This document shows, piece by piece, positions 1-64,000 of a DNA stretch of 64,000 nt. This DNA is from Aeromonas sp. (lineage in GTDB: Bacteria; Pseudomonadota; Gammaproteobacteria; Enterobacterales; Aeromonadaceae). The number at the start of each line of letters is the position of its first letter. Within the stretch, counting starts at the first letter, position 1. The notes under the pieces are model-generated. The model did no database searches. It saw only the letters and a program-made list of their open reading frames with translations, and had not been told where the DNA came from. The translations under genes were made by a program, and so were the position numbers. The stretch spans positions 4,660-68,659 of the forward strand of contig JBOFMA010000139.1 of NCBI GenBank assembly GCA_051658125.1. Direction: 5' to 3'.

Positions 1-654
1 TATCCGCATGAACTGTCTGGCGGCCAGCAGCAGCGGGTGGCGATTGCCCGCGCGCTGGTGTGTAAGCCGCGCTTGATGCTACTCGATGAGCCGTTTTCGA
101 ATATCGACACGCAAGTGCGCATGAAGCTGATTTTGGAAATTCGCGCCTTGCTCAAACAGCAAGGCATCAGTGCGGTGTTTGTCAGCCACTCGAAAGAAGA
201 GGCGTTTGCCTTTGCCGATCGCTTGGCGCTATTTCGTTCGGGCCATATCGAGCAAGTGGGCTTGCCTGAGCAGCTGTATCGCCAGCCACAAAACCGTTTT
301 GTGGCGCAATTTTTGGGCGGCGTGAACTATTTGCCCGCCACCGTCATTGATGCGTACTGCGTGCAGACGCCGCTGGGGCGGGTGTGCGGCCATCAAGCGC
401 ATGGTTTTGCCGTAGGCAGTGGGTTGGAACTGATGCTGCGGCCACAGCAATTTGTGCTCAAAGAAGTAGCCAGCGGCGGCGCGGCGGATGTCACTATCGT
501 GGAGCAGCAGTTTTTGGGCCACCATTGCCGTGTGGTGTTTGAAGGCCAAGGTCTGCGTTTGGAAGCCAGCGTTGGTGAGCCGATTGTCGGCGGCCGCGCC
601 AGCGTGCATATTGCCGCGCACCACTTGGTTTTATTCCCCCCGCGCCCCATTTAA
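1..654 (+). CDS. ABC transporter ATP-binding subunit, Fe3+/polyamine (FbpC/PotA-like); 5'-truncated by window edge
   Basis: Frame 1 is open from base 1: [19 protein letters not shown] (ABC signature), LLDEPFSN (Walker B), FVSH switch, C-terminal TOBE-like region. Confidence 0.85.
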
Positions 655-734
655 GGCGTTTAAATTTCCCCCTCTCTTGGCTAGGCGGCGAGCATAGGCG
701 CGCGGCCTAGGCTTTGTTAAAAAGGATTAGTTGT

Positions 735-1640
735 ATGCAAGCTCAAGCCGGACTGTGCGCTGAGGGCAATGCCCACGCGCTGTATTTGCTGTTTAACCGC
801 TGCGGCGAGGCGAGCGCGCTGCGCGCCGCTTTGACGACGCTGCCCGCGCTGTGGCACAGCGTGGCTACTGAATTTAGTGATGCGGCCTTTAGCGGCGTGG
901 TCGCGGTCGGCTCGGGCGATTGGGATGCGCTGTATCCGCGCGCGCGCCCGCCACTGTTTAGCGATTTCCCTGCGCAGCAAGGCCACACGCATTGCGCGCC
1001 GCACACGCCGTTTGATTTGTTTGTGCAACTGCGCGCCGACCGTGTCGATGTGCTACATCACGCCGGTCAGCGCGTGCTGGCGCAGTTGGCTGGATTGGTC
1101 GAGTTGGTGGAAGAGGTGCGCGGTTTTCGCAACTTAGATAGCCGTGATTTGACCGGCTTTGTGGATGGCACCGAAAACCCACAGGGCGAAGAAAAAGCCC
1201 CGGTGGCGCTGGTGGAAGGCGGCGAATTTGCTGGTGGCTCTTACCTGCACGTGCAGCGCTTTGTCCATGCGTTGACCGAGTGGCAGCGTTTGGCCGTTAA
1301 AGCACAAGAAGACATTATTGGCCGCACCAAGGCAGATAACATTGAATATGCCAGCGCGGACAAACCACTCACTTCTCACATCAAACGGGTTAATTTGAAA
1401 AACCCGCACGGCAAATCCATGGCGATTTTGCGCCAAAGCATGCCGTGGGGCACGATGCGCGAGCAAGGTTTGTTCTTTATCTCGTGCTGCCGCACGCCAG
1501 AGCACTTTACTGCCATGCTCGCTAGCATGTACCAAGGTGAAGGCGCGCATTTTGACCATATGCTGCGCTTTACCCGTGCGGTAACGGGCGCGGCCTTTTT
1601 TGCGCCAAGCGAAGATTTTTTACGCGCCGAAGGCGTGTAA
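735..1640 (+). CDS. Dyp-type heme peroxidase (YfeX-like)
   Basis: GFVDGTEN (GxxDG), SHIKRVN proximal His, ILRQSMPWG distal Arg. ATG at 735 follows AAAGGA. Confidence 0.9.
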   Translation: MQAQAGLCAEGNAHALYLLFNRCGEASALRAALTTLPALWHSVATEFSDAAFSGVVAVGSGDWDALYPRARPPLFSDFPAQQGHTHCAPHTPFDLFVQLRADRVDVLHHAGQRVLAQLAGLVELVEEVRGFRNLDSRDLTGFVDGTENPQGEEKAPVALVEGGEFAGGSYLHVQRFVHALTEWQRLAVKAQEDIIGRTKADNIEYASADKPLTSHIKRVNLKNPHGKSMAILRQSMPWGTMREQGLFFISCCRTPEHFTAMLASMYQGEGAHFDHMLRFTRAVTGAAFFAPSEDFLRAEGV

Positions 1641-1768
1641 CCGGCCGGCGCCGCGACGCTTTTTTGTGGCGGCGTTCACTTAGCGCGGCCGCGCTTTGCA
1701 GGTGCGCAAAGGTTTGCCTTTGTGGTAGGATCCCGCCCGTTTTTCGGGCTCCAGAGGTTGGATAGGCG

Positions 1769-2779
1769 ATGAGACGTGAATTAGCAATCGAATTTTCCCG
1801 CGTGACGGAAGCCGCGGCACTCGCCGGCTACAAGTGGCTTGGCCGGGGTGACAAGAATATCGCAGATGGTGCCGCCGTAGCGGCGATGCGTCATATCCTC
1901 AATGAAATCAACATCGATGGCGAAATCGTGATCGGTGAAGGCGAGATCGACGAAGCGCCGATGCTCTATATCGGCGAACGCGTCGGTACTGGCCAAGGCG
2001 ATGCGGTGGATATCGCCGTGGACCCGATTGAAGGCACGCGCATGACCGCGATGGGCCAGTCAAATGCCTTGGCGGTGCTGGCAGTGGGTGACAAAGATTC
2101 GTTCTTAAAAGCGCCCGACATGTATATGGAAAAGCTGATCGTCGGCCCGGCGGCCAAAGGCGCCATTGATTTAAATCAGGCGCTGGAGCTGAACTTAAAA
2201 GCCGTGGCCAAAGCACTGGGTAAGCCGTTGTCGCGTTTGACCGTGATCACCTTGGCCAAACCGCGCCACGATAAAGCGATCAAAGAGATGCAAGGTTTAG
2301 GCGTCCGCGTCTTTGCTATCCCCGATGGCGATGTCGCGGCCTCTATTTTGACCTGCTTACCCGATAGTGAAGTCGATATGCTGTATGGCATTGGCGGCGC
2401 GCCAGAAGGGGTGATTTCCGCAGCGGTGATCCGTGCGCTGGATGGCGATATGCAGGCCCGTTTGGTGCCACGCCACCGCGTAAAGGGCGATAGCCCAGAG
2501 GTGCGTGCGTTAGGTGAGCAAGAAATTGCCCGTTGCCAAGCGTTGGGCATTGATATCAGCAAAGTGCTCAAGCTGGAAGATTTGGCGAAAAATGACAACG
2601 TCATTTTCTCGGCCACCGGTATCACCAAAGGCGATTTGCTGGAAGGCATTCACAGTGATGGCACCTTAGCCACCACCGAAACTTTGCTGATCCGCGGTAA
2701 ATCACGCACCATTCGCCGCATTAAGTCGACCCACTACTTAGCACGCAAAGCTGAAGTGGTACGCGATATTATTCTGTAA
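1769..2779 (+). CDS. glpX: Class II fructose-1,6-bisphosphatase
   Basis: MRRELAIEFSRVTEAAAL start; VIGEGEIDEAPML, DPIEGT and PDGDV motifs. Confidence 0.97.
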   Translation: MRRELAIEFSRVTEAAALAGYKWLGRGDKNIADGAAVAAMRHILNEINIDGEIVIGEGEIDEAPMLYIGERVGTGQGDAVDIAVDPIEGTRMTAMGQSNALAVLAVGDKDSFLKAPDMYMEKLIVGPAAKGAIDLNQALELNLKAVAKALGKPLSRLTVITLAKPRHDKAIKEMQGLGVRVFAIPDGDVAASILTCLPDSEVDMLYGIGGAPEGVISAAVIRALDGDMQARLVPRHRVKGDSPEVRALGEQEIARCQALGIDISKVLKLEDLAKNDNVIFSATGITKGDLLEGIHSDGTLATTETLLIRGKSRTIRRIKSTHYLARKAEVVRDIIL

Positions 2780-2804
2780 ACCGCCCGCGTTAACGCTGAC
2801 GGAT

Positions 2805-2837
2805 AAAAAAGCCGCGCCCTTTCGGGTGCGGCTTTTT
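2805..2837. terminator. Bidirectional intrinsic terminator between convergent glpX and hemY
   Basis: AAAAAAGCCGCGCCC-TTTC-GGGTGCGGCTTTTT hairpin with A and T tracts. Confidence 0.85.
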
Positions 2838-2885
2838 GTTGGGCGCCGATTAGTTAGGCGAAGGCGTTAGGCCTTTGCCATGGCA

Positions 2886-4046
2886 TTAGGCTTGGCGCAG
2901 GGCCAGCGCTTGGCGGTAGTACTCGTTGGCTTTCACCGTTAAGCGGCGTTTGTCCATCAGTTCGCCTAAGGCGTGATAGGTGGCTACGCTCGGCGCGCTG
3001 TGGACCAATTGCTCAAGCAGGGCTTGCGCGTCATCGAGTTGCCCCGCGCGCAGCAAAAACTCAGCCAGTACGGGCGCAACGCCCGCTTCATGTTGCTTCT
3101 TTTTCAATAAGGCAATCAGCGGTTGATAGTCATCGAGTTGCAGCGTGGGCAGCGCGGCCAAAATGGCGCTTGGCGCGGCTTTCTTTAAGCTCTCACTCCA
3201 CGCTTTAGCCGCCTCGCTGTGGGCACCGAGCGCGCATAGACACTGGCCATAATGCGCTTGCAGCGCCGCGCTTTGGCGCGCAGCTTTTGGCGCCTCGGCC
3301 CATAGCTGTGTTAACTCGCTGGCCGTTGTCGCGGCCGCTAAATGCGGCTGCCACGCGCTCTCTAGCAACTCTTGCTCATCGCTGGCCGAGAGTTTTTTCG
3401 CCTTGACTAAGCTGGCTAACAGATCGCATAACGCGGCCCAGTTGTGCTGCCCCGTGTGCACTTGGCGCAGCTGCTCAAGCACCATGGGATGGCGTGGATG
3501 CATGGCATACAGCGGCTCAAGGCGTGCGAAGGCATTGGCGTATTGCTGTTGGCTGATTAGCAGCTGGCTTTGGGTCAGGGTCAAGGCTAATTCTGCCTCG
3601 GGGTGGCTGGCTTGCGCTTGCTGCAAATAGAGCTCACTTTGCGCCGTATCACCGCGCTTGGCCGCCGCTTTGGCAGCGGTTAAGTAGTTCAGCAGCGGGG
3701 TGTCGCTGTTATCTACGCTTTTGAGCACTAATTTTTCCGCTTGGGCATACTGGCCTTCGGCCAGCGCCAAGGTCGCCGCCACCGCGCGCTCGTTAGCTTT
3801 GCGGCGTTGACGCAGGCCATACCAACCGCGGGTTTTGCTACGCAGCCCGAATAAGCGGCGCAGCAGCCATTCTAAGGCCAGCAGTGCGCCATACAGCAGT
3901 ACCAGCAAGATGGCTGCGCTGGTGGCGGATGATTCCACGGTGTAGTTGCCCAGGGCGATCAGCACGTAGCCCTTGTTGCCCGCGGCTTGTGGGCCAAAGG
4001 CCAGTCCCGCGACTAAGGCGGCGACCAAAATTAGCAAACGGATCAT
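2886..4046 (-). CDS. hemY: HemY membrane/TPR protein
   Basis: MIRLLIL..GNKGYVLIALGNYTVESS N-terminus, TPR-like helices, last gene of hemCDXY. Confidence 0.92.
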   Translation of the reverse strand: MIRLLILVAALVAGLAFGPQAAGNKGYVLIALGNYTVESSATSAAILLVLLYGALLALEWLLRRLFGLRSKTRGWYGLRQRRKANERAVAATLALAEGQYAQAEKLVLKSVDNSDTPLLNYLTAAKAAAKRGDTAQSELYLQQAQASHPEAELALTLTQSQLLISQQQYANAFARLEPLYAMHPRHPMVLEQLRQVHTGQHNWAALCDLLASLVKAKKLSASDEQELLESAWQPHLAAATTASELTQLWAEAPKAARQSAALQAHYGQCLCALGAHSEAAKAWSESLKKAAPSAILAALPTLQLDDYQPLIALLKKKQHEAGVAPVLAEFLLRAGQLDDAQALLEQLVHSAPSVATYHALGELMDKRRLTVKANEYYRQALALRQA

Positions 4047-4055
4047 GCGTGCTCC

Positions 4056-5099
4056 TTAGTTGTTGCTCAGCATGCGCTGCAGACGTTCGTTGAGGGCATT
4101 ATCGAGCATCAATTGGGCTTTGAGCGCGTTGGGATAAGCCAGCTTGATTGGCTGCGCTTTGAGCTCAGTCACCTGCGTGAGCAAGGCGCGAGTGGCCGGT
4201 TGCTCGCGATCAAAGTATTGCGCGACCCAGGCTTGGGCCTGGTTCAAGCTGGCTTGATACAGCGCTTGCTCCTCGCGGTACACGCTCAGCTGTGCTTGTA
4301 GCAGTTTAGTTTTCACATTCTCGCGTAAATAAACCTCTTGCTCGGGCGACAATAGCGCTTCCACGGCGCCATCGCGGCGGCGAATGGTGATGAAGTTTTC
4401 GGTAAATTGCAGCCAGTTTTGCGTCAAATTTTGCTGCCAATCGGTGACATCTTGGCTCACGCCGGCCTCGGGCGCGGTTTGCGCGTTGGGCATATCAACG
4501 TTGGTCAGCGGCAGGCTATCCATTTGCTGTGACAGGGCGGCTAATTTTAAGCTCAAGCCTTCGCGATCGAGCACCGGCAAGCCTTTGAGTTGGGCGATAT
4601 CTTCCGCCAGCGCTTGGCGAATGACCATCAGGCTCGGGTCAGCCAGCGCCTTGATCCGCTCGTCTGCGTTATCGAGCAGGGCAATGGTGGACACTACGTC
4701 GTGTTCTAGCGCCAGTTTACGGCCAGCGATGCGCACTAAGTAATCGGCCTCGGCCAGTAGCCAGTCGTTGGGGCGCTTTTCATCTAAGTCGAGCACCCGG
4801 CTTTGTAGCCCTTGCAGCTCTTTGTGCAGCACGCGCTGTTTTTGCTCCAAGCTGGCCAGTTGGTCACGGGCAAAGCTGCCGTTTTCTGCCAATTGGCTGG
4901 CGGCGCCTTGGAGTTGCTGCTTGAGGGCGCGAATTTCATCTTGCTGCGCCACGGCTTTTTTATGGCCATGCAGATACAGGCCACCGGTTAAGCCCAGGGT
5001 GAGTAAAATGGCCACGCTGCCGAGCAGGGCGCCGGAGCGGCCGCTTTTGGCGGGGGCTGCCGTGGTGGGCACCGCGTTGTCTTCATGTTGCTTGGTCAT
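4056..5099 (-). CDS. hemX: HemX family protein
   Basis: Single TM, coiled coil, WLLAEADYLVRIAGRKL and ENFITIRRRD..ALLSPEQ..LRENVK motifs. Start ATG 5099 overlaps the end of hemD. Confidence 0.92.
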   Translation of the reverse strand: MTKQHEDNAVPTTAAPAKSGRSGALLGSVAILLTLGLTGGLYLHGHKKAVAQQDEIRALKQQLQGAASQLAENGSFARDQLASLEQKQRVLHKELQGLQSRVLDLDEKRPNDWLLAEADYLVRIAGRKLALEHDVVSTIALLDNADERIKALADPSLMVIRQALAEDIAQLKGLPVLDREGLSLKLAALSQQMDSLPLTNVDMPNAQTAPEAGVSQDVTDWQQNLTQNWLQFTENFITIRRRDGAVEALLSPEQEVYLRENVKTKLLQAQLSVYREEQALYQASLNQAQAWVAQYFDREQPATRALLTQVTELKAQPIKLAYPNALKAQLMLDNALNERLQRMLSNN

Positions 5100-5850
5100 G
5101 CAAATATCCTTGTTCGAGCGCCGCGAGCATGGCGCTGTTGGCGGCGCTGCGCGCCACAGAAATGTTGGTAAAGCCGGCGGCTTTAGCCGCATCAGCCAGT
5201 CGTGGACTTGGCAGCACCAAGTGACGACGGTATAGCCAAGGCCGGGCGCTAGGCGCCACCAAGGCGATGAGACGATCTAATAATTCCCCGCTCGTTACCA
5301 GCAGGCTATCGACCCCCGCCGCTTGCCATTGGGCGGTTAAATGCTCGCCCGCGAGCGGAGGGTAGTGCCGCGCATAGACGGCGCAGTAGTGTACCAGAGC
5401 GCCGCGCAGAGTTAAGGTCTCGGCCAGCAAATCCCGCCCGTCGTTGCCGCGCAAAATGAGCACGCGCCGCGCATCGATAGCTTGCAGCTCGGCTTGCGCC
5501 AGCAAGCCTTCGCTGCGCGGGTCATCGGGCGTTAGCGCTGTAATACCTTGGCGCGCAAACGCCGCTTGGGTCGCGCGACCAATGGCGGCATAGCGGCAAC
5601 GGGGCCAGTGTAGCCCGTTTTGTTGCAGGTGTTGGCTGGCAAACTCCACCGCAGCCACGCTCACTGCAATCACCCAATCGGCGGCGACCAAATGCGCCGG
5701 CAAGGCGCTAAGTTCGTTGCCCGCCACAATATCAAGCAGCGGGCAGGTTAGCGCCGTATGGCCATGGGCCCGCAGCAGGGCCGCCATCGCACTGGCTTGC
5801 GGTTCCGGCCGCGTGACCAGCGCAATGCGCGTGCAGGTTGGCATACCCAC
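5083..5850 (-). CDS. hemD: Uroporphyrinogen-III synthase
   Basis: LVTRPEPQA, AAIGRATQ, SEGLL, LILRGNDGRDLL and LVTSGE motifs; position after hemC. Confidence 0.93.
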   Translation of the reverse strand: MGMPTCTRIALVTRPEPQASAMAALLRAHGHTALTCPLLDIVAGNELSALPAHLVAADWVIAVSVAAVEFASQHLQQNGLHWPRCRYAAIGRATQAAFARQGITALTPDDPRSEGLLAQAELQAIDARRVLILRGNDGRDLLAETLTLRGALVHYCAVYARHYPPLAGEHLTAQWQAAGVDSLLVTSGELLDRLIALVAPSARPWLYRRHLVLPSPRLADAAKAAGFTNISVARSAANSAMLAALEQGYLHDQAT

Positions 5851-5852
5851 GT

Positions 5853-6782
5853 TTAGTCACCGTAAACCGCGGCGAGGATTTTATCCGCGCCTTGGCTAAG
5901 TAACTGGGCGGCGATGCACTCACCTAAGGCTTGTGCATCGGCGCAAGCAGCGCGGCCTTCAGCGCGCAAAATGTGCTCGCCGTCCACACTGCCGACTAAA
6001 CCGCGCAGCCACAGTTGCTCATTTTCAATTACCGCATAAGCGCCGATGGGCACTTGGCAGCCACCTTGCAGAGCGCGGTTCATTGCGCGCTCACACACTA
6101 CGCGGGCGCGGGTCGGTGCGTGTTCTAAGGGCGCGAGTAGCGCGTGCACCGCGCTGTCATCGAGTCGGCATTCAATGCCCACCGCGCCTTGGCCGTTGGC
6201 CGGCAAGCTGTATTCCGGCGCAATCAAGGCGCGGATGCGGTCGCTCATCGCTAGGCGCTTTAAGCCGGCGGCGGCCAAGATAATTGCGTCATATTCGCCG
6301 GCATCGAGCTTGGCTAGACGGGTGTTCACATTGCCGCGCAGATCTTTGATGACTAAATCGGGGCGTGCGGCGCGCAGTTGGCATTGGCGGCGCAGGCTAG
6401 AGGTGCCTACTACCGCGCCTTGGGGCAGCGCCTCGATGCTGGCAAATTGATTTGACACCAACGCATCACGCGGATCTTCGCGCTCACAAATGGTGTGCAG
6501 GCCTAAGCCCGCAGGAAAATCCATCGGCACATCTTTCATTGAATGCACGGCAATATCGGCGCGCCCATCGAGCAGTGCTTGCTCTAACTCTTTGACAAAT
6601 AAGCCTTTACCGCCAACTTTGGCCAGCGGCGTATCTAAAATCTTGTCACCTTGCGTGCTCATCGGCACCAATTCCACCGCAAGGTCGGGGTGGTGAGCTT
6701 CAAGCTGTGCTTTTACAAAATAGGCTTGCCACAGCGCTAAAGGGCTTTTGCGGGTGGCGATCTTCACGAGTCTGGCGGCCAT
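5853..6782 (-). CDS. hemC: Porphobilinogen deaminase (hydroxymethylbilane synthase)
   Basis: [38 protein letters not shown] and [10 protein letters not shown] motifs. Confidence 0.98.
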
Positions 6783-6963
6783 AATCATCGCTTTTTAAAA
6801 TGGGCTAAAGATAAATAGCCGCGATGTTACCACTCTTTAGCGGGGCTTTCATGACGGCAAGCGCAAAAGCGCGCCTTAAGCCGCGCTTTTGCCCGTTTTC
6901 GTTTTGCGGCCGAGCGTTTAAGATGCCGGCCTTACTTAGCCCTTCTGTCACTTAGGCGCCCTT

Positions 6964-9531
6964 ATGACCCCAGATCACCTTTTGCCGGCGGCGTTAGCCA
7001 GCCATACGCCGATGATGCAGCAATATTTGACCCTTAAAGCGCAAAATCCGGACATTTTGCTGTTTTATCGTATGGGCGATTTTTATGAGCTGTTTTATGA
7101 CGACGCGCGCAAGGCTTCGCAACTATTAGATATTTCCCTGACCAAGCGCGGCCAGTCGGCAGGCACGCCTATCCCTATGGCGGGCGTGCCGTATCATGCG
7201 GTCGAGGGCTATCTGGCCAAATTGGTGCAACTGGGTGAATCGGCGGCGATCTGTGAGCAAATTGGCGATCCAGCCACCAGTAAAGGGCCGGTGGAGCGTA
7301 AAGTGGTGCGCATCATTACCCCCGGCACTGTCTCTGATGAGGCGCTGCTTAGTGAGCGGCAAGATAACCTGCTGGCGGCGGTGTATCACGATGGCCGCCG
7401 TTTTGGTTTTGGCACCTTGGATATGGGCTCGGGGCGCTTTTTTATTCAGCAATTTAGCCGTCAAGAAACCCTGCTGGCCGAGTTGCAACGCACGCAACCG
7501 GCCGAGCTGCTCTATCCAGAGTCCTTTGCTTTTATGCCGCTCCTTGATGGCGCGCGCGGCTTGCGCCGGCGCCCCGAATGGGAGTTTGAGCTCGGCACAG
7601 CGCGCACGTTGCTGTGTCAGCAATTTGGCACGCAAGATTTAGTCGGCTTTGGTGTGGAGCAAAGTGACACGGCGCTGTGCGCCGCGGGTTGCTTACTGCA
7701 ATACGTAAAAGATACCCAGCGCACGGCGCTGCCGCACATTCGCGGCGTGCGTTTAGAGCAGCCAGATCACGCGGTGATCATGGATGCGGCTACGCGGCGC
7801 AATTTGGAATTAACGCAAAACTTAGCCGGTGGCACCGACAACACAGTGGCTGCAGTGCTTGATGCCACGGTCACGCCGATGGGCAGTCGCTTGTTAAAAC
7901 GCTGGCTGCATCAGCCGATCCGCGATCGAGTGGTGCTGGGCGGGCGGCAAAGTGCCATTGCGAGCTTAATTGATACCGATGCGTATGACGAACTTGGTCA
8001 AGGGCTGCGCCCAGTGGGCGATATGGAGCGTGTGCTGGCCCGTTTAGCGCTACGCTCACTGCGCCCGCGGGATTTAACCCGCTTGCGCCAAGCCTTTGCG
8101 CAATTGCCCAGCGTAAATCAAACGTTGGCGGCGTGTGAGCAAGAAGCGCTGCTGCAGTTGCGTGAGCGAGTAGGCGAATTTCCCGCCTTGCACGATTTAT
8201 TAGCGTGCGCGGTGATGGACACGCCGCCGGTGCTGATCCGCGATGGCGGCGTGATCCGCGATGGCTATCACAGCGAGCTCGATGAGCTGCGTGATTTGGC
8301 TAATGGCGCCACGGCGAGCTTGGCGCGCATTGAAGAGCGCGAGCGCCAGCTTACCGGTATCAGCACGTTGAAAGTCGGCTACAACAAGGTGCATGGCTTT
8401 TTTATTGAAGTCAGCCGTGCCAGCAGCCACTTGGTGCCGGTGCACTATATGCGTCGGCAAACGTTAAAAAATAACGAGCGCTATATCATTGATGAGCTGA
8501 AAACCTATGAAGACAAGGTACTCAGCGCCCAATCCCAAGCCCTAGCCTTGGAAAAGCGCCTGTATGAAGCGTTAATCGATAGTTTGCTGCCGCATCTGCC
8601 GGCGCTGCAAGAGTCGGCCGCGGCATTAGCCGAGCTCGATGTGCTGGCTGGTTTAGCCGAGCGCGCGCAGGCACTGGACTATCACTGCCCGCAGTTGGTT
8701 GATAGCCCCTGCATCAGCATTGAGCAGGGCCGCCATCCGGTAGTGGAGCATGTGCTGCGCGCGCCGTTTATTCCCAATCCGGTGGCGCTGCATGCCGAGC
8801 GGCGCATGCTGATCATTACCGGGCCAAATATGGGCGGTAAATCGACCTATATGCGGCAAACGGCGCTGATCGTGTTGCTCGCGCATATAGGCGCCTTTGT
8901 GCCGGCCGCGGCGGCGCGCATCGGGCCGGTGGATCGCATTTTCACTCGCATTGGCGCGTCAGATGATCTGGCGTCGGGCCGTTCGACCTTTATGGTGGAA
9001 ATGACCGAAACGGCGAATATTTTAAATAACGCCACTGCGCAAAGCTTGGTGCTGATGGATGAAATTGGCCGCGGCACCAGTACCTACGATGGCCTGTCAT
9101 TGGCTTGGGCGTGCGCCGAGCAGCTCGATAACATTGGCGCCTATACCCTGTTTGCTACCCACTATTTTGAGCTCACCGAGTTGCCGCAGCGCTTGCATGC
9201 GCTGGCCAATGTGCATCTCGATGCGCTCGAACATGGCGATAGCATTGCCTTTATGCATGCGGTGCAAGATGGCGCGGCCAGTCGCTCGTATGGTTTACAA
9301 GTGGCTGCGCTGGCGGGCGTGCCGAAAAGCGTGATTACCACCGCGCGGCACAAGCTAGCCCAGCTTGAAGCCAGCGCGCCGAGCAGTGATGCCACCTGCG
9401 CTTTGCCTGCGCCCGTTGCTTTGCCCGCACCCCATCCGGTGCTCGATGCGCTGGCCGAGCTAGCGGTAGATGACCTGTCGCCCCGTCAAGCGTTGGCCCT
9501 GCTGTATCAGCTCAAAGCACAGCTTAACTAA
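6964..9531 (+). CDS. mutS: DNA mismatch repair protein MutS
   Basis: [34 protein letters not shown] (Walker A), STFMVEM and MDEIGRGTS motifs. Confidence 0.99.
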
Positions 9532-9614
9532 GCACGGTAAATGCCAGCGTCTTGTGCCATGCTGGCCGTTAAGTCGGCGCTTAAGGCTGCATCTTCGCCA
9601 CAGAGGGCAAGGCG

Positions 9615-10319
9615 ATGGCACTGGACACCTCAGTCACGCTGTGGCGTGATATTCAACCGATGTATGGCGCGCTGGTGTCGCTAGCCATAGGTCTTATTAT
9701 TGGCTTAGAGCGCGGCTGGCAGGTGCGCAGGTTGGGTGATAGTCAACGCATCGCCGGTATGCGCACCTATGGTTTGCTCGGTTTGCTCGGCGGGGTGTGT
9801 GCGCTGCTCCCGCCCTCCTTGGGGGTAGGGCTTATCTTGCTGGGTTTGCTGGCGGTGCTAGCGGGATGCGCGCTGTCGATTTGACTGGCGCAGCGCGCCC
9901 ACGGCGAGTTTGGCCTCACCAGTGCGGTGGCCCGCGCCGTGCTGGCCGCCCTACTGATGGGGCTCAAAGGCCCGATCCAGCAAGGCATGCTGTTTTTAAG
10001 TGAAACCGAATTTCACGCCACTTTGCGTTTTTTGCTCATCTCCTTTGTGCTCTTACCCGTCCTGCCCAATCAAGAGTTAGGCCCGCTTGGCGCCTTTAAT
10101 CCATTTAAAATCTGGCTGATGGTGGTGATCATCGCCGCCATCTCGTTTTGTGGGCATTTTGCGGTGCGCTTGCTCGGCACACGGGCCGGTTTGGTCAGCT
10201 CGGTGGTCAAAGGCATCTTGGCGCAGGTGCTCGGCGGGCGCAGTTTAGGTCTGCGCGTAATGCTGCCGTACGCGGTGTCGGTGCTGGCGATTGTGCCGCT
10301 GTTATGGTGGCTGCGTTAA
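9615..10319 (+). pseudogene. MgtC/SapB-DUF4010 membrane protein, disrupted
   Basis: GLIIGLERGW..IAGMRTYGLLGLLGG (MgtC) and LLPVLPN..GAFNPFKIWLMVVIIAAISF (DUF4010). The two ORF fragments are in one frame separated by a single TGA at 9882-9884; total about 234 codons, shorter than the usual family length of roughly 400 aa. Confidence 0.8.
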
Positions 10320-10377
10320 GCCCACATTAGCCTTGGCTCAGTAGAGTGGGGTAAATTTTTGCCGCAAAGAGAACGTT

Positions 10378-10755
10378 ATGGGCAAGCAAAACATGAGTTG
10401 GCTGCTGTGGTTGCCGCTGCTCGCCGGTGGCTGGCTCGGGTTTAGTCTGCAGCAATGGGCGCCGCTGGGGCTAACGTTAGCCATGAGTGGACTGAGTTTT
10501 ATTGCGTATGGCTGGGACAAGCGCCAAGCCCGTTTGGGGCGTTGGCGTTTGCCCGAATCACGCCTGCTGTTACTGGCGATGCTGGGCGGCTGGCCGGGCG
10601 CGTTACTGGGCGCTGATTATTGGCGGCATAAAACCCAAAAGCAGCCTTATGTGCGCTGGCTGCTGGCGGTGATTGCTCTACATTACCTGCTGTGGAGTCT
10701 TTACCTTTTTGCGCCGTACACCTTGCTGGCGTTACTGCCGTGGCTGGGTTTGTAG
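10378..10755 (+). CDS. DUF1294 family membrane protein
   Basis: AYGWDKRQA..WRLPESRLLLLAMLGGWPGALLG..WRHKTQK signature. Confidence 0.85.
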   Translation: MGKQNMSWLLWLPLLAGGWLGFSLQQWAPLGLTLAMSGLSFIAYGWDKRQARLGRWRLPESRLLLLAMLGGWPGALLGADYWRHKTQKQPYVRWLLAVIALHYLLWSLYLFAPYTLLALLPWLGL

Positions 10756-10762
10756 CGTGAGC

Positions 10763-11233
10763 TTAGAGGGTTTGCTCAAACAGCTCTAAGGCGGAGTGAT
10801 ACAACTCTTCAATCGGGGTGTCGCGAGTGGGGGTGATAAAGATGGTGTCATCACCGGCGATGGTGCCCAAGATGCCTTCAGCTTTGCCCAGTGAATCTAG
10901 CAGTCGAGCGATCAGTTGTGCGGCCCCTGGACTGGTGTGAATGACCACGAGCGCGCTGTTATAGCCAATATCGAGCACCAGATTTTTTAACGGGCTGGTG
11001 GTGGTAGGCACGCCAAATTCAACCGGCAGGCAATACACCATCTCCATTTTGGCATTACGGGTACGCACGGCGCCGTAGCGGCTAAGCATGCGCGAGATTT
11101 TCGATTGGTTGATATTGTTAAAACCCATCTCCTGCAAGGCACTGACGATCTCAGCTTGGGAGCCAAAACGCTCCTCTTTGAGCAAGGCTTTAAAGGCTTT
11201 CGCCAGTTTTTCTTGCTTATCGGTGTGTTTCAT
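10763..11233 (-). CDS. argR: Arginine repressor
   Basis: [33 protein letters not shown] and [10 protein letters not shown] motifs. True start ATG at 11233. Confidence 0.97.
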
Positions 11234-11396
11234 TTTGGTTCCATTGGCCGTGTGCGCGGCATCGGTAGGCAAGTGGCTGCGGCCGTGTAAAGGCTGCGGT
11301 AACGTGGCGGCGCCGACGAGATGTGCACTTAATCTCGCCCAAACGCCGCTGCATTTTGCATGACTATGCCATTTATCGCAAGAAAATGGCGGTTGC

Positions 11397-11474
11397 ATTG
11401 CATATTGATGCATTAATGCTTGCGCATGAAAATAAACTGCGTAATATCAGGCCAAATTTGCAAATTTATTCAGA
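11397..11474. promoter_or_regulatory. Probable ARG boxes (ArgR operators) between divergent argR and artP
   Basis: ATTGCATATTGATGCATT (11397-11414) and TTTGCAAATTTATTCAGA (11457-11474) fit WNTGAATWWWWATTCANW with a few mismatches. Confidence 0.65.
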
Positions 11475-11481
11475 TCTACTG

Positions 11482-12222
11482 ATGGGCATTGAATTAACAA
11501 GCATTAATAAGGCGTGGCACGGTGTGCCGGTATTGCAGCAGGTGAGCTTCGTCACCGCCCCTGGTGAAACCTTGGTACTGCTGGGCCCAAGCGGCGCCGG
11601 CAAGAGTTCGCTCCTGCGCATGATGAATCTGCTCGATACCCCAGATAGCGGCAGCTTGCGTATTGCTGGTAGTGAATTTTCATTTCCTTTTGCCCACGGG
11701 GAAGCCGCCTACCAGCGCCAAGCGCAGCAACTGCGGCGCAAAGTGGGCATGGTGTTTCAGCAGTATCACCTGTGGCCGCATTTAACGGTGCTGGAAAATT
11801 TAATCGAGGCGCCGATGAAGGTGCTGGGCATGACGAAAGCCGCTGCGCTGGAAAAAGCCAGTTACCTGCTCAGCCAATTGCAATTGGCCGATAAAAGCGG
11901 CGCGTGGCCGGCGCGTTTATCGGGCGGCCAGCAGCAGCGGGTCGCGATTGCCCGCACGCTGATGATGGATCCGCAGGTGCTGTTGTTCGATGAGCCGACC
12001 GCAGCGCTGGATCCCGAGATCACCAATGAAGTGGCGGAGATCATTCGCACTTTGCGCCAAACCGGCATCACCCAAGTGGTGGTGACCCATGAAGTGGAGT
12101 TTGCGCGCAAAGTGGCCAGTCAAGTTATCTATTTAGAAAAAGGCGGCATTGTGGAGATCGGCGGGCAGGACATTTTTGCTCAGCCGCAGACCCAGCGTTT
12201 TGCCGAGTTTTTAAACCATTAA
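11482..12222 (+). CDS. artP: Arginine ABC transporter ATP-binding protein
   Basis: [34 protein letters not shown] and FDEPTAALDPEIT motifs; heads the art operon. Confidence 0.93.
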   Translation: MGIELTSINKAWHGVPVLQQVSFVTAPGETLVLLGPSGAGKSSLLRMMNLLDTPDSGSLRIAGSEFSFPFAHGEAAYQRQAQQLRRKVGMVFQQYHLWPHLTVLENLIEAPMKVLGMTKAAALEKASYLLSQLQLADKSGAWPARLSGGQQQRVAIARTLMMDPQVLLFDEPTAALDPEITNEVAEIIRTLRQTGITQVVVTHEVEFARKVASQVIYLEKGGIVEIGGQDIFAQPQTQRFAEFLNH

Positions 12223-12261
12223 CGTCAATCGATTATCTTCACGTCAATCAAGGAAGCTGTC

Positions 12262-12996
12262 ATGAAAAAAGTGTTGTTAGTTGCCGCTATGGGCTTGTTG
12301 AGCACGCAGGTGCTGGCGCAAGAGATCAAGATCGCCACTGAAGCGACCTATGCGCCCTTTGAGTATTTGGACGAGAAAAACGAATTCCAAGGCTTTGACA
12401 TCGATTTGGCGCGTGCGTTGTGTGCCGAAGCCCAGCTGGAGTGTACCTTTCACAATCAAGCTTTTGACAGCCTGATCCCGAGCCTGAAATTTAAGCGTTA
12501 TGACGCGGCGATTGCGGCGATGGATGTGACCCCAGAGCGGGCGCAGCAAGTTGATTTTTCTAATATTTATTATGAAAACTCAGCGGTATTTGTAACCAAA
12601 AAAGCCGCCTTTGCCACGCCAGAAGAGCTGAAAGAGAAAACGGTAGGCGTGCAAAATGGTTCATCGCATCAAGCCTATATCGCAGATAACTGGACCGCTA
12701 AGGGCCTGCTTAGCATGCCGTATGCCAGCTATCAAAGTGCATTTTTGGATTTAACCAATGGCCGCACGCAAAGCGTGTTTGCTGACACCGCAGTGGCAGC
12801 CGAGTGGCTGAAAAGCCACACCGACTACGCCATGCTCGGCGCGCCGGTCACCGATGCCAAGTACTTTGGCACTGGCTTTGGTATCGCGGTGGCAAAGGGC
12901 AACAGCGAGTTGTTAGGCCAATTTAACCAAGCGCTGGCGGCAATCAAAGCCAATGGCACTTATCAAAAAATCTACGACAAGCACTTTGCGCGGTAA
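12262..12996 (+). CDS. artI: Arginine ABC transporter periplasmic binding protein (ArtI/ArtJ)
   Basis: Signal peptide, ATEATYAPFE, FDSLIPSLKFKRYDA and GVQNGS motifs. Confidence 0.85.
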   Translation: MKKVLLVAAMGLLSTQVLAQEIKIATEATYAPFEYLDEKNEFQGFDIDLARALCAEAQLECTFHNQAFDSLIPSLKFKRYDAAIAAMDVTPERAQQVDFSNIYYENSAVFVTKKAAFATPEELKEKTVGVQNGSSHQAYIADNWTAKGLLSMPYASYQSAFLDLTNGRTQSVFADTAVAAEWLKSHTDYAMLGAPVTDAKYFGTGFGIAVAKGNSELLGQFNQALAAIKANGTYQKIYDKHFAR

Positions 12997-12999
12997 GTC

Positions 13000-13650
13000 A
13001 TGCTGAGTCTGTTATTCACCGCCACTTGGATGACGCTGGGGTTAGCACTGCTTTCTTTAGTCGGTGGCATGGTGTTGGCGCTGCTGTTTAGTGCCGCTGA
13101 GTTATCGAAAAAGGCATGGATTGGGTGGCCGGTGGCCACCCTCACCACCTTGATCCGTGGCCTGCCTGAGTTGCTGGTAGTGCTGTTTATTTTCTTTGGT
13201 TCAACGCAGGTGTTGTTTTTCATCACCGGTGAATATGTTGAATTTAGCCCGTTTGCGTGCGGCGTATTGGCGCTCTCGTTACTGTTTGCCAGCTATGCCA
13301 GTCAAACGTTACGCGGCGCGCTCAATGCCGTGCCCAAAGGGCAGTGGTTAGCTGGTTTGGCGCTTGGTTTAACCAAGTCACAGATATTTTTGCGCGTGGT
13401 GTTGCCCCAAGCGTGGCGTCACGCTTTGCCGGGCCTTGGCAACCAATGGTTGGTGCTACTAAAAGACACAGCCTTAGTCTCGCTGATTGGCGTGCACGAG
13501 ATGATGCGCCAAGCCCAACTGGCGGCGGCCAGTACCTATGAGCCGTTTACCTGGTATGCGGCCGCAGCGCTGATCTATTTGGCGATAAGCTTAGTCAGTG
13601 AATATGGCTTGGCGCGCGCCACGCGCTATTACCAGCGCTATGGAGGCTAA
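13000..13650 (+). CDS. artQ: Arginine ABC transporter permease
   Basis: [20 protein letters not shown] and [19 protein letters not shown] motifs. Confidence 0.92.
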
Positions 13651-13652
13651 CC

Positions 13653-14315
13653 GTGCTTGATTACCTATTAACGCTGCTTGGTGGCTTAGCGCTGACCTTG
13701 CAACTGACGGTGGCTAGCCTCGGATTCGGGCTAACATTGGCTCTGCTGATGACCTGGGTGTTGTCGGCTAAATGGCCGTTGGCCACACAACTGGTGCAGT
13801 TTGTGGTGCTGCTGTTTACCGGTACGCCGCTACTGATCCAGATCTTTTTGATTTACTACGGCCCGGGCCAATTTGCGTGGCTCAAAGAGAGCTTCTTGTG
13901 GGCGTGGTTCAAGCAACCGTGGTTTTGTGCGGTGCTGGCGCTGGGGTTAAACACCGCGGCTTATTCGACCCGCTTGTTTAAAGGCGCGCTTGAAGCTATT
14001 CCAGCTGGGGAAGTGGAAGCGTGCCGCGCGCTGGGCTTTAGCCCACGGCAAACGCTGTGGATGAAAACCCGGCATGCCGCGCGGCGCTTGGTGCCGGCCT
14101 ATTCTAACGAGGTGATCTTGGTGCTCAAAGGCAGTTCGCTCGCCAGCACTATTACCCTGATGGACATAATGGGCTTGGCGCAGCAACTCAATGCCCGCAC
14201 CTATGACACCTTGGCGGTTTTTACCGCCGCCGGTGTGCTGTATTTGAGCATGAATGGTTTACTGACGTTGCTGTTTCGCTGGTGCGAGCGGCGCGCACTG
14301 GCCTATCAAAACTAG
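13653..14315 (+). CDS. artM: Arginine ABC transporter permease
   Basis: FTGTPLLIQIFLIYYGPGQF and YSNEVILVLKGSSLAS motifs. Confidence 0.92.
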   Translation: MLDYLLTLLGGLALTLQLTVASLGFGLTLALLMTWVLSAKWPLATQLVQFVVLLFTGTPLLIQIFLIYYGPGQFAWLKESFLWAWFKQPWFCAVLALGLNTAAYSTRLFKGALEAIPAGEVEACRALGFSPRQTLWMKTRHAARRLVPAYSNEVILVLKGSSLASTITLMDIMGLAQQLNARTYDTLAVFTAAGVLYLSMNGLLTLLFRWCERRALAYQN

Positions 14316-14338
14316 CGCAATCGGGATGGACGTTTAGG

Positions 14339-14369
14339 CAAAGGAGCGCATGCGCTCCTTTGGTTTTTT
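14339..14369 (+). terminator. Intrinsic terminator of the art operon
   Basis: CAAAGGAGCGCATGCGCTCCTTTG palindrome followed by GTTTTTT. Confidence 0.75.
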
Positions 14370-14534
14370 GTGCTACGAGCTAAGTCAAAGCCCACCACCT
14401 CGCTAGCGCGCGCGTCAGATCACAGCATGAATAAGCGCGCTGGGCTGTGATTGCGCTTGTTCAACTAATCCTTTAAGGTTTAAATAATTTATTAAACCTC
14501 GATTTGCCCTGTTATTTCGGTTTGGGAGCTTAGT

Positions 14535-15470
14535 ATGAAAGTGGCCATTTTGGGCGCAGCTGGCGGTATTGGCCAAGCGCTTGCTCTATTGTTAAAAAAC
14601 CGTCTGCCTGCGGGTACGGCGCTGAGTTTGTATGATGTGGCGCCGGCCACCCCTGGCGTGGCGGCCGATTTAAGCCATATTCCCACTGATGTCACCGTGA
14701 CCGGTTTTGCGGGTAGCGATGTGGCACCGGCGTTAGTCAACGCCGATGTGGTGCTGATCAGTGCGGGGGTCGCGCGCAAACCCGGAATGGATCGCAGCGA
14801 TCTGTTCAATGTTAATGCCGACATCGTGAAAAACTTAGTCGAGCAGTGCGCCGCGCACTGCCCACAGGCGTTGATTGGGCTGATCACCAATCCGGTAAAT
14901 AGCACAGTGCCGATTGCCGCCGCGGTGCTGAAAGCCGCCGGCGTGTACGATAAGCGCCGCCTGTTTGGTATCAGCACATTAGATGTGCTGCGCAGTGAAA
15001 CCTTCGTCGCGCAAGCGGCGGGGTTGAAGGTGGATGACGTACGGGTCAATGTTATCGGTGGCCACAGCGGCGTGACGATTTTACCGCTGCTATCGCAAGT
15101 GGCAGGGGCGTCGCTTAGTGCCGAGCAGATCGCCATGATGACCAAGCGTATTCAAAATGCCGGTACCGAGGTAGTGGAGGCCAAAGCCGGCGGTGGTTCA
15201 GCCACCTTGTCGATGGGGCAGGCGGCATGCCGCTTTGCGCTGTCACTAATCAAGGGCTTGCAGGGCGAGGCCAACGTGGTGGAGTGCGCGTTTGTGGAAG
15301 GTGAAAGCGAGTACGCGGCCTTCTTTGCGCAGCCATTATTGTTGGGTAAAAACGGCATCGAGCAGTGGCTGCCCCATGGCGAGCTCAGCGCGTTTGAGCG
15401 TGATGCCTTGACCCAAATGCTGCCGACGTTGCAGGCGGACATTGCCCAAGGTGTGGAGTTTATGCGCTAA
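14535..15470 (+). CDS. mdh: Malate dehydrogenase
   Basis: [40 protein letters not shown] and IGGHSG motifs. Confidence 0.99.
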
Positions 15471-15495
15471 GCGCATGGCCGCCGGTCTGTTGCGC

Positions 15496-15533
15496 AATAA
15501 AAAAACCGAAGCCTAGGCTTCGGTTTTTTTATT
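15496..15533. terminator. Bidirectional terminator between mdh and pit
   Basis: 38-bp perfect palindrome AATAAAAAAACCGAAGCCTAGGCTTCGGTTTTTTTATT. Confidence 0.9.
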
Positions 15534-15594
15534 CATCAAACGGTCATGCCACGGTCACAACAGTATCACCGCAGCGCGTTAAGCTCGTGAAGAG

Positions 15595-16860
15595 TTAAGC
15601 AAACACCGCGCGCATCACATAGTAAATGATGATCGACAGCACAGCGCCGGCGGGCAGGGTGATCACCCAAGAGACCACGATGTTACGCAGCACGCCTAAG
15701 TTCAGCGCTGCGATACCGCGGGCGAGGCCCACGCCCATCACTGCACCCACGAGGGTTTGGGTGGTGGAAATTGGCAGGCCGGTGCCGGAGGCGATAACCA
15801 CGGTGGCAGCGGTGGCCAACTGCGCGGCAAAGCCACGGCTTGGCGTCAGGTGGGTAATACCGGTACCGACAGTGGCCATGACTTTTTCACCCATGGTCGC
15901 CAGACCGATCACGATACCCACGCCGCCCAGTGGCAAAATCCACCATGCAATGGTGGCTTCACCAGCAATTTGACCACCGGTGCCGACGATAGAGGCAACG
16001 GCAGACAAGGGACCAATGGCGTTAGCTACGTCGTTCGAGCCATGGGCAAACGCCATGGCACACGCAGTGATCACCATCAAGATGCCAAACACTTTTTCCA
16101 CGTTGGCAAAGTGCATTTTGCTGTCATCTTTCGGATTGTAGTCCTGGCCGCGAATATAGATAAAGCCCGCGATGGCCACCAAAATCGACATGACCACTGA
16201 CAGCATGGCGCCTTCTTGGGTGGAGATGTGCAAGCCAACATGCTTTAAACCCTTCTGAATGGTGACCAAGCAAATCACCAGCGAGGTTAAAAACATATAA
16301 AACGGCACATAACGCTTAGCATTTTCCAGCGGATTTTCGGTATCAAAAATCAGCTTTTGCACGCTTTGGAACATGAAATAGGCAATCACGCCCGAGATAG
16401 CTGGGGTGACGATCCATGAGCCAACGATGCCGCCAAATTTGCCCCACTTCACTGCTTCAGGGCCAATGCTGACTAAGGCAAAACCAACAATGGCACCGAT
16501 AATCGAGTGGGTGGTGGAGACCGGCCAGCCAAAATAGGAAGCTAAAATCAACCAGGCACCAGCGGCCAGCAGGGCGGAAATCATGCCCAGCACCAGTTGA
16601 TCGGGTGCATTAGCAAAGGCATTGCTATCAATAATACCGCTGCGGATGGTCGCAGTTACTTCGCCGCCGGCCAAATAGGCGCCGGCAAATTCGAAGATCA
16701 TGGCGATAACAATGGCTTGGCGGATGGTTAAAGACTTAGTACCGACCGAGGTGCCCATAGCGTTCGCTACGTCATTGGCGCCGATACCCCAAGCCATCAA
16801 AAAGCCAAACAGCGCGGCGATCAACACGAGGGTTGAGCCGTAATTCGCGATTATTTCCAT
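15595..16860 (-). CDS. Inorganic phosphate transporter, PiT family
   Basis: GANDVANAM and HGSNDVAN signature motifs, PVSTTH/PISTTQ, multiple TM helices. Confidence 0.95.
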   Translation of the reverse strand: MEIIANYGSTLVLIAALFGFLMAWGIGANDVANAMGTSVGTKSLTIRQAIVIAMIFEFAGAYLAGGEVTATIRSGIIDSNAFANAPDQLVLGMISALLAAGAWLILASYFGWPVSTTHSIIGAIVGFALVSIGPEAVKWGKFGGIVGSWIVTPAISGVIAYFMFQSVQKLIFDTENPLENAKRYVPFYMFLTSLVICLVTIQKGLKHVGLHISTQEGAMLSVVMSILVAIAGFIYIRGQDYNPKDDSKMHFANVEKVFGILMVITACAMAFAHGSNDVANAIGPLSAVASIVGTGGQIAGEATIAWWILPLGGVGIVIGLATMGEKVMATVGTGITHLTPSRGFAAQLATAATVVIASGTGLPISTTQTLVGAVMGVGLARGIAALNLGVLRNIVVSWVITLPAGAVLSIIIYYVMRAVFA

Positions 16861-16885
16861 TAGTCGTATCTATCCAGTCAGTCGA

Positions 16886-17569
16886 TTACGAGGAGCGAGC
16901 CAGCATCAGCTCGAGACGAGCGCCAACACGCTCTGCTTGGTCGGCTAAATCACCTACCCACTCGAGGATCTTGTATAAAAACATCATGTCGATCGGGTTG
17001 TAGTCGCCTTCCACCGCCTGCAGCTTTTGGCGCAGGCCAATTTGCATTGCATCAGTGTCATCTTCGATCAGATCCAGCTGGTGGATCATCTCAGCAACCA
17101 TTTCTACTTCGCGGCCTTTAAAGCCCGTTTCCAGCAACTCGTCGAGTTCGTTGATGGCTTTTTTCGCCTGCGCGGTGGCATCGATACAGCGCTTGAGGTA
17201 GGCCATAAAGTCGCTGCGCATCTCTTTTGGGAATTCCATGCGGCGACCGAGCATACGCCCAGAAATATCTTTGGCGCGGTTAGCGATCTTATCTTGTTGG
17301 GTCAGCAATTCGAGCAGGTCGGTGCGCGCAACGGGCAAAAACAGCCCGCGTGGCAGCTTGAGGCGAATTTCACGCTTGAGCGCATCGGCCTCTTTTTCCA
17401 ACTGTACGATTTGCTCGCGCAGGCTTTGCGCTTCTTCCCAGCGCTCTTCGGCCACGGCGTCAAAGAACGGGATCAGCTGTTCACAACACAAATGCACTTT
17501 AACAATATGCTTTTGCAGCGGCTTGATAGGGGACTTAGCGAACAGCCCCAAAATTGTATTTACTGGCAT
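16886..17569 (-). CDS. TIGR00153/DUF47 PhoU-like phosphate transport regulator
   Basis: MPVNTILGLFAKSPIKPLQKH, EKEADALKREIR; directly upstream of pit, the usual pairing. Confidence 0.92.
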   Translation of the reverse strand: MPVNTILGLFAKSPIKPLQKHIVKVHLCCEQLIPFFDAVAEERWEEAQSLREQIVQLEKEADALKREIRLKLPRGLFLPVARTDLLELLTQQDKIANRAKDISGRMLGRRMEFPKEMRSDFMAYLKRCIDATAQAKKAINELDELLETGFKGREVEMVAEMIHQLDLIEDDTDAMQIGLRQKLQAVEGDYNPIDMMFLYKILEWVGDLADQAERVGARLELMLARSS

Positions 17570-17731
17570 GTTTAGACCTGTAACGGTGAAAAAACACTCG
17601 ATGCGGTGTCATGAGGCGCGCATGTTAACTGAACTCATGCCGCAATAAAACCGCGTTATCGTTTACAATGCGCGCCAATTATATCGCGTCTTGTGCACTT
17701 TGCTGCGCGACGTACCACTGTGAGAAATAGC

Positions 17732-18658
17732 ATGACCCAGCCGGCGGCAACTGAAACCGAACTTAAATTTTTAATCCGTGGCGATTTCCTGCCCATTCTG
17801 CTGGCGCTATTGGCCCGCTGGCAAGTCACGCCGCTGGCCAAAACCAGCTTAAGTAACCGCTATTTTGATACGCCTGCGCTGGATTTACGCCGCCTTGGCA
17901 TGGGTCTGCGCATTCGCCGTTGGCAAGATGAGCACGGCGCGCCGTGCGCTGAGCAAACCTTAAAGTGTCGCGGCCAAGGGCTAGGCGGCCTGCACACGCA
18001 TCCTGAATTTAATTTACCGGTCGGCGAGCGGCCGGATTTATTTGTTTTTCCAACCGAAATTTGGCCAATACCGGCCTGCGCTGCGCAATTGAATGCCCAG
18101 CTGCAACCGCTATTTAGCACCGATTTTGTCCGCCAAGCGTGGCTGATTGAGTTTGACGGGGCGCAGATTGAGCTGGTGTGGGATCAAGGTGAGGTGGTGG
18201 GGCGCGTTGGCCGCGAAGCGATTAATGAGCTGGAGCTAGAGCTAAAGCGTGGTCCGGTAGCCGCGCTGTTTGCCTTGGCGCAGCAGTTGGTAGCGCACGG
18301 CCATTTGCTGCTTGGCATTGAGTCTAAAGCGGCGCGCGGCTATCGGGCGGCGGGCTTAAGCCGTGCGCCCACTTCGCGAGCCTTGCCTGCGCTCGAGGGC
18401 TTAACGGCGCGCGACAAAGTGCAGCTTGGCCTTGAACATTGGCAATACCATGCAGCGCTAATGCCAATCGAACCGTCTTCTGCTGCGTGCGCGGCCGCGG
18501 TGAGCGAAGGCTTGGCGCTACTGCACAGCGCTGTGCTCGGCTTAGCTAGCGCGCCGGCTTGGCGCGCGCCATTGCAAAGTTTACCGCGGCAAGCCGATTT
18601 AGCGGCGCAAGCCAGTTTGCAACTGGCGATTATCGACTGGTTGATCAGCGCCGCGTAG
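17732..18658 (+). CDS. CYTH-domain inorganic triphosphatase (YgiF-like)
   Basis: ETELK (ExExK), YFDTP..GLRIR, EQTLK, INELELELK and SKAARGY motifs. Confidence 0.88.
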   Translation: MTQPAATETELKFLIRGDFLPILLALLARWQVTPLAKTSLSNRYFDTPALDLRRLGMGLRIRRWQDEHGAPCAEQTLKCRGQGLGGLHTHPEFNLPVGERPDLFVFPTEIWPIPACAAQLNAQLQPLFSTDFVRQAWLIEFDGAQIELVWDQGEVVGRVGREAINELELELKRGPVAALFALAQQLVAHGHLLLGIESKAARGYRAAGLSRAPTSRALPALEGLTARDKVQLGLEHWQYHAALMPIEPSSAACAAAVSEGLALLHSAVLGLASAPAWRAPLQSLPRQADLAAQASLQLAIIDWLISAA

Positions 18659-18808
18659 CGCGGGCGCTGGCTTTATGCGATCAAACGGGGCTTTACTGTG
18701 CGCCCGCTGGGCTAAGCGCCGGCGTGACGGCGGCCCACGTTTTGGCCGCCATATATACTGGCGACTTTTTAGCCGCCAAGCTAATGAACTGTTTTTAGGG
18801 GAAAGTGA

Positions 18809-19846
18809 ATGAGTCAGCCCAACACGGCGGTGAGCCAAATGCTTGCGCGCAATGAGTCGTTATTTGCCGGTAAACGCCTATTGGTGTGCGGGGCGCTGGA
18901 GGATGCTTATCCCCGCCATTTGGCCAGCCTCACCGACGATCTGTGCGTGTTTACCACCGATTACAGCTATTTTCGCCAGCAAAAGGCGGCGCTTGGTGCG
19001 GCGCTGGTGTTTAACCATGTGCTTGAGCGCTCAGTCGCGTTACCGGCGTTTGATGCCTTGCTACTGTTGATGCCTAAAGCGAAAGCCGAAGCGCAATATC
19101 TGCTCGCTATGCTCACGCCGCTGCTAAGCGCTGGGGCTGATCTGTTTTTAGCCGGCGATAATCGCGGTGGCATTAATGGCGCTGATAAACTGCTCGCGCC
19201 ATATAGCGGCAAGCCGATTAAGCGCGACAGCGCGCGGCGCTGCTCGCTGTATCACGGCGAATTAACCGGCCAGCCTGCGCCGTTTGATCTTGAAGCCTGG
19301 GTGCGCCGCTATCCGTGCCAGATTGGCGATACGCCGCTGACGGTCTGCGCGCTGCCGGGGGTGTTTAGTGCCGATGGTTTGGATGCCGGCTCAAAAATGC
19401 TGCTCGAGGCCTGCGCGCCGCATCGCGGGCGCGTGCTCGATTTTGGCTGTGGGGCGGGGGTGATTGCTGCCGTGCTGGCTAAGCGCGCGCCCGAGCTTGA
19501 GCTCTTGTGTGCCGATATCAATGCGCTGGCGCTGGAATCGACCCGCCGCACCTTGGCGGCTAATGGCCTTCGTGGCGAAGTTATCGCCTCCGATGTGTAT
19601 TCCGATATCAGCGGCCGTTTTGCGCACATTGTGTCAAATCCGCCGTTTCATGCTGGTTTAAAGACCCATTACGCGGCCACCGAAACCTTTTTGGCCGAGG
19701 CGCCGCACTATTTAACCGCGGCCGGCGATCTGACCTTGGTGGCCAATGCCTTTTTGCGTTATGCGCCGATTTTGGACGTGCACTTTAAGCAAACCGCGGT
19801 CGTGGCACAGGATGCGCGCTTTAAGGTCTACCGCAGTCACAATTAA
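18809..19846 (+). CDS. rsmC: 16S rRNA m2G1207 methyltransferase
   Basis: [29 protein letters not shown] and IVSNPPFH motifs. Confidence 0.95.
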
Positions 19847-19960
19847 GCGCAAAACTTAGCGCGGTAAATTGCGTGTGGCGTGGCCTTGGGTCAAAATGCC
19901 GCCCACATTTGGGCACAGGCGCGTCATTGACGATGCATTTTTACTAACAGGGAGCCGCCA

Positions 19961-21424
19961 TTGGCCACACATCCTCGCAATATCCTATTTGTCGCCGCAG
20001 AGGTGGAAGGATTAATTAAAACCGGCGGTCTAGCCGACGTTGCTAAAGCCTTGCCGCTGTATTTGACCGCACACGGCCACGATGTGCGCATCATGCTGCC
20101 GTTTTATCAAACAGTGGCGCGGCGTGATGAAGCGAAGTTTGTCGCCAACTGTGCACTGCCCACCGGCTATGATTTGGCTCCGATTGAATTTGCCATTTAT
20201 GCGCTAACGCTGGATGGCTTGCCGGTGTATCTGCTTGATTGCCCGCGCTACTTTGATCGCGCCGCGCCCTATGCGCAAAACAATCAGGCCTACAGCGACA
20301 ACGGCGAACGCTTTGCCTTTTTTGCCGCCGCGAGTTTGCATGCCTGTTTGGCGCTGGATTTTGCCCCCGATATTGCCCACTGCAACGATTGGCACACCGG
20401 TTTATTGCCCCTATTGCTTAAAACGCGCTACGCCTATCACCCGCAGTTAGGCCAAACCAAAAGCGTGATCACCATTCACAACGCCGCCTTCCAAGGCCGC
20501 TATGAGCGCGAGCAGTTCTGGGCTATTCCGGAAGTGAGCGCTTATGAAGCGCGGCTCGATTACGACTATGGCCACATTAACTTGCTTAAATGCGGCGTGC
20601 TGTTTGCCGACAAGATCAACGCCGTTAGCCCCAATTACGCCCAAGAACTGCTCACCCATTTGGGCGCGCACGGCATGGCGCATATCTTTCAGATGCGCAG
20701 TGACGATCTGTGCGGCATTTTAAATGGCTGTGATTATCAGGCTTGGGATCCGGCGACCGATGCCTTACTGCCGGCTAATTACCACGCCAATGATTTAAGC
20801 GGCAAAGCCGAATGTAAGCGCCGGTTGCAGGCTGAGGTGGGCTTGGCGGTCAACGACGTGCCGATGTATGGCATGGTCTGTCGCCTGACCGAGCAAAAAG
20901 GCGTGCCGCTGTTAATTCCCGCGCTGGAAAAATTCTTGCGCCATCAAGTGCAGGTGGTGATCGTCGGCTCGGGCGATCCGCTGCTGGCGCAGCAGTTGAC
21001 CCAGCTGAGCCAGCAGTACCCTGATCGCTGCGTGTTTATCAACGGTTACGATGACCGTTTAGCCCACTGGGTGGAAGCGGGCGCGGACTTTTTCTTAATG
21101 CCGTCGCTGTTTGAGCCCTGTGGCCTCAACCAAATTTACAGCTTGGCTTATGGCACCTTGCCGATTGTGCGTGCAGTGGGGGGCCTGAAAGATACAGTGA
21201 TCGATTGGGACAGCGATGCGGAGCGTGCGACCGGTTTTTGCTTTACCGAGCCACGCGCCTCTGTGCTGCTGACGACCTTGCGCCGTAGCTTGATTTACTT
21301 TTTGCAAGACAAGGCGCAGTTTGCCGCCGTGCAGCAGCGCGCCATGCACACGCGCTTTTTGTGGGCGGATGCGGTGAGCGAATACGAGGCGATGTACCAG
21401 CAGGCGCTGGGCAACGCGAGCTAA
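19961..21424 (+). CDS. glgA: Glycogen synthase
   Basis: IKTGGLADV, HCNDWHTG, TIHNAAFQG, GILNGCD and PSLFEPCGLNQ motifs; TTG start after AGGGAG. Confidence 0.95.
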   Translation: MATHPRNILFVAAEVEGLIKTGGLADVAKALPLYLTAHGHDVRIMLPFYQTVARRDEAKFVANCALPTGYDLAPIEFAIYALTLDGLPVYLLDCPRYFDRAAPYAQNNQAYSDNGERFAFFAAASLHACLALDFAPDIAHCNDWHTGLLPLLLKTRYAYHPQLGQTKSVITIHNAAFQGRYEREQFWAIPEVSAYEARLDYDYGHINLLKCGVLFADKINAVSPNYAQELLTHLGAHGMAHIFQMRSDDLCGILNGCDYQAWDPATDALLPANYHANDLSGKAECKRRLQAEVGLAVNDVPMYGMVCRLTEQKGVPLLIPALEKFLRHQVQVVIVGSGDPLLAQQLTQLSQQYPDRCVFINGYDDRLAHWVEAGADFFLMPSLFEPCGLNQIYSLAYGTLPIVRAVGGLKDTVIDWDSDAERATGFCFTEPRASVLLTTLRRSLIYFLQDKAQFAAVQQRAMHTRFLWADAVSEYEAMYQQALGNAS

Positions 21425-21501
21425 GGCGGCGCAGGCAAAATGTAAAAATCGCGCCTTTGCGGGCAAACTGGCCGCAAAGGCGAAAAAAGTAAAGTTTGCG
21501 G

Positions 21502-21529
21502 TTGACGCTTAAGCAAAAATCGCTACAAT
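21502..21529 (+). promoter_or_regulatory. Sigma70 stable-RNA promoter for the tRNA-Leu cluster
   Basis: TTGACG-16 bp-TACAAT followed by a GC-rich discriminator (TCGCCGCGC). Confidence 0.8.
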
Positions 21530-21544
21530 TCGCCGCGCAGTCAT

Positions 21545-21629
21545 GCGAAGGTGGCGGAATTGGTAGACGCGCTAGCTTCAGGTGTTAGTGCCTTCGGGTG
21601 TGAGGGTTCGAGTCCCTCTCTTCGCACCA
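21545..21629 (+). tRNA. tRNA-Leu (CAG)
   Basis: GCGAAGG..CCA, anticodon loop TT-CAG-GT, long variable arm, TTCGAGT T-loop. Confidence 0.98.
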
Positions 21630-21682
21630 TACTGCTCTGCGGTGTTCCGCCACAGATAAATCAAAATTGGAAAATCTAATGT

Positions 21683-21767
21683 GCGAAGGTGGCGGAATTG
21701 GTAGACGCGCTAGCTTCAGGTGTTAGTGCCTTCGGGTGTGAGGGTTCGAGTCCCTCTCTTCGCACCA
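21683..21767 (+). tRNA. tRNA-Leu (CAG)
   Basis: Identical to the first copy. Confidence 0.98.
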
Positions 21768-21832
21768 TGAACTGACATGTAAAAACAGTGCCATGCCCCA
21801 TTGCATGTAAAAGATATGGGAACAATCAGTGT

Positions 21833-21918
21833 GCGAAGGTGGCGGAATTGGTAGACGCGCTAGCTTCAGGTGTTAGTGTCCCACGGATGTGAGGGTTCGA
21901 GTCCCTCTCTTCGCACCA
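21833..21918 (+). tRNA. tRNA-Leu (CAG)
   Basis: Same body as the other copies; variable arm differs (GTCCCACGGAT instead of GCCTTCGGGT). Confidence 0.98.
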
Positions 21919-21925
21919 TTCTTCC

Positions 21926-21954
21926 AGCCCATCCGTACGCGGATGGGCTTTTTT
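21926..21954 (+). terminator. Terminator of the tRNA-Leu operon
   Basis: AGCCCATCCG-TACG-CGGATGGGCT followed by a T tract. Confidence 0.9.
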
Positions 21955-22010
21955 ATTGCCGCGCCTAGCGTGCGGTGCTGACGGTATTCATCGAGACGAT
22001 AGGTTGCGCC

Positions 22011-24611
22011 TTGCAGACACAACTTGCCAGCTTAGTTGAGCGTTACGACGCGCTGACACGCCTCAAAACCGAGCGCGCGCTTGCCTTGATGAGCCGCTTA
22101 GGTCAGCAGGTATTCGCCCTGCTGCCGGTCTTACTGCATTTTAACCACCCGCTGTTACCCGGTTTTCTCGCGCCGCAAGGCGGCGTTGCGGTGCCCCACG
22201 GTATCCGCTGCTTTGATCCCGCCTGTGATCACCAAACCCTGCTCGATGACTTAGCCAGCCAAACCCTGCCGGCAGCCGAATTTATCACCACCGAACTGGC
22301 CATTTTAGGCGTGTATGCCATGGGCAGCACGGCGTCGATGGGTCAGGCTTATCAATCGGATCTGGATATTTGGGTGTGCCACGGCTTGGATTTGCCGCCG
22401 GCGCGTTTGGCGTTGCTGGAGCAAAAGTGCCACAAGTTGTCGCGTTGGGCTGAGCAACGCGGCGTGGATTTAAATTTTTTCCTGATCCCGCAAAATAAAT
22501 TCTCACAACAAAACTGCGCCAGTGTCGGTGGCGAAAGCTGCGGCAGTGCCCAGCACTTGCTGCTGCTCGATGAGTTTTATCGCAGCGCCCTGCACATCGC
22601 CGGTCAGCGCTTATTGTGGTTTTTGTTGCCGCGCGATGCAGGTGAAGGCTACGTCACGCGCGTTGAGCGCCTGTTTGCCGATGGCCAATTGCGCCGCGCC
22701 GACTGGCTCGATTTGGGTGGCTTTAACCATATTCCAGCCGAAGAGTACTTCGGCTCGGCGCTGTGGCAGCTGTATAAGGGCATCGATTCACCCTATAAAT
22801 CAGTGCTTAAGCTGCTGCTGATGGAAGCCTATTCCCACGAATACCCGCACACGCGCCTGCTGGCGCTGAGCTATCGCGATTGGTTTAGTGCCGACGCGCC
22901 GCTTGGGCCTGAGCGCCTGACTAACTATCGGCTGGATAATTACGGGCTGATGATGGATCGGGTGACGAACTATTTAAAATCGATCGGTGATTTTGCCCGC
23001 TTAGATTTAGTGCGCCGCTGCTTTTATCTGAAAGTGTGCGATGGTGTGAGTGATTTGGACGATGAGGCAACCCCGGCGTGGCGCCGCGCGCAGCTAAAAA
23101 CCCTGTGCACTTATTGGGGTTGGAGCGCGGCTAAACGCCAGCGACTCAATAACCGCCACCAGTGGAAAATTGAAGAGGTGAAAATCGAGCACGCTGAGTT
23201 GCTCGAGGCCTTGATGCACAGCTATCGCAACCTCATTCAATTTGCGCGGCGCAATAACATCAGCGAATCGATCAACGCCGAAGATATTGGCGTGCTGTCG
23301 CGCAAACTGTATGCCGCGTTTGAAAGCCTGCCGGGCAAGGTGCAGCGGATTAACCTCAATATTGCGCCGGATTTAAGCGAGGCTAATTTGAGCTTTGTGC
23401 AGGTGCCCAGCGGCCGGCTAAATCGCGCCGGCTGGTATCTGTATAAGCACTCGCTGGAACCGGCCCAAATTGCCGGGCGCGCGCCGCTGGAATTTAACCG
23501 CTACCTGTCGAAATTGGTGGCGTGGGCCTATTTTAACGATCTGCTCACGCCCCATACCCAAGTGCAGTTGTTTAACCAAGGCTCGGATCTGCATTTAGAT
23601 AATTTGCAGCATGTGTGCCGCGATCTGCGGCAAAGCTTTCGGCAAAAATACCCGCCAGCCACCAATTTAGCCCTCAGTCGCCCTTGTGAATTGCGCCATA
23701 TCGCTATTTTCTTAAACCTCGAACGCGATCCGACCAACCATTGGAGCGGTAAACTGGTGGAGGCGGACGCTGGGCCTTTGGATGTGTTTTCGTTTGGTAG
23801 CGAGCGCGAATGCTTAATTGGCTCGATTGATCTGGTGTATCGCAACTCGTGGAGTGAGATTCGCACCCTGCATTTTACCGGCGAAGAGGCGGTGGTGCAT
23901 GCGCTCACCACTTTACTGGGCAAAATGCACCAAGAAGCCCGCGCGCCAGAAACGTTGGATGTGTATTGCTACAGCGAGCACTTTCGGCCGCAGGTGCGCC
24001 AAGGCTTTGCCGAGTTGCTCGAAGAGTGCATTGCCTTGTGGCTGACCCCCGATAAATCCCAGCTGGTGAAAACCTTAACCTTGGGCCGCGCCACCTACGG
24101 CATTTTCTTTGAGCGCCGCGGGGTTTCGGTGAAAAAGCTGGAAAACGCCATCGATTTTTATCACCAAATTTCGCACAACAAGCTTGAACACTTGCCGATG
24201 CGGCTAGATAAAAGCCACAGCCAGCATTTGCCGAGCATTGTAGATACCTATGCCAGCGAAGGCTTGGTGCAGTTCTTTTTTGATACCCGCGATGAAGGGC
24301 GCCATCTGTATATTTTGGATGAGGCCAACCGCGTCGAGGTGTATCAGCACTTTGCTGGGGATCGGGACGAACTGGTGGCGGGGGTTAACCGTTTTTACAC
24401 CGCTAAACAGGGCAAAGCGCAAGACGATGGCCGCTTGACCCATTTTAACTTGCCGCAGTTTTACGATTTAGTCGTGCCGGAGGATGCCGCCGAAGGCGAG
24501 CTCACCGTCGTGCCACACCGCAGCGCTGGCAGTGCGCCGACCGTGGATGCCGCCTCGCAGGATGCGGCAGCCGACATCGCAGCGGCTGCCTCCTCGGCGC
24601 CACGCACTTAA
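22011..24611 (+). CDS. cyaA: Class I adenylate cyclase
   Basis: [49 protein letters not shown] and RKLYAAFE motifs. TTG at 22011 chosen because enteric cyaA genes start with TTG. Confidence 0.96.
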
Positions 24612-24660
24612 AGCCGCTCGGCGTGCCGCCGTTCCAAGCCTACGTGGGCTAAGCCTAGTT

Positions 24661-25311
24661 TTAGCCTAAGCGTGCCAACAGCCAGTGGCGCATATCGGCT
24701 AGTTGCGCTTGGCACACTTCATGGCGCATGGGGTATTCATGCCACGCTGGCGCCAGTCCCAGCGTTTCTAGCAGGCTTTTGGCCTGCCAGCCCAAACTCA
24801 TCGCCACCACGTCATCATACACGCCATGCATGTAGCACACGGGCAGCTCACGAGCCGCTGGGCTTATCTCGTTGGCTAGCTGTTCGGGCGCGGCTAAATA
24901 GGTGGATAAGCAGAGTAAGCCGCCGAGCGGGCGCTCGGCGCGCAAGGCGCAAAAGCTGGCAATCACGCCGCCTTGGGAAAAGCCGGCCAGCACAATGCGC
25001 TCGCTGGCAAACCCTTCGCCCACCAGTTGATCAATTAACGCATTTATCTGCTGCGCACTGGCGCGCACATCGGCTTCCACCGCGCGCAGGCTCGGCGCGC
25101 TAAAGCTGATGATGTCGTACCACGCCCGCAGCTTTTGCCCGTCGCTGATGGTCACGGGCCGAAACGGGGCGCTCGGCAACAGATGCCGCACCGGCAGATC
25201 GCTCGGCAGTTGCAGCGCGTCAACCAGTGGCGCTAAGCCGCTGCCGCTATCGCCTAAGCCGTGCAGCCAGATAATGGCGTGGCGCGCGCCAGCGGGGTGT
25301 CGATCGATCAT
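24661..25311 (-). CDS. Phospholipase/carboxylesterase (alpha/beta hydrolase)
   Basis: WLHGLGDSG, RAWYDI, GFSQGG nucleophile elbow, MHGVYDDVV and MRHEV motifs; ATGA overlap with cyaY. Confidence 0.9.
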   Translation of the reverse strand: MIDRHPAGARHAIIWLHGLGDSGSGLAPLVDALQLPSDLPVRHLLPSAPFRPVTISDGQKLRAWYDIISFSAPSLRAVEADVRASAQQINALIDQLVGEGFASERIVLAGFSQGGVIASFCALRAERPLGGLLCLSTYLAAPEQLANEISPAARELPVCYMHGVYDDVVAMSLGWQAKSLLETLGLAPAWHEYPMRHEVCQAQLADMRHWLLARLG

Positions 25312-25622
25312 AAAAAGCTCACCGCCTCGCCCGCTTGTTTGCTGGCCGCGTCACTAAGCAGCGCGCCTAACTCTTGGCCAAACCGGTTATCAATCCAGCC
25401 GCCCGCGGTTAAATCAAAGTGAAAGCCGTTTTCTTGGGTGGCGACCCAGATCTGATGCAGCGGCTCTTGCTTGTTAACAATGATCTTGCTGCGATTCTCA
25501 AAGCTCAAACTCAGCAAACCGCCTGCGCGCTCGCAATCAATGTCAGGGTAATTTTGGTCAACGACATCTTCAATATGCTGGAAATACTGGTCAACGATGG
25601 CGTGAAACTCGTGATCTTTCAT
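25308..25622 (-). CDS. cyaY: Iron donor protein CyaY (frataxin homolog)
   Basis: MKDHEFH.., KIIVNKQEPLHQIWVAT..GFHF motif. Confidence 0.96.
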   Translation of the reverse strand: MKDHEFHAIVDQYFQHIEDVVDQNYPDIDCERAGGLLSLSFENRSKIIVNKQEPLHQIWVATQENGFHFDLTAGGWIDNRFGQELGALLSDAASKQAGEAVSFL

Positions 25623-25700
25623 AGACTTATCCTGTTGCTTTTGCTGATGTGAGTGCGATTATAGAAGACCAAAACTAATTTTCCGAAAGCCGCTTACGTT

Positions 25701-25841
25701 ATGTTGCTCCGTCCATTTTGCTTAGTTGTTTTGCTGGCCAGCGTTAGCCTCGCCGGTTGTGGCTTAAAAGGCCCCTTGTATATGCCCACGCCACCGAGCG
25801 CGCCAGCGCCAAGTACGCCGCCGCCAACGCCCACCCCCTAA
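25701..25841 (+). CDS. lptM: Small lipoprotein LptM (YifL/LppL), 46 aa; not in the ORF track
   Basis: MLLRPFCLVVLLASVSLAGC lipobox followed by GLKGPLYMP and a Pro-rich tail; conserved position between cyaY and lysA/dapF. Confidence 0.88.
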   Translation: MLLRPFCLVVLLASVSLAGCGLKGPLYMPTPPSAPAPSTPPPTPTP

Positions 25842-25858
25842 GACGATAGGATTGCCCC

Positions 25859-27109
25859 TTGGACCACTTTACCTATTCCGCCTCAGGTGCGTTACAGGCC
25901 GAGGCGCTGTCGCTAGCTGAGCTGGCCGCGACCTATGGTACGCCGCTGTATGTCTATTCCCGCGCTAGCTTAGAGCAGCACTGGCGGGCATTTGATGCCG
26001 CCGCGGGCACTTTGCCGCATCTTATCTGCTATGCGGTGAAAGCCAACTCAAACTTGGCTATTTTAAATTTGCTCGCGCGGCTGGGTTCTGGGTTTGACAT
26101 CGTCTCTGGCGGTGAGTTGGCGCGGGTGTTAGCCGCCGGCGGTGATGCACGCAAAGTGGTGTTTTCTGGGGTGGCCAAAAGTCGCGCCGAGCTTGAATAT
26201 GCGCTGGGCGCAGACATTTTGTGCTTTAACGTGGAATCGCAAGGTGAGCTAGAGCGCTTAAACCTTGTGGCTGGCGAGTTGGGCAAGCGCGCGCGTATTT
26301 CGCTGCGGGTTAACCCTGACATTGACGCCGGCACGCACCCGTATATCTCCACGGGATTAAAGAAAAACAAGTTTGGTATCGCCATCGAACAGGCACCGGC
26401 GCTGTATCGCTTGGCCGCCCGCTTGCCGCATCTGGACGTAGTCGGCGTGGATTGTCATATCGGCTCGCAACTCACCGAGTTGGCGCCCTTTTTGGCCGCG
26501 ACCGATAAGCTACTCGCTTTAGTCGATCAGCTGGCGGCCGAAGGTATAGTGCTGGCGCATGTGGATGTCGGCGGGGGGCTGGGTGTGGTGTATGACCAAG
26601 AGACGCCGCCGCAGGTTGAGACCTATGGCCGCGCGCTGCAAGCCAAATTCGCTGGGCGTAATCTCACCCTGATCTTTGAGCCAGGCCGCGCTATTGTGGC
26701 GCCGGCTGGGGTGCTGGTCACACAGGTAGAATATTTAAAAAGCGGCAGTGAACGGCACTTTGCCATTGTCGATGCCGGCATGAACGACCTGCTGCGCCCC
26801 GCGCTGTATAGCGCGTGGATGAAGATTGTTGAAGTGCAGCAAACTCCCGACGTGCCGCGCGCCCGCTATGATGTGGTGGGACCGGTGTGCGAAACCGGCG
26901 ATTTTCTTGGCAAAGGCCGGGAGTTGGCGCTGGAACCTGGCGCCTTGCTGGCGGTGCGCGCTGCCGGTGCCTATGGCTTTAGCATGGCGTCTAATTACAA
27001 TACGCGGCCACGCGCCGCCGAGGTGCTGGTGGATGGCGCCAAGGCACACTTGATCCGTGAACGCGAGCCGCTTGAGGCGCTGTGGCGTGGTGAGCATCTT
27101 CTTCCTTGA
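25859..27109 (+). CDS. lysA: Diaminopimelate decarboxylase
   Basis: YAVKANSN (PLP lysine), FDIVSGGEL, HIGSQ, EPGR and GPVCETGD motifs. Confidence 0.97.
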   Translation: MDHFTYSASGALQAEALSLAELAATYGTPLYVYSRASLEQHWRAFDAAAGTLPHLICYAVKANSNLAILNLLARLGSGFDIVSGGELARVLAAGGDARKVVFSGVAKSRAELEYALGADILCFNVESQGELERLNLVAGELGKRARISLRVNPDIDAGTHPYISTGLKKNKFGIAIEQAPALYRLAARLPHLDVVGVDCHIGSQLTELAPFLAATDKLLALVDQLAAEGIVLAHVDVGGGLGVVYDQETPPQVETYGRALQAKFAGRNLTLIFEPGRAIVAPAGVLVTQVEYLKSGSERHFAIVDAGMNDLLRPALYSAWMKIVEVQQTPDVPRARYDVVGPVCETGDFLGKGRELALEPGALLAVRAAGAYGFSMASNYNTRPRAAEVLVDGAKAHLIREREPLEALWRGEHLLP

Positions 27110-27145
27110 TGGCGCGGCCATCTTAACCAATACACAGTGGGCGCT

Positions 27146-27976
27146 ATGGTGATCGATTTTTCCAAGATGCATGGACTCGGCAACGACTTCATGGTGGTCG
27201 ATGGAGTAACGCAAAAAGTATTTTTTAGCAGTGATGTGATCAAAAAATTGGCCGACCGCCACTATGGCGTTGGCTTTGATCAGCTGCTGCTGGTTGAGCC
27301 GCCCTATGATCCGGAGCTCGATTTCCACTATCGCATTTTTAATGCCGACGGCACTGAAGTGGAGCAGTGCGGCAACGGCGCGCGCTGTTTTGCGCGCTTT
27401 GTGCGGGAAAAAGGGTTGATCAATCGCGATCGCATCGCGGTGGGCACGGCGCGCGGCCGGATCATGTTGCAATTAGAAAGCGGCGACCAAGTGACAGTGA
27501 ACATGGGCGCGCCACAATTTGAACCCAGCAAGATCCCCTTTCGCGCGCAAAAAGCGGAAAAAACCTATTTGCTGCGCGTGCAAGAGCACACGGTGATGTG
27601 CGGCGTGGTAGCGGTGGGTAACCCCCATTGTGTGGTGGAAGTGGCGGATGTTGTCGAGGCGCCGGTGGCCAGCTTGGGCGCGGCATTGGAGCGCTTTGAG
27701 CGCTTTCCCGACAAGGTCAATGTCGGCTTTATGCAAATTATTAGTGCCAGTGAAATTCGACTGCGCGTGTTTGAGCGCGGCTGCGGCGAGACCCTCGCCT
27801 GTGGTAGTGGCGCGTGCGCCGCGGTGGTGGTGGGCATTTTGCAGGGCAAGCTTAAAGAGCGTGTGCTGGTGCATCTGCCCGGCGGCGATTTGACCATCGC
27901 TTGGCGCGGCCCCGACCAACCGGTGTATATGACCGGGCCTACCGAACATATTTTTGATGGCCAAGTGGAGCTGTAA
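27146..27976 (+). CDS. dapF: Diaminopimelate epimerase
   Basis: [24 protein letters not shown] and [13 protein letters not shown] motifs. Confidence 0.98.
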
Positions 27977-27978
27977 GC

Positions 27979-29082
27979 GTGACGCCCACCCCAGCCATGC
28001 GGCCTACCGATGAACTGGTGGCGCAAAATGCCGCCTATTTAGCCCATTTGGCCGCCACCGGCTTAAGTGCTGGCCGCCAGCGCCAAGCGGTGCGTGATTT
28101 GCAGCAATTATCCACTGTGGCGGCGGCGCTGCAGCTGGCTTGCTGGCAAGCGCTCACGCCGCCTTTGGTGCCGGCTTTTTTGCACTATTGGCAGACGCAC
28201 GGGCTGGCAAGCAGCCGGCAGCAGGCGCTATTGGCTACGCTGCGCCGCTTGTGTGATTGGCAAATGCTCAGCGGGCAGCGGCCGGCCAATCCGCTGCGCG
28301 GGTTAGCGCCGATTAAGCATGTGCCAGAAAAATCCGCCGCTTTGGCCAGCAGCGCCGTGTCCCAATTACTGGAGCGGCGTGCGTCCTCTGGTGGGGTGGA
28401 TCTGCGCGGTGACCGCTTGCTGGCGCGCGATCGCGCCATGTTTGAGCTGATTTATGCCACGGGGCTGCGCGTGACCGAGCTTATCGCTTTGGATGTGGCC
28501 GACGTTAATTTAACCGAGCGCTGGCTGCAGATTGGCGGGCGCCGCGCGCGCGCGCTGCCGCTGGGGCGCTTGGCGCAAGAGAGCTTAAAGCAGTGGCTAA
28601 CCTGGCGCCAAGGCTGGGCGCCGGCGCATGAACCGGCGCTGTTTTTATCCCAGCAGCGTAAACGCATTTCAGCGTATGGCGTGCAGCTGCGCCTTGATGC
28701 ATGGGGCAAAAACCAAGCGATGGCAGTGGCGGTGACGCCCAGTGTGTTGCGCCGCAGCGCCGCTGAACATATGCGCGCCGCCGGTACCGACTTGGCGGCG
28801 CTACAGGCGCAGCTTGGGCTTGGCACCTTGGCCACCGCCGCCCAATATGGCGCGCCGGCGTGGGAACAAATCAATCAGTCCTATGCGTTGCACCCACGCG
28901 CCAAGCGCCGCGCTGCGGCGCCGCTGGATGTGGCGGCCATGCCCGCCGATAAACGGCAAAGCCCAGAGCCAGAAATAGCCGAAACGCTTGAGCCGGTCGC
29001 CGCCTTAGTCCCGCAGCCACTGGCCGCAGAGCCGGCGCCGGATCAGGCGGCCCCCGCGCAAGACCCAAGGCAGGCAGATTGA
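27979..29082 (+). CDS. xerC: XerC-like tyrosine recombinase, divergent and catalytically degenerate
   Basis: RDRAMFELIYATGLRVTEL box I, ALFLS..KRIS, C-terminal HPRAKR and dapF-xerC-yigB synteny. Box II reads PSVLRRS...LGL...QY instead of PHxLRHS...LGH...IY. Confidence 0.8.
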   Translation: MTPTPAMRPTDELVAQNAAYLAHLAATGLSAGRQRQAVRDLQQLSTVAAALQLACWQALTPPLVPAFLHYWQTHGLASSRQQALLATLRRLCDWQMLSGQRPANPLRGLAPIKHVPEKSAALASSAVSQLLERRASSGGVDLRGDRLLARDRAMFELIYATGLRVTELIALDVADVNLTERWLQIGGRRARALPLGRLAQESLKQWLTWRQGWAPAHEPALFLSQQRKRISAYGVQLRLDAWGKNQAMAVAVTPSVLRRSAAEHMRAAGTDLAALQAQLGLGTLATAAQYGAPAWEQINQSYALHPRAKRRAAAPLDVAAMPADKRQSPEPEIAETLEPVAALVPQPLAAEPAPDQAAPAQDPRQAD

Positions 29083-29807
29083 TGCAGTTTTATCGCCGCT
29101 GGCAGCCGGTGCAGGCGCTGAGTTTTGACCTAGACGACACTCTATATGACAACGGGCCGGTGATGGCGCGCGCTGAGCAGGCGTGGCTTACGGCCTTAAC
29201 ACAATGCCAGCCGCAGGCCGGCGCGTGGCATCGCGCCCGTTGGCAACAGGCCAAGCGCACGGCTTTGGAGCGTGATCCGCGGCTGCGCGGTGATGTCACC
29301 GCTTGGCGCTGGGCTGCGGCCTTTGGCGCGCTGCGTGCCGCCGGCGGTGATGAGCTTGCGGCGCGAGCGGCAACCGATCAGTTGCTGGCCGAATTTTTGG
29401 CCGTGCGCGCCCAAGTGCGCATTGCGCCCGAGGTGCATCAGTTATTAGCTGCGTTGCAGGCGCAGTACCCGCTTATCGTGATCACTAACGGTAATGTTGA
29501 TTTAGCCGCGATTGGCTTGGCCGGTTATTTTACGGCCGTGTTTAAAGCCTCGCTGGCATGGCCGATGAAGCCAGCACCAGCCATGTTTAGCGCCGCGGCG
29601 GCGGCGGTGAACTTGGCGCCCGCACAAATTCTGCATATTGGCGATCATCCGCTCACCGATGTCGCGGGCGCCAAAGCGGCCGGTTTTCGCGCCGCTTGGC
29701 TAAGTCCGCGCGCCGCGCCGCTGCCGGCGCTGCTGCCGGATGTGCGCATAACGCAGTTAGCTGAGTTGGCTGATGTTCTGCTGCCCGCGCGCAAAAACAG
29801 CCGGTAG
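29082..29807 (+). CDS. yigB: HAD-superfamily hydrolase (YigB-like FMN phosphatase)
   Basis: SFDLDDTLYDN, ITNGN, KP and HIGDHPLTDVAGA HAD motifs; TGATG overlap with xerC. Confidence 0.88.
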   Translation: MQFYRRWQPVQALSFDLDDTLYDNGPVMARAEQAWLTALTQCQPQAGAWHRARWQQAKRTALERDPRLRGDVTAWRWAAAFGALRAAGGDELAARAATDQLLAEFLAVRAQVRIAPEVHQLLAALQAQYPLIVITNGNVDLAAIGLAGYFTAVFKASLAWPMKPAPAMFSAAAAAVNLAPAQILHIGDHPLTDVAGAKAAGFRAAWLSPRAAPLPALLPDVRITQLAELADVLLPARKNSR

Positions 29808-29934
29808 TGGGGTTACTTTGGTGACGTTTTTTGTGCTTTAAGGTGAAACTTTGTTGGGCTAGCGGGGCTAGATTGCTAGAATCGCGCCTTTGTCGCTCGC
29901 CTGTGAGCTAACTTTTGTGAGTTCAGATTCTTTT

Positions 29935-31281
29935 ATGCATTCATCGGCCCACTATCGCCATCTGCTGGCCCAGCTGCCACAAATGGCCATAACTGCAGAT
30001 CAATTTGCGGTACTTAGCCAAGCGCAAGAATTTAAGCAGCGCATCCTGAGCTTGATTGCGCAGGCGACAACGCGCATCTATTTAGTCGCCCTTTATCTGC
30101 AAGATGATGAAGCTGGCCGCGAAATTTTAGATGCCCTGTATGCGGCCAAAGCGCGCCAGCCTGAGTTAGATATCAAAGTGTTTGTTGATTTCCATCGCGC
30201 CCAGCGTGGCCTGATTGGCAAAGGCAAGCAGGGTGGCAATCATCAGCGCTATCAGGCGCTGGCCATGAGCCACAGCGAAACCGTGCCCGTGTATGGCGTG
30301 CCGGTAAAAGGCCGTGAGCTGCTGGGCGTGCTGCATCTTAAGGGCTTTGTGTTTGATGACAGCGTGCTCTATTCCGGTGCCAGCCTTAATAACATCTACT
30401 TGCACCAGCAAGAGCGCTACCGCTTTGATCGTTACCATCAAATTGACAACCCGTTGCTGGCGCAATGCATGGTGGATTTTATCGATCAGCACTTTATGCA
30501 CGAAGCGGTGCCGCGCTTAGACTGGCCAAATATCCCCAGTGCCAAACAACTGAAAGCACCGATCCGCCGCTTTAAAGCTGCGCTGCGCCGCGGTCAATAT
30601 CGCTGCCCAGTGATGCCGGTCGGCGAGCAAGAAATAGGCTTGACGCCGCTAGCGGGCCTTGGCAAGCGCGGCAATGAACTCAATCAGATGATCCGCAACT
30701 TGGTGCGCGCCTGTGAGCGGGAAATATTCATCTGCACGCCGTACTTTAACCCGCCGAAAGATCTTAATCGGGACATTGAAGGCTTGCTTGCACGCGGTTG
30801 CAGCGTAACCTTGGTGATCGGCGATAAAACCGCCAATGACTTTTTCATTCCGCCGGAAGAAAAATTCACCACCATCGGTGGCTTGCCCTATTTGTATGAG
30901 ATGAATCTGCGCCAATTTGCCGAGCACAACCAAGCCTATATCGACGCCGGGCGCTTAAATATCATGCTCTGGCAGCACGAGCGGCACTCTTATCACCTCA
31001 AAGGCATTTTTGTGGATAACGAGTGGGCGCTGCTGACGGGGAATAACTTAAACCCGCGGGCGTGGGCGTTGGATCTGGAAAATGGCCTGTTTTTGCAAGA
31101 CAAAGGCCAGCTGCTGGCGGACAAATTTGCCGCTGAGCGCGCGCATATTTTGCAGCACACCACGCGACTAGTGCATTTTACTCGCCTAGACAAACTGGAA
31201 GATTACCCAGAAAAGGTGCGCAAATTGCTGGCGCGGATCCATCGCTTAAAAGCGCATTTGCTGCTAAATCGCATTATTTAG
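29935..31281 (+). CDS. pssA: Phosphatidylserine synthase (PLD type)
   Basis: Two HKD-type motifs (LHLKGFVFDD, YHLKGIFVD), VDFHRAQRGLIG and GDKTANDFFIP motifs. Confidence 0.95.
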   Translation: MHSSAHYRHLLAQLPQMAITADQFAVLSQAQEFKQRILSLIAQATTRIYLVALYLQDDEAGREILDALYAAKARQPELDIKVFVDFHRAQRGLIGKGKQGGNHQRYQALAMSHSETVPVYGVPVKGRELLGVLHLKGFVFDDSVLYSGASLNNIYLHQQERYRFDRYHQIDNPLLAQCMVDFIDQHFMHEAVPRLDWPNIPSAKQLKAPIRRFKAALRRGQYRCPVMPVGEQEIGLTPLAGLGKRGNELNQMIRNLVRACEREIFICTPYFNPPKDLNRDIEGLLARGCSVTLVIGDKTANDFFIPPEEKFTTIGGLPYLYEMNLRQFAEHNQAYIDAGRLNIMLWQHERHSYHLKGIFVDNEWALLTGNNLNPRAWALDLENGLFLQDKGQLLADKFAAERAHILQHTTRLVHFTRLDKLEDYPEKVRKLLARIHRLKAHLLLNRII

Positions 31282-31299
31282 TGCCGCGCGGATCAAACG

Positions 31300-31336
31300 A
31301 AAGGCCTAGCCCCTGCGCTAGGCCTTTGTTTTTTTT
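31300..31336 (+). terminator. Terminator after pssA
   Basis: AAAGGCCTAGC-CCCTGC-GCTAGGCCTTT followed by a T tract. Confidence 0.8.
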
Positions 31337-31350
31337 AGAAAAAAGTTATT

Positions 31351-31370
31351 ATCTGGACAAATTTACAGTT
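31351..31370. promoter_or_regulatory. Putative LexA (SOS) box upstream of recG
   Basis: atCTGgacaaatttaCAGtt = CTG-N10-CAG with AT-rich core, ending 16 bp before the recG ATG. Confidence 0.55.
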
Positions 31371-31386
31371 TTTTAGGTAGCGGCCG

Positions 31387-33456
31387 ATGCGATTGGATAA
31401 GATCCCCCTCTATAGCCTTAAAGGTGTGGGCAGCAAGATGCAGGAAAAACTAGCGCATCTTGGCCTGACCACAGTGCAAGATATGTTGTTTCATCTGCCG
31501 CTGCGCTATGAAGATCGCACGCGGCAATGGCCACTGGCGCAAGTCAGTCCCGGCCAGCACTGCGCCATTGAGGGCGAGATCCAAGATACCCAGTTGCAAT
31601 TGGGGCGACGCAAAATGCTGCTATGCCGCGTCAATGACGGCAGCGGCGCCATCACCTTGCGCTTTTTTAACTTCACCGCAGCGCAAAAAAATAGCCTCGC
31701 CCCAGGCCGACGCATTCGCTGTTTTGGTGAGGTGCGCCCAGGCTATAGCGGCCTAGAAATGGCCCATCCCGAGTACCAATTGTTAGCCGACGGCGCGCCG
31801 GCCACGGATGCCGCCAGCTTAACACCGGTGTATCCCACTACCGAAGGGCTGCGTCAGTTAACCTTGCGCAGTTTGACCGAGCAGGCACTGGCGGCGCTGG
31901 ATCTTGATGGCATTGACGAGTTGTTGCCGGCGGGGCTCTATCCACAGCAAATTGAGCTGGCCCACGCCTTAAAACTACTGCACCGGCCGCCGCCGGAGAT
32001 AAGCCCCGACACGCTGGCCCAAGGCCAGCACCCCGCGCAGCAGCGTTTGGTGCTCGAAGAGTTGCTCGCGCACAACTTATCGGTGCTAAAAGTGCGGGCG
32101 CAAAGCAATGCCCAGCCGGCCCCGCCGTTACCCGCGCAGCACAGTTTGGGCCAGCAACTGCTGGCGCAACTGCCGTTTCGCCCCACCGGCGCGCAAAGCC
32201 GCGTAGTGGCGGAAATTGCCGCAGATTTGGCTAAGCCGCAGCCGATGATGCGCCTCGTGCAGGGCGATGTCGGCTCGGGCAAAACCTTGGTCGCCGCGTT
32301 AGCGGCGTTGCAAGCGATTGGTAACGGCTATCAAGTGGGCTTGATGGCGCCGACCGAATTGCTGGCCGAGCAGCACGCGAATAATTTTGCCCAGTGGCTG
32401 GCGCCGCTGGGCATTGAGGTCGGCTGGCTGGCGGGCAAGCAAAAAGGCAAGGCGCGGGAAGAGGCGCTGGCCGGCATTGCCAGCGGCGCGCTAAAAATGG
32501 TGGTGGGCACCCATGCGATTTTCCAAGCGCAGGTGGTGTTTGCCCATTTGGCCTTGGTTATCATTGATGAGCAGCACCGCTTTGGTGTGCACCAGCGCTT
32601 GGCCCTGCGCGAAAAAGGTGAGCAAGCTGGTTGCCATCCGCATCAACTGATCATGACCGCCACGCCCATCCCGCGCACCTTGGCGATGACCGCTTACGCT
32701 GACTTAGATACCTCAATCATTGATGAGCTGCCGCCGGGGCGCACGCCGATCACCACAGTGGCGCTGCCAGATTCACGGCGCAGTGATGTTATCGAGCGGG
32801 TGAAATTGGCCTGCCAAGCGGGCAAGCAGGCCTATTGGGTCTGTACCTTGATTGATGAATCCGAGGTGCTTGAATGCCAAGCCGCGGAAGTGACCGCCAG
32901 CGACTTGCAAAGTTTGCTGCCCGGCGTGGCCATTGGCTTGGTGCATGGCCGTATGCGGCCGCTAGAAAAGCAGCGCGTGATGGCGGAATTTAAAGCCGGC
33001 GCGGTGCAACTGCTGGTGGCTACCACCGTGATTGAGGTTGGGGTGGATGTGCCCAATGCCAGCTTGATGATTATTGAAAACCCAGAGCGGCTTGGCTTGG
33101 CGCAGTTGCACCAGTTGCGCGGGCGGGTGGGACGCGGCGCGCAGGCCTCGCACTGCGTGTTGTTGTATCACGCGCCGCTGTCGAAAACCGCGCAAAGCCG
33201 CTTAAGCGTGCTGCGCGAAAGCAGCGATGGCTTTGTGATAGCGCAGCGTGATTTAGAACTGCGCGGCCCAGGCGAGTTGCTCGGCACGCGGCAAACCGGC
33301 TTAGCTGAGTTAAAAATTGCCGATCTGGTGCGCGATCAAGCGCTGATCCCCCACGTGCAAAAAATGGCGCGCTTTATTATGGATAAGCATCCCGCCTGCG
33401 CTGCGCCCTTGATGCGCCGCTGGCTCGGCGAGCGCGAGCACTATTCCAATGCTTAA
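31387..33456 (+). CDS. recG: ATP-dependent DNA helicase RecG
   Basis: LPLRYEDRT, QGDVGSGKT, DEQHRFGV, MTATPIPRTL and QLHQLRGRVGRG motifs. Confidence 0.99.
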   Translation: MRLDKIPLYSLKGVGSKMQEKLAHLGLTTVQDMLFHLPLRYEDRTRQWPLAQVSPGQHCAIEGEIQDTQLQLGRRKMLLCRVNDGSGAITLRFFNFTAAQKNSLAPGRRIRCFGEVRPGYSGLEMAHPEYQLLADGAPATDAASLTPVYPTTEGLRQLTLRSLTEQALAALDLDGIDELLPAGLYPQQIELAHALKLLHRPPPEISPDTLAQGQHPAQQRLVLEELLAHNLSVLKVRAQSNAQPAPPLPAQHSLGQQLLAQLPFRPTGAQSRVVAEIAADLAKPQPMMRLVQGDVGSGKTLVAALAALQAIGNGYQVGLMAPTELLAEQHANNFAQWLAPLGIEVGWLAGKQKGKAREEALAGIASGALKMVVGTHAIFQAQVVFAHLALVIIDEQHRFGVHQRLALREKGEQAGCHPHQLIMTATPIPRTLAMTAYADLDTSIIDELPPGRTPITTVALPDSRRSDVIERVKLACQAGKQAYWVCTLIDESEVLECQAAEVTASDLQSLLPGVAIGLVHGRMRPLEKQRVMAEFKAGAVQLLVATTVIEVGVDVPNASLMIIENPERLGLAQLHQLRGRVGRGAQASHCVLLYHAPLSKTAQSRLSVLRESSDGFVIAQRDLELRGPGELLGTRQTGLAELKIADLVRDQALIPHVQKMARFIMDKHPACAAPLMRRWLGEREHYSNA

Positions 33457-33468
33457 AGCGGCTGTGCC

Positions 33469-33906
33469 TTACACCTTAAGCCAAAAGGTGTTGGGGCCGT
33501 CGTTTACTAGGCTGACCTGCATATCGGCGCCAAAGCGGCCGGTTTCGGTGGGGATGCCTTGCGCGCGGGCGCGAGCGACAAACTCGTCATAGCACACTTG
33601 CGCCAGCGCCGGTACGGCCGCACTAGAAAAGCTCGGGCGCAAGCCGCGCGATGTGTCGGCTGCGAGGGTAAATTGCGACACCACCAACAGGCTGCCACCG
33701 ACTTGCTGCACGTTGAGATTCAATTTGCCGTCGTCATCGTTAAACACGCGGTAATGGCTCACCTTATGCAGCAACTTGTCCACTTCCGCCGGGCCATCAT
33801 TTGGCTCCACGCCCAGCAGCACCAGCAGGCCGGTGCCAATCACGCCAACGGTCTTTGTGTCGCACTCTACGCGGGCCGAGGTCACGCGTTGGATAAGCGC
33901 AATCAT
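33469..33906 (-). CDS. dtd: D-aminoacyl-tRNA deacylase
   Basis: [13 protein letters not shown] and LVNDGP motifs. Confidence 0.96.
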
Positions 33907-33991
33907 ATTCACTCCTTGATTTTGTGGTTAAGGCAAAGAAAAAGCCGCCTGCTGGCGGCTTGGCTCTATTTTAGTTTTACCCCCGCCCGCG

Positions 33992-34900
33992 TTAAGCGTG
34001 GTTTGTGGCGGGCGGCTCGGTTTCGCTTGCCGGCGGCAGGCGCGGCTTTTCATATTCGCCTAAGCACGCGGTGGTTTCTGCGCCAAACAGTACCACCAAC
34101 CAGCTTAAATACACCCACACAAACAAGATCGGGATAGTGGCCAGCGCGCCATAAATCGCCTGATAGGTGGGGAAATAGCTGATGTAAAGCGCAAAACCGC
34201 GTTTGGCCAGTTCAAACAGCACCGCCGCGACAATCGCGCCGATAAGCGCGTGCTTGAGTTTGACCTTGCGCGTCGGCACCACGGTGTAAACCAGCAAGAA
34301 CGTTAATACGGAAAACAGCAGCGGTAAGGCGCGCAAAAGCAAAAAGCCCGCACCAAACAGGCTGTTATCTGCCAGTAAGCGCAGAGAAAAAATATACGAC
34401 GATAAGGCGATACTGGCGCCAATCAGCACCGGGCCTAAGGTCAAAATCATCCAGTACATGGAAAACGCCTGCGTCAGCGGCCGCGATTTAGTCGAGCGCC
34501 AGATGTAGTTGAGATTTTTATCTATGGCCGAAATCAGCATCAGCGCTACCACGACTAAGGCGCCAATACCCACCGCGGTGGTGTTGGTGGCATTGGCGAC
34601 AAAGCCATCTATGTACTCTTTGAGCGTGTCACCGGCGGTGGGCACAACGTTTTGATACACAAACTGCTCTAGCTCGTGTTTTAGGCCTTTGAACACCGGA
34701 AAGGCCGACATCATGCCAAACACTACCGCGATCATCGGCACCAAGGAGAGCAAGGTGACGTAGGCCAAATAGCCGGCGGTGACGGTCAGGCGATCTTGCG
34801 CCACGCGGGCGCTAATAAACTCAATAAAATGCCGGCCATCACGACGGGCAAAGGTCATGGAGCGGCGCGCGAGGCCGCGGGTATGCTGCGACATGGACAT
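33992..34900 (-). CDS. yihY: YihY/BrkB family inner-membrane protein
   Basis: [23 protein letters not shown] and [22 protein letters not shown] motifs; upstream of dtd. Confidence 0.93.
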
Positions 34901-34952
34901 AGCACTCTCTTAAATTAACGGCAGGTGATGGGATTAGCGTAACGCAGAAACG

Positions 34953-34982
34953 AAAAAGCCCGAGTGATGAAATCACTCGGGC
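34953..34982 (-). terminator. Terminator of the first tRNA-Ser
   Basis: GCCCGAGTGAT-GAA-ATCACTCGGGC hairpin with a U tract on the minus strand. Confidence 0.85.
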
Positions 34983-34991
34983 CAGAATAAA

Positions 34992-35079
34992 TGGCGGAGG
35001 AGGTGGGATTTGAACCCACGGATGGTCGCCCATCGCCGGTTTTCAAGACCGGTGCATTCAGCCGCTCTGCCACCCCTCC
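34992..35079 (-). tRNA. tRNA-Ser (TGA)
   Basis: Reverse complement GGAGGGG..GCCA, anticodon arm CCGGT-CTTGAAA-ACCGG, long variable arm; 88 nt. Confidence 0.97.
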
Positions 35080-35391
35080 GCAGCAGTGGGCGCATGTTAT
35101 AAAGCCTGAAGTGGCTTGTAAAGCCTATTTTGCTGTAAATTAGCTGTTTGCGATGTGAGTGCTGTTTTTTTGCGCGCCAACGCGTGTTTTTTGTGCAATC
35201 GACGGTCATTTACCTGTAAATTCAGTGCGCTGTATTGCCAGTAATAGCGAGGGTTAAATCGATCAAAGCGCTGATTTATCGTGCTACGCATAAAAAATGC
35301 GAGTTATTGGCATATATAGTCACAGTCAACAGGGCAAAAGCGCTAAACTTGCCCACTATTTTTGTAATACAGTTCACGGTTCATCATCATC

Positions 35392-36417
35392 ATGTCTGAC
35401 TCTTCCCCATTGCGCTTTCCCAAAGGTTGGTTTGCGTTAGCTTCTGTCTATAGCTTTACCGCATTAGCCATTTTGGCTTCAATGATATTTTCGCTGCTGC
35501 TGTTTTTGTCCATCGACAATGATCCGCTAATGCGTTTGCTGTTTGGCGGTTTGGCCATTTTGTTTGAATTTGGCAAATTTTACGTCTGGTACGAGTATGG
35601 CGAGCGCAAAGCGCATGGCAACTTAAGCGGTGCCTTATGGTCGTTGGCCTTCTATATCATTTTGGCGACGATCTCTATCGGCGGCAGTATTGGTGGCATT
35701 AATAGCGCGACTAACAGCGTGCTTAACGCACAGGCGCAATATGAGCGTAAAATCGCGCGTTTTGATCAGCAAATTTTGAGTATTGAGCGGCAAATTAAGC
35801 TCAATGAAGAGGCGGCGCGCAAATATATTGAATTAGAGCGTATTGCCCGTGGCGTGTCGGCAATTCAAGAAGCCAACGCCAAACTGCAGCAGCAACAAGA
35901 TGAGTTGCGCCTGCAGCGCGATGCCACGCCACTCAGCGAGCAATCCTCAGTGCTGGGTTTAATGAGCAGTTTGGCCGATGGCCTAGCGCTGAGCATTGCG
36001 CAGGTGCAATTTATGTTAGTGTGCTTCTTATCTGTGCTACTTGATGCTTTTGGCGCCTTTTTTGTCAGTTTGATCGGTGAAGAGCATCGCTTTCGCCAGC
36101 AATGGCGGCAGCAGCAAGCCGCGTTGGCGGCGGCGGCGCGGCAAGCCGCGCCAGAGGAAGAGCCTTTGCCCTTGCTGGCGATGTCACAAGTTGATCTGCA
36201 GTTAGCGCACAAGGTGCAAACAGCATTAGAGGCGGGCGAGGTTGCCTGTAGCAAACGTAAAGTGGCGCAATATTTTGGCTTAACGCTCGAAGAGGTGGAT
36301 AGCGTGTTTAAATATTTGCTGACGCAAGGTGTGCTGGAGCAGGGCAATAATCGCCACTATTACCTGCAAGCAGAGGTTATGCCGACAAGCGATCTTGGCG
36401 GCGCGCTGGCCTCTTAG
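35392..36417 (+). CDS. Uncharacterised membrane protein: N-terminal TM helices, coiled coil, further TM, C-terminal winged-HTH-like domain
   Basis: Hydrophobic segments at about aa 12-102 and 190-228, heptad-rich region at about aa 105-180, C-terminal SKRKVAQYFGLTLEEVDSVFKYLLTQGVLEQGNNRHYYL. Confidence 0.8.
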   Translation: MSDSSPLRFPKGWFALASVYSFTALAILASMIFSLLLFLSIDNDPLMRLLFGGLAILFEFGKFYVWYEYGERKAHGNLSGALWSLAFYIILATISIGGSIGGINSATNSVLNAQAQYERKIARFDQQILSIERQIKLNEEAARKYIELERIARGVSAIQEANAKLQQQQDELRLQRDATPLSEQSSVLGLMSSLADGLALSIAQVQFMLVCFLSVLLDAFGAFFVSLIGEEHRFRQQWRQQQAALAAAARQAAPEEEPLPLLAMSQVDLQLAHKVQTALEAGEVACSKRKVAQYFGLTLEEVDSVFKYLLTQGVLEQGNNRHYYLQAEVMPTSDLGGALAS

Positions 36418-36482
36418 CGTTCGTATCTGGTAACCCTGCGGCCCATAGCGGCCGCAGGGTTTTATCTGCGGGGCAGAAAAGC

Positions 36483-36511
36483 AAAAAACCCAAACGATAA
36501 ATCGCTTGGGT
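36483..36511 (-). terminator. Terminator of the second tRNA-Ser
   Basis: Minus-strand ACCCAAGCGAT-TT-ATCGTTTGGGT (one G.U pair) followed by a U tract. Confidence 0.8.
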
Positions 36512-36520
36512 CAGAATAAA

Positions 36521-36608
36521 TGGCGGAGGAGGTGGGATTTGAACCCACGGATGGTCGCCCATCGCCGGTTTTCAAGACCGGTGCATTCAGCCGCTCTGCC
36601 ACCCCTCC
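36521..36608 (-). tRNA. tRNA-Ser (TGA)
   Basis: Identical to 34992-35079. Confidence 0.97.
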
Positions 36609-36622
36609 GCAGCAGTGACGGC

Positions 36623-36651
36623 ATAATAGCGAGCCGCTTTTGGCCTGTAAA
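36623..36651 (-). promoter_or_regulatory. Sigma70 promoter for the second tRNA-Ser
   Basis: Minus strand TTTACA-17 bp-TATTAT. Confidence 0.7.
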
Positions 36652-36759
36652 GGACAAAATTGCAAAAACAAGTGCGTTCGCGCAAACTTTAAACAAAGCG
36701 CCTAAAAATAACACTTTTTTTAGCGTAAACCTTGACTTAATAAGCGGCTAAATCACTAT

Positions 36760-37548
36760 ATGCGCCAATTTTCTAGCCAGAGCTGCTCAAACATGACCGC
36801 AAAATTTGCTTTAAAAACCACCTTAGGTGCTGCGCTGATGGCGGCTTGCGCTTTTTCTGCCCCTGCTGCCGCCGAAATGAGCAAGCAGGAAGTTGAGCAA
36901 ATTGTGCGTGACTACCTGATCGCCAATCCGGAAATTTTGATGGAAATGTCCGGCGCGCTGCAGCGCCGCGAAGCTGAGCTTCAAGTGCAAACCGATAAAA
37001 TGATGCTGACCGCTCAGGCTAAAGCCTTGACCCAAGGCGGCGATCCTGAAGTTGGCAACCCGAAGGGCAGCTTAACCATCGTGGAATTTTTCGATTACAA
37101 CTGCGGCTATTGCAAGCGTACCCACCCGCTGATCGAGCAGTTACTTAGCGAAGATAAAGACATTCGCTACATTCATAAGCACTTTCCGATCTTAAGTGAG
37201 TCCTCGGAGCTGGCTTCGCGCGCCGCTTTGGCCGCGCAATTGCTCGAGCCGAGCAAATACAGCGCGTTTCACGACAAGCTCTATCGTCAGCCAGGCAGTT
37301 TAACGGCCGCTACTATTGAGCAATTGGCTAAAGCCTCTGGCTTAGATTGGGCCAAACTGAACGCCAAGATGAACGACAGTACCGTGGATCAACTGATCAG
37401 CACCAACCGCGGCTTAGCCGGCAGCTTATCAATTTCTGGCACGCCTGCGTTTGTGATTGGTGACCAGATCTTGCGCGGTGCACCAGCGAATTTAACCTAC
37501 CTTAAAACCTACATTAAGCGCGTGCGCGACGGCAAACCGCTGCAATAA
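36760..37548 (+). CDS. DsbA-family thioredoxin-fold protein (ScsC/Com1-like)
   Basis: Signal peptide, EQIVRDYLIANPEIL N-terminal helix, FFDYNCGYCK (CxxC), HFPIL and cis-Pro GTPAF. Probable start ATG 36793. Confidence 0.9.
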   Translation: MRQFSSQSCSNMTAKFALKTTLGAALMAACAFSAPAAAEMSKQEVEQIVRDYLIANPEILMEMSGALQRREAELQVQTDKMMLTAQAKALTQGGDPEVGNPKGSLTIVEFFDYNCGYCKRTHPLIEQLLSEDKDIRYIHKHFPILSESSELASRAALAAQLLEPSKYSAFHDKLYRQPGSLTAATIEQLAKASGLDWAKLNAKMNDSTVDQLISTNRGLAGSLSISGTPAFVIGDQILRGAPANLTYLKTYIKRVRDGKPLQ

Positions 37549-37638
37549 CGTGCGCTGGCCAAGGCGCGTGCGCCTTGGCCTATCCATCGTTTAGCGCCTG
37601 CGCTAAAATTCCCGCCCCTTTTTTGCGGTCTTGTTGTT

Positions 37639-38748
37639 ATGCAATTGCTTCGCTCGCGTCTTGAGCTACTCAAAAACCTCATCATTTTAGAAGAGCAAGC
37701 GCTGTTGGCGCTGCAAATGACCCATCTGGCGCCGTATGCTGAGCAATACCCCGCGATCGCGGCGTTAATCGAGGCGATTCATGCCGGCCGCTATGGCCAA
37801 GCGCAGCAGATCACCTTGGATTTTTTGCAGGCACAAACGGGGCTGGTGCGCGCCGATGAAGCGCAAGCGGCGGCATTGGCGTTTGAGGCCAAGCAATTGG
37901 AAAATCAGCTGCAGATCTTGATTGAGCAGCAGGCCGAGCAGCAAGCACGCTTGGATGAATTTAACTTTTTGCATCATCGCGCGTTAAGCCCGCTGCTAGC
38001 CGAGGTGCTGGCGGCGCGGCGGCAGCTGGCTACGGACCGCTTTAGCCTGTTAGGTATGCCACTGCGTGTGCAACATGCGCAATTGGCCCAGCAAATCCGC
38101 GCGTTGCAAGCCCAGCAGGCAGAAATTAATGCTACCTTGGCCAGTTTGGCTAGTAGCCCGCAGTATGCTGAGCGCGCGCAAGCGCAAGAGGATTTTGCCG
38201 CCTTTACGGCCGATAAAGCCAAGGAGCAGGCGCGTTTTGCCAGCCTAGATAGCCTAAGTGACAGCGAATTGCTGGAATTAAAGCGCTTGTATCGCCGCGC
38301 CTGTAAATTGACCCATCCTGATCTGGTCGATGATGCGCTGCGCGCCGAAGCGCACCAAAAAATGGTGGCGGTAAATAGCGCCAAAGAAGCCGGCGATTTG
38401 GCGTTGCTGCGCCAACTGCTGGCTGAATTAGAAAGCGGCCTTTGGCGTCAGCCTGCAGTGCTATTTAGTAGCGCAGATAAATTGCGCCAGCGCATCACGG
38501 CCTTAGAGGCGCAAATTGCCACGCAAACGCAGCACTTGGCCGCGCAGCAAGCCGATGACACCTTGATGGCGATTTTGCATGCTGACGATTTGGCTACCTA
38601 TTTTGCCTCCCAGCGCCAGGGGTTGAGCGAACTGCTCGGCCAATTGCAGCAAGAGCAGCAGACTTTGGCGGGGCAGTTGGCGCACTATCAAGCGCAATTA
38701 GCGGCGTTGCAGGGCAGTTCGGCGTGTGAGGAGGCCGCGTATGAGTGA
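37639..38748 (+). CDS. Coiled-coil protein with an internal J-domain (HPD motif)
   Basis: ELKRLYRRACKLTHPDL..AHQKMVAVNSAK; HPD at aa 226-228 (38314-38322), flanked by long Q/L/A-rich heptads. Confidence 0.85.
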   Translation: MQLLRSRLELLKNLIILEEQALLALQMTHLAPYAEQYPAIAALIEAIHAGRYGQAQQITLDFLQAQTGLVRADEAQAAALAFEAKQLENQLQILIEQQAEQQARLDEFNFLHHRALSPLLAEVLAARRQLATDRFSLLGMPLRVQHAQLAQQIRALQAQQAEINATLASLASSPQYAERAQAQEDFAAFTADKAKEQARFASLDSLSDSELLELKRLYRRACKLTHPDLVDDALRAEAHQKMVAVNSAKEAGDLALLRQLLAELESGLWRQPAVLFSSADKLRQRITALEAQIATQTQHLAAQQADDTLMAILHADDLATYFASQRQGLSELLGQLQQEQQTLAGQLAHYQAQLAALQGSSACEEAAYE

Positions 38749-39523
38749 AGGGGCGAAAACCGCGTTGCGCGTGCAAGCCGCCGAACGCGCGCTGCAAGTT
38801 TTGCCGCAGGCACATCTAGCCAGTGCGCTGCGCGCCAAGCAGTGGGTGCAGTTAACCGACAAATTACTGGCTGAGCGCCGCGGCACCACTACGCCGGCTG
38901 CCCTCTTAGCCACCAAACCGGCTGCGCGCGATTTGCCGCAAACCAGCAGCGATGCGCTGGCTAGCTTGTGCCAGTGGGCCGATGAGTGCCAGATCCCGGC
39001 GCACGTGTTGCCGCGAGATCATGCGGCGCTTGCCGCGCTCACCGTGCTGGATTTTGGTGGTTTAACCGATAGCGAACGGGCGGCGATTACCTATTTGCCG
39101 CCGGCGATTGGCGAGCTGCGCCAGTTGATCAGCTTAAATTTGTGGTCATGCATTCAGCTGCGCGCCTTGCCCGATACCTTGGGTCAGCTCAGCGCGCTGA
39201 GCAAACTCGATTTATCGTTTTGCATCCACTTGTCGGTGTTGCCGCCGAGCTTGGGCCAATTGCAGGGCTTACAAAGTTTGCAGCTGCGCAGCTGCAATAA
39301 CTTAACCGCTTTGCCAGAAAGCATTGGCCAGTTGCAGCGGCTAAAAAGCTTAAACTTGGGCTCGTGCTGGAGCCTGCGCGCCCTGCCGGCCAGCTTTGAG
39401 CAACTGCTTGGGCTGGAGAGTTTAAACCTCACCGCCTGCTGGAGCTTAAAAGTGCTGCCGCAGCGCTTTAAGCAGCTAACGCAACTGAAAATCAAAGCCG
39501 ACCACGCGTTTACTTACCGCTAA
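38741..39523 (+). CDS. Leucine-rich repeat protein
   Basis: ATG 38741 after GAGGAGG, overlapping the upstream stop by 8 nt; six 24-aa repeats LxxLPxxxGxLxxLxxLxLxxCxx. Confidence 0.9.
   Translation: MSEGAKTALRVQAAERALQVLPQAHLASALRAKQWVQLTDKLLAERRGTTTPAALLATKPAARDLPQTSSDALASLCQWADECQIPAHVLPRDHAALAALTVLDFGGLTDSERAAITYLPPAIGELRQLISLNLWSCIQLRALPDTLGQLSALSKLDLSFCIHLSVLPPSLGQLQGLQSLQLRSCNNLTALPESIGQLQRLKSLNLGSCWSLRALPASFEQLLGLESLNLTACWSLKVLPQRFKQLTQLKIKADHAFTYR
39086..39517 (+). repeat. Degenerate 72-bp tandem repeats encoding the LRR units
   Basis: Units start at 39086, 39158, 39230, 39302, 39374 and 39446; the last is partial. Confidence 0.85.
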
Positions 39524-39587
39524 GGGCAAGAGCCCGCTACGCGCTGAGCCTTTATTTGGCTAGCGCGCGGCGGGTGGGCCGCTTTTT

Positions 39588-40151
39588 TCAGGCAGGTTGC
39601 GCTGCTAGTAGCGCGCGAAAGTGCGCCCAATCAAACGCCGTGCCCGGGTCAGTTTTGCGCCCCGGCGCTATGTCACTGTGGCCGACAATCTGCGCATCAC
39701 CTAACGCCGGATAGGCGGCTTGCAACGCGCACGTGAGCTCGGCCAGGCGCTGATATTGCGCCGCCGCATAGGGCACATCGTCACAGCCCTCTAATTCAAT
39801 ACCAATCGAATAGTCATTACAGGCCGCGCGGCCTTGCCAGCAGGATTGTCCGGCATGCCAAGCGCGCGCGCTAAATGGCACATATTGCACCAACTCGCCA
39901 TCGCGCCGGATCAGGCAGTGCGCCGAGACTTGCAGGTGCGCAATTTCGGCAAAGTAGGGGTGCGCTGCGGCGTCGAGCTGGCCCTGAAACAGTTGATCTA
40001 TCCACGGCCCACCAAATTGGCGCGGCGGCAAGCTAATGCCGTGCACCACGAGCAGGGAAATATCGTTGGGCTCGGCGCGAGCATTGCAGTGCGGCGAGGG
40101 CACATGGCGTGCTTGTGGGCACCAGCCATCAGCAGTCAACGTCAAGGTCAC
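39588..40151 (-). CDS. ampD: 1,6-anhydro-N-acetylmuramyl-L-alanine amidase
   Basis: SPHCNAR, VVHGISLPP, VSAHCLIRRDG, AWHAG, SIGIELEG and GHSDIAPGRKTDPG motifs. Confidence 0.97.
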   Translation of the reverse strand: MTLTLTADGWCPQARHVPSPHCNARAEPNDISLLVVHGISLPPRQFGGPWIDQLFQGQLDAAAHPYFAEIAHLQVSAHCLIRRDGELVQYVPFSARAWHAGQSCWQGRAACNDYSIGIELEGCDDVPYAAAQYQRLAELTCALQAAYPALGDAQIVGHSDIAPGRKTDPGTAFDWAHFRALLAAQPA

Positions 40152-40249
40152 GTCATTTTCTCCTTAAATTGGCTCACGCCGTGCGTGATTTTGCGATCGG
40201 GGCGGCTAGACAGCGCGGCTGGGCTTTGCTAGCGTCAAATTCTGTAAAA

Positions 40250-40270
40250 ATCAATTAACAAAGCATTAAC
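40250..40270 (-). promoter_or_regulatory. Putative ArcA site upstream of aceE
   Basis: Minus strand GTTAatgctttGTTAattgat = GTTA-N7-GTTA direct repeat. Confidence 0.45.
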
Positions 40271-40405
40271 GTCTGCCAAAGGGTTTGGCTACCGCCGAAT
40301 GCATGGCTTAGATGACAACCGCGGTACGCTATTTGGCAAGTCACGGTCTGCGCATCGTTTGCTGCTCATTTTTTATGTTTTTTGCTCGTAACCTAGGATG
40401 GTGTT

Positions 40406-43120
40406 ATGTCAAATCCGCACAGCTACTCCCCGCCCCCTTATCATGCCACTGCCGCCGACATCGATGCTAAAGAAACCCTCGAATGGTTGGCCTCGCTCGA
40501 CTCACTGCTGCGCAGTGACGGTGCGCCGCGGGCGCAGTTTGTGTTAGAGCAGCTGCTGGCCCATGCGCGGCACTGTGGCTTAGCAATGGGCGCCAGTCGC
40601 CCAGCCGCCGAGGGGCTGCGGCCGGATTATCTCAACAGCATCGCGGCCAGTGATGAGCCGGCGTATCTCGGCGATCTGGCCATTGAGCAGCGCATTCGCG
40701 CCATTATCCGCTGGAATGCAATGATGATCGTGCTGCGCGCCTCACAAAAAGATCTGGATTTAGGCGGGCACCTCTCCTCGTTTGCCTCTTCGGCCACTTT
40801 GTATGATGTCTGTTTTAACCACTTTTTCCGCGCGCCCAATGGCGCCGATGGCGGCGATCTGGTGTATTTTCAAGGCCATATTTCCCCAGGCATTTATGCC
40901 CGCGCCTTTGTCGAAGGGCGCTTAACTAGCGAGCAATTGGATAATTTTCGCCAAGAAGTTGGTGGCGGCGGCTTGCCTTCTTACCCGCACCCCAAGCTGT
41001 TGCCGGAGTTTTGGCAATTTCCCACGGTATCGATGGGCCTTGGGCCGATCTGCGCCCTGTATCAGGCGCGTTTTTTAAAATACTTAACCGATCGCGGCCT
41101 AAAAGCGGACACGGGGCAAAAAGTGTATGCCTTCTTAGGCGATGGCGAAATGGATGAGCCGGAAAGCAAAGGCGCCATCACGGTGGCGGCGCGCGAGCGG
41201 TTAGATAACTTGGTGTTTGTCATCAACTGCAATTTGCAGCGCTTAGATGGCCCTGTGATTGGTAACGGCAAGGTGATCAATGAGCTGGCTGGTATTTTTG
41301 CTGGCGCCGGCTGGGAAGTGATCCAGGTGATCTGGGGCAGTGGCTGGGACACGCTATTGGCCAAGGATACCAGCGGCAAATTAGTCCAGTTGATGAATGA
41401 AACCTTAGATGGCGATTACCAGACTATGAAATCGCGCGATGGCGCCTATGTGCGCGCGCACTTTTTTAATCGCTACCCAGAAACGGCAGCGCTGGTGGCC
41501 GACTGGAGCGATGAGCAGATCTTTGCCTTAAATCGCGGCGGGCATGATCCGTGCAAACTGTTTGCCGCCTTTAGCCGAGCGCGCACCAGCGTAGGCAAAC
41601 CGGTGGTGATTTTGGCCAAAACCATCAAAGGCTATGGTATGGGCGAGGCGGCGGAGGGCAAAAACATTGCCCACCAAGTGAAAAAAGTTTCGCTCGATTC
41701 GGTGCGCCACCTGCGCGATCGCTTTGATTTGCCGGTGGCCGACAGCGATTTGGCGGCGCTGCCCTATTTGAGCCTCACCGAAGGCAGCCCCGAGCATACC
41801 TATTTGCATACCAAACGCCGCGCCTTGGGCGGCTATGTGCCGAGTCGCCGGCGCGAAAGCCAAGTGGCGCTCAGCGTGCCAGAACTTGCGCTATTTGCGC
41901 CGCTACTTGGCGAGCAAGCCCGCGAGATCTCCACCACCATGGCCTTTGTGCGCAGCTTAAATCTGCTGCTTAAAGATGACAGTTTGGGCAAGCGTATTGT
42001 GCCGATTTTGGCCGATGAAGCGCGCACCTTTGGTATGGAAGGGCTGTTTCGCCAGATCGGCATTTACAGCTCGCACGGGCAAAACTACATCCCGCAAGAC
42101 AAAGAGAGCGTGGCTTATTACAAAGAAGATAAGCAGGGGCAGATCCTACAAGAGGGCATCAACGAGCTCGGCGCCATGGCCTCGTGGCTGGCGGCAGCCA
42201 CCAGTTACAGCACCCACGACTGCCCAATGCTGCCGTTTTATATCTACTACTCGATGTTTGGCTTTCAGCGGGTGGGCGATTTGGCTTGGGCTGCGGGTGA
42301 CAGCTGCGCGCGCGGCTTTTTGCTTGGCGCCACCGCTGGGCGCACGACCTTAAATGGCGAAGGGCTGCAGCACCAAGATGGTCACAGCCATATTCTGGCC
42401 AGCACCATTCCCAACTGCATCGCATATGACCCCGCGTATGCCTATGAAGTGGCGGTGATTTTGCAAGATGGCTTGCGCCGCATGTATGGCGCAGCGCCGG
42501 AAAATGTCTTTTATTACCTGACCCTGCTCAATGAAAACTATGCCATGCCGGCTATGCCTGCGGGTGCCGAAACGGGCATAGTGCGCGGTATTTATCCGCT
42601 CGAACAGGTGCCGGTGGCCAGCGGCGCGCCGGTGGTGCAACTGCTCGGCTCAGGCGCGATTTTGCGTCATGTGCGGCAAGCGGCGCAAATTTTGGCGCGC
42701 GATTATGGCGTGGCCAGTACGGTGTTTAGCGTCACCTCGTTTAACGAATTGGCCCGCGATGGCCAAGATTGCGCGCGCTGGAATCGCTTGCACGCCAACT
42801 TACCGCCGAAAGTGGGCTATTTGCAGCAAGCCTTGGCCGCCTTACCCACGGTGGCCGCCACCGATCACATGAAAGCCTATGCCGAGCAGGTGCGTGCGTA
42901 TGTACCCTCGGCGCAGTTTGAGGTGCTCGGCACTGATGGCTTTGGCCGCTCAGATAGTCGCGCTAATTTGCGCCGCTATTTTGAAGTGGATGCCGCGCAC
43001 ATAGTGCACGCCGCCTTATATCAACTGGCGCAAAGCGGCGCGGTGAGTCTGGATGTGCTCGCGCGCGCGCAAGCTGAGCTCGCGATTGCGGGCGATAAAC
43101 CTAATCCGCGTAATGCCTAA
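40406..43120 (+). CDS. aceE: Pyruvate dehydrogenase E1 (homodimeric type)
   Basis: LGGHLSSFAS, FQGHISPG, QFPTVSMGLG, GDGEMDEPES (TPP binding) and EGLQHQDG motifs. Confidence 0.97.
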   Translation: MSNPHSYSPPPYHATAADIDAKETLEWLASLDSLLRSDGAPRAQFVLEQLLAHARHCGLAMGASRPAAEGLRPDYLNSIAASDEPAYLGDLAIEQRIRAIIRWNAMMIVLRASQKDLDLGGHLSSFASSATLYDVCFNHFFRAPNGADGGDLVYFQGHISPGIYARAFVEGRLTSEQLDNFRQEVGGGGLPSYPHPKLLPEFWQFPTVSMGLGPICALYQARFLKYLTDRGLKADTGQKVYAFLGDGEMDEPESKGAITVAARERLDNLVFVINCNLQRLDGPVIGNGKVINELAGIFAGAGWEVIQVIWGSGWDTLLAKDTSGKLVQLMNETLDGDYQTMKSRDGAYVRAHFFNRYPETAALVADWSDEQIFALNRGGHDPCKLFAAFSRARTSVGKPVVILAKTIKGYGMGEAAEGKNIAHQVKKVSLDSVRHLRDRFDLPVADSDLAALPYLSLTEGSPEHTYLHTKRRALGGYVPSRRRESQVALSVPELALFAPLLGEQAREISTTMAFVRSLNLLLKDDSLGKRIVPILADEARTFGMEGLFRQIGIYSSHGQNYIPQDKESVAYYKEDKQGQILQEGINELGAMASWLAAATSYSTHDCPMLPFYIYYSMFGFQRVGDLAWAAGDSCARGFLLGATAGRTTLNGEGLQHQDGHSHILASTIPNCIAYDPAYAYEVAVILQDGLRRMYGAAPENVFYYLTLLNENYAMPAMPAGAETGIVRGIYPLEQVPVASGAPVVQLLGSGAILRHVRQAAQILARDYGVASTVFSVTSFNELARDGQDCARWNRLHANLPPKVGYLQQALAALPTVAATDHMKAYAEQVRAYVPSAQFEVLGTDGFGRSDSRANLRRYFEVDAAHIVHAALYQLAQSGAVSLDVLARAQAELAIAGDKPNPRNA

Positions 43121-43144
43121 CGGCCACAGAAAGGAACTCTGCTG

Positions 43145-44455
43145 ATGACAACAGTGATGAAGGTACCGGATATTGGCTCTGATGCCTTGGAAGTAACCCA
43201 AATTTTGGTCGCCGTTGGCGACAGCGTGGCCGCCGAGCAAACCGTACTGGCGGCAGAGGGCGACAAAGCCGCCATGGAGATCCCCGCCAGCCAAGCAGGG
43301 GTAGTGCGGGCCATTTTGCTTAGCGTCGGCGACAAAGTCACCACCGGCACGGCGATGTTAGAAATTGAGCCACTGGGCGCCACCACGCCTGCGCCGGTCA
43401 GTGAACCGGTGGCCTTCGCGCCTCATGTCGCCCCTGTGACCGTCGCGCCTGCCGCTGCTGCCCAAGTGCCGGCCACGGCTGCGCCAACCATGCCGGCGAT
43501 GCCGGCCGTTGCAGGATCTGAGTCCGCAGCCCTTGATCCCGCCACGCCGACTCATGCGGCGCCGGCGGTGCGCCGCTTGGCGCGGGAATTTGGCATTCCG
43601 TTGGCGCGAGTGCACGGCTCGGGGCGCAAAGGGCGCATTGTCAAAGAAGACTTGCAGCACTTTGTGCAGGCCGCCTTAAGCCAGCCCACGGCGGCGGCGC
43701 CAAGCGGGGGCCTAGTGCTATTGCCATGGCCACAAATTGATTTTGCCCAATTTGGCGCCACTGAAAGTGTGCCGCTTACGCGCATTCAGCAGGTATCGGG
43801 AGCCAATTTGCTGCGTAACTGGGTCACCATTCCCCATGTGACGCAATTTAACGAGGCCGATATCAGTGAGCTAGAAGCGTTTCGCAGCGCGCAAAATCAA
43901 GCGCTGGCCAACCAAGCTGGCGCGACTAAGCTCACGCCGCTGGTGTTTATCTTAAAGGCCGTGGCCCTCGCCCTGCTCGCGCATCCGCGTTTTGCCAGTT
44001 CGTTGGCAGCCGATGGCAAGTCTTTGATCTTAAAGCGCTACGTGCATATCGGCGTGGCGGTAGATACGCCCAATGGCTTGGTGGTGCCGGTGGTGCGCGA
44101 TGTGGATAAAAAAGGTCTGCGCCAACTAGCGCAAGAGCTGGCCGAGCTGTCGGCCAAAGCGCGGGCTGGCAAATTGGCGCAAAGCGAAATGCAAGGCGGC
44201 TGCTTTACTATCTCTAGCCTCGGCGGCTTAGGCGGCAGTTTTTTCACGCCGATTGTCAACGCGCCGGAAGTGGCTATTTTGGGCGTGGCGAAAAGCGAAA
44301 CCAAGCCGCAGTGGGATGGCAGCGGTTTTGTGCCGCGGCTGATGTTACCGCTCGCTTTAAGTTACGATCACCGCGTGATTGATGGCGCCGCTGGGGCGCG
44401 CTTTATCAGTGACTTAAGCGCCCTGCTGGCCGATTTGCGCCGCTGGGCGCTGTAA
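43145..44455 (+). CDS. aceF: Dihydrolipoamide acetyltransferase E2 with one lipoyl domain
   Basis: One EGDKAAME lipoyl motif, HAAPAVRRLARE subunit-binding domain, SYDHRVIDGA catalytic motif. Confidence 0.96.
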   Translation: MTTVMKVPDIGSDALEVTQILVAVGDSVAAEQTVLAAEGDKAAMEIPASQAGVVRAILLSVGDKVTTGTAMLEIEPLGATTPAPVSEPVAFAPHVAPVTVAPAAAAQVPATAAPTMPAMPAVAGSESAALDPATPTHAAPAVRRLAREFGIPLARVHGSGRKGRIVKEDLQHFVQAALSQPTAAAPSGGLVLLPWPQIDFAQFGATESVPLTRIQQVSGANLLRNWVTIPHVTQFNEADISELEAFRSAQNQALANQAGATKLTPLVFILKAVALALLAHPRFASSLAADGKSLILKRYVHIGVAVDTPNGLVVPVVRDVDKKGLRQLAQELAELSAKARAGKLAQSEMQGGCFTISSLGGLGGSFFTPIVNAPEVAILGVAKSETKPQWDGSGFVPRLMLPLALSYDHRVIDGAAGARFISDLSALLADLRRWAL

Positions 44456-44506
44456 CGTGGGTTGACCCCATTTAATCGATAACAAAAACAACACGATGAG
44501 GTCGTT

Positions 44507-45943
44507 ATGGACAACACCCTTCAAGCGCAGTTAACCACGCAAGTTTTGGTGCTCGGCGCCGGCCCCGCCGGTTATTCAGCGGCGTTTCGCGCCGCCGATT
44601 TAGGTTTAGATGTTGTGTTGGTGGAGCGGCACGCCCGCTTGGGCGGCGTGTGCTTAAACGTAGGTTGTATCCCGTCAAAAGCGCTGCTGCATGTGGCCAA
44701 AGTGATTGAAGAGGCTAAAGCGCTGGCCGATCACGGCATCGTATTTGGCGCGCCGCAAACCGATATCCATAAGTTGCAGGTGTGGAAAGAAAAAGTCGTC
44801 GGACAGCTCACCCTGGGGCTTTCGGGCATGGCCAAGCAGCGTAAAGTCAAGGTGTTGCAAGGCGAAGCGCATTTTACCGGCAGCCACAGTGTGCGCGTGA
44901 CCGCGGCCAGCGGCGTGACCGAGGTGAACTTTAGCCATGCGATTATCGCCGCGGGTTCGCGCCCGATCACCTTGCCGTTTATCCCCCATCAGGATCCGCG
45001 GGTATGGGATTCCACCGACGCCTTGGCGCTGGCGCATGTGCCGGGGCATTTGCTGGTGCTCGGTGGCGGGATTATTGGCCTTGAGATGGCAACGGTGTAT
45101 TCGGCGCTCGGCAGCAAAATTGATGTGGTGGAATTTGCCGACCAACTGGTGCCGGCGGCCGATAGCGATGTGGTGCAGATCTATACCCAGCGCGTGGCGC
45201 ACAAATTTAATCTGATGCTAGAAACCAAAGTGGTGGCGGTGGAAGCCAAGCCTGAGGGGCTGTTTGTCTCCTTTGAGGGCAAGAATGCCCCCGCCACGCC
45301 CGTGCGCTATGACAACGTGCTGGTGGCGGTGGGACGCACCCCCAATGGCGCCTTGCTGGGCGCGGACGCTGCGGGTGTCGCGGTGTCAGATCGCGGGTTT
45401 ATTAGCGTCGATAAGCAGATGCGCACCAATGTGGCGCACATTTTTGCCATTGGCGATATTGTTGGCCAGCCGATGCTCGCGCACAAAGGCGTGCACGAGG
45501 GGCACGTGGCGGCGGAGGTGATCGCTGGTAAGGCACACTACTTTGAGCCGCAGGTGATCCCCTCGATTGCCTATACCGAGCCAGAAATTGCCTGGGTTGG
45601 GCTAACGGAAAAAGAGGCCAAAGCGCAGGGGCTGGCAATTGAGGTGGCGCGCTTCCCGTGGGCGGCCTCGGGCCGCGCGGTGGCCTCCGATTGCAGCTAT
45701 GGTTTAACTAAGCTTATTTTGGATCCGGCGACGGGGCGCGTGCTGGGCGGCGCGATTGTCGGCACCAATGGCGGTGAGTTACTTGGTGAAATTGGCTTAG
45801 CGATTGAAATGGGCGCCGATGCCGAAGATCTGGCTTTAACTATTCACGCCCACCCGACGTTACACGAATCGGTAGGGCTGGCGGCCGAGGTTTACGAAGG
45901 CTCGATTACCGATCTGCCCAATGCCAAAGCGGTGCGCCGCTAA
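44507..45943 (+). CDS. lpdA: Dihydrolipoamide dehydrogenase E3
   Basis: GAGPAG, CLNVGCIPSK and HAHPTLHE motifs. Confidence 0.98.
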   Translation: MDNTLQAQLTTQVLVLGAGPAGYSAAFRAADLGLDVVLVERHARLGGVCLNVGCIPSKALLHVAKVIEEAKALADHGIVFGAPQTDIHKLQVWKEKVVGQLTLGLSGMAKQRKVKVLQGEAHFTGSHSVRVTAASGVTEVNFSHAIIAAGSRPITLPFIPHQDPRVWDSTDALALAHVPGHLLVLGGGIIGLEMATVYSALGSKIDVVEFADQLVPAADSDVVQIYTQRVAHKFNLMLETKVVAVEAKPEGLFVSFEGKNAPATPVRYDNVLVAVGRTPNGALLGADAAGVAVSDRGFISVDKQMRTNVAHIFAIGDIVGQPMLAHKGVHEGHVAAEVIAGKAHYFEPQVIPSIAYTEPEIAWVGLTEKEAKAQGLAIEVARFPWAASGRAVASDCSYGLTKLILDPATGRVLGGAIVGTNGGELLGEIGLAIEMGADAEDLALTIHAHPTLHESVGLAAEVYEGSITDLPNAKAVRR

Positions 45944-46069
45944 GTGCGGGTTAATCTCGCGTCGGTGAGCTTCACGCCGCACAGTGCTGGGCGCTAAGCA
46001 CAAGTTGTGCCGGTCAAAGTCAAGGCGCCATAATGGCGCCTTGTGTGTTAACCCAAACAGAGCAATGCA

Positions 46070-46627
46070 GTGATGGTAGTAAACAGAGATGCCGCGGCTA
46101 ACGCGAGCCAAGGTGACGAGATAGATGCGCTATCTAGCCACGATCTTGCCCAGCAACTTGGCGCTGCGCTGCGCGCGCGGCATTGGCAGGTGACCTGCGC
46201 CGAATCGTGCACCGGTGGCGGTGTGGCGGTGGCAATGACCGCTATTGCCGGCAGTTCGGCGTGGTTTGAGCAGGGCTTTGTCACCTATAGCAATGCGGCA
46301 AAAACTGCGCAGCTCGGCGTGGCGGCGGTGCTGTTGCAGGCGCATGGCGCGGTGAGTGAAGCGGTGGTGCAGGCGATGGCCCTAGGTGCACGCCAGCGGG
46401 CGGGCGCGGATGTAAGCGTGGCGATCAGCGGCATTGCCGGCCCAGACGGCGGTAGCGCTGAAAAACCCGTCGGCACCGTGTGGCTGGCGTGGAGCACGGC
46501 TAGCGGCGTGCAAGCACAATGCTTTATCTTTGCCGGCGATAGGCACGCGGTGCGTACGCAGGCCGTGCAAGCCGCGCTGGCGGGGCTATTGGCAACGGTC
46601 AATGACGCGGCGGTAGCAGAAAACTAA
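46070..46627 (+). CDS. pncC: Nicotinamide-mononucleotide deamidase (CinA C-terminal family)
   Basis: CAESCTGG, GSSAWF..GFVTYSN.AK, GAVS and SGIAGPDGG..KPVGTV motifs; upstream of recA. Start codon uncertain. Confidence 0.9.
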   Translation: MMVVNRDAAANASQGDEIDALSSHDLAQQLGAALRARHWQVTCAESCTGGGVAVAMTAIAGSSAWFEQGFVTYSNAAKTAQLGVAAVLLQAHGAVSEAVVQAMALGARQRAGADVSVAISGIAGPDGGSAEKPVGTVWLAWSTASGVQAQCFIFAGDRHAVRTQAVQAALAGLLATVNDAAVAEN

Positions 46628-46635
46628 ATCGAGGC

Positions 46636-46663
46636 TTGATACTGTATATGTAACCAGTATAAT
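46636..46663 (+). promoter_or_regulatory. recA promoter with LexA (SOS) box
   Basis: TTGATA-16 bp-TATAAT enclosing taCTGtatatgtaacCAGta (46640-46659). Confidence 0.93.
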
Positions 46664-46705
46664 TGCCGCCAATTTCACTCATAGTTCGCAAGTTAGGAGA
46701 GTGCC

Positions 46706-47776
46706 ATGGATTCAAATAAGCAAAAAGCCCTTGCCGCCGCGCTGGGTCAGATCGAAAAGCAGTTTGGCAAAGGCTCAATCATGCGTTTGGGCGACAGCAA
46801 AACCATGGATATCGAAGCGGTTTCCACTGGGTCTTTGTCGCTGGACGTGGCGCTGGGCATTGGTGGCCTGCCTTGCGGGCGTATTGTCGAAATCTATGGC
46901 CCTGAGTCTTCGGGTAAAACGACCTTGACCTTGCAAGTGATTGCCGAAGCGCAGAAAAAAGGCAAAACCTGTGCTTTTGTGGATGCCGAGCACGCGCTCG
47001 ATCCGGTCTATGCGGCCAAGCTGGGCGTTAATGTGGATGATTTGCTGATCTCCCAGCCCGATACCGGTGAGCAGGCGCTGGAGATCTGCGACATGCTGGT
47101 GCGCTCTAATGCCGTGGACGTGATCATCGTTGACTCGGTGGCGGCGCTGACGCCGAAGGCCGAAATTGAAGGCGAAATGGGCGACTCTCACGTTGGCCTG
47201 CAGGCGCGTTTGATGTCGCAAGCGCTGCGTAAGTTGACCGCAAACATCAAAAATGCCAACTGCTTGTGCATCTTTATCAACCAGATCCGGATGAAGATCG
47301 GGGTAATGTTCGGTAGCCCAGAAACCACCACTGGTGGTAACGCGCTGAAGTTCTACGCCTCGGTGCGTTTGGATATTCGCCGGATCGGTGCCATCAAAGA
47401 GGGCGACGAAGTGGTGGGTAACGAAACCCGCGTTAAAGTGGTGAAAAACAAAGTGGCGCCGCCGTTTAAGCAAGCCGAGTTCCAAATCCTGTATGGCAAA
47501 GGCATTTCTAAAGAGGGCGAGTTGGTCGACTTGGGCGTGAAATACAAGGTGATCGACAAAGCGGGCGCTTGGTATAGCTACAACGGCGAGAAAATTGGCC
47601 AAGGTAAAGCCAATGTGATGAAGCTATTTGGCGAAAATAAAGCCATGGCCGCCGAGATTGAAGGCAAGCTGCGTGATCTGCTGCTGTCGGGCAAAATTGA
47701 AGCGCCATTGGCCAATTTAGATGCAGATGCGTCAGGTGACGATGAATTGCCCGATTTTGGCGATTCAGCCGAGTAA
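46706..47776 (+). CDS. recA: Recombinase RecA
   Basis: [17 protein letters not shown] and KNKVAPPF motifs. Confidence 0.99.
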
Positions 47777-47783
47777 TCTTGCG

Positions 47784-47808
47784 AAGGGCGCCGTAAGCGC
47801 CCTTTTTT
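47784..47808 (+). terminator. Terminator between recA and recX
   Basis: AAGGGCGC-CGTAA-GCGCCCTT followed by a T tract. Confidence 0.8.
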
Positions 47809-47844
47809 GTCGGCGTGTGTCAGCCCATTGAAGGAGTGTTAATT

Positions 47845-48381
47845 ATGCCTGCTGCTGAAAGCCATCCGCCGGCCCGCCGCGCCCGCGCGCAACCTGTCGA
47901 TCCGGCCACCTTATCCCCCGCCGAGCAACTTACCGCGGCGAAAAACTATGCCATGCGCAGTTTGGGGCGGCGCGAAAGTGCCGCCAGCGAATTGGCGAGT
48001 CGCTTAAAGCAGCGCGGCTTTAGCGCGCCGATTATCGCCGAGGTGGTGGCGTTTTGTGTGGCGCAGCAGTGGGTGGATGATGGGCGCTTTGCCGCTATGT
48101 TTGTCCGCGCCGGCGCGCAAAAAGGCCAAGGCCCGAGCAAGATCCGATTTGAGCTGCGCCGCAAAGGCTTAACCGATACCCAGATTGTTGCCGCGTTCGA
48201 GCAGCCAGAGCTTGATTGGTTTATGCAAGCGCACAGTTTGCTGGCGCGGCGCGCGCCTCTTGCCGATCTGCAGGATTTTAAGCGGCGCGCCAAATGGCAG
48301 CGCTATTTGTTTAGCCGTGGCTTTAGCCAAGATCAGGTGCGCTACGCGATAGACACCTGCTTGCACGGCGACGAGGCTTAG
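47845..48381 (+). CDS. recX: Regulatory protein RecX
   Basis: LGRRESAASELASRL, VDDGRFA, GPSKIRFELRRKG and YLFSRGFS motifs. Confidence 0.93.
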   Translation: MPAAESHPPARRARAQPVDPATLSPAEQLTAAKNYAMRSLGRRESAASELASRLKQRGFSAPIIAEVVAFCVAQQWVDDGRFAAMFVRAGAQKGQGPSKIRFELRRKGLTDTQIVAAFEQPELDWFMQAHSLLARRAPLADLQDFKRRAKWQRYLFSRGFSQDQVRYAIDTCLHGDEA

Positions 48382-48518
48382 CGCGGGCACGGGCGCATAA
48401 ATTTTTCCCCGTGCCGATGTGCACGGGTTTTACTTTACGGATGAGAAAATTTACATTAGCGGCCATCCATTTTTCCTAGCCGCTTGGCTGTCAGCCTTTT
48501 TATCCAACAGGATGTTTC

Positions 48519-51146
48519 ATGCAGCACATGTCCACTTCCGAGATCCGCGCCGCGTTTCTTGACTACTTTAATCGCCAGGGCCACCAAGTGGTCTCCTCGA
48601 GCTCGCTCGTTCCGCATAATGACCCGACCTTGCTGTTTACCAACGCAGGCATGAACCAGTTCAAAGATGTGTTTTTAGGCGCCGACCAGCGCGCGTATAA
48701 CCGCGCTACCTCATCGCAGCGCTGCGTGCGCGCCGGCGGCAAACACAACGATTTGGAAAACGTAGGTTACACCGCCCGTCACCACACGTTTTTTGAAATG
48801 CTCGGCAACTTTAGCTTTGGCGATTACTTCAAAGTTGATGCAATTAAATTTGCTTGGGGCTTTTTGACCGAAGTGCTGCAACTACCAGAAGAGCGCCTGT
48901 TGGTCACTGTGTATGCCAGCGACGACGAAGCGTTTAACATCTGGGAAAAAGAGGTCGGTGTCCCAGCCGATCGCATCGTGCGCATTGGCGACAACAAGGG
49001 TGCCCCCTATGCCTCAGATAACTTCTGGGCGATGGGCGATACCGGTCCGTGCGGTCCGTGCACCGAAATCTTCTTTGACCACGGCGATCACATCTGGGGT
49101 GGCCCTCCAGGTTCAGCAGAAGAAGACGGCGACCGCTTCATCGAGATCTGGAACGTGGTCTTCATGCAGTTTAACCGTCAAGCCGACGGCCGCATGGAGC
49201 CGTTGCCACGCCCATCGGTTGACACCGGCATGGGCTTAGAGCGTATTGCCGCCATCATGCAGGGCGTGCATTCCAACTACGAAATCGACATTTTCCAAGC
49301 GCTGATCAAGCGTGCGGCGGCGATTGTCGGTTGCGATGATTTAGGCAACCAATCGCTGCGCGTGATTGCTGACCACATCCGCTCGTGCGCCTTTTTGGTA
49401 GCCGATGGCGTGATGCCGTCCAATGAAGGTCGTGGCTATGTGCTGCGCCGCATTATTCGCCGCGCCGTGCGTCATGGCCGCAAATTGGGCGCCACCGAGG
49501 TATTTTTCTATCAGTTAGCTGCTGAATTGGCCGAGCAGATGAAAGATGTCGCCGGTGAGCTGATTGCCCAGTTGCCACAAGTTGAGCGTGTGCTGCGTTT
49601 GGAAGAAGAGCAGTTTGTGCGCACCTTGGATCGCGGCTTGCTGCTGCTTGAAGACGTGCTGGCCAATTTAGGCGATGCGCAAGAGATCCCCGGCGATGTG
49701 GTGTTTAAGCTGTATGACACCTATGGCTTCCCTGCTGATTTAACCGCCGACGTCGTGCGTGAGCGCAACTTAAATATTGATGAGGCCGGCTTTGCCGCCG
49801 AGATGCAAAAGCAGCGCGCCCGCGCCAAACAAGCCTCAAGCTTTGGCATCAACTATAACGACGTGCTGAGAGTCGACTTAGACACGCCGTTTGTCGGCTA
49901 TGAGTGTCTGAGTGCTAGCAGTAACGTCGCTGCGCTGTATAAAGACGGTGCCGCGGCCAGTGCGCTTATCGCTGGTGAAACCGGTGTGGTGGTGTTAAAT
50001 GAAACGCCATTTTATGCCGAATCTGGTGGTCAGGTTGGGGATGCCGGTCGCCTGCAATTTGACGATGGCCTGTTTATCGTCACCGATACGCAAAAAGCCG
50101 GTAAAGCTATTATTCACCACGGTTATGTCGAGCTCGGCAGCTTAGAGCAGGGCATGGCAGTGGCGGCACACGTTGATGGCGTGCGTCGCCAAGCCACCGC
50201 GCTGAATCACTCCGTGACCCACTTGCTGCACAGCGCGCTGCGCAATGCCTTAGGCGAGCACGTGAGTCAAAAAGGCTCATTAGTGGGCCCACAGCGTATG
50301 CGCTTTGACTTTGCCCATTTTGCAGCGGTCGATAGCGCTAGCCTGCGCCAGATTGAAGCGGCAGTGAACCAGCAAATTCGTGCCAACCATGTTATCGCGA
50401 CGCAATTGATGAACTTGGATGCTGCCAAAGCTGCCGGCGCTATGGCGCTGTTTGGTGAGAAATATGATGACGACGTGCGCGTAGTGAGCATGGGCGATTA
50501 TTCCACCGAATTGTGTGGCGGCACCCACGCCAGCCGCACCGGTGATATCGGCCTGTTTAAGATCGTGAGCGAAAGCGGTATTGCTGCTGGCGTGCGCCGG
50601 ATTGAAGCGGTGACCGGCCAGGGCGCGATTGAGTTTTTGCATCAATTGGGCGAAAGCGTGGATGAAGCGGCTGCATTAGTGAAAGGCGATGCTTTCTCGC
50701 TGGCGGAAAAAATGCGCCAAGCCTTGGACAAATCCAAGCAGCTTGAGCGTGAGTTGGCGCAGCTCAAAGCTAAATTGGCCGCGCAAGCGGGCAGCGATTT
50801 GGCCAGCCAAGTGAGCCAAATCAACGGCCAGCAAGTGCTGATCGCCACCTTAGACGGCGTTGATCCTAAGTCGTTGCGCGGTACCTTAGATGAGCTGAAA
50901 AACCAGCTCAAATCAGCGGTGGTGCTGCTGGCGACCTCGGGCGAGGGTAAAGTAAACCTCATTGCTGGGGTGACCGATGATTTAACCGCGAAAGTGAAAG
51001 CGGGTGATCTGGTTAAACTAGTGGCCGAACTGGTCGGCGGTAAAGGCGGTGGTCGTGCCGATATGGCGCAAGCCGGCGGCAGCGATCCGGCGGCCGTGCC
51101 AGCGGCGCTCGACGCGGCGCGCGCATGGCTTAGCCAGCAGCTCTAA
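48519..51146 (+). CDS. alaS: Alanine-tRNA ligase
   Basis: [42 protein letters not shown] and ELCGGTH motifs. Confidence 0.99.
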
Positions 51147-51151
51147 TAGGT

Positions 51152-51183
51152 AAAAAAATCAGCCGGCACTTGCCGGCTGATTT
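51152..51183. terminator. Terminator after alaS
   Basis: AAATCAGCCGGCA-CT-TGCCGGCTGATTT hairpin. Confidence 0.75.
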
Positions 51184-51389
51184 AATTTATTCAAAGATAG
51201 CTAATGGTTTGGATCGACGTGCGTCCGACCATTAAGCGGCAAGGCATTGGCGAGTTGGCTAAAGTTGTTCTGCCCAGTGCTGTGTGGCGATGGGGCGGCG
51301 GGCAATCAAATGATTGTTTTTGCTTTATTCCATTTACCCTATCGCTATCTTTGTAAGATAATGGCCGACCCTATTGAAAAAATAACAAC

Positions 51390-51403
51390 ACAGGATACAG
51401 GAG
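51390..51403 (+). promoter_or_regulatory. Tandem CsrA-type ANGGA sites overlapping the csrA Shine-Dalgarno
   Basis: ACAGGATACAGGAG immediately upstream of the ATG; consistent with known csrA autoregulation. Confidence 0.55.
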
Positions 51404-51410
51404 CAAGAGC

Positions 51411-51599
51411 ATGCTTATTTTGACACGTCGCGTAGGGGAAACCCTGATGATCGGTGATGAAGTCACCGTGACGGTCTTAGGCGTAAAAGGGAACCAAGTA
51501 CGCATTGGCGTGAATGCCCCAAAAGATGTTTCCGTGCATCGCGAAGAGATCTACCAGCGCATTCAAGCGGAAAAAGAGCCAGAAAGCGGCAATTTCTAA
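51411..51599 (+). CDS. csrA: Carbon storage regulator CsrA
   Basis: [44 protein letters not shown]. Confidence 0.99.
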
Positions 51600-51625
51600 G
51601 CGTTGTTTGTCAGCACGACCCAGCA

Positions 51626-51660
51626 ATAAGGCGACCTTTTCCAGGTCGCCTTATGTTTTT
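51626..51660 (+). terminator. Terminator after csrA
   Basis: ATAAGGCGACCT-TTTCC-AGGTCGCCTTAT followed by GTTTTT. Confidence 0.8.
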
Positions 51661-51789
51661 CCGGTACCAGACAAATTGCAGTGAGGTGATAAAAATCACC
51701 TTAACTATCTGTAACTTAAGCAAAATTGTGTTCTTTTTGCCCGTTTCGCTCAAAATTACGCCGAACGAACTTATTTTTCAAAAAAGTGT

Positions 51790-51817
51790 TTGACGAAAAT
51801 TTTTATCAGCGTATTAT
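51790..51817 (+). promoter_or_regulatory. Sigma70 promoter for the tRNA-Ser/Arg operon
   Basis: TTGACG-16 bp-TATTAT, preceded by A/T tracts (UP-element-like). Confidence 0.8.
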
Positions 51818-51829
51818 CAGACCCGTAAC

Positions 51830-51922
51830 GGAGAGGTGGCCGAGAGGCTGAAGGCGCTCCCCTGCTAAGGGAGTATGCGGCTTATACCCGCATCGGGGGT
51901 TCGAATCCCCCCTTCTCCGCCA
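51830..51922 (+). tRNA. tRNA-Ser (GCT)
   Basis: GGAGAGG..GCCA, anticodon arm CTCCC-CTGCTAA-GGGAG, long variable arm. Confidence 0.98.
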
Positions 51923-51931
51923 TTTTCTTGG

Positions 51932-52008
51932 GCGCCCGTAGCTCAGCTGGATAGAGTACCTGGCTACGAACCAGGTGGTCAGAGGTTCGAATCCTCTCGG
52001 GCGCACCA
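51932..52008 (+). tRNA. tRNA-Arg (ACG)
   Basis: GCGCCCG..ACCA, anticodon arm CCTGG-CTACGAA-CCAGG. Confidence 0.98.
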
Positions 52009-52034
52009 TCAAGATGGCATACAACAATTTATGA

Positions 52035-52111
52035 GCGCCCGTAGCTCAGCTGGATAGAGTACCTGGCTACGAACCAGGTGGTCAGAGGTTCGAATCCTCT
52101 CGGGCGCACCA
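52035..52111 (+). tRNA. tRNA-Arg (ACG)
   Basis: Identical copy. Confidence 0.98.
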
Positions 52112-52165
52112 TATTTCAACTTTGTTGCTTATCGTTGATAGCGCGACAGGGTAACAATTTATTGA

Positions 52166-52242
52166 GCGCCCGTAGCTCAGCTGGATAGAGTACCTGGCTA
52201 CGAACCAGGTGGTCAGAGGTTCGAATCCTCTCGGGCGCACCA
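52166..52242 (+). tRNA. tRNA-Arg (ACG)
   Basis: Identical copy. Confidence 0.98.
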
Positions 52243-52245
52243 TTT

Positions 52246-52283
52246 AAAAAAGCTCGCAACTTAACCGTTGCGGGCTTTTTTTT
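52246..52283 (+). terminator. Terminator of the tRNA operon
   Basis: AGCTCGCAAC-TTAACC-GTTGCGGGCT followed by a long T tract. Confidence 0.88.
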
Positions 52284-52552
52284 CGTCTGCATTCGCACGC
52301 GTGCGCAAATTGTATTTGTTGCCATAGCTCTGTTTACTCCCCCTTAAAATCAGCCACCGGCGTGCCGTTACGCGATCAAAGCGTCAGTTTTCGAAAATTG
52401 TGATCGCGCGCTAATAATTAAACTATTCCAAAGTAATCCTCTATTGCTGCATAAATTATGCGAGCGAGGCCGCATTAACCTAGTGAGCAAGACGGCATGA
52501 TGCCTCATCGCCGCCGTGAGCGGAATTATCCGGTAAAGGAATAGAGGATCCG

Positions 52553-53464
52553 ATGAGCATTGACCTATCCCGTTTAATCACAGAAACGCGTAACCCAGCC
52601 AGTGTCGAAATTGACCAGCTCAGCACGCTGGAAATGTTGCGCATCATTAACCAAGAAGACCAACACGTTGCCGTTGCGGTGCAGGCGTTACTACCACAGA
52701 TTGCGCTCGCGGTGGATAAAATTGCCGATGCCTTTCGTTGTGGTGGACGCTTGGTATATATCGGTGCAGGAACCTCTGGGCGTTTGGGTATTTTAGATGC
52801 CAGTGAGTGCCCGCCGACTTACGGGGTGCCCGCATCACAAGTCGTCGGTTTAATTGCCGGTGGTCATAAAGCTATTTTGCAAGCGGTAGAAAACGCGGAA
52901 GATGATGCTGAACTCGGGGCGCAAGATTTGCACGCGCTGCAATTTAATGCCCGCGACGTATTAGTTGGTATTGCGGCCAGTGGCCGCACACCTTATGTGC
53001 TCGGCGCGATGGCTTACGCAAAAAGCCTTGGCGCTACGGTGTGCAGCATTAGTTGCAATCCAGGTAGCCCACTGGCACAAGCGGCAGATATCAGTATGGT
53101 CGCCGTCGTCGGGCCAGAAATTGTTACCGGTTCGTCACGCATGAAAGCGGGAACAGCGCAAAAACTCATTTTAAATATGCTCTCCACTGGCGCCATGATC
53201 CGCACAGGTAAGGTGTACGGCAACTTGATGGTCGATGTCGAAGCGACTAACGCTAAATTGATCGAAAGACAAAAGCGTATCGTGATGGAAGCCACCGAGT
53301 GCACGCGTGCGACTGCTGAAGCGGCGCTGGCCGCTGCAGATAACCACTGTAAAACCGCCATTGTGATGATCTTGTCGGCGCTAAGCGCTCTAGAGGCGCG
53401 CGCCTTATTGGCTAAGCGAGGCGGTTTTATTAGCCAATGTACCGCTGTGGGCACGGCTAAATAA
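52553..53464 (+). CDS. murQ: N-acetylmuramic acid 6-phosphate etherase
   Basis: [54 protein letters not shown] and NLMVDV motifs. Confidence 0.97.
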
Positions 53465-53519
53465 ATAACGACATGGGCGAATCATCGCCCCCTTTCAAAG
53501 TGATGTGATTGGGTGCTGT

Positions 53520-54965
53520 ATGGCGAAAATAACGGATTTAATGATTGGGCAGATTATTACTGCCATCGGTGGGCAGCAGAATATTTTGCACTGCGGCCAT
53601 TGCATGACGCGTTTGCGCTTGAGTTTGGCCGATAGCTTGCACGCTGATCGCGACACCATCAAGCGTATTGCCGGTGTGTTGGGTGTGATTGAAAGTGATG
53701 ACCAGTTTCAAATTGTGCTTGGCCCTGGCAAAGCGCAAACTGCCTGTGAAATGCTCTCCGCCAGCTTGGACAGTGGTGATACTGCAAGCATCCCACACGA
53801 TAATCAGCGTTTAAAAGATGTCGCGAGCGCAAATAAGCAAGCCTTAAAAAGCAAGCAAACCAGTGTTGCGCATCGCTTCTTAGCTAAATTTGCCACTATT
53901 TTCACGCCGCTGATCCCCGGTTTTATCGCTGCGGGGTTGCTGCTTGGGATATCGACATTACTTGAACAAACTTTATTGCCCGCACATGGTGCGGAGAGTG
54001 CATTAGCCGCCATGATTGGCTATATGAAACTGTTCAGTAAGGGTTTGTTTAGTTTTCTGAGTATTCTAATTGGTTTTAATGCCCAAAAAGCCTTTGGTGG
54101 CTCCGGTGTTAATGGCGCGATTTTGGCCTCACTGTTTGTCATGGGCTATAACCCCGACGCTACTAGCGGCATATATTCTGGAATTAATGATTTTTTTGGT
54201 CAAACCATTGATCCGCGAGGCAATATTATCGGGGTGTTGATTGCTTGTATTATTGGCGCGAATGTTGAACGTCAAGTTCGTAAATTTGTGCCAGATAGTT
54301 TAGATATGATACTCACCTCTTGTATCACTTTGCTGATTATGGGGGCGGTTACATTTATCTTGATCATGCCCGTCGGCGTGCAGTTATATAATGCCATGTC
54401 ATGGCTGTTTATTAATTTGAACGGTAATCCGTTTGGCACAGCGATTCTGGCTGGACTATTTTTAATCTCGGTAATGTTTGGTATTCATCAAGGTTTTGTG
54501 CCGGTCTATTTTGCGCTAATGGATGCACAGGGTTTTAATTCACTGTTTCCTATCTTGGCGATGGCCGGCGCCGGCCAAGTCGGTGCGGCGTTAGCATTGT
54601 ATAGCCGTGCTGCGAAAGACTCGTTATTACGTAGTCAGGTTAAAGGCACAATTATTCCCGGTATCCTTGGTGTTGGCGAACCGTTGATTTACGGCGTTAC
54701 GTTACCGCGCGTTAAACCATTTATCACGGCTTGTATTGGTGGTGCTTTGGGGGGCTTTGTGGTTGGTCTGATCGCTTGGTTAGGCTTGCCGGTCGGTTTA
54801 AATACCGTATTTGGCCCCTCAGGTATTGTCGCCTTGCCATTAATGACCTCAGCACAAGGTATTTTCCCCGGCATGTTAGTTTATACCGCAGGCCTCGCGG
54901 TGGCTTATCTTGCCGGCTATATTGTGACGCTACTCTTTGGCTGTAAAGATGTTGATTTAAGCTAA
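53520..54965 (+). CDS. murP: PTS N-acetylmuramic acid transporter EIIBC
   Basis: [12 protein letters not shown] cysteine motif, FGIHQG and [13 protein letters not shown] motifs; follows murQ. Confidence 0.9.
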
Positions 54966-55074
54966 TTTTTAAATAAATGGCGCAGTTGTATTTAGTATGG
55001 TTTTATATTTAATCTAGATTGAGATTAAGCATGACTTGCGCCATATATAACTATTCACCCAATATGAGATTGAT

Positions 55075-56949
55075 ATGAAAAACATCGCTATTTTTGCAAT
55101 GAGCCTCGTGAGCGCTTCTGTATATGCGGCACCGGTTAGTAACGACGTATTGAAAACTTGGTGGCATTCACCGGCAACCTCAGCGGTACAAATTGTTAAC
55201 AATATGTCATTGCGCGAACAAATTGGTCAAACCTTAATGCTTGATTTTCGCGCATGGGGTAAAAATGAAAAAGATGAGCCGCTAGCTCTCACCAAATTGA
55301 ATAAAGAGATCGCCGAGATAATTTATAACTATCGGCTTGGCTCGGTGATATTATTTCGTGAAAACTTGCTCAATACCACGCAGACAGTTGATTTAATTAA
55401 TGCTTTACAAGCTGCACGCAGCAATTTGCCACTGTTTGTGAGTGTTGACCAAGAGGGCGGTTATGTCACGCGCTTGCAAGAAGGCACTGAAATGCCGGGT
55501 AATATGGCCTTAGGGGCCACACGCAATCCAGCTTTAGCGGAATTATCGGGTATGGTACATGGCGCTGAGCTTGCTAGCTTGGGCTTTAATTTTAATTTCG
55601 GTCCAGTAGTTGATGTAAATAGTAATCAAAATAACCCAGTGATAGGTGTGCGTTCTTATTCTGACCGGCCTGAATTGGTCACCACAATGGCTAATAGCTA
55701 TGTAAAAGGCATCCATAAATATAATATTTTAACTTCAGCCAAGCATTTCCCTGGGCACGGTAACGTAGCCGTGGATTCGCATTTTGGTTTGCCATCGGTG
55801 CCTTACTCGGTGCAAGAGTGGCGCCGGATTGATTTACCGCCTTTTGCGCAAGCACTTAAATACGGTGCGGATTCCGTCATGACCGCGCATGTTTCTGTAC
55901 CTCAGTTAGATAACTCACAGTTGACGACGTTAAAAGGCGAAAAGATGACTACGCCAGCGACGTTATCAAAAAAAATCATCGATGGGGTGCTGCGTCAGCA
56001 GCTTAAATTTGATGGTTTGGTATTAACCGATGCGATGGATATGGGTGCAATTTCAAGCAATTTTGACATGAACTGGGCGGTAGAGACGGCATTAAAAGCA
56101 GGCGTAGATATTGCTTTAATGCCGATCCCGATATGGGATGCGGCGGCGGTTGGAAAATTAGATAAGCTGTATACCCATCTCATAAGCCAAGCAGATAAAG
56201 ATGAAGATTTGCGTGAGCGTATTAAGCAATCCGCGCAGCGTGTAGTGTTGGCTAAGTTAACTCACCGCATTGATGGCATGGCAAAAGATAGCGCAGTAGC
56301 TAAAACCATCGTCGCTTCTTTACAGCATAAAAAGCTCGAAGATATGGTATCGGAAAATGCGATAACTTTGATTAAGAATGATGCGGTATTGCCGTTTGTA
56401 TTAAAAGAAAATAGCAATATATTGGTTATTTCCGATGAGCAATCACGTAATGACCTGATAATTAAGCACATTAATGGCTTGGTGAATGAGACCGCGTTGA
56501 GCGCGATTAACCTGGACAGTGCTAAAGTCGCATTAATGGGCAACGATTTGTCTACAGACACCTTACAGGCAAAAATAGCGCAAAGTGATTTGATTGTGTT
56601 AGCGACATATAACTTAGGTAAAGACCCACTTAACGCGCAAAAGATTATTGATGCGGCAAATATGGCGCAGAAAAAATTAGTGGTGATTGCGACGCGCAAT
56701 CCTTATGATATTGCGCACTTGCGTAATGTTAACGCTAATTTGGCCATCTATGGTGTTACGGGATTTGACATCACAAATAACAATAGAAATAGCTTGGAAG
56801 CCAATATTAAGGCTGGCGTGAAAACACTATTTGCAGACCCGGTAACGCAGCAGCCATTTAATCGTCCGCTAGGGAAGTTACCTGTCAATATTAAATCAGC
56901 TGATGGTAGTAAAGTGTTGTATGCCATTGATCACGGTTTGACATTTTAA
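55075..56949 (+). CDS. nagZ: Secreted two-domain GH3 beta-N-acetylglucosaminidase (NagZ, Bacillus type)
   Basis: Sec signal MKNIAIFAMSLVSASVYA, VDQEGG.V.RL, RSYS, KHFPGHG..VDSH (His/Asp dyad), MTAH and LTDAMDM (nucleophile); C-terminal domain with TRNPYD. Confidence 0.88.
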   Translation: MKNIAIFAMSLVSASVYAAPVSNDVLKTWWHSPATSAVQIVNNMSLREQIGQTLMLDFRAWGKNEKDEPLALTKLNKEIAEIIYNYRLGSVILFRENLLNTTQTVDLINALQAARSNLPLFVSVDQEGGYVTRLQEGTEMPGNMALGATRNPALAELSGMVHGAELASLGFNFNFGPVVDVNSNQNNPVIGVRSYSDRPELVTTMANSYVKGIHKYNILTSAKHFPGHGNVAVDSHFGLPSVPYSVQEWRRIDLPPFAQALKYGADSVMTAHVSVPQLDNSQLTTLKGEKMTTPATLSKKIIDGVLRQQLKFDGLVLTDAMDMGAISSNFDMNWAVETALKAGVDIALMPIPIWDAAAVGKLDKLYTHLISQADKDEDLRERIKQSAQRVVLAKLTHRIDGMAKDSAVAKTIVASLQHKKLEDMVSENAITLIKNDAVLPFVLKENSNILVISDEQSRNDLIIKHINGLVNETALSAINLDSAKVALMGNDLSTDTLQAKIAQSDLIVLATYNLGKDPLNAQKIIDAANMAQKKLVVIATRNPYDIAHLRNVNANLAIYGVTGFDITNNNRNSLEANIKAGVKTLFADPVTQQPFNRPLGKLPVNIKSADGSKVLYAIDHGLTF

Positions 56950-57043
56950 GTTGCTTTAATCTAAAGCAAATACATTGGTCGCCAAGTTGTGGCTTGGTGG
57001 CTAATAAAATAGCTGACCAAATAAAATTAATCATGCAAAGGAA

Positions 57044-58171
57044 ATGAATATGCTTTGTTCATCTTTTACCCTGCCTACACAGGTAGCTTTTCGAGTATCG
57101 TTGCTAGCTAGCTTATTGGCCGCAGGTTATGCTCAGGCGGAAGAAAATAACGTACTTGCACCGACTGACCAAGGCAGTGATGTGCAACAGTTAGAGCAAG
57201 AGCTTTCTTCGGTAAAGCAAGAGCTTACGGCGCTAAAAAACAAGCCAAAATGGAATGTTGAGGCTTATCTTGGTACAGAGCAAGAAATTAACAGCGATGA
57301 TGATTGGAAATTTCAAAACGGTTCTTTGGCGACATCGCCTTATCTGGGCGCGTTCATTTATCAAGATGGATCGCCATGGATGTATGACGTTCAGTTTTTA
57401 AAAACATATATTGATCACAATAGTGAATACAACCGTAATCGCTTTAGTCTTGGCGTCACTCGAACGATGCCATTTAATATTGAAGGTAAATCTGGCAGCG
57501 TGAAAATGCGCGTGGGTTATCGTAATGATAGCTATCACTGGGGCTCGATTAATAAGGCGTCACTGGCCGCGCCAGATTATAAAGGTGACCTACGTAAAGG
57601 CGAAGAGCGCAATGAAATTTGGCTGCGTCCAGCGCTATCTTATAATTACAGCGCCAACCTAAATTTGATGGCAGCATTTTCATTCCGGATCATCGACCGG
57701 GAGTTAGATTATGCGCGTGCGCAAGGTGAGTATGGCGTGACTACGCGTGACTGGAGTACGATTGATGAGCATCTGCTCGGCGGCACCTATAAATTTAATG
57801 CCAGTAGCTCGTTATCGGCTTATTATTTGTATGTTAGAGAAAAATTAGTGCGCACCATGGATAATGAGGAGCATTTTGCTTGGGTTACCTATCGCCACAA
57901 GATCCCGAGTGGACAAACTATCGCTCCGTATGTGCGTTATGCATTAGCCGATAGTAAAACCTATTATTTTAATTCAGACAAAGATGAAATTAATTTAAAG
58001 CGCATGGATCGCACTCGGTTTGGATTGCAGTTAACGCAGCCAATTTCTCCGGCGACTTCGTTGATGTTTGATATTTATTATCGCCCAGAAACGGTTAAAG
58101 ACCGCAATGCGGCTACGACGACGGATAATAATTTCATCTTGTGGTACATGGAATTAAAGCATAAGTTTTAA
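57044..58171 (+). CDS. Outer-membrane beta-barrel porin (OmpG/KdgM-like) with an N-terminal coiled coil
   Basis: Signal peptide ending AGYAQA, alternating amphipathic strands rich in Y/R, terminal Phe (MELKHKF). Confidence 0.75.
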   Translation: MNMLCSSFTLPTQVAFRVSLLASLLAAGYAQAEENNVLAPTDQGSDVQQLEQELSSVKQELTALKNKPKWNVEAYLGTEQEINSDDDWKFQNGSLATSPYLGAFIYQDGSPWMYDVQFLKTYIDHNSEYNRNRFSLGVTRTMPFNIEGKSGSVKMRVGYRNDSYHWGSINKASLAAPDYKGDLRKGEERNEIWLRPALSYNYSANLNLMAAFSFRIIDRELDYARAQGEYGVTTRDWSTIDEHLLGGTYKFNASSSLSAYYLYVREKLVRTMDNEEHFAWVTYRHKIPSGQTIAPYVRYALADSKTYYFNSDKDEINLKRMDRTRFGLQLTQPISPATSLMFDIYYRPETVKDRNAATTTDNNFILWYMELKHKF

Positions 58172-58230
58172 TGTTTAATTAGTGTGCGGCGCTATGTGTG
58201 TCATACGCGCCGAGCAAGGAGTAATGAAAA

Positions 58231-59046
58231 GTGAAAAAAATCTTGTGGTCGATATTATTTGCCTGTTCGGCAAACGCCTACGCTGATTTGCCGGCGCTAT
58301 CGAGTGCGCAATTAAATGATATTGGTGAGCGTATTTATAAAAATGAGGCGGCAGGCAAGCGCGAAAATCTAATATTTTGGGGTGAGCATGAGGCCTTTCC
58401 TTCACTCGGAATTGCCCATTTTATTTGGTATCCGGCTGGGCAAACGGGGCCTTTTGAGGAGATGTTTCCTGCCCTAGTCGAGCGCTATAAGCAAAAAGGC
58501 ATGGCATTACCGAAATTATTGCAAACCCATGCCCATGCGCCTTGGCCAGATCGTGCGGCTTTTTTAGCGGCAAAGAACAGCCCTGAGGTTTTGGAGTTGC
58601 TGGCATTTTTAGATAGCACTCGTGCCGTGCAGGCTGAGGCGGTGTACGCCCGTTTAGAGGGCGTGTTAGGACGCTTAATTGCGGCTAGTGCTAAACCAGA
58701 GCAGGTAAAAACGCAGTTTAATCGAGTGGTACAAGATAAAAATGGTGCTTATGCCTTGATTGATTACATCAATTTTAAAGGCGAGGGGGTTAAGGCCAGT
58801 GAGCGCTTTAATGGTAAAGGTTGGGGCTTATTGCAAGTGCTAGAAAATATGCATGGCACCGCGCAAGATGCTACGGTCATGCGTGAATTTGCCGGTAGTG
58901 TGATCGTGGTATTGGCACAGCGCTCGTTAAATGCCGCGCAAGACTCCCGTTTTCAGGCCGATCCTCACGCCAAGCAGCGCGTCGAAACCGGCTATATGCC
59001 GGGCTTTTCCCGCCGCGCTCTGACGTATATGGGCATTGGCTTGTGA
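58231..59046 (+). CDS. Uncharacterised secreted protein, putative lysozyme/chitosanase-like fold
   Basis: Signal peptide MKKILWSILFACSANAYA; IYKNE(39)..W.EHE..SLGIAHFIWYP, LIDYINFKGEG and GWGLLQVL motifs. Confidence 0.7.
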   Translation: MKKILWSILFACSANAYADLPALSSAQLNDIGERIYKNEAAGKRENLIFWGEHEAFPSLGIAHFIWYPAGQTGPFEEMFPALVERYKQKGMALPKLLQTHAHAPWPDRAAFLAAKNSPEVLELLAFLDSTRAVQAEAVYARLEGVLGRLIAASAKPEQVKTQFNRVVQDKNGAYALIDYINFKGEGVKASERFNGKGWGLLQVLENMHGTAQDATVMREFAGSVIVVLAQRSLNAAQDSRFQADPHAKQRVETGYMPGFSRRALTYMGIGL

Positions 59047-60428
59047 GGCGCGCTCGCGCAGTAACGCTGGCCAGTGCTTGGCTAGCGGCGCTAAGTTGTG
59101 CTCCGGCATTGGCACAAACGCTCAATGCACCGCTAGCCGCGGCGCCGATACAGCTGGGTGTGGATCGTAGTGATGTTTATGGCCCATTGCTGAAAGGTAA
59201 ACGGGTGGGCTTGATGGTGAATCAAAGCTCGCGCGATAGCCATGGCGTACATACCATCGATAAATTGCTCAGTGAGCAACAACGCTATGGCTTTACCGTG
59301 ACCAAGCTGTTTTCTGTCGAGCATGGTTTACGTGGCAAAGCCGAAGCGGGTTATGGTGACAAGGCGAATTATCGCGACCCTAAATCGGGTTTACCGGTAG
59401 TGAGCCTGTATGGTAACGATGCTAATGGTCAATCGCGCGCACAGCCGCGTCCTGAGCAGTTAGATGATGTCGATGTCATCGTATTTGACTTACAAGATGT
59501 GGGTGTGCGCTTTTTTACTTACACCATCTCGATGCATCGGATGCTGGAGAGCGCGCAGGCGGCGGGTAAGGCGTTTATGGTTTTTGATCGCCCCAACCCC
59601 AATGGTGGGCAGGTGTATGGCCCGCTTCTTACGGAGGGCTTTGTCTCTGGCATTGGTATTCATCCGTTGCCGATGGTGCACGATCTAACCACTGCTGAGT
59701 TTGCTGCCATGATCAATGGCGAGTTATGGCTAAATGGCCTTCAGCATGCAGACAATCAGTGGCAGCAGTTTGGGCAGGTGCAATACCAATTGCCGGCAGC
59801 GGATTTGCAGTTGATCCCAATGCAAGGTTATCAGCGTGGACAACGTTATGTCTTGCCGGTACCTCCGTCACCCAATTTAGCTAATGAACTTGCTGTGCGT
59901 TTGTATCCATCGCTGGGCTTATTTGAAGCCACCAGCGTGAACATGGGGCGTGGTTCGGACTATCCGCATCAGCAAGTGGGTTTTCCTGATCCGAAGATGC
60001 AAGTTAACGTGCGTTATTCGGTGGACGCCAAACAAACGGACTATGGCTGGCCACAAGGTGGCAAGACGGTCTATGGGCAGAGTTATCGGCCGGAATTAGG
60101 CGGTGCGGCACCGGCTACGTTGCAAGCGTCGATTACGCCGTTTGTGACGTGGTGGTTTAAGTTAACGCAAGCCGGTTACCAAGGTGCGCTGGATGCTGCG
60201 CGTGAGCCTGACTATTTGCAGTACGCACAAACGCACTATGTGATCCGGCCACAATGGTTAGGCAAGGTGGTGGGCGATGATTCGCTGCTTCAGGCGTTGA
60301 CGCAAGTTGATGTCACACAAGCAACGGTGGCGCACACCGTTGCGGCCATCGAACAAAGTTGGCAGCCGGCGCTGCAGAAATATTTGCAACAACGGCAACC
60401 CTATCTGCTCTATCCACCGGCGAAATAG
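59043..60428 (+). CDS. namZ: Exo-beta-N-acetylmuramidase NamZ family (DUF1343, GH171)
   Basis: Signal peptide, VGLMVNQSS, FSVEHGLRG, SLYG, FDLQDVGVRFFTY, DRPNP, H.LT.AE, PSPNL and EAT..N.GRG motifs; GTGA overlap with the upstream gene. Confidence 0.88.
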   Translation: MRRARAVTLASAWLAALSCAPALAQTLNAPLAAAPIQLGVDRSDVYGPLLKGKRVGLMVNQSSRDSHGVHTIDKLLSEQQRYGFTVTKLFSVEHGLRGKAEAGYGDKANYRDPKSGLPVVSLYGNDANGQSRAQPRPEQLDDVDVIVFDLQDVGVRFFTYTISMHRMLESAQAAGKAFMVFDRPNPNGGQVYGPLLTEGFVSGIGIHPLPMVHDLTTAEFAAMINGELWLNGLQHADNQWQQFGQVQYQLPAADLQLIPMQGYQRGQRYVLPVPPSPNLANELAVRLYPSLGLFEATSVNMGRGSDYPHQQVGFPDPKMQVNVRYSVDAKQTDYGWPQGGKTVYGQSYRPELGGAAPATLQASITPFVTWWFKLTQAGYQGALDAAREPDYLQYAQTHYVIRPQWLGKVVGDDSLLQALTQVDVTQATVAHTVAAIEQSWQPALQKYLQQRQPYLLYPPAK

Positions 60429-60469
60429 CGCGGGGCTTGGCGGCGACAAACATGGATCTTGGCTTTTTT

Positions 60470-60496
60470 ACCGCTCAGCGCTTGAGCGGTTTTTTT
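60470..60496 (+). terminator. Terminator closing the murQ-namZ cluster
   Basis: ACCGCTCA-GCGCT-TGAGCGGT followed by a T tract. Confidence 0.8.
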
Positions 60497-60584
60497 ATGT
60501 CGCGCGGTTATTTCTTTGGCTAGTCACTGATCGCGGGCGTGGTTTTCGGTATTATCGAGGCTCATTTGCCAAAGGTGGGTATGT

Positions 60585-61220
60585 GTGGGTATTCGCGCGC
60601 AACAAAAAGAGAAAACGCGCCGCTGCGTGATTGATGCGGCCTTTAATCAGCTCAGTAGTGATCGTAGCTTTTCGAATTTGAGCTTGCGTGAGGTCGCGCG
60701 CGAGGCGGGCATTGCGCCAACCTCGTTTTATCGCCATTTTCGCGATATGGAAGAGTTGGGCTTAACGTTGGTCGATGAAGGTGGCTTAACCCTGCGCCAA
60801 CTGATGCGCCAAGCGCGCCAGCGGATTGCCGGCGGGGGCAGCATTGTGCGCACCTCGGTGCAAACCTTTATGGAATTTGTCGAAAACAATCCCAATGTGT
60901 TTAGATTGTTACTGCGCGAGCGCTCGGGCACCTCACCGGCGTTTCGCCAAGCGGTGGCGCGCGAAATCCAGCACTTCACCGCTGAGCTGACCGATTATTT
61001 AGAAGCCAACACCGAGGCTGAGCGTGATGAGGCCTATGCCCAAGCGCAAGCGATGGTGACGATTGTGTTTAGCGCCGGCGCAGATGCGCTGGATATGAGT
61101 GTGCCAGAGCGCCATGTGCTGAGCGAGCGCACAGTGCAGCAGTTGCGCATGTTAGCGTTGGGGGCTGCCAGCCAAATGCAGCTGCGTCGCCACCACGCCG
61201 CGAGTCAAAAAAAGGAGTAA
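60585..61220 (+). CDS. fabR: TetR-family regulator FabR
   Basis: [34 protein letters not shown] and LLLRERSG motifs. Confidence 0.96.
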
Positions 61221-61223
61221 ATC

Positions 61224-61634
61224 ATGCAGGAATCTCATGTTAATGCAGCGGCTAGCGCGCTGCCTCAAAAGCCGTTGTGGCTGGCGCTGGTGACGGGTCT
61301 GTGCCTAGATGCCAGTTGGGCGACGCTATTTAGTGCACCGGTGGACTTTTCCATCTTCCCTCTGCTGGCGCTGGGCTTTGCCGCGCAGCAGTTATATCAG
61401 TTCTATATGCAGGCGCAGATCGGCGAGTCGCTGGGCCGCGGCTTGTGGGTGTGCACGCTGATTGGTTTTTTCGGCCACAGCGCGTTTGTTAAAGTGCTGC
61501 ATCCGGAACTGGGCAGTAACTTTTTCTCGCTGCTGATGGTGCTCGGCTTGTTGGGCTACTTTTCGTTTAAGTTAAGCCAAGCCAGTAAGGCGCCGCCAGC
61601 CACCACTGCACCTGCCGCCGAAGGCTCTGCGTAA
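61224..61634 (+). CDS. yijD: YijD (DUF1422) membrane protein
   Basis: Four hydrophobic segments, FSIFPL and HPELGSNFF motifs; follows fabR. Confidence 0.88.
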   Translation: MQESHVNAAASALPQKPLWLALVTGLCLDASWATLFSAPVDFSIFPLLALGFAAQQLYQFYMQAQIGESLGRGLWVCTLIGFFGHSAFVKVLHPELGSNFFSLLMVLGLLGYFSFKLSQASKAPPATTAPAAEGSA

Positions 61635-61651
61635 GCGGCTCGCGCCAAAAT

Positions 61652-61693
61652 ACCCAATAAAAAAGCCTGCAATTGCAGGCTTTTTTATTGGGT
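61652..61693. terminator. Bidirectional terminator between yijD and ssb
   Basis: 42-bp perfect palindrome ACCCAATAAAAAAGCCTGCAATTGCAGGCTTTTTTATTGGGT. Confidence 0.9.
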
Positions 61694-61725
61694 GGGCGTG
61701 GCCCGCGTTGGCTAATGGCCAAGAT

Positions 61726-62358
61726 CTAGAACGGAATATCGTCGTCAAAATCCATCGATGGCTCATTGGGCATCGGTGGTGGCGTTTGTGGCTGCGCAGG
61801 CGCTTGTGCTTGGCGTACGGGCGGCTGGCTTGGGCGACCGGCTGGGCGATCCCACTCTTGTGCGGGTGCTTGGTTAAACTCAGTCGGATGGCCGCTTTGC
61901 GCGCCACCATAGTTGCTTTGGTTGCTTTGGTTGTTATATTGCTGGCGCGGCGCTTGGTTATAGCCACCCTGACCGCCCATGTTGGTGTCCATGCCGGCAT
62001 TTTGGCTACGGCCGCCAAGCATTTGCATCACGCCGTTAAAGCCATCAACCAGCACTTCAGTGGTGTAGCGCTCTTGGCCGCTTTGGTCTTGCCATTTGCG
62101 CGTTTGCAGTTTGCCTTCCACGTAGACTTGCGAGCCTTTACGCAGGTATTCACCGGCGATCTCAGCCAATTTCCCCATCAACACCACGCGGTGCCATTCG
62201 GTGCGCTCTTTTTGCTCACCGGTTTGCTTATCGCGCCAGCTGTCTGAAGTCGCCAGGGTGATGTTGGTCACTGCGCCGCCACTAGGCATGTAGCGCACTT
62301 CAGGGTCTTGCCCCAGATTTCCGATCAAAATAACTTTGTTGATGCCGCGACTGGCCAT
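61726..62358 (-). CDS. ssb: Single-stranded DNA-binding protein
   Basis: [27 protein letters not shown]; C-terminal DFDDDIPF tip. Confidence 0.99.
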
Positions 62359-62518
62359 GGTGTCTGTCTCATCGTGTGGTGAATGCCGCCGAATAGGCGA
62401 CGGCGAAAACGTGGGTTGGGCGTGCGGCGCACGGGGCGCTTATAGTAGCAGCCAACCCGCCTTGCTGCCCACAGGCAGCGGCGAAATTGTTGGCGCAAGG
62501 ATACCAAGCGCCGCGAGT

Positions 62519-62538
62519 GCCTGTCTATTCATCCAGTA
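62519..62538. promoter_or_regulatory. LexA (SOS) box in the divergent ssb/uvrA promoter region
   Basis: gcCTGtctattcatcCAGta = CTG-N10-CAG. Confidence 0.8.
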
Positions 62539-62589
62539 GTGGTTTGTGCCATAATTCGGCCCTTAGCAAACGCAACCAAGGCGCAGCAG

Positions 62590-64000
62590 ATGGAGCAGAT
62601 CACGGTTCGAGGTGCCCGCACCCACAATCTTAAAAACCTTAACGTCAATCTACCGCGCGACCAATTGATCGTGGTCACGGGACTGTCGGGATCGGGGAAA
62701 TCATCGCTCGCCTTTGACACCTTGTATGCCGAAGGACAGCGGCGCTATGTGGAATCCCTGTCTGCTTATGCGCGGCAGTTTTTGTCCTTGATGGAAAAGC
62801 CCGATGTGGACCACATCGAGGGGCTGTCACCCGCGATCTCGATCGAGCAAAAGTCGACCTCGCACAATCCGCGCTCCACCGTCGGTACTATTACCGAAAT
62901 TCACGATTATCTGCGTTTGCTGTTTGCCCGTGTGGGCGAGCCGCGCTGCCCCGAGCATGATTTGCCACTGGCGGCGCAAACGGTAAGCCAAATGGTGGAC
63001 CAAGTGCTAGCACTGCCGGAAGGTACGGCGCTATTGTTGCTGGCGCCGGTGGTGCGTGAGCGCAAAGGTGAGCATGTAAAGCTGCTCGAAAGCCTCGCCA
63101 GTCAAGGTTTTATTCGGGCCCGCATCGATGGCGAGGTGTGCGACTTGTCCGACCCACCCACGCTTGAGTTGCAAAAAAAGCACACCATCGAAGTGGTGGT
63201 GGATCGCTTTAAAGTGCGCGCTGATTTGGCGCCGCGTTTGGCCGAATCGATGGAAACCGCCTTGGCGCTCTCCGGCGGCATCGTGCTGGTCGCACCTATG
63301 GCTGCGGAGAGTGAGTTAGCCACGCTGACTTTTTCTGCCAACTTTGCCTGCCCCGAATGCGGTTATGCGATTAGCGAACTCGAGCCGCGCATTTTCTCTT
63401 TTAATAATCCGGCCGGCGCTTGCCCAACCTGCGATGGGCTAGGCGTGCAGCAATATTTTGATCCAGACAAGATCATCCACGATCCCAGCTTGAGTCTGGC
63501 TGCGGGGGCTATTCGCGGCTGGGATAAGCGCAGTTTTTATTACTTTCAAATGCTCAAAGCGCTGAGCGAGCACTATGGCTTTGATGTGGAGGCGCCGTGG
63601 CAAGAGATCCCGCGCAAAATCCAAGAGGTGATTTTGCGCGGTTCGCAAGGGCGCGAGGTGGCGTTTCGTTACACCAATGATCGCGGTGATGTGGTGCTGC
63701 GCAAACACAGCTTTGAAGGCGTGCTCAATAACATGGCGCGCCGCTACCGCGAGACCGAATCAAGCAGTGTGCGCGATGAGTTGGCGAAATATATCGCCAA
63801 CCAGCCGTGCAGTCACTGCGGTGGCAGCCGGCTAAAAGCCGAAGCGCGGCATGTGTTTATCAATCAGGTGAATTTGCCGACCATTAGCGAACTGTCGATT
63901 GGCGCTGCGCTCGCGTTTTTTAGTGCGCTGAGCTTAACCGGCCAGCGGGCGCAAATTGCCGAAAAGATCTTAAAAGAGATCACCGAGCGCTTGGGCTTTT
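62590..64000 (+). CDS. uvrA: Excinuclease ABC subunit UvrA; 3'-truncated by window edge and not in the ORF track
   Basis: [50 protein letters not shown] and the [15 protein letters not shown] zinc finger. Confidence 0.99.

Follow-up and report, generated by a model that had tools for sequence, protein, structure and literature searches.

The open reading frame (ORF) at the xerC position of the window (the whole 64-kb stretch of DNA that was analysed) encodes a degenerate tyrosine recombinase of 367 aa (27979–29082, plus strand; GTG start, TGA stop at 29080–29082). XerC normally resolves chromosome dimers together with XerD at dif. In this protein only three of the six residues of the catalytic set R-K-H-R-H/W-Y were kept (R164, R258 and Y290), and the reading that we prefer is that of an XerC-derived pseudo-recombinase, catalytically crippled or dead, that was kept for a non-catalytic role, possibly helped by operon constraints. 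We give this reading a probability of about one half. The degenerate XerC was retained in place and yigA was lost alongside; the case comes from a single genome and is put forward as a lead rather than a result.

An operon that lacks yigA, in a lineage next to Aeromonas

The gene set of the window comprises cyaA, a carboxylesterase gene, cyaY, lysA, dapF, the xerC-like ORF and a yigB-like HAD hydrolase gene. A PLD-type gene in the same window is probably pssA, and a further ORF was taken, from its translation, to be recG. As in relatives, the xerC-like ORF is flanked by dapF and yigB, but the yigA gene that separates dapF from xerC is absent. The upstream gene of the operon, dapF (27137–27976, plus strand; diaminopimelate epimerase, 83% identical to Aeromonas DapF), ends with a TAA at 27974–27976, and only 2 nt (27977–27978, plus strand) stand between this stop codon and the GTG of the xerC-like ORF. 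A GGAG (27968–27971, plus strand), read from the sequence as a putative Shine-Dalgarno-like motif, lies 8 nt 5′ of the GTG. At the other end, the TGA overlaps at 29082 with the ATG of the yigB-like gene (29082–29807, plus strand; about 50% identical to the Aeromonas homolog), which gives TGATG. The tight coupling on both sides that the initial annotation had claimed could thus be read directly in the sequence. Its second claim for the locus, that yigA is missing, was borne out by comparison. DUF484/yigA sits between dapF and xerC in all 80 gammaproteobacterial loci that were fetched via dapF and takes up about 700 nt in all relatives at the site of the 2-nt junction, whereas tblastn gave no match to a yigA remnant in the window below E = 0.3. 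The Pfam DUF484 model scored 150 bits against the Aeromonas copy of yigA. A literature search for a link between DUF484/yigA and XerC, or for tyrosine-recombinase pseudoenzymes, gave nothing useful. By tblastn, there was no second recombinase gene in the 64-kb window.

The proteins of the window were most similar to those of Aeromonas (82–84% identity for DapF, 73% for LysA and 68% for CyaA), with lower identities to Tolumonas, Zobellella, Pseudaeromonas and Oceanisphaera. Among 5.8 billion protein clusters, no DapF came closer than 83% identity. A phospholipase/carboxylesterase gene between cyaA and cyaY (24661–25311, minus strand) was common to Aeromonas loci only and absent from the Tolumonas, Zobellella, Pseudaeromonas, Oceanisphaera and enteric loci, which supports a sister relationship to Aeromonas. 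By these sequence comparisons, the source is a lone long-branch lineage next to Aeromonas, and its branches are generally somewhat long, at 1.3–1.9 times the Aeromonas branch. Homologs of the xerC-like protein with more than 40% identity were found neither by a word-indexed nor by an exhaustive search of libraries from about 15 billion proteins, and plasmid and phage records contained no close homolog.

A XerD of the same lineage was sought with the XerD of Aeromonas caviae as the query, after E. coli xerD had been used to locate the gene in the A. caviae chromosome. The profile sought was that of an orphan nearest to Aeromonas, as the window's own DapF shows. No such orphan was present among the best 120 matches (69–100% identity) in the 5.8-billion-protein collection, a weak negative result in a long-branch lineage whose DapF shows no greater similarity to that of A. 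caviae than the Tolumonas DapF does, and whose assembly may be incomplete. The result is compatible, weakly, with a XerD that was lost or became equally degenerate. The PLSDB record NZ_AP026896.1 (our locus L082), a 4.94-Mb A. caviae 'plasmid pKAM479_3', carries the chromosomal xerC and xerD and is evidently a chromosome filed among the plasmids; several other Mb-sized PLSDB 'plasmids' look likewise.

Elsewhere in the window, a low-GC block at 52553–60428 (GC 0.42–0.51 compared to about 0.57 elsewhere, GC3 0.42–0.54, CAI 0.57–0.63) holds genes for a MurQ-like SIS protein, a PTS EIIBC and a GH3 glycosidase. The block is probably an island for amino-sugar/MurNAc utilisation that was acquired horizontally. 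An array of four tRNA genes (51830–52239) lies directly upstream of this block. Upstream of cyaA, three tRNA genes stand in tandem (21545–21915), and their Rfam scores are equal or nearly so. On the minus strand, two further tRNA genes of equal score (34995–35079 and 36524–36608) flank an ORF at 35392–36417.

Substitutions in the active site and across the whole protein

The catalytic residues were mapped by alignment with E. coli XerD, Escherichia XerC and the XerC proteins of 15, then 80, of the loci fetched via dapF. The alignment showed that the E. coli XerC numbering given in the initial annotation was correct, and so were the residues that it had listed as kept and as lost. R164 (28468–28470, plus strand) is Arg I and corresponds to R148 in E. 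coli XerC, R258 corresponds to R243, and Y290 (28846–28848, plus strand) occupies the position of the nucleophile, Y275; E167, the counterpart of E151 in Escherichia XerC, is also kept. The β2–β3 hairpin reads GGRRAR (residues 186–191; 28534–28551, plus strand), which lacks the general-acid Lys and any other Lys and is 2 aa shorter than the canonical GKGxKER; in the alignment with Escherichia XerC, GKGSKER became GGR--RAR. The counterpart of K172 is most likely R188, which is a conservative replacement of the Lys; with another placement of the gap it would be G187. A (CG) run of about 6.5 units (28543–28555) coincides with the hairpin, where every ortholog has two residues more, and slippage at this run could have produced the 6-nt deletion. 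Downstream, H-x-L-R-H has been replaced by S255-V-L-R258-R259 (28741–28755, plus strand), in which His II is lost (S255 for H240), Arg II is kept and the next His has become an Arg (R259 for H244), and L281 (28819–28821, plus strand) replaces His III (H266 in E. coli).

The positions of K172, H240, H244 and H266 were occupied by K/H/H/H in 80 of 80 gammaproteobacterial XerC orthologs, compared to R/S/R/L here. Among the 193 nearest Xer-like proteins from two global searches, His II was a His in 191 and His III in 192, and only five deviated at any position of the R-H-R-H-Y pentad. These five (P0208, P0065, P0057, P0147 and P0198, of which P0208 reads R-H-Q-P-Y and P0065 reads R-A-R-H-gap) indicate that degenerate Xer-like proteins exist elsewhere at a low frequency. 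The Pfam Phage_integrase model (PF00589) recognised residues 148–291 with 87.4 bits against a cut-off of 27.1. The best NCBIfam match was the XerC equivalog TIGR02224, but with 149.1 bits it stayed far below the cut-off of 335.15; the XerD model scored 128 bits against a cut-off of 330.

The substitutions were not confined to the active site. The protein was 32–40% identical to XerC orthologs from Aeromonadaceae, Vibrio, Aliagarivorans and Enterobacteriaceae, which are themselves 50–91% identical to each other. Identity was slightly higher to XerC of Aeromonadaceae (34–40%) than to XerC of Enterobacteriaceae (32–33%), and Aeromonadaceae-type stretches, for example EPALFLSQQRKRIS and VQLRLDAWG, were present. 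In a neighbour-joining tree, the protein fell on the XerC side of the XerC/XerD split, on a long branch outside all gammaproteobacterial XerCs. When columns that were invariant in 15 orthologs were counted, 48 of 93 had been kept (52%), and a random placement of substitutions would keep 0.50–0.54 of them. At the Cre-type active-site positions, 4 of 7 were kept, which is no better than this background; the retained Tyr and Arg thus give no evidence of selection on catalysis. Between motif II and the C-terminus (residues 254–312), conservation was 94% among orthologs and 41% here.

The N-terminal core-binding-type domain (residues 1–125; 27979–28353, plus strand), whose high divergence the initial annotation had noticed, was the most eroded part: agreement with the Aeromonadaceae consensus was 27%, compared to 75% for orthologs, and 9 of 25 invariant positions remained, although four helices were predicted with pLDDT above 90. 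Replacements also affected the DNA-binding motif of the N-terminal domain, the linker LPKNLDVD and the segment that follows the Tyr, a segment that contacts the partner subunit in tyrosine recombinases. According to the alignment, 7 aa have been inserted in frame into the inter-domain linker (residues 134–140; 28378–28398, plus strand; pLDDT below 50 at 136–138), ahead of the catalytic-type domain (residues 148–312; 28420–28914, plus strand). Within residues 11–312, invariant polar residues were often replaced by Ala (E26A, Y37A, N121A, D123A, F261A, E267A, S268A, R273A, E277A, T287A, Q288A, H292A and D294A). Alanine made up 18.2% of the core, compared to 8–11% in orthologs and 7–10% in GC-biased neutral simulations, and the core held 6 Lys residues compared to 8–19 in orthologs.

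The erosion was specific to this gene. In a three-taxon comparison, the branch length was 0.78 for the xerC-like protein and 0.13–0.41 for the products of cyaA, cyaY, lysA, dapF and yigB. Expressed as a ratio to the Aeromonas branch, this was 4.3 compared to 1.3–1.9 for the five flanking genes. The protein has evolved about 3–4 times faster than those of the flanking genes, whose own evolution was normal.

The protein also carries the Pro/Ala-rich tail of 55 aa (residues 313–367; 28915–29079, plus strand) that the initial annotation had described; the tail is acidic, absent from orthologs and predicted to be disordered. It contains 11 P, 15 A and 10 D/E compared to 3 K/R, and no tandem repeat was found in it. 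In relatives, the spacer between xerC and yigB measures anything between about 30 and 470 nt, so the tail may be a read-through into the former spacer.

An open frame and a hydrophobic pattern kept beyond neutral expectation

The xerC-like gene is not a plain pseudogene. Its ORF contains no stop or frameshift, and all indels in the alignment were in frame, despite an estimated 300 or so substitutions; the two other frames contained 12–13 stops. GC1/2/3 (0.71/0.53/0.70) and CAI (0.69, with the 64-kb window as the reference) were within the range of neighbouring genes. Neutral drift was simulated with point mutations, ignoring indels, from three Aeromonadaceae xerC genes up to the observed excess divergence, and the frame remained free of stops in 0–0.5% of the runs (P about 0.001–0.005 for a stop-free frame); an ORF that is open by chance was rejected on these grounds. 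The hydrophobic class was kept at 61 of 72 positions (0.85) compared to 0.67–0.75 in the stop-free neutral simulations, of which 0–3% reached the observed retention. In contrast, the basic, acidic, small and amide classes were retained no better than in those simulations. The intact gene of the initial annotation was thus substantiated by the reading frame, the codon usage and the hydrophobic pattern.

A terminator-like hairpin of 8 pairs, 7 of which are G-C, was noticed inside the ORF at 28617–28650, with GTTTTTAT behind it. The site is no more than a match to the consensus, its T-run stems from the conserved ALFLS codons, and terminator-like sites numbered 20 in the region compared to 9.6 expected.

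The AlphaFold2 (AF2) model predicted a two-domain fold with a mean pLDDT of 83, a confidence that is partly inherited from the alignment of canonical Xer proteins. Blocks of 10 residues between residues 11 and 290 averaged at least 83, with the exception of 111–120 (72) and 131–140 (62). Foldseek matched the model to XerA, XerH, lambda Int and Cre with a probability of 1.00. The core had a net charge of +16 and a pI of 10.9, and was more basic than any ortholog. In this one genome of the lineage, a predicted fold and an open frame are thus kept beyond neutral expectation while catalytic residues have been lost.

The same data bear on whether the gene is a functionless relic on its way to being lost, with a frame that stays open only for the expression of yigB (Rho polarity and the TGATG coupling) and for the cost of misfolding. 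Under this explanation, the random rate at which invariant positions were replaced is expected, as is a retention of polar classes that does not exceed that of neutral simulations in which only stops are forbidden. The yigA gene has already been deleted, the remaining gene is tightly coupled on both sides, the tail is disordered and the core is rich in Ala (18% compared to 8–11% in orthologs). However, a clean deletion of the kind that took yigA would do away with the cost, and still 1.1 kb have been kept. The hydrophobic retention exceeds that of the stop-free neutral model, about 300 substitutions have left no frameshift, and the net positive charge has risen instead of decaying. We consider a relic unlikely.

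Readings of the retained XerC and their consequences

The sequence is best read as that of a positional xerC ortholog, vertically inherited in a long-branch lineage closest to Aeromonas, whose product most likely folds and may bind DNA but would do so without efficient recombination. Compared to the XerC of Aeromonas, Enterobacteriaceae and E. coli, the locus (dapF upstream and yigB downstream) and the two-domain fold are the same, Arg I, the Glu, Arg II and the Tyr are shared, and XerC is the best family match. In contrast, half of the invariant positions are gone, other residues stand in place of the hairpin Lys, of His II and His III and of the His that follows Arg II, a 55-aa acidic tail has appeared and yigA is missing from the locus. 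The interpretation in the initial annotation accordingly stood in part: a positional xerC ortholog with a degenerate catalytic set, encoded by an intact gene apparently under selection, was upheld, but the loss was not confined to the active site. The three scenarios that it had proposed, namely a structural partner for XerD-only catalysis, a DNA-binding regulator and a chromosome without XerCD/dif, all stand as candidates. That invariant positions were replaced across the protein speaks against a XerC whose role at an unaltered dif is the usual one except for a loss of catalysis; a protein that was remodelled or repurposed, or else a relic, fits better.

In the pseudo-recombinase reading, XerC-specific selection would have collapsed in the lineage, and the gene would have been retained as an expressed, folded and strongly basic protein after efficient strand cleavage and exchange at dif had been lost. 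Its retention could be due to a non-catalytic role in DNA or Holliday-junction binding, as an architectural partner or as a regulator, and may have been aided by the need for translation through the dapF-xerC-yigB operon. Chromosome dimers would presumably be resolved in some other way, either by XerD-only exchange followed by junction processing or by another recombinase. Several points weigh against the pseudo-recombinase reading. R164, E167, R258 and Y290 were kept, so some residual chemistry is possible; the polar and charged classes were kept no better than under neutral drift, which would also fit a functionless relic; the confidence of the AF2 model derives in part from canonical Xer proteins; and the lineage is represented by a single genome, with no relative above 40% identity for this protein and 83% identity for the nearest DapF.

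A non-catalytic role has a precedent in Pseudomonas aeruginosa, where XerC has a second, recombinase-independent function in pyocin control and where an xerC deletion and a Y272F mutant differ in phenotype (PMC9431673). XerC can thus matter apart from catalysis, but the P. aeruginosa protein is fully canonical, and no link to pyocins or to a regulator was visible here. Lineages in which a single recombinase (XerS, XerH or XerL) replaced both XerC and XerD show that proteobacteria can abandon the canonical pair, and in the cases described from Legionellales there is no detectable XerC or XerD homolog (PMC9765430). Such an abandonment is a possible background for relaxation in the present lineage. 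Unlike in Legionellales, a degenerate copy persists in place here, and the window holds no replacement recombinase.

Engineered recombinases provide a close comparison for the active site. In a saturation mutagenesis of Cre, only the Tyr and the hairpin Lys proved indispensable for activity above 5% of the wild type; K201R reduced cleavage about 100-fold, with no measurable recombination in vitro and weak activity in vivo, W315L was weakly active and His289 tolerated most substitutions (PMC2943603). The same positions are altered in the window protein as in these mutants and in the XerC Y-to-F mutant, and by analogy cleavage would be expected to be strongly reduced or absent and DNA binding to be retained (PMC2943603, PMC9431673). 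The window protein differs in being a natural combination of changes at several sites, with the Tyr kept and the remodelling spread over the whole protein.

The mutagenesis also lends some substance to a XerC that still works with an unorthodox active site, in which Arg188 stands in for the Lys, the two lost His residues are dispensable or compensated, and the surface that binds DNA has co-evolved with altered versions of the dif arm and of XerD. The R, E, R and Y residues are kept; Cre accepts all residues but D, E, K, R and W at His289, and W315L and, in vivo, K201R retain weak activity (PMC2943603). An intact ORF, undisturbed codon usage, an intact predicted fold and a strongly basic core point in the same direction. 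However, the three changes come here on top of a hairpin that is shorter by 2 aa and of the H244R replacement beside Arg II, and the active site (4 of 7 positions kept) fares no better than the 52% background. The segment after the Tyr and the motifs of the N-terminal domain are also replaced, the score is less than half of the XerC equivalog cut-off, and such residues were seen in none of the 80 XerC orthologs and in hardly any of the 193 closest homologs. We find a working XerC of this kind quite improbable.

It is very improbable that a foreign, divergent tyrosine recombinase replaced yigA-xerC in situ, as the clean junction after dapF, the absent yigA, a GC content somewhat above that of the neighbours and the tree position outside all gammaproteobacterial XerCs might suggest; this candidate was set aside, because no donor-like protein above 40% identity was found in the libraries from about 15 billion proteins or in plasmid or phage records, XerC is the best NCBIfam match, the identity is highest to Aeromonadaceae XerC with its family-specific stretches, the codon usage matches the host and long-branch attraction would produce the same tree position.

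The pseudo-recombinase reading can be extended to a more specific proposal, which we regard as doubtful in its entirety. The protein would be a naturally evolved non-catalytic XerC with a structural or regulatory role in DNA binding, its acidic tail might be autoinhibitory or bind a partner, and its free-living, Aeromonas-like host would resolve dimers with XerD only or by an unrecognised system. If the non-catalytic reading is true, the lineage would be a natural experiment on what XerC does apart from cutting DNA, and would show how a cell manages when canonical XerC catalysis is missing. The deletion of yigA alongside, a gene that is otherwise always adjacent to xerC, is a cheap and testable hint on the uncharacterised DUF484 family. 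Under the non-catalytic reading, the loss of yigA would mark YigA as tied to XerC catalysis and would provide a first functional handle on the DUF484 family.

What the first reader, a model, noticed from the sequence alone, without database searches (positions are those of the whole stretch)
37639..39523. Coupled J-domain co-chaperone plus LRR protein: candidate Hsp70-recruiting recognition or defence module
The sequence shows a 369-aa coiled-coil protein with an internal J-domain (HPD at 226-228) whose stop overlaps by 8 nt the start of a cytoplasmic LRR protein with a strong RBS (GAGGAGG), implying stoichiometric co-translation. Established knowledge: HPD J-domains stimulate DnaK/Hsp70 ATPase and deliver clients, and LRRs are target-recognition scaffolds. 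Inference: the LRR binds a specific protein (phage product, toxin or aggregate). Its short N-terminal amphipathic segment (..WVQLTDKLLAERR, followed by a flexible linker) docks onto the J-protein's helical bundle, so DnaK is recruited to unfold or disassemble the target. The pair sits in a non-core stretch next to a tRNA, where defence genes commonly lie. I know of no described system with this layout.
Basis: partly seen in the sequence, partly recalled or inferred. Interest (0 to 1): 0.8.

Follow-up and report, generated by a model that had tools for sequence, protein, structure and literature searches.

The report
J-domain scaffold paired with LRR sensor
Two overlapping genes encode an unusual Hsp70 co-chaperone-like (J-domain) coiled-coil protein and a leucine-rich-repeat protein; the same pairing recurs in distant bacteria, as fusions, and beside nucleases, so it is a real and apparently undescribed module that may link the DnaK chaperone to target recognition or immunity.

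Summary
Window 37639-38748 encodes a 369-aa all-helical protein with an internal, atypical J-domain (HPD at residues 226-228). Its stop overlaps by 8 nt the ATG (38741) of a 260-aa cytoplasmic LRR protein, which is preceded by GAGGAGG.

The J protein is not an orphan. A full HMMER search finds 609 relatives, and 148 of 149 representatives keep HPD.

The linkage is conserved:
- Seven independent loci, spanning 28-58% GC, carry a J gene next to an LRR gene.
- Six representatives are J-LRR fusions.
- Other members pair with TPR, WG-repeat or WD40 genes, or are fused to ankyrin repeats.

The LRR partners share an N-terminal 'LTxKLL' helix. It occurs in 7 of 8 J-linked LRR partners, in 0 of 58 LRR homologs not known to be J-linked, and in none of the fusions.

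Relatives also carry nucleases or helicases: a PLD domain fused to the J module, a separate Mrr-like gene, or an SF1 helicase. Three loci lie on phage or prophage contigs.

Against a defence role:
- A large enterobacterial clade is stand-alone.
- The window pair has native composition, sits among core genes and has no nuclease.
- PADLOC has no model for it.

DnaK recruitment and defence remain inferences. I found no published description.

The parts
37557..37580 (+). 10-bp GC-rich hairpin (GGCCAAGGCG..CGCCTTGGCC) just after the scsC-like stop. It probably separates the upstream gene from the J-LRR unit.
   Evidence: Read from the sequence. It has no T-run, so the terminator scan did not call it.
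37639..38748 (+). Gene for the 369-aa J-domain coiled-coil scaffold protein.
   Evidence: ORF. 609 relatives at E<=1e-3, with conserved N- and C-terminal regions and an invariant HPD. AF2 pLDDT 83.5.
37639..37839 (+). Family-specific N-terminal four-helix domain (aa 1-67; consensus 'KRLELIKNxIxLEDxxLI').
   Evidence: Conserved across the family. AF2 helices 2-16, 20-33, 38-48 and 52-67 with pLDDT >90. No Pfam or PDB sequence match.
37855..38151 (+). Long single helix (aa 73-171), the presumed coiled-coil stalk. It holds the clade-specific 'MPL' motif at aa 140-142.
   Evidence: AF2 model. M140, P141 and L142 are invariant in the five closest, LRR-linked members.
38260..38430 (+). Atypical J-domain: helix II (aa 208-225), HPD (226-228; nt 38314-38322), helix III (232-250), helix IV (254-264).
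   Evidence: Pfam DnaJ positions 13-51. PDB J-domains at 1e-7 with the family profile. HPD invariant. Alignment to E. coli DnaJ. AF2 helices.
38470..38745 (+). Conserved C-terminal helical region (aa 278-368), including the nearly invariant Y321-F322.
38728..38734 (+). Shine-Dalgarno GAGGAGG for the LRR gene, inside the end of the J gene.
   Evidence: Sequence. It lies 6 nt upstream of ATG 38741.
38741..39523 (+). Gene for the 260-aa cytoplasmic LRR partner. It overlaps the J gene by 8 nt.
   Evidence: Partner homologs sit downstream of J genes.
38843..38881 (+). N-terminal partner peptide WVQLTDKLLAERR (aa 35-47), within helix 23-48. It is the candidate docking helix for the J protein.
   Evidence: K41 is invariant in the partner alignment. 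The motif L[TS]xK[LI][LVA] occurs in 7 of 8 J-linked LRR partners and in 0 of 58 LRR homologs not known to be J-linked. It is absent from the covalent fusions.
38885..38926 (+). Disordered linker (aa 49-62). It is an insertion relative to the other partners.
   Evidence: AF2 pLDDT <50. Alignment gap in the other partners.
38948..39034 (+). LRR N-cap 'LCQWADECQIPAHVLPRDHAALAAL' (aa 70-98).
   Evidence: Conserved in the partners and at the J/LRR junction of the fusions. It also occurs in stand-alone LRR proteins. AF2 pLDDT 97.
39038..39505 (+). About six or seven 24-residue LRRs (LxxLxLxxCxxLxxLPxxxGxLxx) forming the solenoid, the presumed ligand-binding surface.
   Evidence: Pfam LRR_14, LRR_8 and LRR_4. 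AF2 beta-strand and helix periodicity. Foldseek matches to LIC12234, NRG1/ADR1, SHOC2 and XopL.
39567..39590 (+). Terminator-like hairpin GCGGCGGGTGGGCCGC followed by TTTTTT, 44 nt after the LRR stop.

Best explanation
The two genes form one translationally coupled unit that encodes a two-subunit complex.

Subunit 1 is a helical scaffold. It has a family-specific N-terminal four-helix domain, a roughly 100-residue stalk helix, an atypical J-domain that retains the conserved Hsp70-contact residues, and a C-terminal helical region.

Subunit 2 is a small LRR solenoid, the specificity (ligand-binding) part. Its N-terminal 'LTxKLL' helix, on a flexible linker, is the likely tether to the scaffold.

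Proposed working: the LRR binds a particular protein. The J-domain then brings ATP-bound DnaK to that complex and triggers ATP hydrolysis. DnaK either clamps and remodels the bound target, or remodels the scaffold itself as a switch.

Across the family the same J scaffold is combined with interchangeable repeat sensors (LRR, TPR, WG, WD40, ankyrin), and in many members with a nuclease or helicase (PLD fused, Mrr-like gene, SF1 helicase). This is the grammar of a sensor-adaptor-effector conflict (anti-phage) system. The window carries the minimal sensor + J-adaptor form without a nuclease, so any output would run through DnaK itself.

Shown: gene structure, family membership, conserved linkage, fusions, a partner-specific peptide, variable partners, nuclease association.

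Inferred: physical docking, DnaK engagement, the nature of the ligand, and a defence role.

My confidence by step: real two-subunit module about 0.8; acts through DnaK about 0.6; conflict or defence role about 0.4.
For: Coupling: 8-nt overlap, SD, one terminator after the pair.

J-domain under selection:
- HPD is present in 148 of 149 representatives.
- K215, Y218, R219 and R220 align with DnaJ R22, Y25, K26 and R27.
- The family profile hits solved J-domains.

Linkage:
- J followed by LRR in the window, L007, L099, L100, L067 and L006; J-Mrr-LRR in L102.
- LRR followed by PLD-J in L108.
- Fusions P0097, P0100, P0135, P0139, P0183 and P0190 join the J module straight to the same 'W..W.WAD..IP..PR' cap.

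Docking peptide: it occurs in 7 of 8 linked LRR partners against 0 of 58 LRR homologs not known to be J-linked, is absent in fusions, and sits in a helix followed by a disordered linker in the AF2 model.

Variable sensors: TPR (L097), WG repeats (L107), WD40 (L019), ankyrin (P0069).

Effectors and contexts:
- 20 of 149 representatives are 450-499 aa, the size class of the N-terminal PLDc_2 fusion confirmed in P0087, P0167 and loci L107 and L108. PADLOC matches the PLD part of P0087 and P0167 to DrmC and Mokosh PLD models.
- Mrr_cat-like third gene in two loci, 43% identical to each other.
- SF1 helicase fusions matching PADLOC candidate systems.
- Neighbours include a phage lysozyme, HigBA-like pairs, Schlafen/AlbA_2, AAA_15/23 and an SNF2 helicase.

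Precedent for chaperone-linked phage sensing: bNACHT25 needs host DnaJ (PMC12169576).
Against: - No experiment or multimer model shows that the two proteins bind each other or DnaK.
- The window J-domain lacks a recognisable helix I and scores below the Pfam threshold.
- The window pair has no nuclease or other enzymatic effector nearby.
- Its GC and GC3 equal those of core genes, and its neighbours are housekeeping genes.
- PADLOC and PHROGs have no model for the J module.
- A large enterobacterial clade (72 of 80 metagenome loci, and Salmonella) is stand-alone, and P0002 and P0070 have other neighbours.
- The L006 partner lacks the LTxKLL helix. The TPR partner has only a loose match, and the WG partner shows no clear counterpart.
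- Most linked loci are short contigs, so 'defence island' context is thin.
Confidence: 0.5

Rival explanations
1. Dedicated housekeeping or stress co-chaperone. The J protein and its LRR adaptor deliver one endogenous client, or a class of clients, to DnaK for folding, assembly or disassembly. The analogues are HscB, or the AtcJ-AtcC-AtcB network of Shewanella. No role in conflict with phages.
For: - Native GC and GC3, and a position among core genes.
- Stand-alone orthologues are widespread in Enterobacterales at ordinary chromosomal sites and are annotated simply as 'DnaJ family molecular chaperone'.
- No defence model hits.
- No effector enzyme in the window.
- Precedent: an operon-encoded specialised JDP that binds an operon partner through a short peptide (PMC6715715).
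Against: - A housekeeping adaptor would not be expected to swap among LRR, TPR, WG, WD40 and ankyrin partners.
- Nor would it be fused to PLD nucleases and SF1 helicases, or sit with Mrr-like nucleases and on phage or prophage contigs.
- The LRR-linked clade is rare and patchy across very distant taxa. That fits horizontal spread better than vertical inheritance of a core function.
Confidence: 0.27
2. Effector pair aimed at a eukaryotic host. The LRR protein, which resembles the LRRs of XopL, XopAE and XopAC, and the J protein (compare the J-domain effector HopI1) are exported and manipulate host Hsp70 and host targets.
For: - NCBIfam partial matches of the LRR to Xanthomonas type III effector LRR regions.
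- Foldseek match to XopL 4fcg and to plant helper-NLR LRRs.
- J-domain effectors exist. HopI1 is from my own knowledge and was not checked here.
Against: - The NCBIfam scores are far below the family cut-offs (105 against 500) and cover only generic LRRs.
- No secretion system is evident among the genes immediately flanking the pair (33-45 kb); the rest of the window was not annotated.
- The family is fused or linked to PLD and Mrr nucleases, helicases and a methyltransferase-like domain, and occurs on phage contigs and in free-living lineages.
- The J-domain's helix II residues fit bacterial DnaK contacts as well as any other Hsp70.
Confidence: 0.08
3. Chaperone take-over or counter-defence module of mobile-element origin. 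Like the phage RB43 J-protein Rki, the J scaffold redirects or titrates host DnaK for the benefit of a phage or other element. The repeat protein chooses the host target.
For: - Three family loci lie on IMG/VR viral contigs, one beside a phage lysozyme.
- A phage-encoded JDP that binds DnaK and stabilises sigma-32 is documented (PMC3486835).
Against: - The window shows no prophage genes around the pair, and its composition is native.
- PHROGs has no family for the J module.
- Prophage-borne genes next to lysis cassettes are as often defence cargo as take-over genes, so the context does not discriminate.
Confidence: 0.1
4. Adjacency without a functional link, or a degenerate J-like helix pair that no longer talks to Hsp70. 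In that case the scaffold works as a plain coiled-coil adaptor.
For: - The window protein's DnaJ score is sub-threshold and helix I is not evident.
- The J part of the AF2 model has only moderate confidence (pLDDT 72-79).
Against: - Linkage recurs in seven or more independent loci and in six fusions.
- HPD is kept in 148 of 149 representatives, and the DnaK-contacting basic residues are kept as well. That pattern is hard to explain without selection for Hsp70 activation.
Confidence: 0.05

Closest known systems
Class C (type III) J-domain proteins with a dedicated targeting part, e.g. Shewanella AtcJ with AtcC/AtcB (PMC6715715), HscB, auxilin
   Same: An HPD J-domain is combined with a client- or partner-specific element. 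[quoted passage not shown]
   Different: - The peptide here is on the partner, not on the JDP.
- The JDP has a unique N-terminal domain and long coiled coil, and an internal J-domain without a clear helix I.
- The partner is a repeat solenoid that is exchangeable across the family.
- Relatives carry nucleases and helicases.
- There is no sequence relation beyond the J-domain.
E. coli djlB/djlC-hscC locus (J proteins DjlB and DjlC beside Sel1-repeat YbeQ/YbeT and DUF1266 YbeR/YbeU)
   Same: J-protein genes are interleaved with solenoid-repeat protein genes, and the function is still unclear.
   Different: - No detectable homology to the window J protein (BLASTP E>0.2; hhalign probability 1.6%).
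- That locus has its own Hsp70 paralog, HscC, and its J-like region is N-terminal.
- No Hsp70 gene is next to the window pair.
Bacterial NLR-like (STAND/NACHT, Avs) immune sensors, and bNACHT25, which needs host DnaJ (PMC12169576)
   Same: Repeat domains (LRR or TPR) act as sensors coupled to nuclease-type effectors, and the DnaK/DnaJ network is involved in sensing.
   Different: There is no NTPase (NACHT/STAND) domain here. The J-domain is built into the system instead of being borrowed from the host. bNACHT25 itself has no J-domain.
GAP1-N2 GTPase-centric conflict systems with HSP70/GrpE and an FNIII-repeat protein fused to a DnaJ domain or TPR (Kaur et al. 2020, PMC7159879)
   Same: A predicted conflict system in which a J-domain is attached to a repeat protein and implies Hsp70-driven remodelling.
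   Different: Those systems are defined by GTPase, HSP70 and GrpE genes in Actinobacteria and Firmicutes. None of these genes is adjacent here. The repeat type and the J-protein architecture also differ.
Xanthomonas LRR type III effectors (XopL, XopAE, XopAC) and Leptospira LRR proteins
   Same: The same kind of 23-24-residue LRR solenoid.
   Different: Only the generic LRR part matches. There is no E3-ligase, Fic or other effector domain and no secretion context. The NCBIfam scores are about one fifth of the cut-offs.
Phage RB43 Rki, a phage-encoded J-domain protein (PMC3486835)
   Same: A non-canonical JDP on a mobile element that acts on host DnaK.
   Different: Rki is a small stand-alone JDP with no repeat partner and no coiled-coil scaffold. 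No homology was found here (PHROGs gave no hit).

Membership tests
J-domain proteins (Pfam PF00226 DnaJ) | Invariant HPD tripeptide between helices II and III | tested here: met
   HPD at aa 226-228. It is invariant in A1 and present in 148 of 149 representatives.
J-domain proteins (Pfam PF00226 DnaJ) | Score above the Pfam gathering threshold | tested here: not met
   The window protein scores 17 bits against 27.8. Relatives do pass (L097 J 31.9 bits; P0087 28.3 bits). 20 of 25 members hit at E<=0.01, and the family profile hits PDB J-domains at 1e-7.
J-domain proteins (Pfam PF00226 DnaJ) | Positively charged helix II that contacts Hsp70 (DnaJ R22, Y25, K26, R27) | tested here: met
   K215, Y218, R219 and R220 align with these positions. 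K215 is invariant, and Y218 and R219 are nearly invariant.
J-domain proteins (Pfam PF00226 DnaJ) | Four-helix J fold (helices I-IV) | tested here: inconclusive
   AF2 gives helices matching II (208-225), III (232-250) and IV (254-264) at pLDDT 72-79. No canonical helix I is seen: a low-confidence loop at 196-207 precedes helix II. Pfam aligns only profile positions 13-51 of 63.
J-domain proteins (Pfam PF00226 DnaJ) | HPD-dependent stimulation of Hsp70 ATPase | not testable with these tools
   This needs a biochemical assay or genetic complementation.
Leucine-rich repeat proteins | Tandem LxxLxLxxN/CxL repeats above Pfam thresholds that form a solenoid | tested here: met
   LRR_14 58.7 bits against 40, and LRR_8 33.3 against 27. 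AF2 solenoid with pLDDT >95. Foldseek 1e-9 to LIC12234.
Known anti-phage defence systems (PADLOC-DB v2.0.0) | A significant match of either protein to a defence-system model | tested here: not met
   Best E-value for the J protein is 0.14, and the LRR protein has none. J-only relatives also have none. Only the fused PLD, helicase and ankyrin parts of relatives match (DrmC, Mko, PDC-M16A, PDC-S68, PDC-M72A).
NLR-like STAND/NACHT immune sensors | A central P-loop NTPase (NACHT, NB-ARC or STAND) domain | tested here: not met
   No NTPase domain in either protein.
XopL / XopAE / XopAC type III effectors | Full-length match above the NCBIfam cut-off, including the effector domain | tested here: not met
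   Scores are 105, 97 and 94 bits against cut-offs of 500, 600 and 450, over LRR segments only.
DjlB/DjlC (HscC co-chaperones) | Sequence homology to E. coli DjlB or DjlC | tested here: not met
   BLASTP E=0.21 to 2.6. hhalign probability 1.6%.
The J-scaffold family defined here (N-domain + stalk + J + C-region) | Both conserved regions (aa 4-133 and 175-340) matched by relatives, with HPD kept | tested here: met
   609 hits at E<=1e-3 and 204 at E<=1e-10, typically as two matched stretches. Alignment A1.
J-linked repeat partners | An adjacent, same-strand repeat protein with an N-terminal L[TS]xK[LI][LVA] helix ahead of the repeat cap | tested here: met
   The window partner has LTDKLL at aa 38-43. 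The motif is shared with L007, L099, L100, L067, L102 and L108, and occurs in 0 of 58 LRR homologs not known to be J-linked.

The most novel reading that the evidence does not exclude
The pair is the minimal form of an undescribed class of prokaryotic immune modules. In this class a built-in J-domain scaffold makes the housekeeping Hsp70 (DnaK) the switch or executor. Interchangeable repeat sensors (LRR, TPR, WG, WD40, ankyrin) recognise an invader protein. The J-domain then fires DnaK on the complex. Either the invader protein is neutralised directly (two-gene forms such as the window), or an attached PLD or Mrr nuclease or a helicase is unleashed (three-part forms). This would be chaperone-gated immunity without an NTPase of its own.
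Probability: 0.3. Interest if true: 0.85.

Novelty: new variant of a known kind. Interest (0 to 1): 0.68.

Why it matters
Nearly all knowledge of bacterial J-domain proteins comes from DnaJ, CbpA, DjlA and HscB. A recent survey of about 280,000 JDPs (PMC10410713) notes that many 'J-domain-only' proteins have structured regions not annotated in InterPro.

This locus points to one such family, with hundreds of members. It has a fixed scaffold, an almost invariant HPD and a modular set of repeat-protein partners and nucleases.

If the module recruits DnaK to a chosen target, it is a natural, programmable adaptor for Hsp70. The specificity subunit is separable and attaches through a short peptide, which is useful for understanding how Hsp70 is aimed at single clients.

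If it is a defence system, it would be the first in which a J-domain is an intrinsic component. It would give a mechanistic partner to the finding that bNACHT25 senses phage through host DnaJ.

The hypothesis is directly testable with ordinary genetics: HPD to QPD, deletion of the LTxKLL helix, and dnaK alleles.

Tried and rejected
- Word-indexed homolog search with the J protein gave only one relative and wrongly suggested an orphan. The full HMMER search corrected this.
- The genome-contig scan was narrow, using a single pattern, and returned one locus.
- The metagenome scan kept 80 loci, but they collapse to about six clusters. 72 of them belong to one stand-alone enterobacterial clade, so it gave little new linkage data.
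- The third homolog search, with the partner N-terminal alignment, found only 4 proteins. P0218 turned out not to be J-linked.
- Foldseek of the J model returned only coiled-coil noise, with nothing at E<0.001.
- DjlB/DjlC membership was rejected.
- No sequencing runs hold the locus, so co-transcription could not be checked.
- No close relative of the genome exists in the collections. Even Lpd and AceE are singletons at 90% identity, and the E. coli DNA search was empty. Presence or absence of the pair among sister genomes therefore could not be tested.
- The weak Hsp70 hit in fusion P0100 (22.7 bits) was not reproduced in its close relatives, and I do not rely on it.
- A third viral scan for PLD-J fusions found no loci beyond L107 and L108.
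- Seven literature searches found no paper describing a J-protein + LRR operon or this J family.
Full report
**1. What is in the window**

On the + strand, ORF 37639-38748 encodes 369 aa. A second ORF runs from 38726 (GTG) or 38741 (ATG) to 39523. Reading the sequence:
- The first gene ends with TGA at 38746-38748.
- The second most likely starts at ATG 38741-38743, which gives an 8-nt overlap.
- GAGGAGG lies at 38728-38734, 6 nt upstream of that ATG.

All homologous partner proteins begin 'MS(E/K/S/N/D)', which supports the ATG. A terminator-like hairpin plus T-run follows the second gene at 39567-39590. A 10-bp GC hairpin (37557-37580) separates the pair from the upstream scsC/dsbA-like gene.

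The neighbours are housekeeping genes:
- recG, dtd and yihY;
- two tRNA-Ser genes;
- the ScsC-like thioredoxin;
- ampD on the opposite strand;
- aceE-aceF-lpd.

GC (0.57 and 0.59) and GC3 (0.63 and 0.71) of the two genes equal those of aceE and recG. The pair is therefore compositionally native. 'Non-core stretch next to a tRNA' is only loosely true.

**2. The J protein**

Alone it is a weak DnaJ match (E=0.0064, 17 bits, cutoff 27.8). A word-indexed search found only one relative. An exhaustive HMMER search of 1.84 billion representatives found 609 relatives at E<=1e-3, 204 at E<=1e-10 and 6 at E<=1e-30. Most match in two stretches, roughly query aa 4-133 and 175-340.

A 25-sequence alignment shows three conserved regions:
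- an N-terminal region with consensus 'KRLELIKNxIxLEDxxLI';
- 'LKxLYRKASKLCHPD...A.E.M..LN.AY...D';
- a C-terminal region with a nearly invariant YF.

H226, P227, D228 and K215 are invariant. HPD is present in 148 of 149 representatives, and the one exception looks frameshifted. Twenty of the 25 aligned members hit Pfam DnaJ. The family profile hits solved J-domains (mL77, auxilin, Tid1, DnaJ) at up to 1e-7, but only over helix II-HPD-helix III. K215, Y218, R219 and R220 align with DnaJ R22, Y25, K26 and R27. By my own knowledge of the DnaK-J-domain complex, these are contact residues.

The AlphaFold2 model (pLDDT 83.5) is all-helical:
- four short helices (2-67);
- one helix of about 100 residues (73-171);
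- helices matching J helices II, III and IV (208-264, pLDDT 72-79);
- a C-terminal helical region.

Foldseek finds only coiled-coil noise. The protein is thus a member of a sizeable, uncharacterised family of scaffold-type JDPs with an atypical but strongly conserved J-domain. It is unrelated to E. coli DjlB and DjlC.

**3. The LRR protein**

Pfam LRR_14 scores 58.7 bits. NCBIfam gives only partial, far sub-threshold matches to the LRR parts of XopL, XopAE and XopAC.

The AlphaFold2 model (pLDDT 87.4, pTM 0.74) shows:
- N-terminal helices 3-20 and 23-48, at moderate confidence;
- a disordered linker at 49-62;
- a cap helix at 70-82;
- a very confident solenoid at 100-255.

The nearest structures are Leptospira LRR proteins, plant helper-NLR LRRs, SHOC2 and XopL. 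Homologs found with the whole protein match only the LRR part.

**4. Is the linkage conserved?**

Yes, within part of the family.

| Locus | J protein | Arrangement |
|---|---|---|
| L007 | P0062, 46% identity to the window | LRR gene overlaps the J gene by 4 nt |
| L099 | P0063, 41% | LRR gene 20 nt downstream |
| L100 | P0064, 37% | LRR gene overlaps by 4 nt |
| L102 | P0065, 34% | J, then an Mrr_cat-like membrane protein, then LRR, all overlapping |
| L067 | more distant | J, then LRR, then a homolog of that Mrr-like protein (43% identity) |
| L006 | Campylobacterota MAG, 28% GC | J, then LRR with an 11-nt overlap |
| L108 | PLD-J fusion | LRR gene directly upstream |

Six of 149 representatives are covalent fusions: P0097, P0100, P0135, P0139, P0183 and P0190. 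In each, the J module runs straight into the same 'W..LW.WAD..IP..PR....L' LRR cap seen in the window partner.

The linkage is not universal:
- P0002 has a MerC gene downstream.
- P0070 has small unrelated neighbours.
- A large enterobacterial clade is stand-alone. It comprises 72 of 80 metagenome loci and includes a Salmonella gene annotated 'DnaJ family molecular chaperone'.

**5. The docking-peptide idea**

The LRR partners share an N-terminal helix motif, L[TS]xK[LI][LVA]:

| Partner | Motif |
|---|---|
| window | LTDKLL |
| L007 | LTNKLL |
| L099 | LTKKLL |
| L100 | LTGKLL |
| L067 | LSNKLV |
| L102 | LTSKLA |
| L108 | LTNSII |

- The motif occurs in the first 70 residues of 7 of 8 J-linked LRR partners. 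It occurs in none of 58 LRR homologs that are not known to be J-linked.
- The 'WAD' cap, by contrast, also occurs in stand-alone LRR proteins, for example the 287-aa Psychrobacter family inside restriction-modification clusters.
- The covalent fusions lack the motif. That is what one expects if the helix is the non-covalent tether.
- The L006 partner lacks it, and the TPR partner of L097 has only a loose counterpart (NVLNKLL).

It is not a demonstration of binding, and no multimer prediction was available.

**6. Variable partners and effectors**

The repeat partner changes type:
- a TPR protein overlapping the J gene by 8 nt in L097;
- a WG-repeat protein after a PLD-J fusion in L107;
- a WD40 protein directly upstream in L019;
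- ankyrin repeats fused in P0069.

The J scaffold is also joined to enzymes:
- 20 of 149 representatives are 450-499 aa. This is the size class of the N-terminal PLDc_2 fusion confirmed in P0087, P0167, L107 and L108. PADLOC matches the PLD part of P0087 and P0167 to DrmC and Mokosh PLD models.
- P0109 and P0141 carry an SF1 helicase that matches PADLOC candidate systems.
- P0206 carries DUF4145.

Contexts include a phage lysozyme (L097), HigBA-like pairs (L107, L018), Schlafen/AlbA_2 and AAA_15/23 genes (L099) and an SNF2 helicase (L006). L097, L107 and L108 lie on IMG/VR viral contigs.

The J module itself has no PADLOC or PHROGs model.

**7. Interpretation**

The evidence establishes a real, conserved module: a J-domain scaffold plus a repeat-protein specificity subunit. 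The partner carries a linkage-specific tether peptide.

The near-invariance of HPD and of the basic face of helix II argues that the family works through Hsp70. The grammar of exchangeable sensors, optional nuclease or helicase, patchy distribution from 28% to 58% GC, and phage or defence-like neighbourhoods resembles conflict systems.

The window's own copy, however, shows none of the classical island features and has no nuclease. Stand-alone enterobacterial members also show that the scaffold can exist without a linked sensor.

I therefore rank the readings as follows:
1. A DnaK-recruiting sensor/adaptor complex, probably of conflict-system type.
2. A specialised housekeeping co-chaperone, like the AtcJ network (PMC6715715).
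3. A mobile-element DnaK take-over module, like Rki (PMC3486835).
4. A secreted effector pair.
5. A degenerate J-like domain, or a chance adjacency.

**8. Comparison with known systems**

The closest published themes are:
- operon-encoded specialised JDPs (AtcJ);
- the E. coli djlB/djlC-hscC locus interleaved with Sel1-repeat genes, which has the same grammar but no homology;
- bNACHT25, which requires host DnaJ to sense phage (PMC12169576);
- the GAP1-N2 GTPase systems, in which an FNIII-repeat protein is fused to a DnaJ domain or TPR (PMC7159879).

None has this scaffold, this partner peptide or this set of partners. Seven full-text searches found no description of a J-protein + LRR operon. 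These searches cover open-access papers and bioRxiv only.

**9. Verdict**

I classify it as a new variant of known kinds (specialised JDP, or repeat-sensor conflict module), with a 0.3 chance of being a new class of chaperone-gated immunity. Interest 0.68.

Noticed in passing
window 34944-35123 and 36473-36652 (tRNA-Ser at 34992-35079 and 36521-36608, minus strand); ORF 35392-36417: Two identical tRNA-Ser(UGA) genes lie within a 180-nt direct repeat (84% identity). Each has its own hairpin terminator with compensatory differences. They flank a lower-GC (0.51) 341-aa ORF with transmembrane segments, a coiled coil and a weak HTH. The ORF has no Pfam, PADLOC, PHROGs or PDB match. This may be a small insertion, or a duplication with captured cargo.
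   Followed up: partly
window 21545-21918 and 51830-52242: Tandem tRNA arrays: tRNA-Leu(CAG) x3, and tRNA-Ser(GCU) followed by tRNA-Arg(ACG) x3.
   Followed up: no
window 37557-37580: A perfect 10-bp GC-rich hairpin immediately after the scsC/dsbA-like gene. It has no T-run, so it is REP-like or a Rho-independent terminator variant.
   Followed up: no
L005 4001-4864 (Psychrobacter sp. van23A, CP132595.1); L002 and L003: A family of 287-294-aa stand-alone LRR proteins shares the 'W..IWDW.DN.NI...PR' cap of the J-linked partners but lacks the LTxKLL helix. These genes sit between type I restriction-modification, DNA methylase, Z1/HATPase and DUF2357/PDDEXK genes. This looks like a possible defence-island LRR family in its own right.
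   Followed up: partly
P0097, P0100, P0135, P0183, P0190, P0077 (C-terminal ~250 aa): Five J-LRR fusion proteins, plus P0077, a J-family fusion with no LRR detected (0 Pfam families, no WAD-cap or LRR motif), end in a conserved domain. It has the motifs 'FEKIRRYCNNL...NGKM(H/Y)KALIYDALEQF' and 'LVDWGCGQGIAS', the latter resembling SAM-methyltransferase motif I. Pfam has no hit for it.
   Followed up: no
L102 1579-2199 and L067 2690-3379: An Mrr_cat-like protein is a third gene of the J-LRR module in two loci. The two copies are 43% identical, and the L102 copy has an N-terminal hydrophobic segment. No homolog occurs in the window.
   Followed up: yes
L101 (NZ_CP149222.1, Salmonella enterica, record labelled plasmid): The stand-alone 391-aa J-family member (WP_001033457.1) lies between pheP and rclC among chromosomal-looking genes. 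The 119-kb 'plasmid' record may be a chromosomal fragment.
   Followed up: no
L088 (E. coli K-12 NC_000913.3, 674000-686000): The djlB and djlC J-protein genes next to hscC are each preceded by a DUF1266 gene and flanked by Sel1-repeat genes (ybeQ, ybeT). This is a duplicated 'repeat protein + DUF1266 + J protein' cassette, reminiscent in grammar of the module studied here but unrelated in sequence.
   Followed up: partly
whole window (proteins at 40406-43120, 44507-45943, 48519-51146): Even AceE, Lpd and an 875-aa conserved protein are singletons at 90% identity among about 15 billion proteins. No public sequencing run holds the locus. The source is a poorly sampled lineage.
   Followed up: no
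P0183 (996 aa): This protein contains a partial copy of the J-family N-domain plus a WAD-LRR unit. An IF2_N domain follows, then a complete J module, a second WAD-LRR unit and the methyltransferase-like domain. This amounts to an internal duplication of the module.
   Followed up: no
window 38726-38748: The LRR reading frame is already open from GTG 38726, in the +1 frame relative to the J gene. A +1 shift in the last 20 nt of the J gene would therefore produce a J-LRR fusion like those that occur naturally elsewhere. There is no evidence that this happens.
   Followed up: no

Follow-up and report, generated by a model that had tools for sequence, protein, structure and literature searches.

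The window, i.e., the whole 64-kb stretch of DNA that was analyzed, carries six intact open reading frames (ORFs) between positions 52553 and 60428, all on the plus strand (Table 1). Checking these ORFs against the sequence left the boundaries of a first-pass annotation unchanged, and its description of six co-directional genes with a 3' terminator is upheld by the ORFs themselves and by a terminator-like hairpin at 60470-60490 followed by a T-run. The identities it assigned, i.e., murQ, murP, NagZ, a channel, an exported unknown, and NamZ, were all correct, with scores far beyond chance. By inspection, the GH3 protein, ORF4, ORF5, and NamZ each begin with a signal peptide of the basic/hydrophobic/AXA type.

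Table 1. Genes and noncoding features of the cluster (positions counted from the first nucleotide of the window)
Feature	Position	Strand	Description
Upstream noncoding region	52243..52552	+	tRNA-Arg array terminator and putative murQ promoter/operator
murQ	52553..53464	+	MurNAc-6-phosphate etherase, cytoplasmic; TIGR00274 equivalog
murP	53520..54965	+	MurNAc-specific PTS EIIBC; NF007152 equivalog
Spacer murP-nagZ	54966..55074	+	AT-rich, 109 bp
nagZ	55075..56949	+	Exported two-domain GH3 exo-beta-N-acetylglucosaminidase (predicted), B. subtilis YbbD type
ORF4 (channel)	57044..58171	+	Predicted outer membrane channel of about 14 strands, OmpG/CymA-like barrel, N-terminal amphipathic helix (residues 43-65)
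ORF5	58231..59046	+	Exported, possibly lipidated, all-alpha; unannotated family
namZ	59043..60428	+	Exported GH171 exo-beta-N-acetylmuramidase (predicted); PF07075 and PF20732
Intrinsic terminator	60470..60497	+	9-bp stem with 5 GC pairs, then TTTTTTT; closes the cluster

MurQ matched TIGR00274 with 431 bits (cut-off, 302) and contains SIS and GKRP_SIS_N domains, while MurP matched NF007152 with 842 bits (cut-off, 516). The murP ORF opens at a GTG at 53505, the NF007152 match starts at ORF residue 6, and the likely start is the ATG at 53520. MurP possesses EIIB and EIIC domains (PF00367 and PF02378) with the phospho-cysteine motif HCMTRLRL and lacks a IIA domain. NagZ scored 299 bits against PF00933 and aligned over its full length (residues 34 to 623) with B. 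subtilis NagZ/YbbD (3bmx/4gyj; E, 1e-121). Judging by its sequence, it displays every feature that defines the YbbD subgroup: the motif KH[FI]PG[HL]Gx4D[ST]H, present as KHFPGHGNVAVDSH at residue 223; an Asp nucleophile, in the region LVLTD319; two domains; and a secretion signal, MKNIAIFAMSLVSASVYA, followed by AP. The Bacillus-like character claimed for this enzyme is confirmed, the protein being of the two-domain YbbD type. NamZ, whose start overlaps the ORF5 stop codon (GTGA), matched PF07075 with 210 bits and PF20732 with 52 bits, as well as the structure 4jja (E, 7e-56). Both E93 in FSVE93HGLRG and R303 in GR303GS are shared with 4jja, and these would correspond to Glu92 and Arg279 of the B. 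subtilis enzyme as described in PMC8054146. NamZ is predicted to act as an exo-beta-N-acetylmuramidase on peptide-free glycans. The catalytic motifs are intact in NagZ, NamZ, and MurP.

ORF4 belongs to no Pfam family and to no recognized sequence family. AlphaFold models the protein as a beta-barrel (pLDDT, 86), and its last residue is Phe; DSSP assigned 16 strand segments to the model, with two pairs resembling kinked single strands. When the model was searched with Foldseek, the best matches were OmpG (2x9k/2iwv; E, 1e-11; TMt, 0.8) and CymA (4v3g; E, 4e-9), with TMt values of 0.6 to 0.8 for the two. OmpG from E. coli and CymA from Klebsiella oxytoca are 14-stranded monomeric oligosaccharide channels whose genes lie in sugar-utilization operons; ORF4 differs from them in sharing only 12 to 14% identity and in its extra N-terminal helix of approximately 25 residues. 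The ORF4 family is small, comprising 34 clusters, and always adjoins peptidoglycan-sugar genes. In the literature searched, we found no paper describing this channel or the arrangement NagZ-porin-NamZ.

The noncoding region upstream of murQ contains the tRNA-Arg array terminator (about 52250-52285), a promoter-like site at 52391-52418 with a TGTGA half-site close by, and two elements also kept in the relative L001, i.e., the block ATTATGCGAG...CATTAA and the motif GCATGATG; by sequence, this region holds a putative murQ promoter/operator. An internal promoter in the murP-nagZ spacer possibly splits murQP from a nagZ-porin-ORF5-namZ unit, as in Enterobacterales the murQP and nagZ units are separate and arranged divergently around murR. 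The cluster lacks the adjacent RpiR/MurR regulator (HTH_6 plus SIS) of the E. coli-type murQP operon, and a tblastn search of the 64-kb window with the MurR of the relative detected no homologue at E<10. A murR gene closes the cluster of the nearest relative (L001-L003), and most Enterobacterales loci carry one between murQP and nagZ. Because the closest relative has the gene, its absence is a peculiarity of this genome; the earlier statement that the cluster has neither murR nor an amidase is accurate for the cluster itself, although the lack of murR does not extend to such loci in general. The third-position GC (GC3) of the cluster genes is 0.42 to 0.54 versus 0.63 to 0.67 in the flanking core genes, and L001 carries the module at a nonsyntenic site. 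It looks as if the module was acquired horizontally and has lost murR in this genome.

We next consider the company that these genes keep in other bacteria. Yersinia, Serratia, Providencia, and others commonly have the NagZ-porin-NamZ triad, usually accompanied by murR-murQP. In all 24 Enterobacterales loci recovered, the channel gene lies contiguously between those of NagZ and NamZ, and 15 of the 24 have murP-murQ and murR directly upstream. In five loci of Fusobacteriaceae, the channel and ORF5 adjoin PTS-IIB/IIC/IIA genes, MupG, a kinase, and an RpiR regulator, with a Cwp19/DigH-type GHL10 gene located between channel and ORF5 in three. The proposal of a dedicated porin is strengthened by the OmpG/CymA-type fold, the unbroken contiguity in Enterobacterales, and the linkage to MupG in Fusobacteriaceae.

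Altogether, the results suggest that this divergent member of the Aeromonadaceae probably uses the locus to catabolize glycan fragments of peptidoglycan. GlcNAc-MurNAc oligosaccharides that are small and mostly free of peptide, arising from lysed neighbors, host lysozyme, or shed wall, would pass the outer membrane through ORF4 and be trimmed to single sugars in the periplasm; NagZ and NamZ together degrade denuded glycans fully in vitro (PMC13627109). MurNAc would then be imported and phosphorylated by MurP, with a IIA protein encoded elsewhere, and MurQ would convert MurNAc-6-phosphate to GlcNAc-6-phosphate and D-lactate. Scavenging is supported by comparative genomics and is the most likely reading; that foreign peptidoglycan serves as food, like the direction of flow, we infer from gene content. 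An endo-enzyme step generating the oligomers, posited in the first-pass annotation, has no gene behind it in the cluster, unless ORF5 fills that role.

The same proteins could serve the cell's own wall: NagZ and NamZ would trim denuded strands left by division amidases, MurP and MurQ would recover the sugars, and the channel would either be incidental or admit only monomeric MurNAc. The enzymes are periplasmic, the peptide-free glycans that NamZ needs arise in the cell's own periplasm, the cluster encodes neither an amidase nor an extracellular endo-enzyme, and NagZ-NamZ pairs without the channel exist in Aeromonas cavernicola and Vibrio metschnikovii; since the window also encodes the canonical cytoplasmic AmpD, the cluster would constitute a second, parallel route. 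We nevertheless consider own-wall recycling unlikely, given the strict contiguity of the channel with NagZ and NamZ in Enterobacterales, its association with an uptake PTS and MupG in Fusobacteriaceae, and a modeled OmpG/CymA-type wide pore that would suit oligosaccharides. Recycling and scavenging are not mutually exclusive. Some observations count against scavenging: the NamZ enzymes characterized to date require peptide-free MurNAc, yet the cluster has no periplasmic amidase; a local regulator is missing; and some gamma-proteobacteria have the enzyme pair without the channel. That the cluster instead targets chitin oligosaccharides or host glycans is very improbable: chitobiose is among the substrates of GH3 NagZ-type enzymes and Aeromonads degrade chitin, but MurP, MurQ, and NamZ belong to MurNAc-specific families, matched at the equivalog or family level, the channel is unrelated to chitoporins (ChiP ranked only 42nd in the fold search), and its alternative partner MupG is likewise MurNAc specific.

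ORF5, treated as a bystander in the earlier description, is the new part of the cluster and its most informative unknown. Its GTG start at 58231 is preceded by an AAGGAG Shine-Dalgarno sequence. The protein matched no entry in Pfam, NCBIfam, or the PDB, a Pfam search at E≤10 gave no hit, to PF00959 or otherwise, and its confident AlphaFold model (pLDDT, 87) gave no match, lysozymes included, when searched with Foldseek against the PDB and BFVD at E≤0.001. The family is large, with at least 1,089 clusters at 50% identity, and many homologues occur in contexts unrelated to peptidoglycan. Among 34 multidomain representatives, GH3 domains of the NagZ type are the commonest fusion partner (12 of 34), followed by Ser/Thr kinases (4), LysM (3), and Amidase_3 (1); PP2C and TPR partners also occur, and family genes adjoin those for MupG and Cwp19/DigH-like GHL10 proteins. 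In the kinases, the ORF5 domain is C-terminal and follows a single transmembrane helix, a placement that puts it outside the membrane.

Across stand-alone and fused members, E39, H63, D178, and K183 are invariant and E54 is nearly so. A helix spanning residues 25 to 39 of the model ends in E39 and is followed by strands 47 to 68; as modeled, a helix ending in Glu and then a beta hairpin is a pattern typical of lysozyme-type active sites. Alignment to GH24 with hhalign gave a probability of 14.5%, a P value of 0.002, and a score of 27.8 versus a maximum of 22.0 in 150 permutations, GH24 having been picked after the motif had been noticed. GH24 (T4-type) lysozymes would be the nearest recognizable relatives, judging by a weak T4-lysozyme-like signature: ORF5 shares S/T-L/I-G-I-G-H after the helix ending in Glu and a C-terminal RW...NR motif, but it is some 90 residues larger and the position of T4 Asp20 is not conserved. 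These features suggest ORF5 as a candidate lysozyme-type domain that cleaves, senses, or binds glycans. In the periplasm, it would act on the same substrates as NagZ and NamZ, most likely as a glycan cleaver of the lysozyme superfamily or else as a glycan-binding or -sensing module.

ORF5 might not be an enzyme at all, serving instead as a periplasmic binder or sensor that traps imported oligosaccharides or signals to a regulator, comparable to PASTA and LysM. Its position at the extracytoplasmic end of Ser/Thr kinases, its partnerships with PP2C, TPR, and LysM, the lack of a catalytic fold match, and the missing murR in this locus all fit that role, which we nonetheless regard as the less probable one, since the conserved acidic and basic residues form a lysozyme-type pattern and the most frequent fusion partner is itself an enzyme. 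That ORF5 is the missing MurNAc-L-alanine amidase, a functional stand-in for B. subtilis AmiE that opens glycans to NamZ, is very unlikely. It is the sole unassigned exported protein of the cluster in this lineage and sits between nagZ and namZ, where pathway logic needs an amidase; however, it does not resemble Amidase_2, Amidase_3, or amidases of the beta-lactamase type, its single invariant His makes a zinc site unlikely, one family member is already fused to Amidase_3, and Enterobacterales clusters work without it. Returning to the lysozyme-type reading, we tentatively propose, though with somewhat more doubt than conviction, that the ORF5 family comprises a large, unrecognized set of extracytoplasmic domains specific for peptidoglycan glycans, with a very divergent lysozyme-type fold that may cleave or sense denuded or MurNAc-terminated glycans alongside NagZ and may have been recruited as a Ser/Thr kinase sensor. 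A "peptidoglycan utilization locus" of proteobacteria and fusobacteria would be defined by this family and that of the OmpG-like channel jointly. If so, the ORF5 domain would provide bacteria with a second, PASTA-independent route to sensing cell wall fragments.

Among the closest known systems is the B. subtilis operon murQ-murR-murP-amiE-nagZ-namZ (PMC8054146), which encodes the same MurQ, MurP, two-domain YbbD-type NagZ, and NamZ and follows the same logic, in which exo-enzymes located beyond the cytoplasmic membrane supply a MurNAc PTS and an etherase. The cluster described here lacks AmiE and murR and adds the outer membrane channel and ORF5, and its enzymes would act in the periplasm, not in the medium or wall. 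NamZ enzymes characterized to date require MurNAc without peptide, and B. subtilis depends on AmiE as well. In Enterobacterales, the loci of Yersinia, Serratia, Rahnella, and Kosakonia are arranged as murP-murQ / murR-nagZ-porin-namZ, and Providencia has the triad only; NagZ, channel, and NamZ are orthologous to ours at 50 to 56% identity and in the same order, whereas these loci lack ORF5, possess murR, and have murQP in divergent instead of co-directional orientation. The Fusobacteriaceae loci tie the same channel and ORF5 families to an alternative route for the MurNAc disaccharide, known from S. aureus MurP-MupG (PMC6262408), in which a cellobiose-type PTS and the cytoplasmic 6-phospho-muramidase MupG take the place of periplasmic NamZ; NamZ and MupG are the two alternative MurNAc routes (PMC8054146). 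The likeness to a polysaccharide utilization locus drawn in the first-pass annotation holds for the logic but not for membership in the Bacteroidetes type, as neither a SusC-like TonB-dependent transporter nor a SusD-like lipoprotein is among the six genes. Another Gram-negative example is the salvage cluster of Tannerella forsythia/Bacteroides, with signal-peptide NamZ enzymes and proposed periplasmic scavenging of peptide-free glycans (bioRxiv 10.1101/2021.12.02.470905); the NamZ proteins are only approximately 37% identical to ours, the OmpG-like channel and ORF5 are lacking there, and uptake at the inner membrane via MurT and AmpG is followed by the MurK kinase instead of relying on a PTS. 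The arrangement is not unusual for a Gram-negative bacterium: the triad is widespread, NamZ had already been noted in gamma-proteobacteria (PMC8054146), and periplasmic scavenging by NamZ has been described for Tannerella. The design of the cluster is not unique.

The region at positions 52553-60428 of the window contains six ORFs, all intact and oriented in the same direction, and the particulars given for this cluster in the first-pass annotation, from the ORFs and their family matches to the terminator, were all borne out; coordinates are collected in the table.

Coordinates and supporting matches of the six-gene cluster and of other features in the window
Feature	Position	Strand	Match or remark
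tRNA-Leu(CAG), three copies	21545-21918		tandem array
tRNA-Ser(TGA), two genes flanking the 341-aa ORF	34992-36608	-	identical anticodon
341-aa ORF	35392-36417	+	predicted membrane segments and coiled-coil region; no Pfam match
369-aa ORF	37639-38748	+	no Pfam match
Leucine-rich-repeat protein, 265 aa	38726-39523	+	gene overlaps the end of the 369-aa ORF
Amidase_2 protein, 187 aa	39588-40151	-	AmpD-like; no signal peptide; upstream of aceE-aceF-lpdA
tRNA-Ser(GCT) and three tRNA-Arg(ACG)	51830-52242		tandem array; ends 310 bp before murQ
murQ	52553-53464	+	MurNAc-6-P etherase equivalog TIGR00274, 431 bits (cut-off 302)
murP	start ATG 53520 or GTG 53505	+	MurNAc PTS IIBC equivalog NF007152, 842 bits (cut-off 516)
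nagZ (GH3)	55075-56949	+	whole-length alignment to B. subtilis NagZ/YbbD (3bmx, E 1e-121)
ORF4	57044-58171	+	no match in curated families
ORF5	58231-59046	+	no match in curated families
namZ	59043-60428	+	PF07075, 210 bits; also Bacteroides structure 4jja
Terminator-like hairpin and T-run	60470-60497		closes the array

The ATG is the likelier murP start because the NF007152 match begins at residue 6 of the ORF, and the EIIB phospho-Cys motif HCMTRLRL was found in the product. In the GH3 protein both the NagZ signature KHFPGHGNVAVDSH and the LVLTD nucleophile segment were present, and in NamZ the glutamate of EHG-RG and the arginine of GRG are conserved. Signal peptides could be read directly at the N-termini of the GH3 protein, ORF4, ORF5, and NamZ. 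The ORF5 gene has a strong Shine-Dalgarno sequence (AAGGAG), its stop overlaps the namZ start, and only 156 bp lie between namZ and fabR. In agreement with the absences also noted at first reading, tblastn of the 64-kb window detected no murR gene or remnant, and no amidase is encoded within the cluster.

ORF4 belongs to a small family, comprising 34 clusters in 5.8 billion proteins. In its AlphaFold model (pLDDT 86), the signal peptide is followed by an amphipathic helix (residues 43-65) and a barrel. The best structural matches are OmpG (E 1e-11, TMt 0.8) and CymA, the two classic oligosaccharide channels formed by a 14-stranded monomer. When 185,579 species genomes were scanned with a profile, 29 loci were recovered, the gene content of which was typed by tblastn. 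NagZ-channel-NamZ was contiguous in all 24 Enterobacterales loci (eleven Yersinia species, Serratia, Providencia, Moellerella, Rahnella, Klebsiella sp., Cedecea, Atlantibacter, Kosakonia, and one MAG), the NagZ motif was present in every one (24/24), and murP-murQ together with murR lay immediately upstream in 15 of the 24. In five Fusobacteriaceae/Cetobacterium loci, the channel gene is followed by an ORF5 homologue, with a Cwp19/DigH-type GHL10 gene (PF02638, 189 bits; 5oq2, E 1e-73) between the two in three of the five; this pair is divergent from genes for a cellobiose-type PTS, MupG, a BcrAD-type kinase, and an RpiR regulator. NamZ and MupG represent two mutually exclusive MurNAc routes (PMC8054146). 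Because the channel is tied to one or the other of these routes in two phyla, guilt by association argues strongly that it is specific for sugars of peptidoglycan. The channel is dispensable, since Aeromonas cavernicola and Vibrio metschnikovii possess NagZ-NamZ pairs without it. Anion selectivity, considered on account of invariant Arg residues, was dropped as acidic invariant residues are equally numerous.

The A. cavernicola namZ-GH3 pair, which lacks channel and ORF5, directly adjoins a type I-F CRISPR-Cas operon (Cas3, Csy1-4; locus L096, 209-11233). In one strain of Yersinia frederiksenii (locus L010, 11859-18321), phage-type integrase, Fic, AlpA, and DUF3987 genes directly follow namZ, whereas rpoD-dnaG occupy this place in another strain (L011), and therefore an island has integrated beside the NagZ-channel-NamZ triad.

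ORF5 homologues number in the thousands (3799 clusters at 90% identity and 1089 at 50% identity), and no match was obtained in Pfam (E<=10), in NCBIfam, or, by phmmer and profile searches, among PDB sequences. The structural model is confident (pLDDT 87, pTM 0.82), and no Foldseek match was found in the PDB or BFVD at E<=0.001; the top TM scores (~0.29) belonged to three T4-lysozyme-fused receptors and were not counted as evidence. Neighborhood, fusions, and conserved polar residues each tie the family to peptidoglycan. ORF5 is located between the channel gene and namZ in the lineage of the window and adjoins the channel gene, GHL10, and the MupG module in Fusobacteriaceae. The 34 multidomain representatives include 12 with a NagZ-type GH3 domain at the N-terminus, 3 with LysM, 1 with Amidase_3, 1 with PP2C, and 4 Ser/Thr kinases, in which a single transmembrane helix puts the ORF5 domain outside the cell. 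Stand-alone and fused members alike share N38, E39, H63, D178, and K183 without exception, and E54 is nearly invariant.

Further observations concern individual members and loci. Two family proteins, P0253 and P0299, are Ser/Thr protein kinases with a single transmembrane helix and, at the C-terminus, an extracytoplasmic domain of the ORF5 type, a layout analogous to that of PASTA kinases. In Cetobacterium/Fusobacteriaceae and in one metagenome contig (L036, 8453-12125; L031; L033; L043, 1581-4302), a Cwp19/DigH-like GHL10 gene immediately upstream of the ORF5 homologue adjoins genes for a cellobiose-type PTS, for MupG, and for a kinase, and the arrangement resembles a second type of locus for the utilization of peptidoglycan glycans. 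At two further loci (L095, 7001-14960; L004, 8001-11578), genes for an Opp-type oligopeptide ABC transporter come after one ORF5 homologue, and an LD-carboxypeptidase (Peptidase_S66) is encoded 1.6 kb away from another; muropeptide recycling is a plausible function of these neighbors, to which the links are weak. The contexts of four other members (P0055, P0118, P0021, and P0102) were uninformative or weakly suggestive.

In the ORF5 model, E39 ends the helix 25-39, which is followed by short strands bearing an S-L-G-I-(G/A)-H-F motif, an arrangement that recalls the E11...T26-I-G-I-G-H31 signature of T4-type GH24 lysozymes. When 95 ORF5-family and 25 GH24 sequences were compared by profile-profile alignment (hhalign) in local mode, the global-mode alignment being meaningless, the Glu/motif elements were aligned together with a C-terminal RW...NR motif (P 0.002, only 14.5% probability). 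The score of 27.8 exceeded those of all 150 column-permuted controls (mean 13.6, maximum 22.0); since GH24 was picked after the motif had been noticed, this match is no more than suggestive. The odds that ORF5 is an enzyme of the lysozyme superfamily that cleaves glycans are, in our view, about even. A tentative second reading, favored by the kinase fusions, is a glycan binder or sensor without catalytic activity, and it is quite improbable that ORF5 supplies the missing amidase.

Altogether, judging from family and fold matches, the cluster encodes a predicted outer-membrane channel with a wide pore, a MurNAc PTS with its etherase, and three exported proteins, of which two fall into exo-glycosidase classes of known specificity. 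As is established, MurNAc is phosphorylated by MurP, and GlcNAc-6-P is produced by MurQ. Acting in alternation, NagZ and NamZ convert peptide-free glycans to monosaccharides (PMC8054146; PMC13627109). The first-pass annotation had proposed that such a pathway scavenges the walls of other cells; the best support for this model is the linkage of the channel to either MurNAc route in two phyla, and that the substrates come from outside the cell is a step that we infer. Peptides would be stripped by housekeeping periplasmic amidases or before uptake, and ORF5 might shorten or present the glycans. A second promoter may reside in the AT-rich 109-bp murP-nagZ spacer, mirroring the two-unit organization in Enterobacterales. 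The main rival is that the cluster recycles the cell's own denuded glycans, and this may coexist with scavenging. A cytoplasmic AmpD is encoded in the window, and therefore the canonical anhydro-muropeptide recycling route coexists with the NamZ cluster.

The cluster is flanked by core chromosome, with recA, recX, alaS, csrA, tRNA-Ser, and three tRNA-Arg genes upstream and fabR, yijD, and ssb downstream. RecA clusters with Aeromonas RecA proteins at 90% identity, a level at which FabR and YijD are singletons; by these markers, the host belongs to the Aeromonadaceae as a divergent member. Among GTDB species representatives, identity to the window's porin did not exceed 56% at any locus recovered by the porin-profile scan, and a search of public sequencing runs revealed no run containing the locus. 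The nearest relative of the cluster is found on metagenome contigs L001-L003 (proteins 69-86% identical), where all six genes are present at a non-syntenic site and a convergent murR comes after them. GC3 is 0.42-0.54 in the cluster genes versus 0.63-0.67 in flanking genes. By this low GC3 and the non-synteny with L001, which are the only two indications, the module looks horizontally acquired, and the regulator gene has been lost from it in this genome. Composition within the cluster is mosaic, as GC drops to 0.41-0.45 at 53500-58500 and GC3 is 0.42-0.46 in murP, nagZ, and the channel gene and intermediate (0.52-0.54) in murQ and namZ. A classical tRNA-linked island was rejected, there being no downstream direct repeat of the tRNA-Arg 3' end and no integrase; likewise, no att-like repeat accompanies the cluster at its insertion. 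Elsewhere in the window, the 341-aa ORF may be an insertion between duplicated tRNAs, and the leucine-rich-repeat gene and 369-aa ORF are unusual content between a DsbA/ScsC-like gene and ampD.

In guts, sediments, and biofilms, much organic carbon and nitrogen is stored in peptidoglycan, which is one of their major pools there; to our knowledge, dedicated routes for consuming other cells' walls have been described only for Bacillus and the MurNAc auxotroph Tannerella. A conserved outer-membrane channel wired to NagZ/NamZ would provide a defined, testable uptake step for Proteobacteria, and fish-gut Fusobacteriaceae have this channel as well. ORF5 offers a tractable experimental handle on an unannotated family fused to NagZ, LysM, amidase, and Ser/Thr kinases; it may prove to be either a novel glycan hydrolase or a novel sensor of cell-wall fragments. 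More speculatively, periplasmic trimming of muropeptides could alter signals for beta-lactamase induction or host immune recognition.

A literature search for a NagZ-porin-NamZ locus in Gram-negative bacteria gave no specific result. The occurrence of NamZ in gamma-proteobacteria had been pointed out before, for Yersinia (PMC8054146), and NCBI now gives these proteins that name. Relative to the literature searched, the conserved OmpG-like channel inside the triad, its sharing with Fusobacteriaceae, and the ORF5 family were not found described. The cluster has the same enzyme set as the B. subtilis operon, from which it differs in lacking AmiE and MurR, and its periplasmic logic resembles that of Tannerella.

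Follow-up and report, generated by a model that had tools for sequence, protein, structure and literature searches.

The window, a stretch of 64,000 nucleotides from an Aeromonas sp. contig (JBOFMA010000139.1, positions 4,660 to 68,659 of the forward strand), contains a MurNAc-salvage operon with the gene order murQ-murP-GH3(NagZ-like)-OMP-X-namZ (Table 1), in which OMP stands for an outer-membrane beta-barrel-like protein and X for the protein under study. The first-pass annotation presented X as an unknown secreted protein, accompanied in the cluster by both exo-enzymes. X is indeed predicted to be exported, has no annotation and lies embedded in the operon. Pfam and NCBIfam identify the two exo-enzymes as an exported two-domain GH3 of the NagZ type, with a signal-peptide-like N-terminus and NF003740 as its top NCBIfam match (193 bits), and NamZ, encoded by an open reading frame of 461 residues starting with GTG. 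No murR was found within the window. The tRNA cluster directly upstream is likely the insertion point of the salvage operon, with a dip in GC as part of the evidence. In protein clustering, the proteins of the contig are singletons; CsrA alone groups with gammaproteobacteria of Shewanella, Vibrio and Alteromonadales type.

Table 1. Features of the salvage operon and of gene X in window coordinates
Feature	Coordinates	Strand	Evidence or remark
tRNA-Ser(gct) and three tRNA-Arg(acg)	51830..52242	+	follows alaS and csrA; directly 5' of the operon
murQ-like MurNAc-6-phosphate etherase	52553..53464	+	Pfam GKRP_SIS_N, SIS (SIS domains)
murP-like PTS EIIB-EIIC transporter	53505..54965	+	Pfam PTS_EIIB, PTS_EIIC
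Exported two-domain GH3 beta-N-acetylhexosaminidase, NagZ/YbbD type	55075..56949	+	Pfam Glyco_hydro_3 7e-89
Outer-membrane beta-barrel-like protein (OMP), end ...MELKHKF	57044..58171	+	weak Pfam matches only (DUF2490, Omp85)
Shine-Dalgarno sequence AAGGAG of X	58216..58221	+	9 nt 5' of the X GTG; read from the sequence
X, 271-aa exported protein of an unannotated family	58231..59046	+	GTG start
Predicted signal peptide of X, residues 1-18 (cut between AYA and D)	58231..58284	+	N-terminal sequence
Candidate catalytic core of X, residues 25-67 (helix to N38-E39, W50, E54, S58-L-G-I-A-H63-F-I-W-Y)	58303..58431	+	conservation, secondary structure, hhalign
Second invariant block of X, residues 172-207	58744..58851	+	conservation
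namZ (GH171 exo-beta-N-acetylmuramidase family), with signal peptide	59043..60428	+	Pfam NamZ_N 3e-62, NamZ_C 1e-13
Terminator-like hairpin, 9 pairs, then T-run	60470..60497	+	marks the operon end

The open reading frame of X is real, with a strong Shine-Dalgarno sequence and a signal peptide; an ATG close to its start, at 58224, reads out of frame. The residues singled out in the first-pass annotation (IYKNE39, E52, E54 and S58-LGIAHF64) are correctly numbered, and the annotated GTGA overlap is present, the X stop codon TGA (59044-59046) lying over the GTG of namZ (59043-59045). Judged from the sequence, the N-terminus, MKKILWSILFACSANAYA followed by D, resembles Sec signal peptides. It also contains LFAC (LFAC12), which could be read as a relaxed lipobox, making X a possible lipoprotein. 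Lipoboxes occur in 15-27 of 105 single-domain family representatives.

By co-location, X is a component of a MurNAc/peptidoglycan salvage operon, an association that does not extend to the whole family. A relative encoding a 70%-identical X has the same order, murQ-murP-GH3-OMP-X-namZ, and possesses a murR. The next-closest relatives of X (42-48% identity) sit in a different and unrelated MurNAc-salvage design, where OMP, a GHL10 protein of the DigH family and X lie beside chb-like PTS IIB/IIC/IIA components, MupG, a BadF-type kinase, a GH4 and an RpiR regulator. Four loci of this second design contain X, and the GHL10 homologue is its immediate upstream neighbour. The OMP of the window shares 48% identity (3e-120) with its counterpart in a low-GC locus (L093), and a search with the OMP only revealed three more OMP-GHL10 loci, two of them with X. 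Both operon designs have the OMP as a conserved companion of X, and the two are kept together across phyla; most members of the X family are found without it. Neither design encodes a recognisable amidase.

Coupling to namZ, suggested by the overlapping genes, failed as a family-wide rule: NamZ lies within 8 kb of X in only 1 of 80 other genomes (GTDB loci), and the linkage is limited to the lineage of the window. Unbiased clustering of neighbours recovered no synteny beyond that specific to one lineage, the Verrucomicrobiota (YkuD, CinA, ClpX), where a YkuD L,D-transpeptidase gene directly follows X in 17 loci. The contexts of homologues from Fusobacterium (P0040) and Mariprofundus (P0191) and of P0021 were uninformative.

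Domain fusions were scanned in the 45 proteins longer than about 330 aa among the 150 best-scoring representatives listed. GH3 is fused to X in 13 of them, and the NagZ model was the best NCBIfam match in all five GH3-X fusions tested. X is also joined to LysM (three proteins), Amidase_3 (one), TPR (four) and Ser/Thr kinases (four), and a PP2C-X fusion was seen once. In the kinase fusions examined, X is C-terminal to the kinase and preceded by a single transmembrane segment. From these architectures, with kinases joined across one transmembrane segment, we conclude that X is always extracytoplasmic. Overall, the link of X to peptidoglycan is strong.

The family comprises at least 8000 clusters at 90% identity. 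It includes members of Fusobacteriota, Verrucomicrobiota, Chlamydiales and many Proteobacteria, and all named family matches come from diderm lineages. Scans of X and its relatives against Pfam, NCBIfam and PHROGs, and against PDB sequences by phmmer and hmmsearch, gave no meaningful match; hits to SpoU_methylas_C, DUF5983 and Muramidase were noise (E >= 0.009). INPHARED phages, PLSDB plasmids and IMG/VR yielded no relatives of X, and a phage endolysin origin was rejected on this ground. Such an absence from phages and plasmids is unusual for a strongly lytic muramidase.

Conservation was scored over the 150 best-scoring representatives listed, at no more than 50% identity. The first-pass annotation had likened Glu39 to the catalytic Glu of lysozyme-superfamily enzymes, and this residue is invariant (150/150). 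As its acidic partner "E52 or E54" had been offered; E54 is kept in 148 of 150, whereas position 52 is variable. S58 is retained in 149 of the 150, G60, H63 and W66 in every one, and D178, Y179, R262 and Y266 in 100% of those listed, so that about 20 residues are conserved near-totally across at least 150 representatives at this identity limit. Beyond the candidate core, the second invariant block reads G-x-Y-x-x-x-D178-Y-x-N-F-K183-G-E-G ... E191 ... W198-G-L-L-Q-V-L and probably lines the substrate cleft.

AlphaFold2 models were obtained for X and a 35%-identical relative (pLDDT 91.6 and 93.5). The helix predicted to end in Glu39 is reproduced: it spans residues 25-40, E39 lies in its final turn, and short strands follow at 47-48, 58-59 and 64-65. 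The relative has the same layout, and in both models helix 1 ends with the invariant Glu, after which come first a small beta-sheet and then a lobe made up entirely of helices. The top two Foldseek matches of the window model in the PDB were GH46 chitosanases, 1qgi (E 0.05, probability 0.96) and 6lwu (E 0.5), with TM values of 0.38-0.43 for 1qgi_A and 6lwu_A over about 266 aligned columns; none of the structural matches is significant, 0.05 being the best E value. In BFVD, the best matches of the same model were lysozyme or peptidoglycan-hydrolase-like proteins. The second model, of relative P0136 and also of high confidence, returned only noise, with neither GH46 nor lysozyme. The lysozyme-superfamily spacing claimed in the first-pass annotation thus stands in part: E39, E54 and S58-x-G-I-x-H-F resemble the helix and hairpin of these enzymes, but the structural matches stay below significance and P0136 does not reproduce them.

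Profile comparison points to the same hairpin. Against a GH24 profile, the best hhalign alignment of X (E 0.0017, probability 15%) covers precisely the D..T-I-G-x-G-H hairpin, over at most 27 columns, and T4 lysozyme is matched with E 0.014. Both alignments lay residues 46-72 of X on the catalytic hairpin and pair S58 with T26, G60 with G28 and H63 with H31. In a local re-run, the GH24 score of 26.3 exceeded all 100 of 100 column shuffles (mean 13.7, maximum 20.9). The GH24 motif is E-x(8)-D-x(5)-T-I-G-x-G-H; in the alignment its catalytic Asp pairs with the variable position 52 and not with E54, which lies two residues later, and the distance to the hairpin is four residues greater for E39 than for the catalytic Glu of GH24. 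Pfam PF00959 (GH24) matched neither X nor 82 relatives. Taken as a whole, a lysozyme fold for X is weakly supported.

The likeness to GH46 found no counterpart in sequence or profile, and its sequence does not make X a member of GH46. The family profile showed no similarity to 1CHK alone (probability <= 0.2%), and a GH46 alignment (1CHK, close homologues, 4ILY, 4OLT) likewise gave a probability of <= 0.2%, although this alignment was of low diversity, the homologues gathered all being >= 83% identical and the profile therefore shallow. PF01374 (GH46) did not match X or 82 relatives at an E cut-off of 10, a search in which the HMMER speed filters lose most matches above E ~0.1 despite that cut-off. 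E39 and E54 are 15 residues apart, with S58 four residues past E54; in GH46 the catalytic Glu and Asp are 18 apart, with Thr five after the Asp. An equivalence of E39/E54/S58 to the GH46 Glu/Asp/Thr might be considered by analogy only.

Both enzyme families offer comparisons. In the GH24 lysozymes of T4/P22 type, an N-terminal helix ends in the catalytic Glu, and a hairpin with an acidic residue and [ST]-[IL]-G-[IV]-G-H-[LF] comes next; X resembles them in this order, and its acidic pair would fit an inverting hydrolase. In contrast to them, X is about 100 residues longer, has the extra invariant block 172-207 and is not found in phages. The GH46 chitosanases (1CHK, 1QGI, 6LWU) are similar in size (238-259 aa, against about 250 mature residues) and in the order of features, with a Glu helix, an acid and then T/S-x-G-I-x-x-F, whereas the invariant basic residues and the peptidoglycan contexts of X argue against polycationic chitosan as substrate.

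X is most likely a new type of cell-wall-cutting enzyme. The specific account we favour, tentatively and at a little short of an even chance, is that X is a periplasmic, possibly lipid-anchored peptidoglycan-processing protein that cuts glycan in the manner of the lysozyme superfamily, within an acquired MurNAc-salvage operon. In the genome of the window, this operon would have been acquired horizontally. The OMP would let cell-wall fragments in, X would cleave the glycan backbone, the exported NagZ-type GH3 and NamZ would take GlcNAc and MurNAc off the non-reducing ends, and MurP might import and phosphorylate MurNAc for conversion by MurQ to GlcNAc-6-P. Lysozyme-superfamily-like glycoside hydrolysis would be the most likely chemistry of X. 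Here Glu39, with which helix 1 closes at its C-terminal side, might act as general acid, Glu54 in the next beta-hairpin as base, and Ser58 might position the water, roles assigned by analogy with E11/D20/T26 of T4 lysozyme and E22/D40/T45 of GH46; the invariant Trp/Tyr residues together with Lys183, Arg231 and Arg262 could bind the anionic MurNAc-containing strand. What the analysis shows is the gene with its export signals and operon, the conservation of its residues, the domain fusions and the gene contexts; we infer the fold class and these catalytic roles, and likewise the bond cut and endo as against exo action. The first-pass annotation had argued that the cluster lacks an endo-cutter and that X fills the gap. 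X is the predicted-exported protein without assignment beside the exo-enzymes. The argument does not generalise, since in the sister operon X has a glycan hydrolase of the DigH family (GHL10) as its neighbour. X as the endo-cutter is unproven.

The presence of a DigH-like hydrolase in the sister operon, and of an amidase in neither design, makes peptide stripping a serious rival, if an unlikely one. X would then be a MurNAc-L-alanine amidase or another denuding enzyme, equivalent in function to AmiE, and would feed peptide-free glycan to NamZ in the window and to the DigH-like GHL10 in the sister operon. The murQ-murR-murP-amiE-nagZ-namZ operon of B. subtilis encodes sequential NagZ, AmiE and NamZ reactions (PMC8054146), denuded glycans are what NamZ and NagZ work on (PMC13627109), and DigH is specific for denuded glycans (PMC12288456). 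The window operon shares MurQ, MurP, an exported NagZ and NamZ with that of B. subtilis (PMC8054146), with X among the exported enzymes; it differs in belonging to a diderm with the OMP and in having X in place of the beta-lactamase-fold AmiE. X is the common unassigned protein of the two designs, and a GH3-X fusion would be sensible as a NagZ-plus-amidase pair. Against an amidase, HMM searches with X and 82 relatives gave no match to Amidase_2, Amidase_3 or the beta-lactamase-like AmiE, and the mostly helical build with a Glu helix and hairpin in the AlphaFold2 models is unlike known amidase folds. Amidases of these kinds are recognised either by an SxxK motif or by a set of zinc ligands (H,H,C/D or H,E,H). 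The conserved positions of X include one invariant His, no invariant Cys and no SxxK motif, and hence no typical zinc site or Cys-His dyad. Moreover, the one relative fused to Amidase_3 suggests a complementary rather than an identical activity, and housekeeping periplasmic amidases could do the stripping.

It is rather improbable that X is a non-catalytic binder of peptidoglycan fragments, which would capture muropeptides or glycans for the OMP and neighbouring enzymes and, where fused to a kinase or phosphatase, do the sensing outside the cell. The Ser/Thr kinase fusions with a single membrane helix, and the one PP2C fusion, recall PASTA-type sensors, and the kinase-fused copies retain every invariant residue proposed to be catalytic, residues that could thus serve binding only. 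The joint retention of OMP and X across phyla, the lipoprotein members and the absence of the family from phage lysis modules also agree with binding. However, invariant acidic residues at lysozyme-like positions among about 20 conserved residues are more typical of active sites, the LysM-X and TPR-X proteins look like a binding module with a catalytic domain, and most members lack the OMP as partner.

Low, too, is the probability we give to X founding a new class of peptidoglycan hydrolases, in which a lysozyme-like scaffold carries out a non-classical reaction and the domain is reused in diderms as a muropeptide sensor of kinases. X might then be a metal-independent denuding enzyme that removes stem peptides, or a glycosidase complementary to DigH in its bond specificity; in both cases it would supply the NamZ, DigH and MupG salvage routes.

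Least probable, and very unlikely, is a lytic transglycosylase that cuts non-hydrolytically to leave 1,6-anhydroMurNAc ends. It shares the lysozyme-like core signals with a hydrolase, and the named family matches are all diderm. The stretch G-W-G-L-L-Q-V (198-204) is reminiscent of GLMQ, a motif found in family-1 lytic transglycosylases, and is a lead only. In GH23/SLT enzymes, an E-S catalytic motif is followed by GLMQ about 15 residues on and by AYNxG later. E185, which precedes G199-L-L-Q by 14 residues, is retained in just 106 of 151 representatives (70%) and is therefore no catalytic candidate, and E191 in this role is unsupported. Lytic transglycosylases (GH23, GH103, GH104) typically lack a second carboxylate, whereas X has the near-invariant E54 where hydrolytic lysozymes have their base. 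No SLT (PF01464) Pfam match was found in 83 members at an E cut-off of 10, with the same HMMER filter loss above ~0.1, and anhydro ends would be poor entry points for the encoded MurP/MurQ route.

E. coli DigH (YddW, GHL10; PMC12288456) resembles X in being an exported, chromosomal, non-phage protein of a diderm that processes glycan, as X putatively does. The two differ in family and fold: PF02638 covers GHL10, and no Pfam model matches X. The co-occurrence of X with GHL10 implies that their roles are not identical.

In summary, X is a conserved, predicted-exported protein in two independent MurNAc-salvage operon designs, and its family numbers thousands of proteins that current databases leave without a name. 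Peptidoglycan salvage by the exo-enzymes NagZ, NamZ and MupG was worked out only recently, and to our knowledge the steps that prepare their substrates in diderms are poorly defined. Once assigned, the reaction of X would establish a new glycoside-hydrolase or peptidoglycan-hydrolase family. The assignment would also complete the periplasmic half of the pathway and explain both the GH3-X fusion and the sensor domain of the kinases.

The links to peptidoglycan are the strongest results on X, the exported protein encoded directly behind an outer-membrane-type partner (OMP) in the salvage operon of the window. A relative with 70% identity to X is found in the same murQ-murP-GH3-OMP-X-namZ order; at that locus a divergent murR gene (HTH_6 + SIS) lies directly after namZ. 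No murR follows namZ in the window, which has a fabR-like TetR gene beyond the terminator instead. The next-closest relatives (42–48% identity) are encoded on low-GC contigs (29–37% GC) in a sister design, where OMP, a GHL10 protein of the DigH family and X are co-directional and are accompanied by a lactose/cellobiose-family PTS (IIB, IIC, IIA), MupG, a BadF-type sugar kinase, a GH4 phospho-glycosidase and an RpiR regulator. MupG is a 6-phospho-N-acetylmuramidase. Because the chitobiose-type PTS (IIB, IIC, IIA) of this regulon is combined with both MupG and GH4, two different peptidoglycan disaccharides may be imported. E. coli DigH itself matches PF02638 GHL10 (6e-136); it hydrolyses denuded glycans specifically (PMC12288456).

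The sister-locus OMP is 48% identical to the OMP of the window (3e-120), and a search seeded with OMP alone recovered three further OMP-GHL10 loci, with X as the next gene in L097 and L099; OMP and X are thus a module common to two operon designs in different phyla. OMP belongs to an unannotated family with sub-threshold matches only to DUF2490 and Omp85. Its copies in a gammaproteobacterium and in low-GC diderms are 48% identical and always belong to loci for MurNAc salvage, and the protein is a candidate porin for muropeptides or glycans. At the third locus, L098, an unrelated 404-aa ATPase-like gene follows in the absence of X, which may reflect rearrangement or loss of X. The first-pass annotation had coupled X to namZ, but NamZ was encoded within 8 kb of an X-family gene in 1 of 80 other genomes, so that linkage to namZ is not a trait of the family. 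Several other contexts of X relatives were uninformative.

Coordinates of features in the window and at loci of relatives
Feature	Location	Strand	Remark
alaS, csrA, tRNA-Ser/3x tRNA-Arg array	51830–52242 (tRNA array)		upstream of operon
murQ	52553–53464	+	
murP	53505–54965	+	
Exported two-domain GH3	55075–56949	+	best NCBIfam match, NagZ model
OMP	57044–58171	+	375 aa, C-terminus ...HKF
X	58231–59046	+	271 aa, GTG start; between OMP and namZ
namZ	start 59043	+	after X
Terminator-like hairpin	60470–60490		after namZ
fabR-like TetR gene, small membrane protein, ssb	60585–61220 (region without murR)		downstream of hairpin
Other tRNA genes	21545–21915	+	three
Other tRNA genes	34995–35079, 36524–36608	-	two, ~1.5 kb apart
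OMP copies	L093 3256–4401; L097 7941–9155; L099 3437–4606; L098 194–1363		
Sister regulon	L097 1742–7737; L099 91–3185; L093 2–3197 and 7170–8474		
ATPase-like gene	L098 3253–4467		
murR	L089 8948–9808		70% relative
YkuD-type gene	L006–L008 8849–9457		

The X gene is preceded at a distance of 9 nt by an AAGGAG Shine-Dalgarno sequence (58216–58221), and a nearby ATG (58224) is in a different frame. The N-terminus, MKKILWSILFACSANAYA followed by DLP, is a typical Sec signal, in which LFAC is also readable as a relaxed lipobox; lipoboxes occur in 15–27 of 105 single-domain family representatives. The stop codon (59044–59046) overlaps the GTG of namZ, a 461-aa ORF with its own signal peptide and matches to NamZ_N (3e-62) and NamZ_C. 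Both this overlap and the residues E39, E52, E54 and S58-LGIAHF are present as first described. The GC content is 41–45% across ~53.5–58.5 kb (murP, GH3, OMP and the start of X) versus 55–58% in the flanks, and the operon starts right behind the tRNA array. This combination of low GC and tRNA-adjacent position suggests that the operon was acquired horizontally, and a Fusobacteriota-like donor is possible; outside the clade, the nearest relatives of OMP and X are encoded on contigs with 29–37% GC. The other tRNA genes in the window have identical Rfam scores.

No match to X turned up in Pfam, NCBIfam, PHROGs or PDB sequences, and every source name among its relatives is 'hypothetical protein'. 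A search with one family member matched at least 7999 clusters at 90% identity, a profile search gave 1086 representatives at ≤50% identity (566 of them with E ≤ 1e-30), and the GTDB species-genome collection yielded at least 590 matching stretches with a gene for a relative. All named matches are from diderm lineages: Fusobacteriota, Verrucomicrobiota, Gamma-, Zeta- and Deltaproteobacteria/Thermodesulfobacteriota, Chlamydiales, Elusimicrobia and a spirochaete. Phage, plasmid and IMG/VR collections contained no relative. Among the 45 longest of the best 150 representatives listed, 13 have an N-terminal GH3, and other fusions involve LysM (3), Amidase_3 (1), TPR repeats (4), Ser/Thr kinases (4) and a PP2C phosphatase (1). 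N-termini resembling signal peptides were present in the GH3-X fusions inspected, and NagZ was the best NCBIfam model for each of the five compared (185–203 bits). X is the extracellular C-terminal part of the single-pass kinases (P0307, P0358, P0335, P0341) and of the PP2C phosphatase, with all invariant residues intact; in the kinase fusions examined, one transmembrane segment separates the kinase from X. These architectures place X outside the cytoplasm throughout. Five long members (P0243, P0250, P0267, P0270, P0365; 468–841 aa) carry N-terminal regions of 200–500 aa without a Pfam match, which may be further partner domains. In 17 Verrucomicrobiota loci, the gene for a YkuD L,D-transpeptidase begins 3 nt past the X stop codon (L006–L008 and 14 further loci), and a NagZ-type GH3 is encoded ~2–3 kb upstream on the opposite strand, an arrangement that is the synteny of one phylum.

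The AlphaFold2 model of X (pLDDT 91.6, pTM 0.86) has a helix (25–40) ending at E39, short strands at 47–48, 58–59 and 64–65, and then a helical lobe that includes another small hairpin (~191–196); the model of P0136, 35% identical to X (pLDDT 93.5), arranges its elements in the same order around the equivalent positions. The lysozyme- or GH46-like fold proposed in the first pass would agree with this order and with the top two Foldseek matches in the PDB, both GH46 chitosanases (1qgi_A, E 0.05, probability 0.96, TM 0.38–0.40; 6lwu_A, E 0.5). Neither match was significant, the rest were noise, and for the P0136 model all matches were to unrelated helical proteins. The top BFVD matches of the X model, a peptidoglycan effector-like protein, a phage glycoside hydrolase and 'lysozyme family' proteins, were likewise not significant (E 0.3–2, TM ~0.4). 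Membership of GH46 at the sequence level was rejected, as hhalign found nothing between the family profile and either 1CHK (the sequence used is 100% identical to the PDB chain) or a shallow GH46 alignment. The family consensus S-L-G-I-G-H-F resembles T26-I-G-I-G-H31-L of T4 lysozyme, to which the best hhalign alignment paired X 47–65 with residues 15–33 (E 0.014). Against a GH24 profile of six sequences (five from PDB alignment output plus T4 lysozyme), X 46–72 aligned with P22 lysozyme 19–44 (E 0.0017, probability 15%). Repeated locally, the comparison reached a score of 26.3, whereas 100 column-shuffled profiles averaged 13.7 and peaked at 20.9. This alignment pairs S58/T26, G60/G28 and H63/H31. 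The hairpin alone aligned with GH24, whose catalytic Asp falls on variable position 52, two residues before E54, and whose Glu is four residues closer to the hairpin than E39; X does not belong to GH23/SLT. A lysozyme-superfamily catalytic core is plausible from these models and alignments together and is the best structural lead.

Conservation was counted among 150 family representatives (151 for some positions). E39, whose variation the first pass would have taken as refutation, is kept in 150/150, as is W50, with S58 in 149/150; for the second acid, E54 (148/150) stands and E52, at a variable position, does not. Also kept throughout are G60, H63, W66, D178, Y179, G184, G186, G199, R262 and Y266, followed by R231 and Q134 (150/151 each) and K183 (149/151), with E185 in only 106/151.

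The best-supported reading is that X would be a periplasmic enzyme acting on peptidoglycan fragments let in by OMP, most likely cleaving the backbone of the glycan, for which E39 would serve as acid and E54 as base. It would prepare substrates for NagZ and NamZ in the window operon and act alongside the DigH-like GHL10 in sister operons, with products entering via MurP/MurQ, or via the PTS and MupG/GH4. The basic side chains of K183, R231 and R262, which are invariant, would match a substrate that is anionic and carries lactyl groups, as opposed to chitosan. No result of the analysis supported endo action, and the argument that X supplies a missing endo-cutter breaks down in the sister design, where a probable endo-hydrolase is already present. 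More speculatively, that design combines the exported GHL10 and X with two phospho-disaccharidases of the cytoplasm, MupG and GH4, a set that would fit complementary bond specificities.

The main rival is removal of stem peptides by X, since NamZ and DigH both require denuded glycan (PMC8054146, PMC13627109, PMC12288456), the equivalent B. subtilis operon encodes AmiE, and neither operon design encodes a recognisable amidase; yet X matches no amidase family and lacks the motifs, metal-ligand set and fold of amidases. The kinase fusions, which keep all invariant residues, suggest a binding or sensor module without catalytic activity, a role that agrees less well with architectures such as LysM-X and TPR-X and with conservation resembling that of an active site.

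Backbone cleavage remains our preferred reading, and by analogy X would work most like a lysozyme-superfamily glycosidase, although we hold this mechanism tentatively, at slightly under even chances, and have low confidence in an endo-muramidase specifically. A role in cell-wall salvage is very probable. The literature searched contained no description of the family, and the recent peptidoglycan families GH171 (NamZ) and GH184 are unrelated to it. In the kinase and PP2C fusions, the X domain may act as a new kind of PASTA-like sensor of the cell wall, and X probably founds a new family of peptidoglycan hydrolases.
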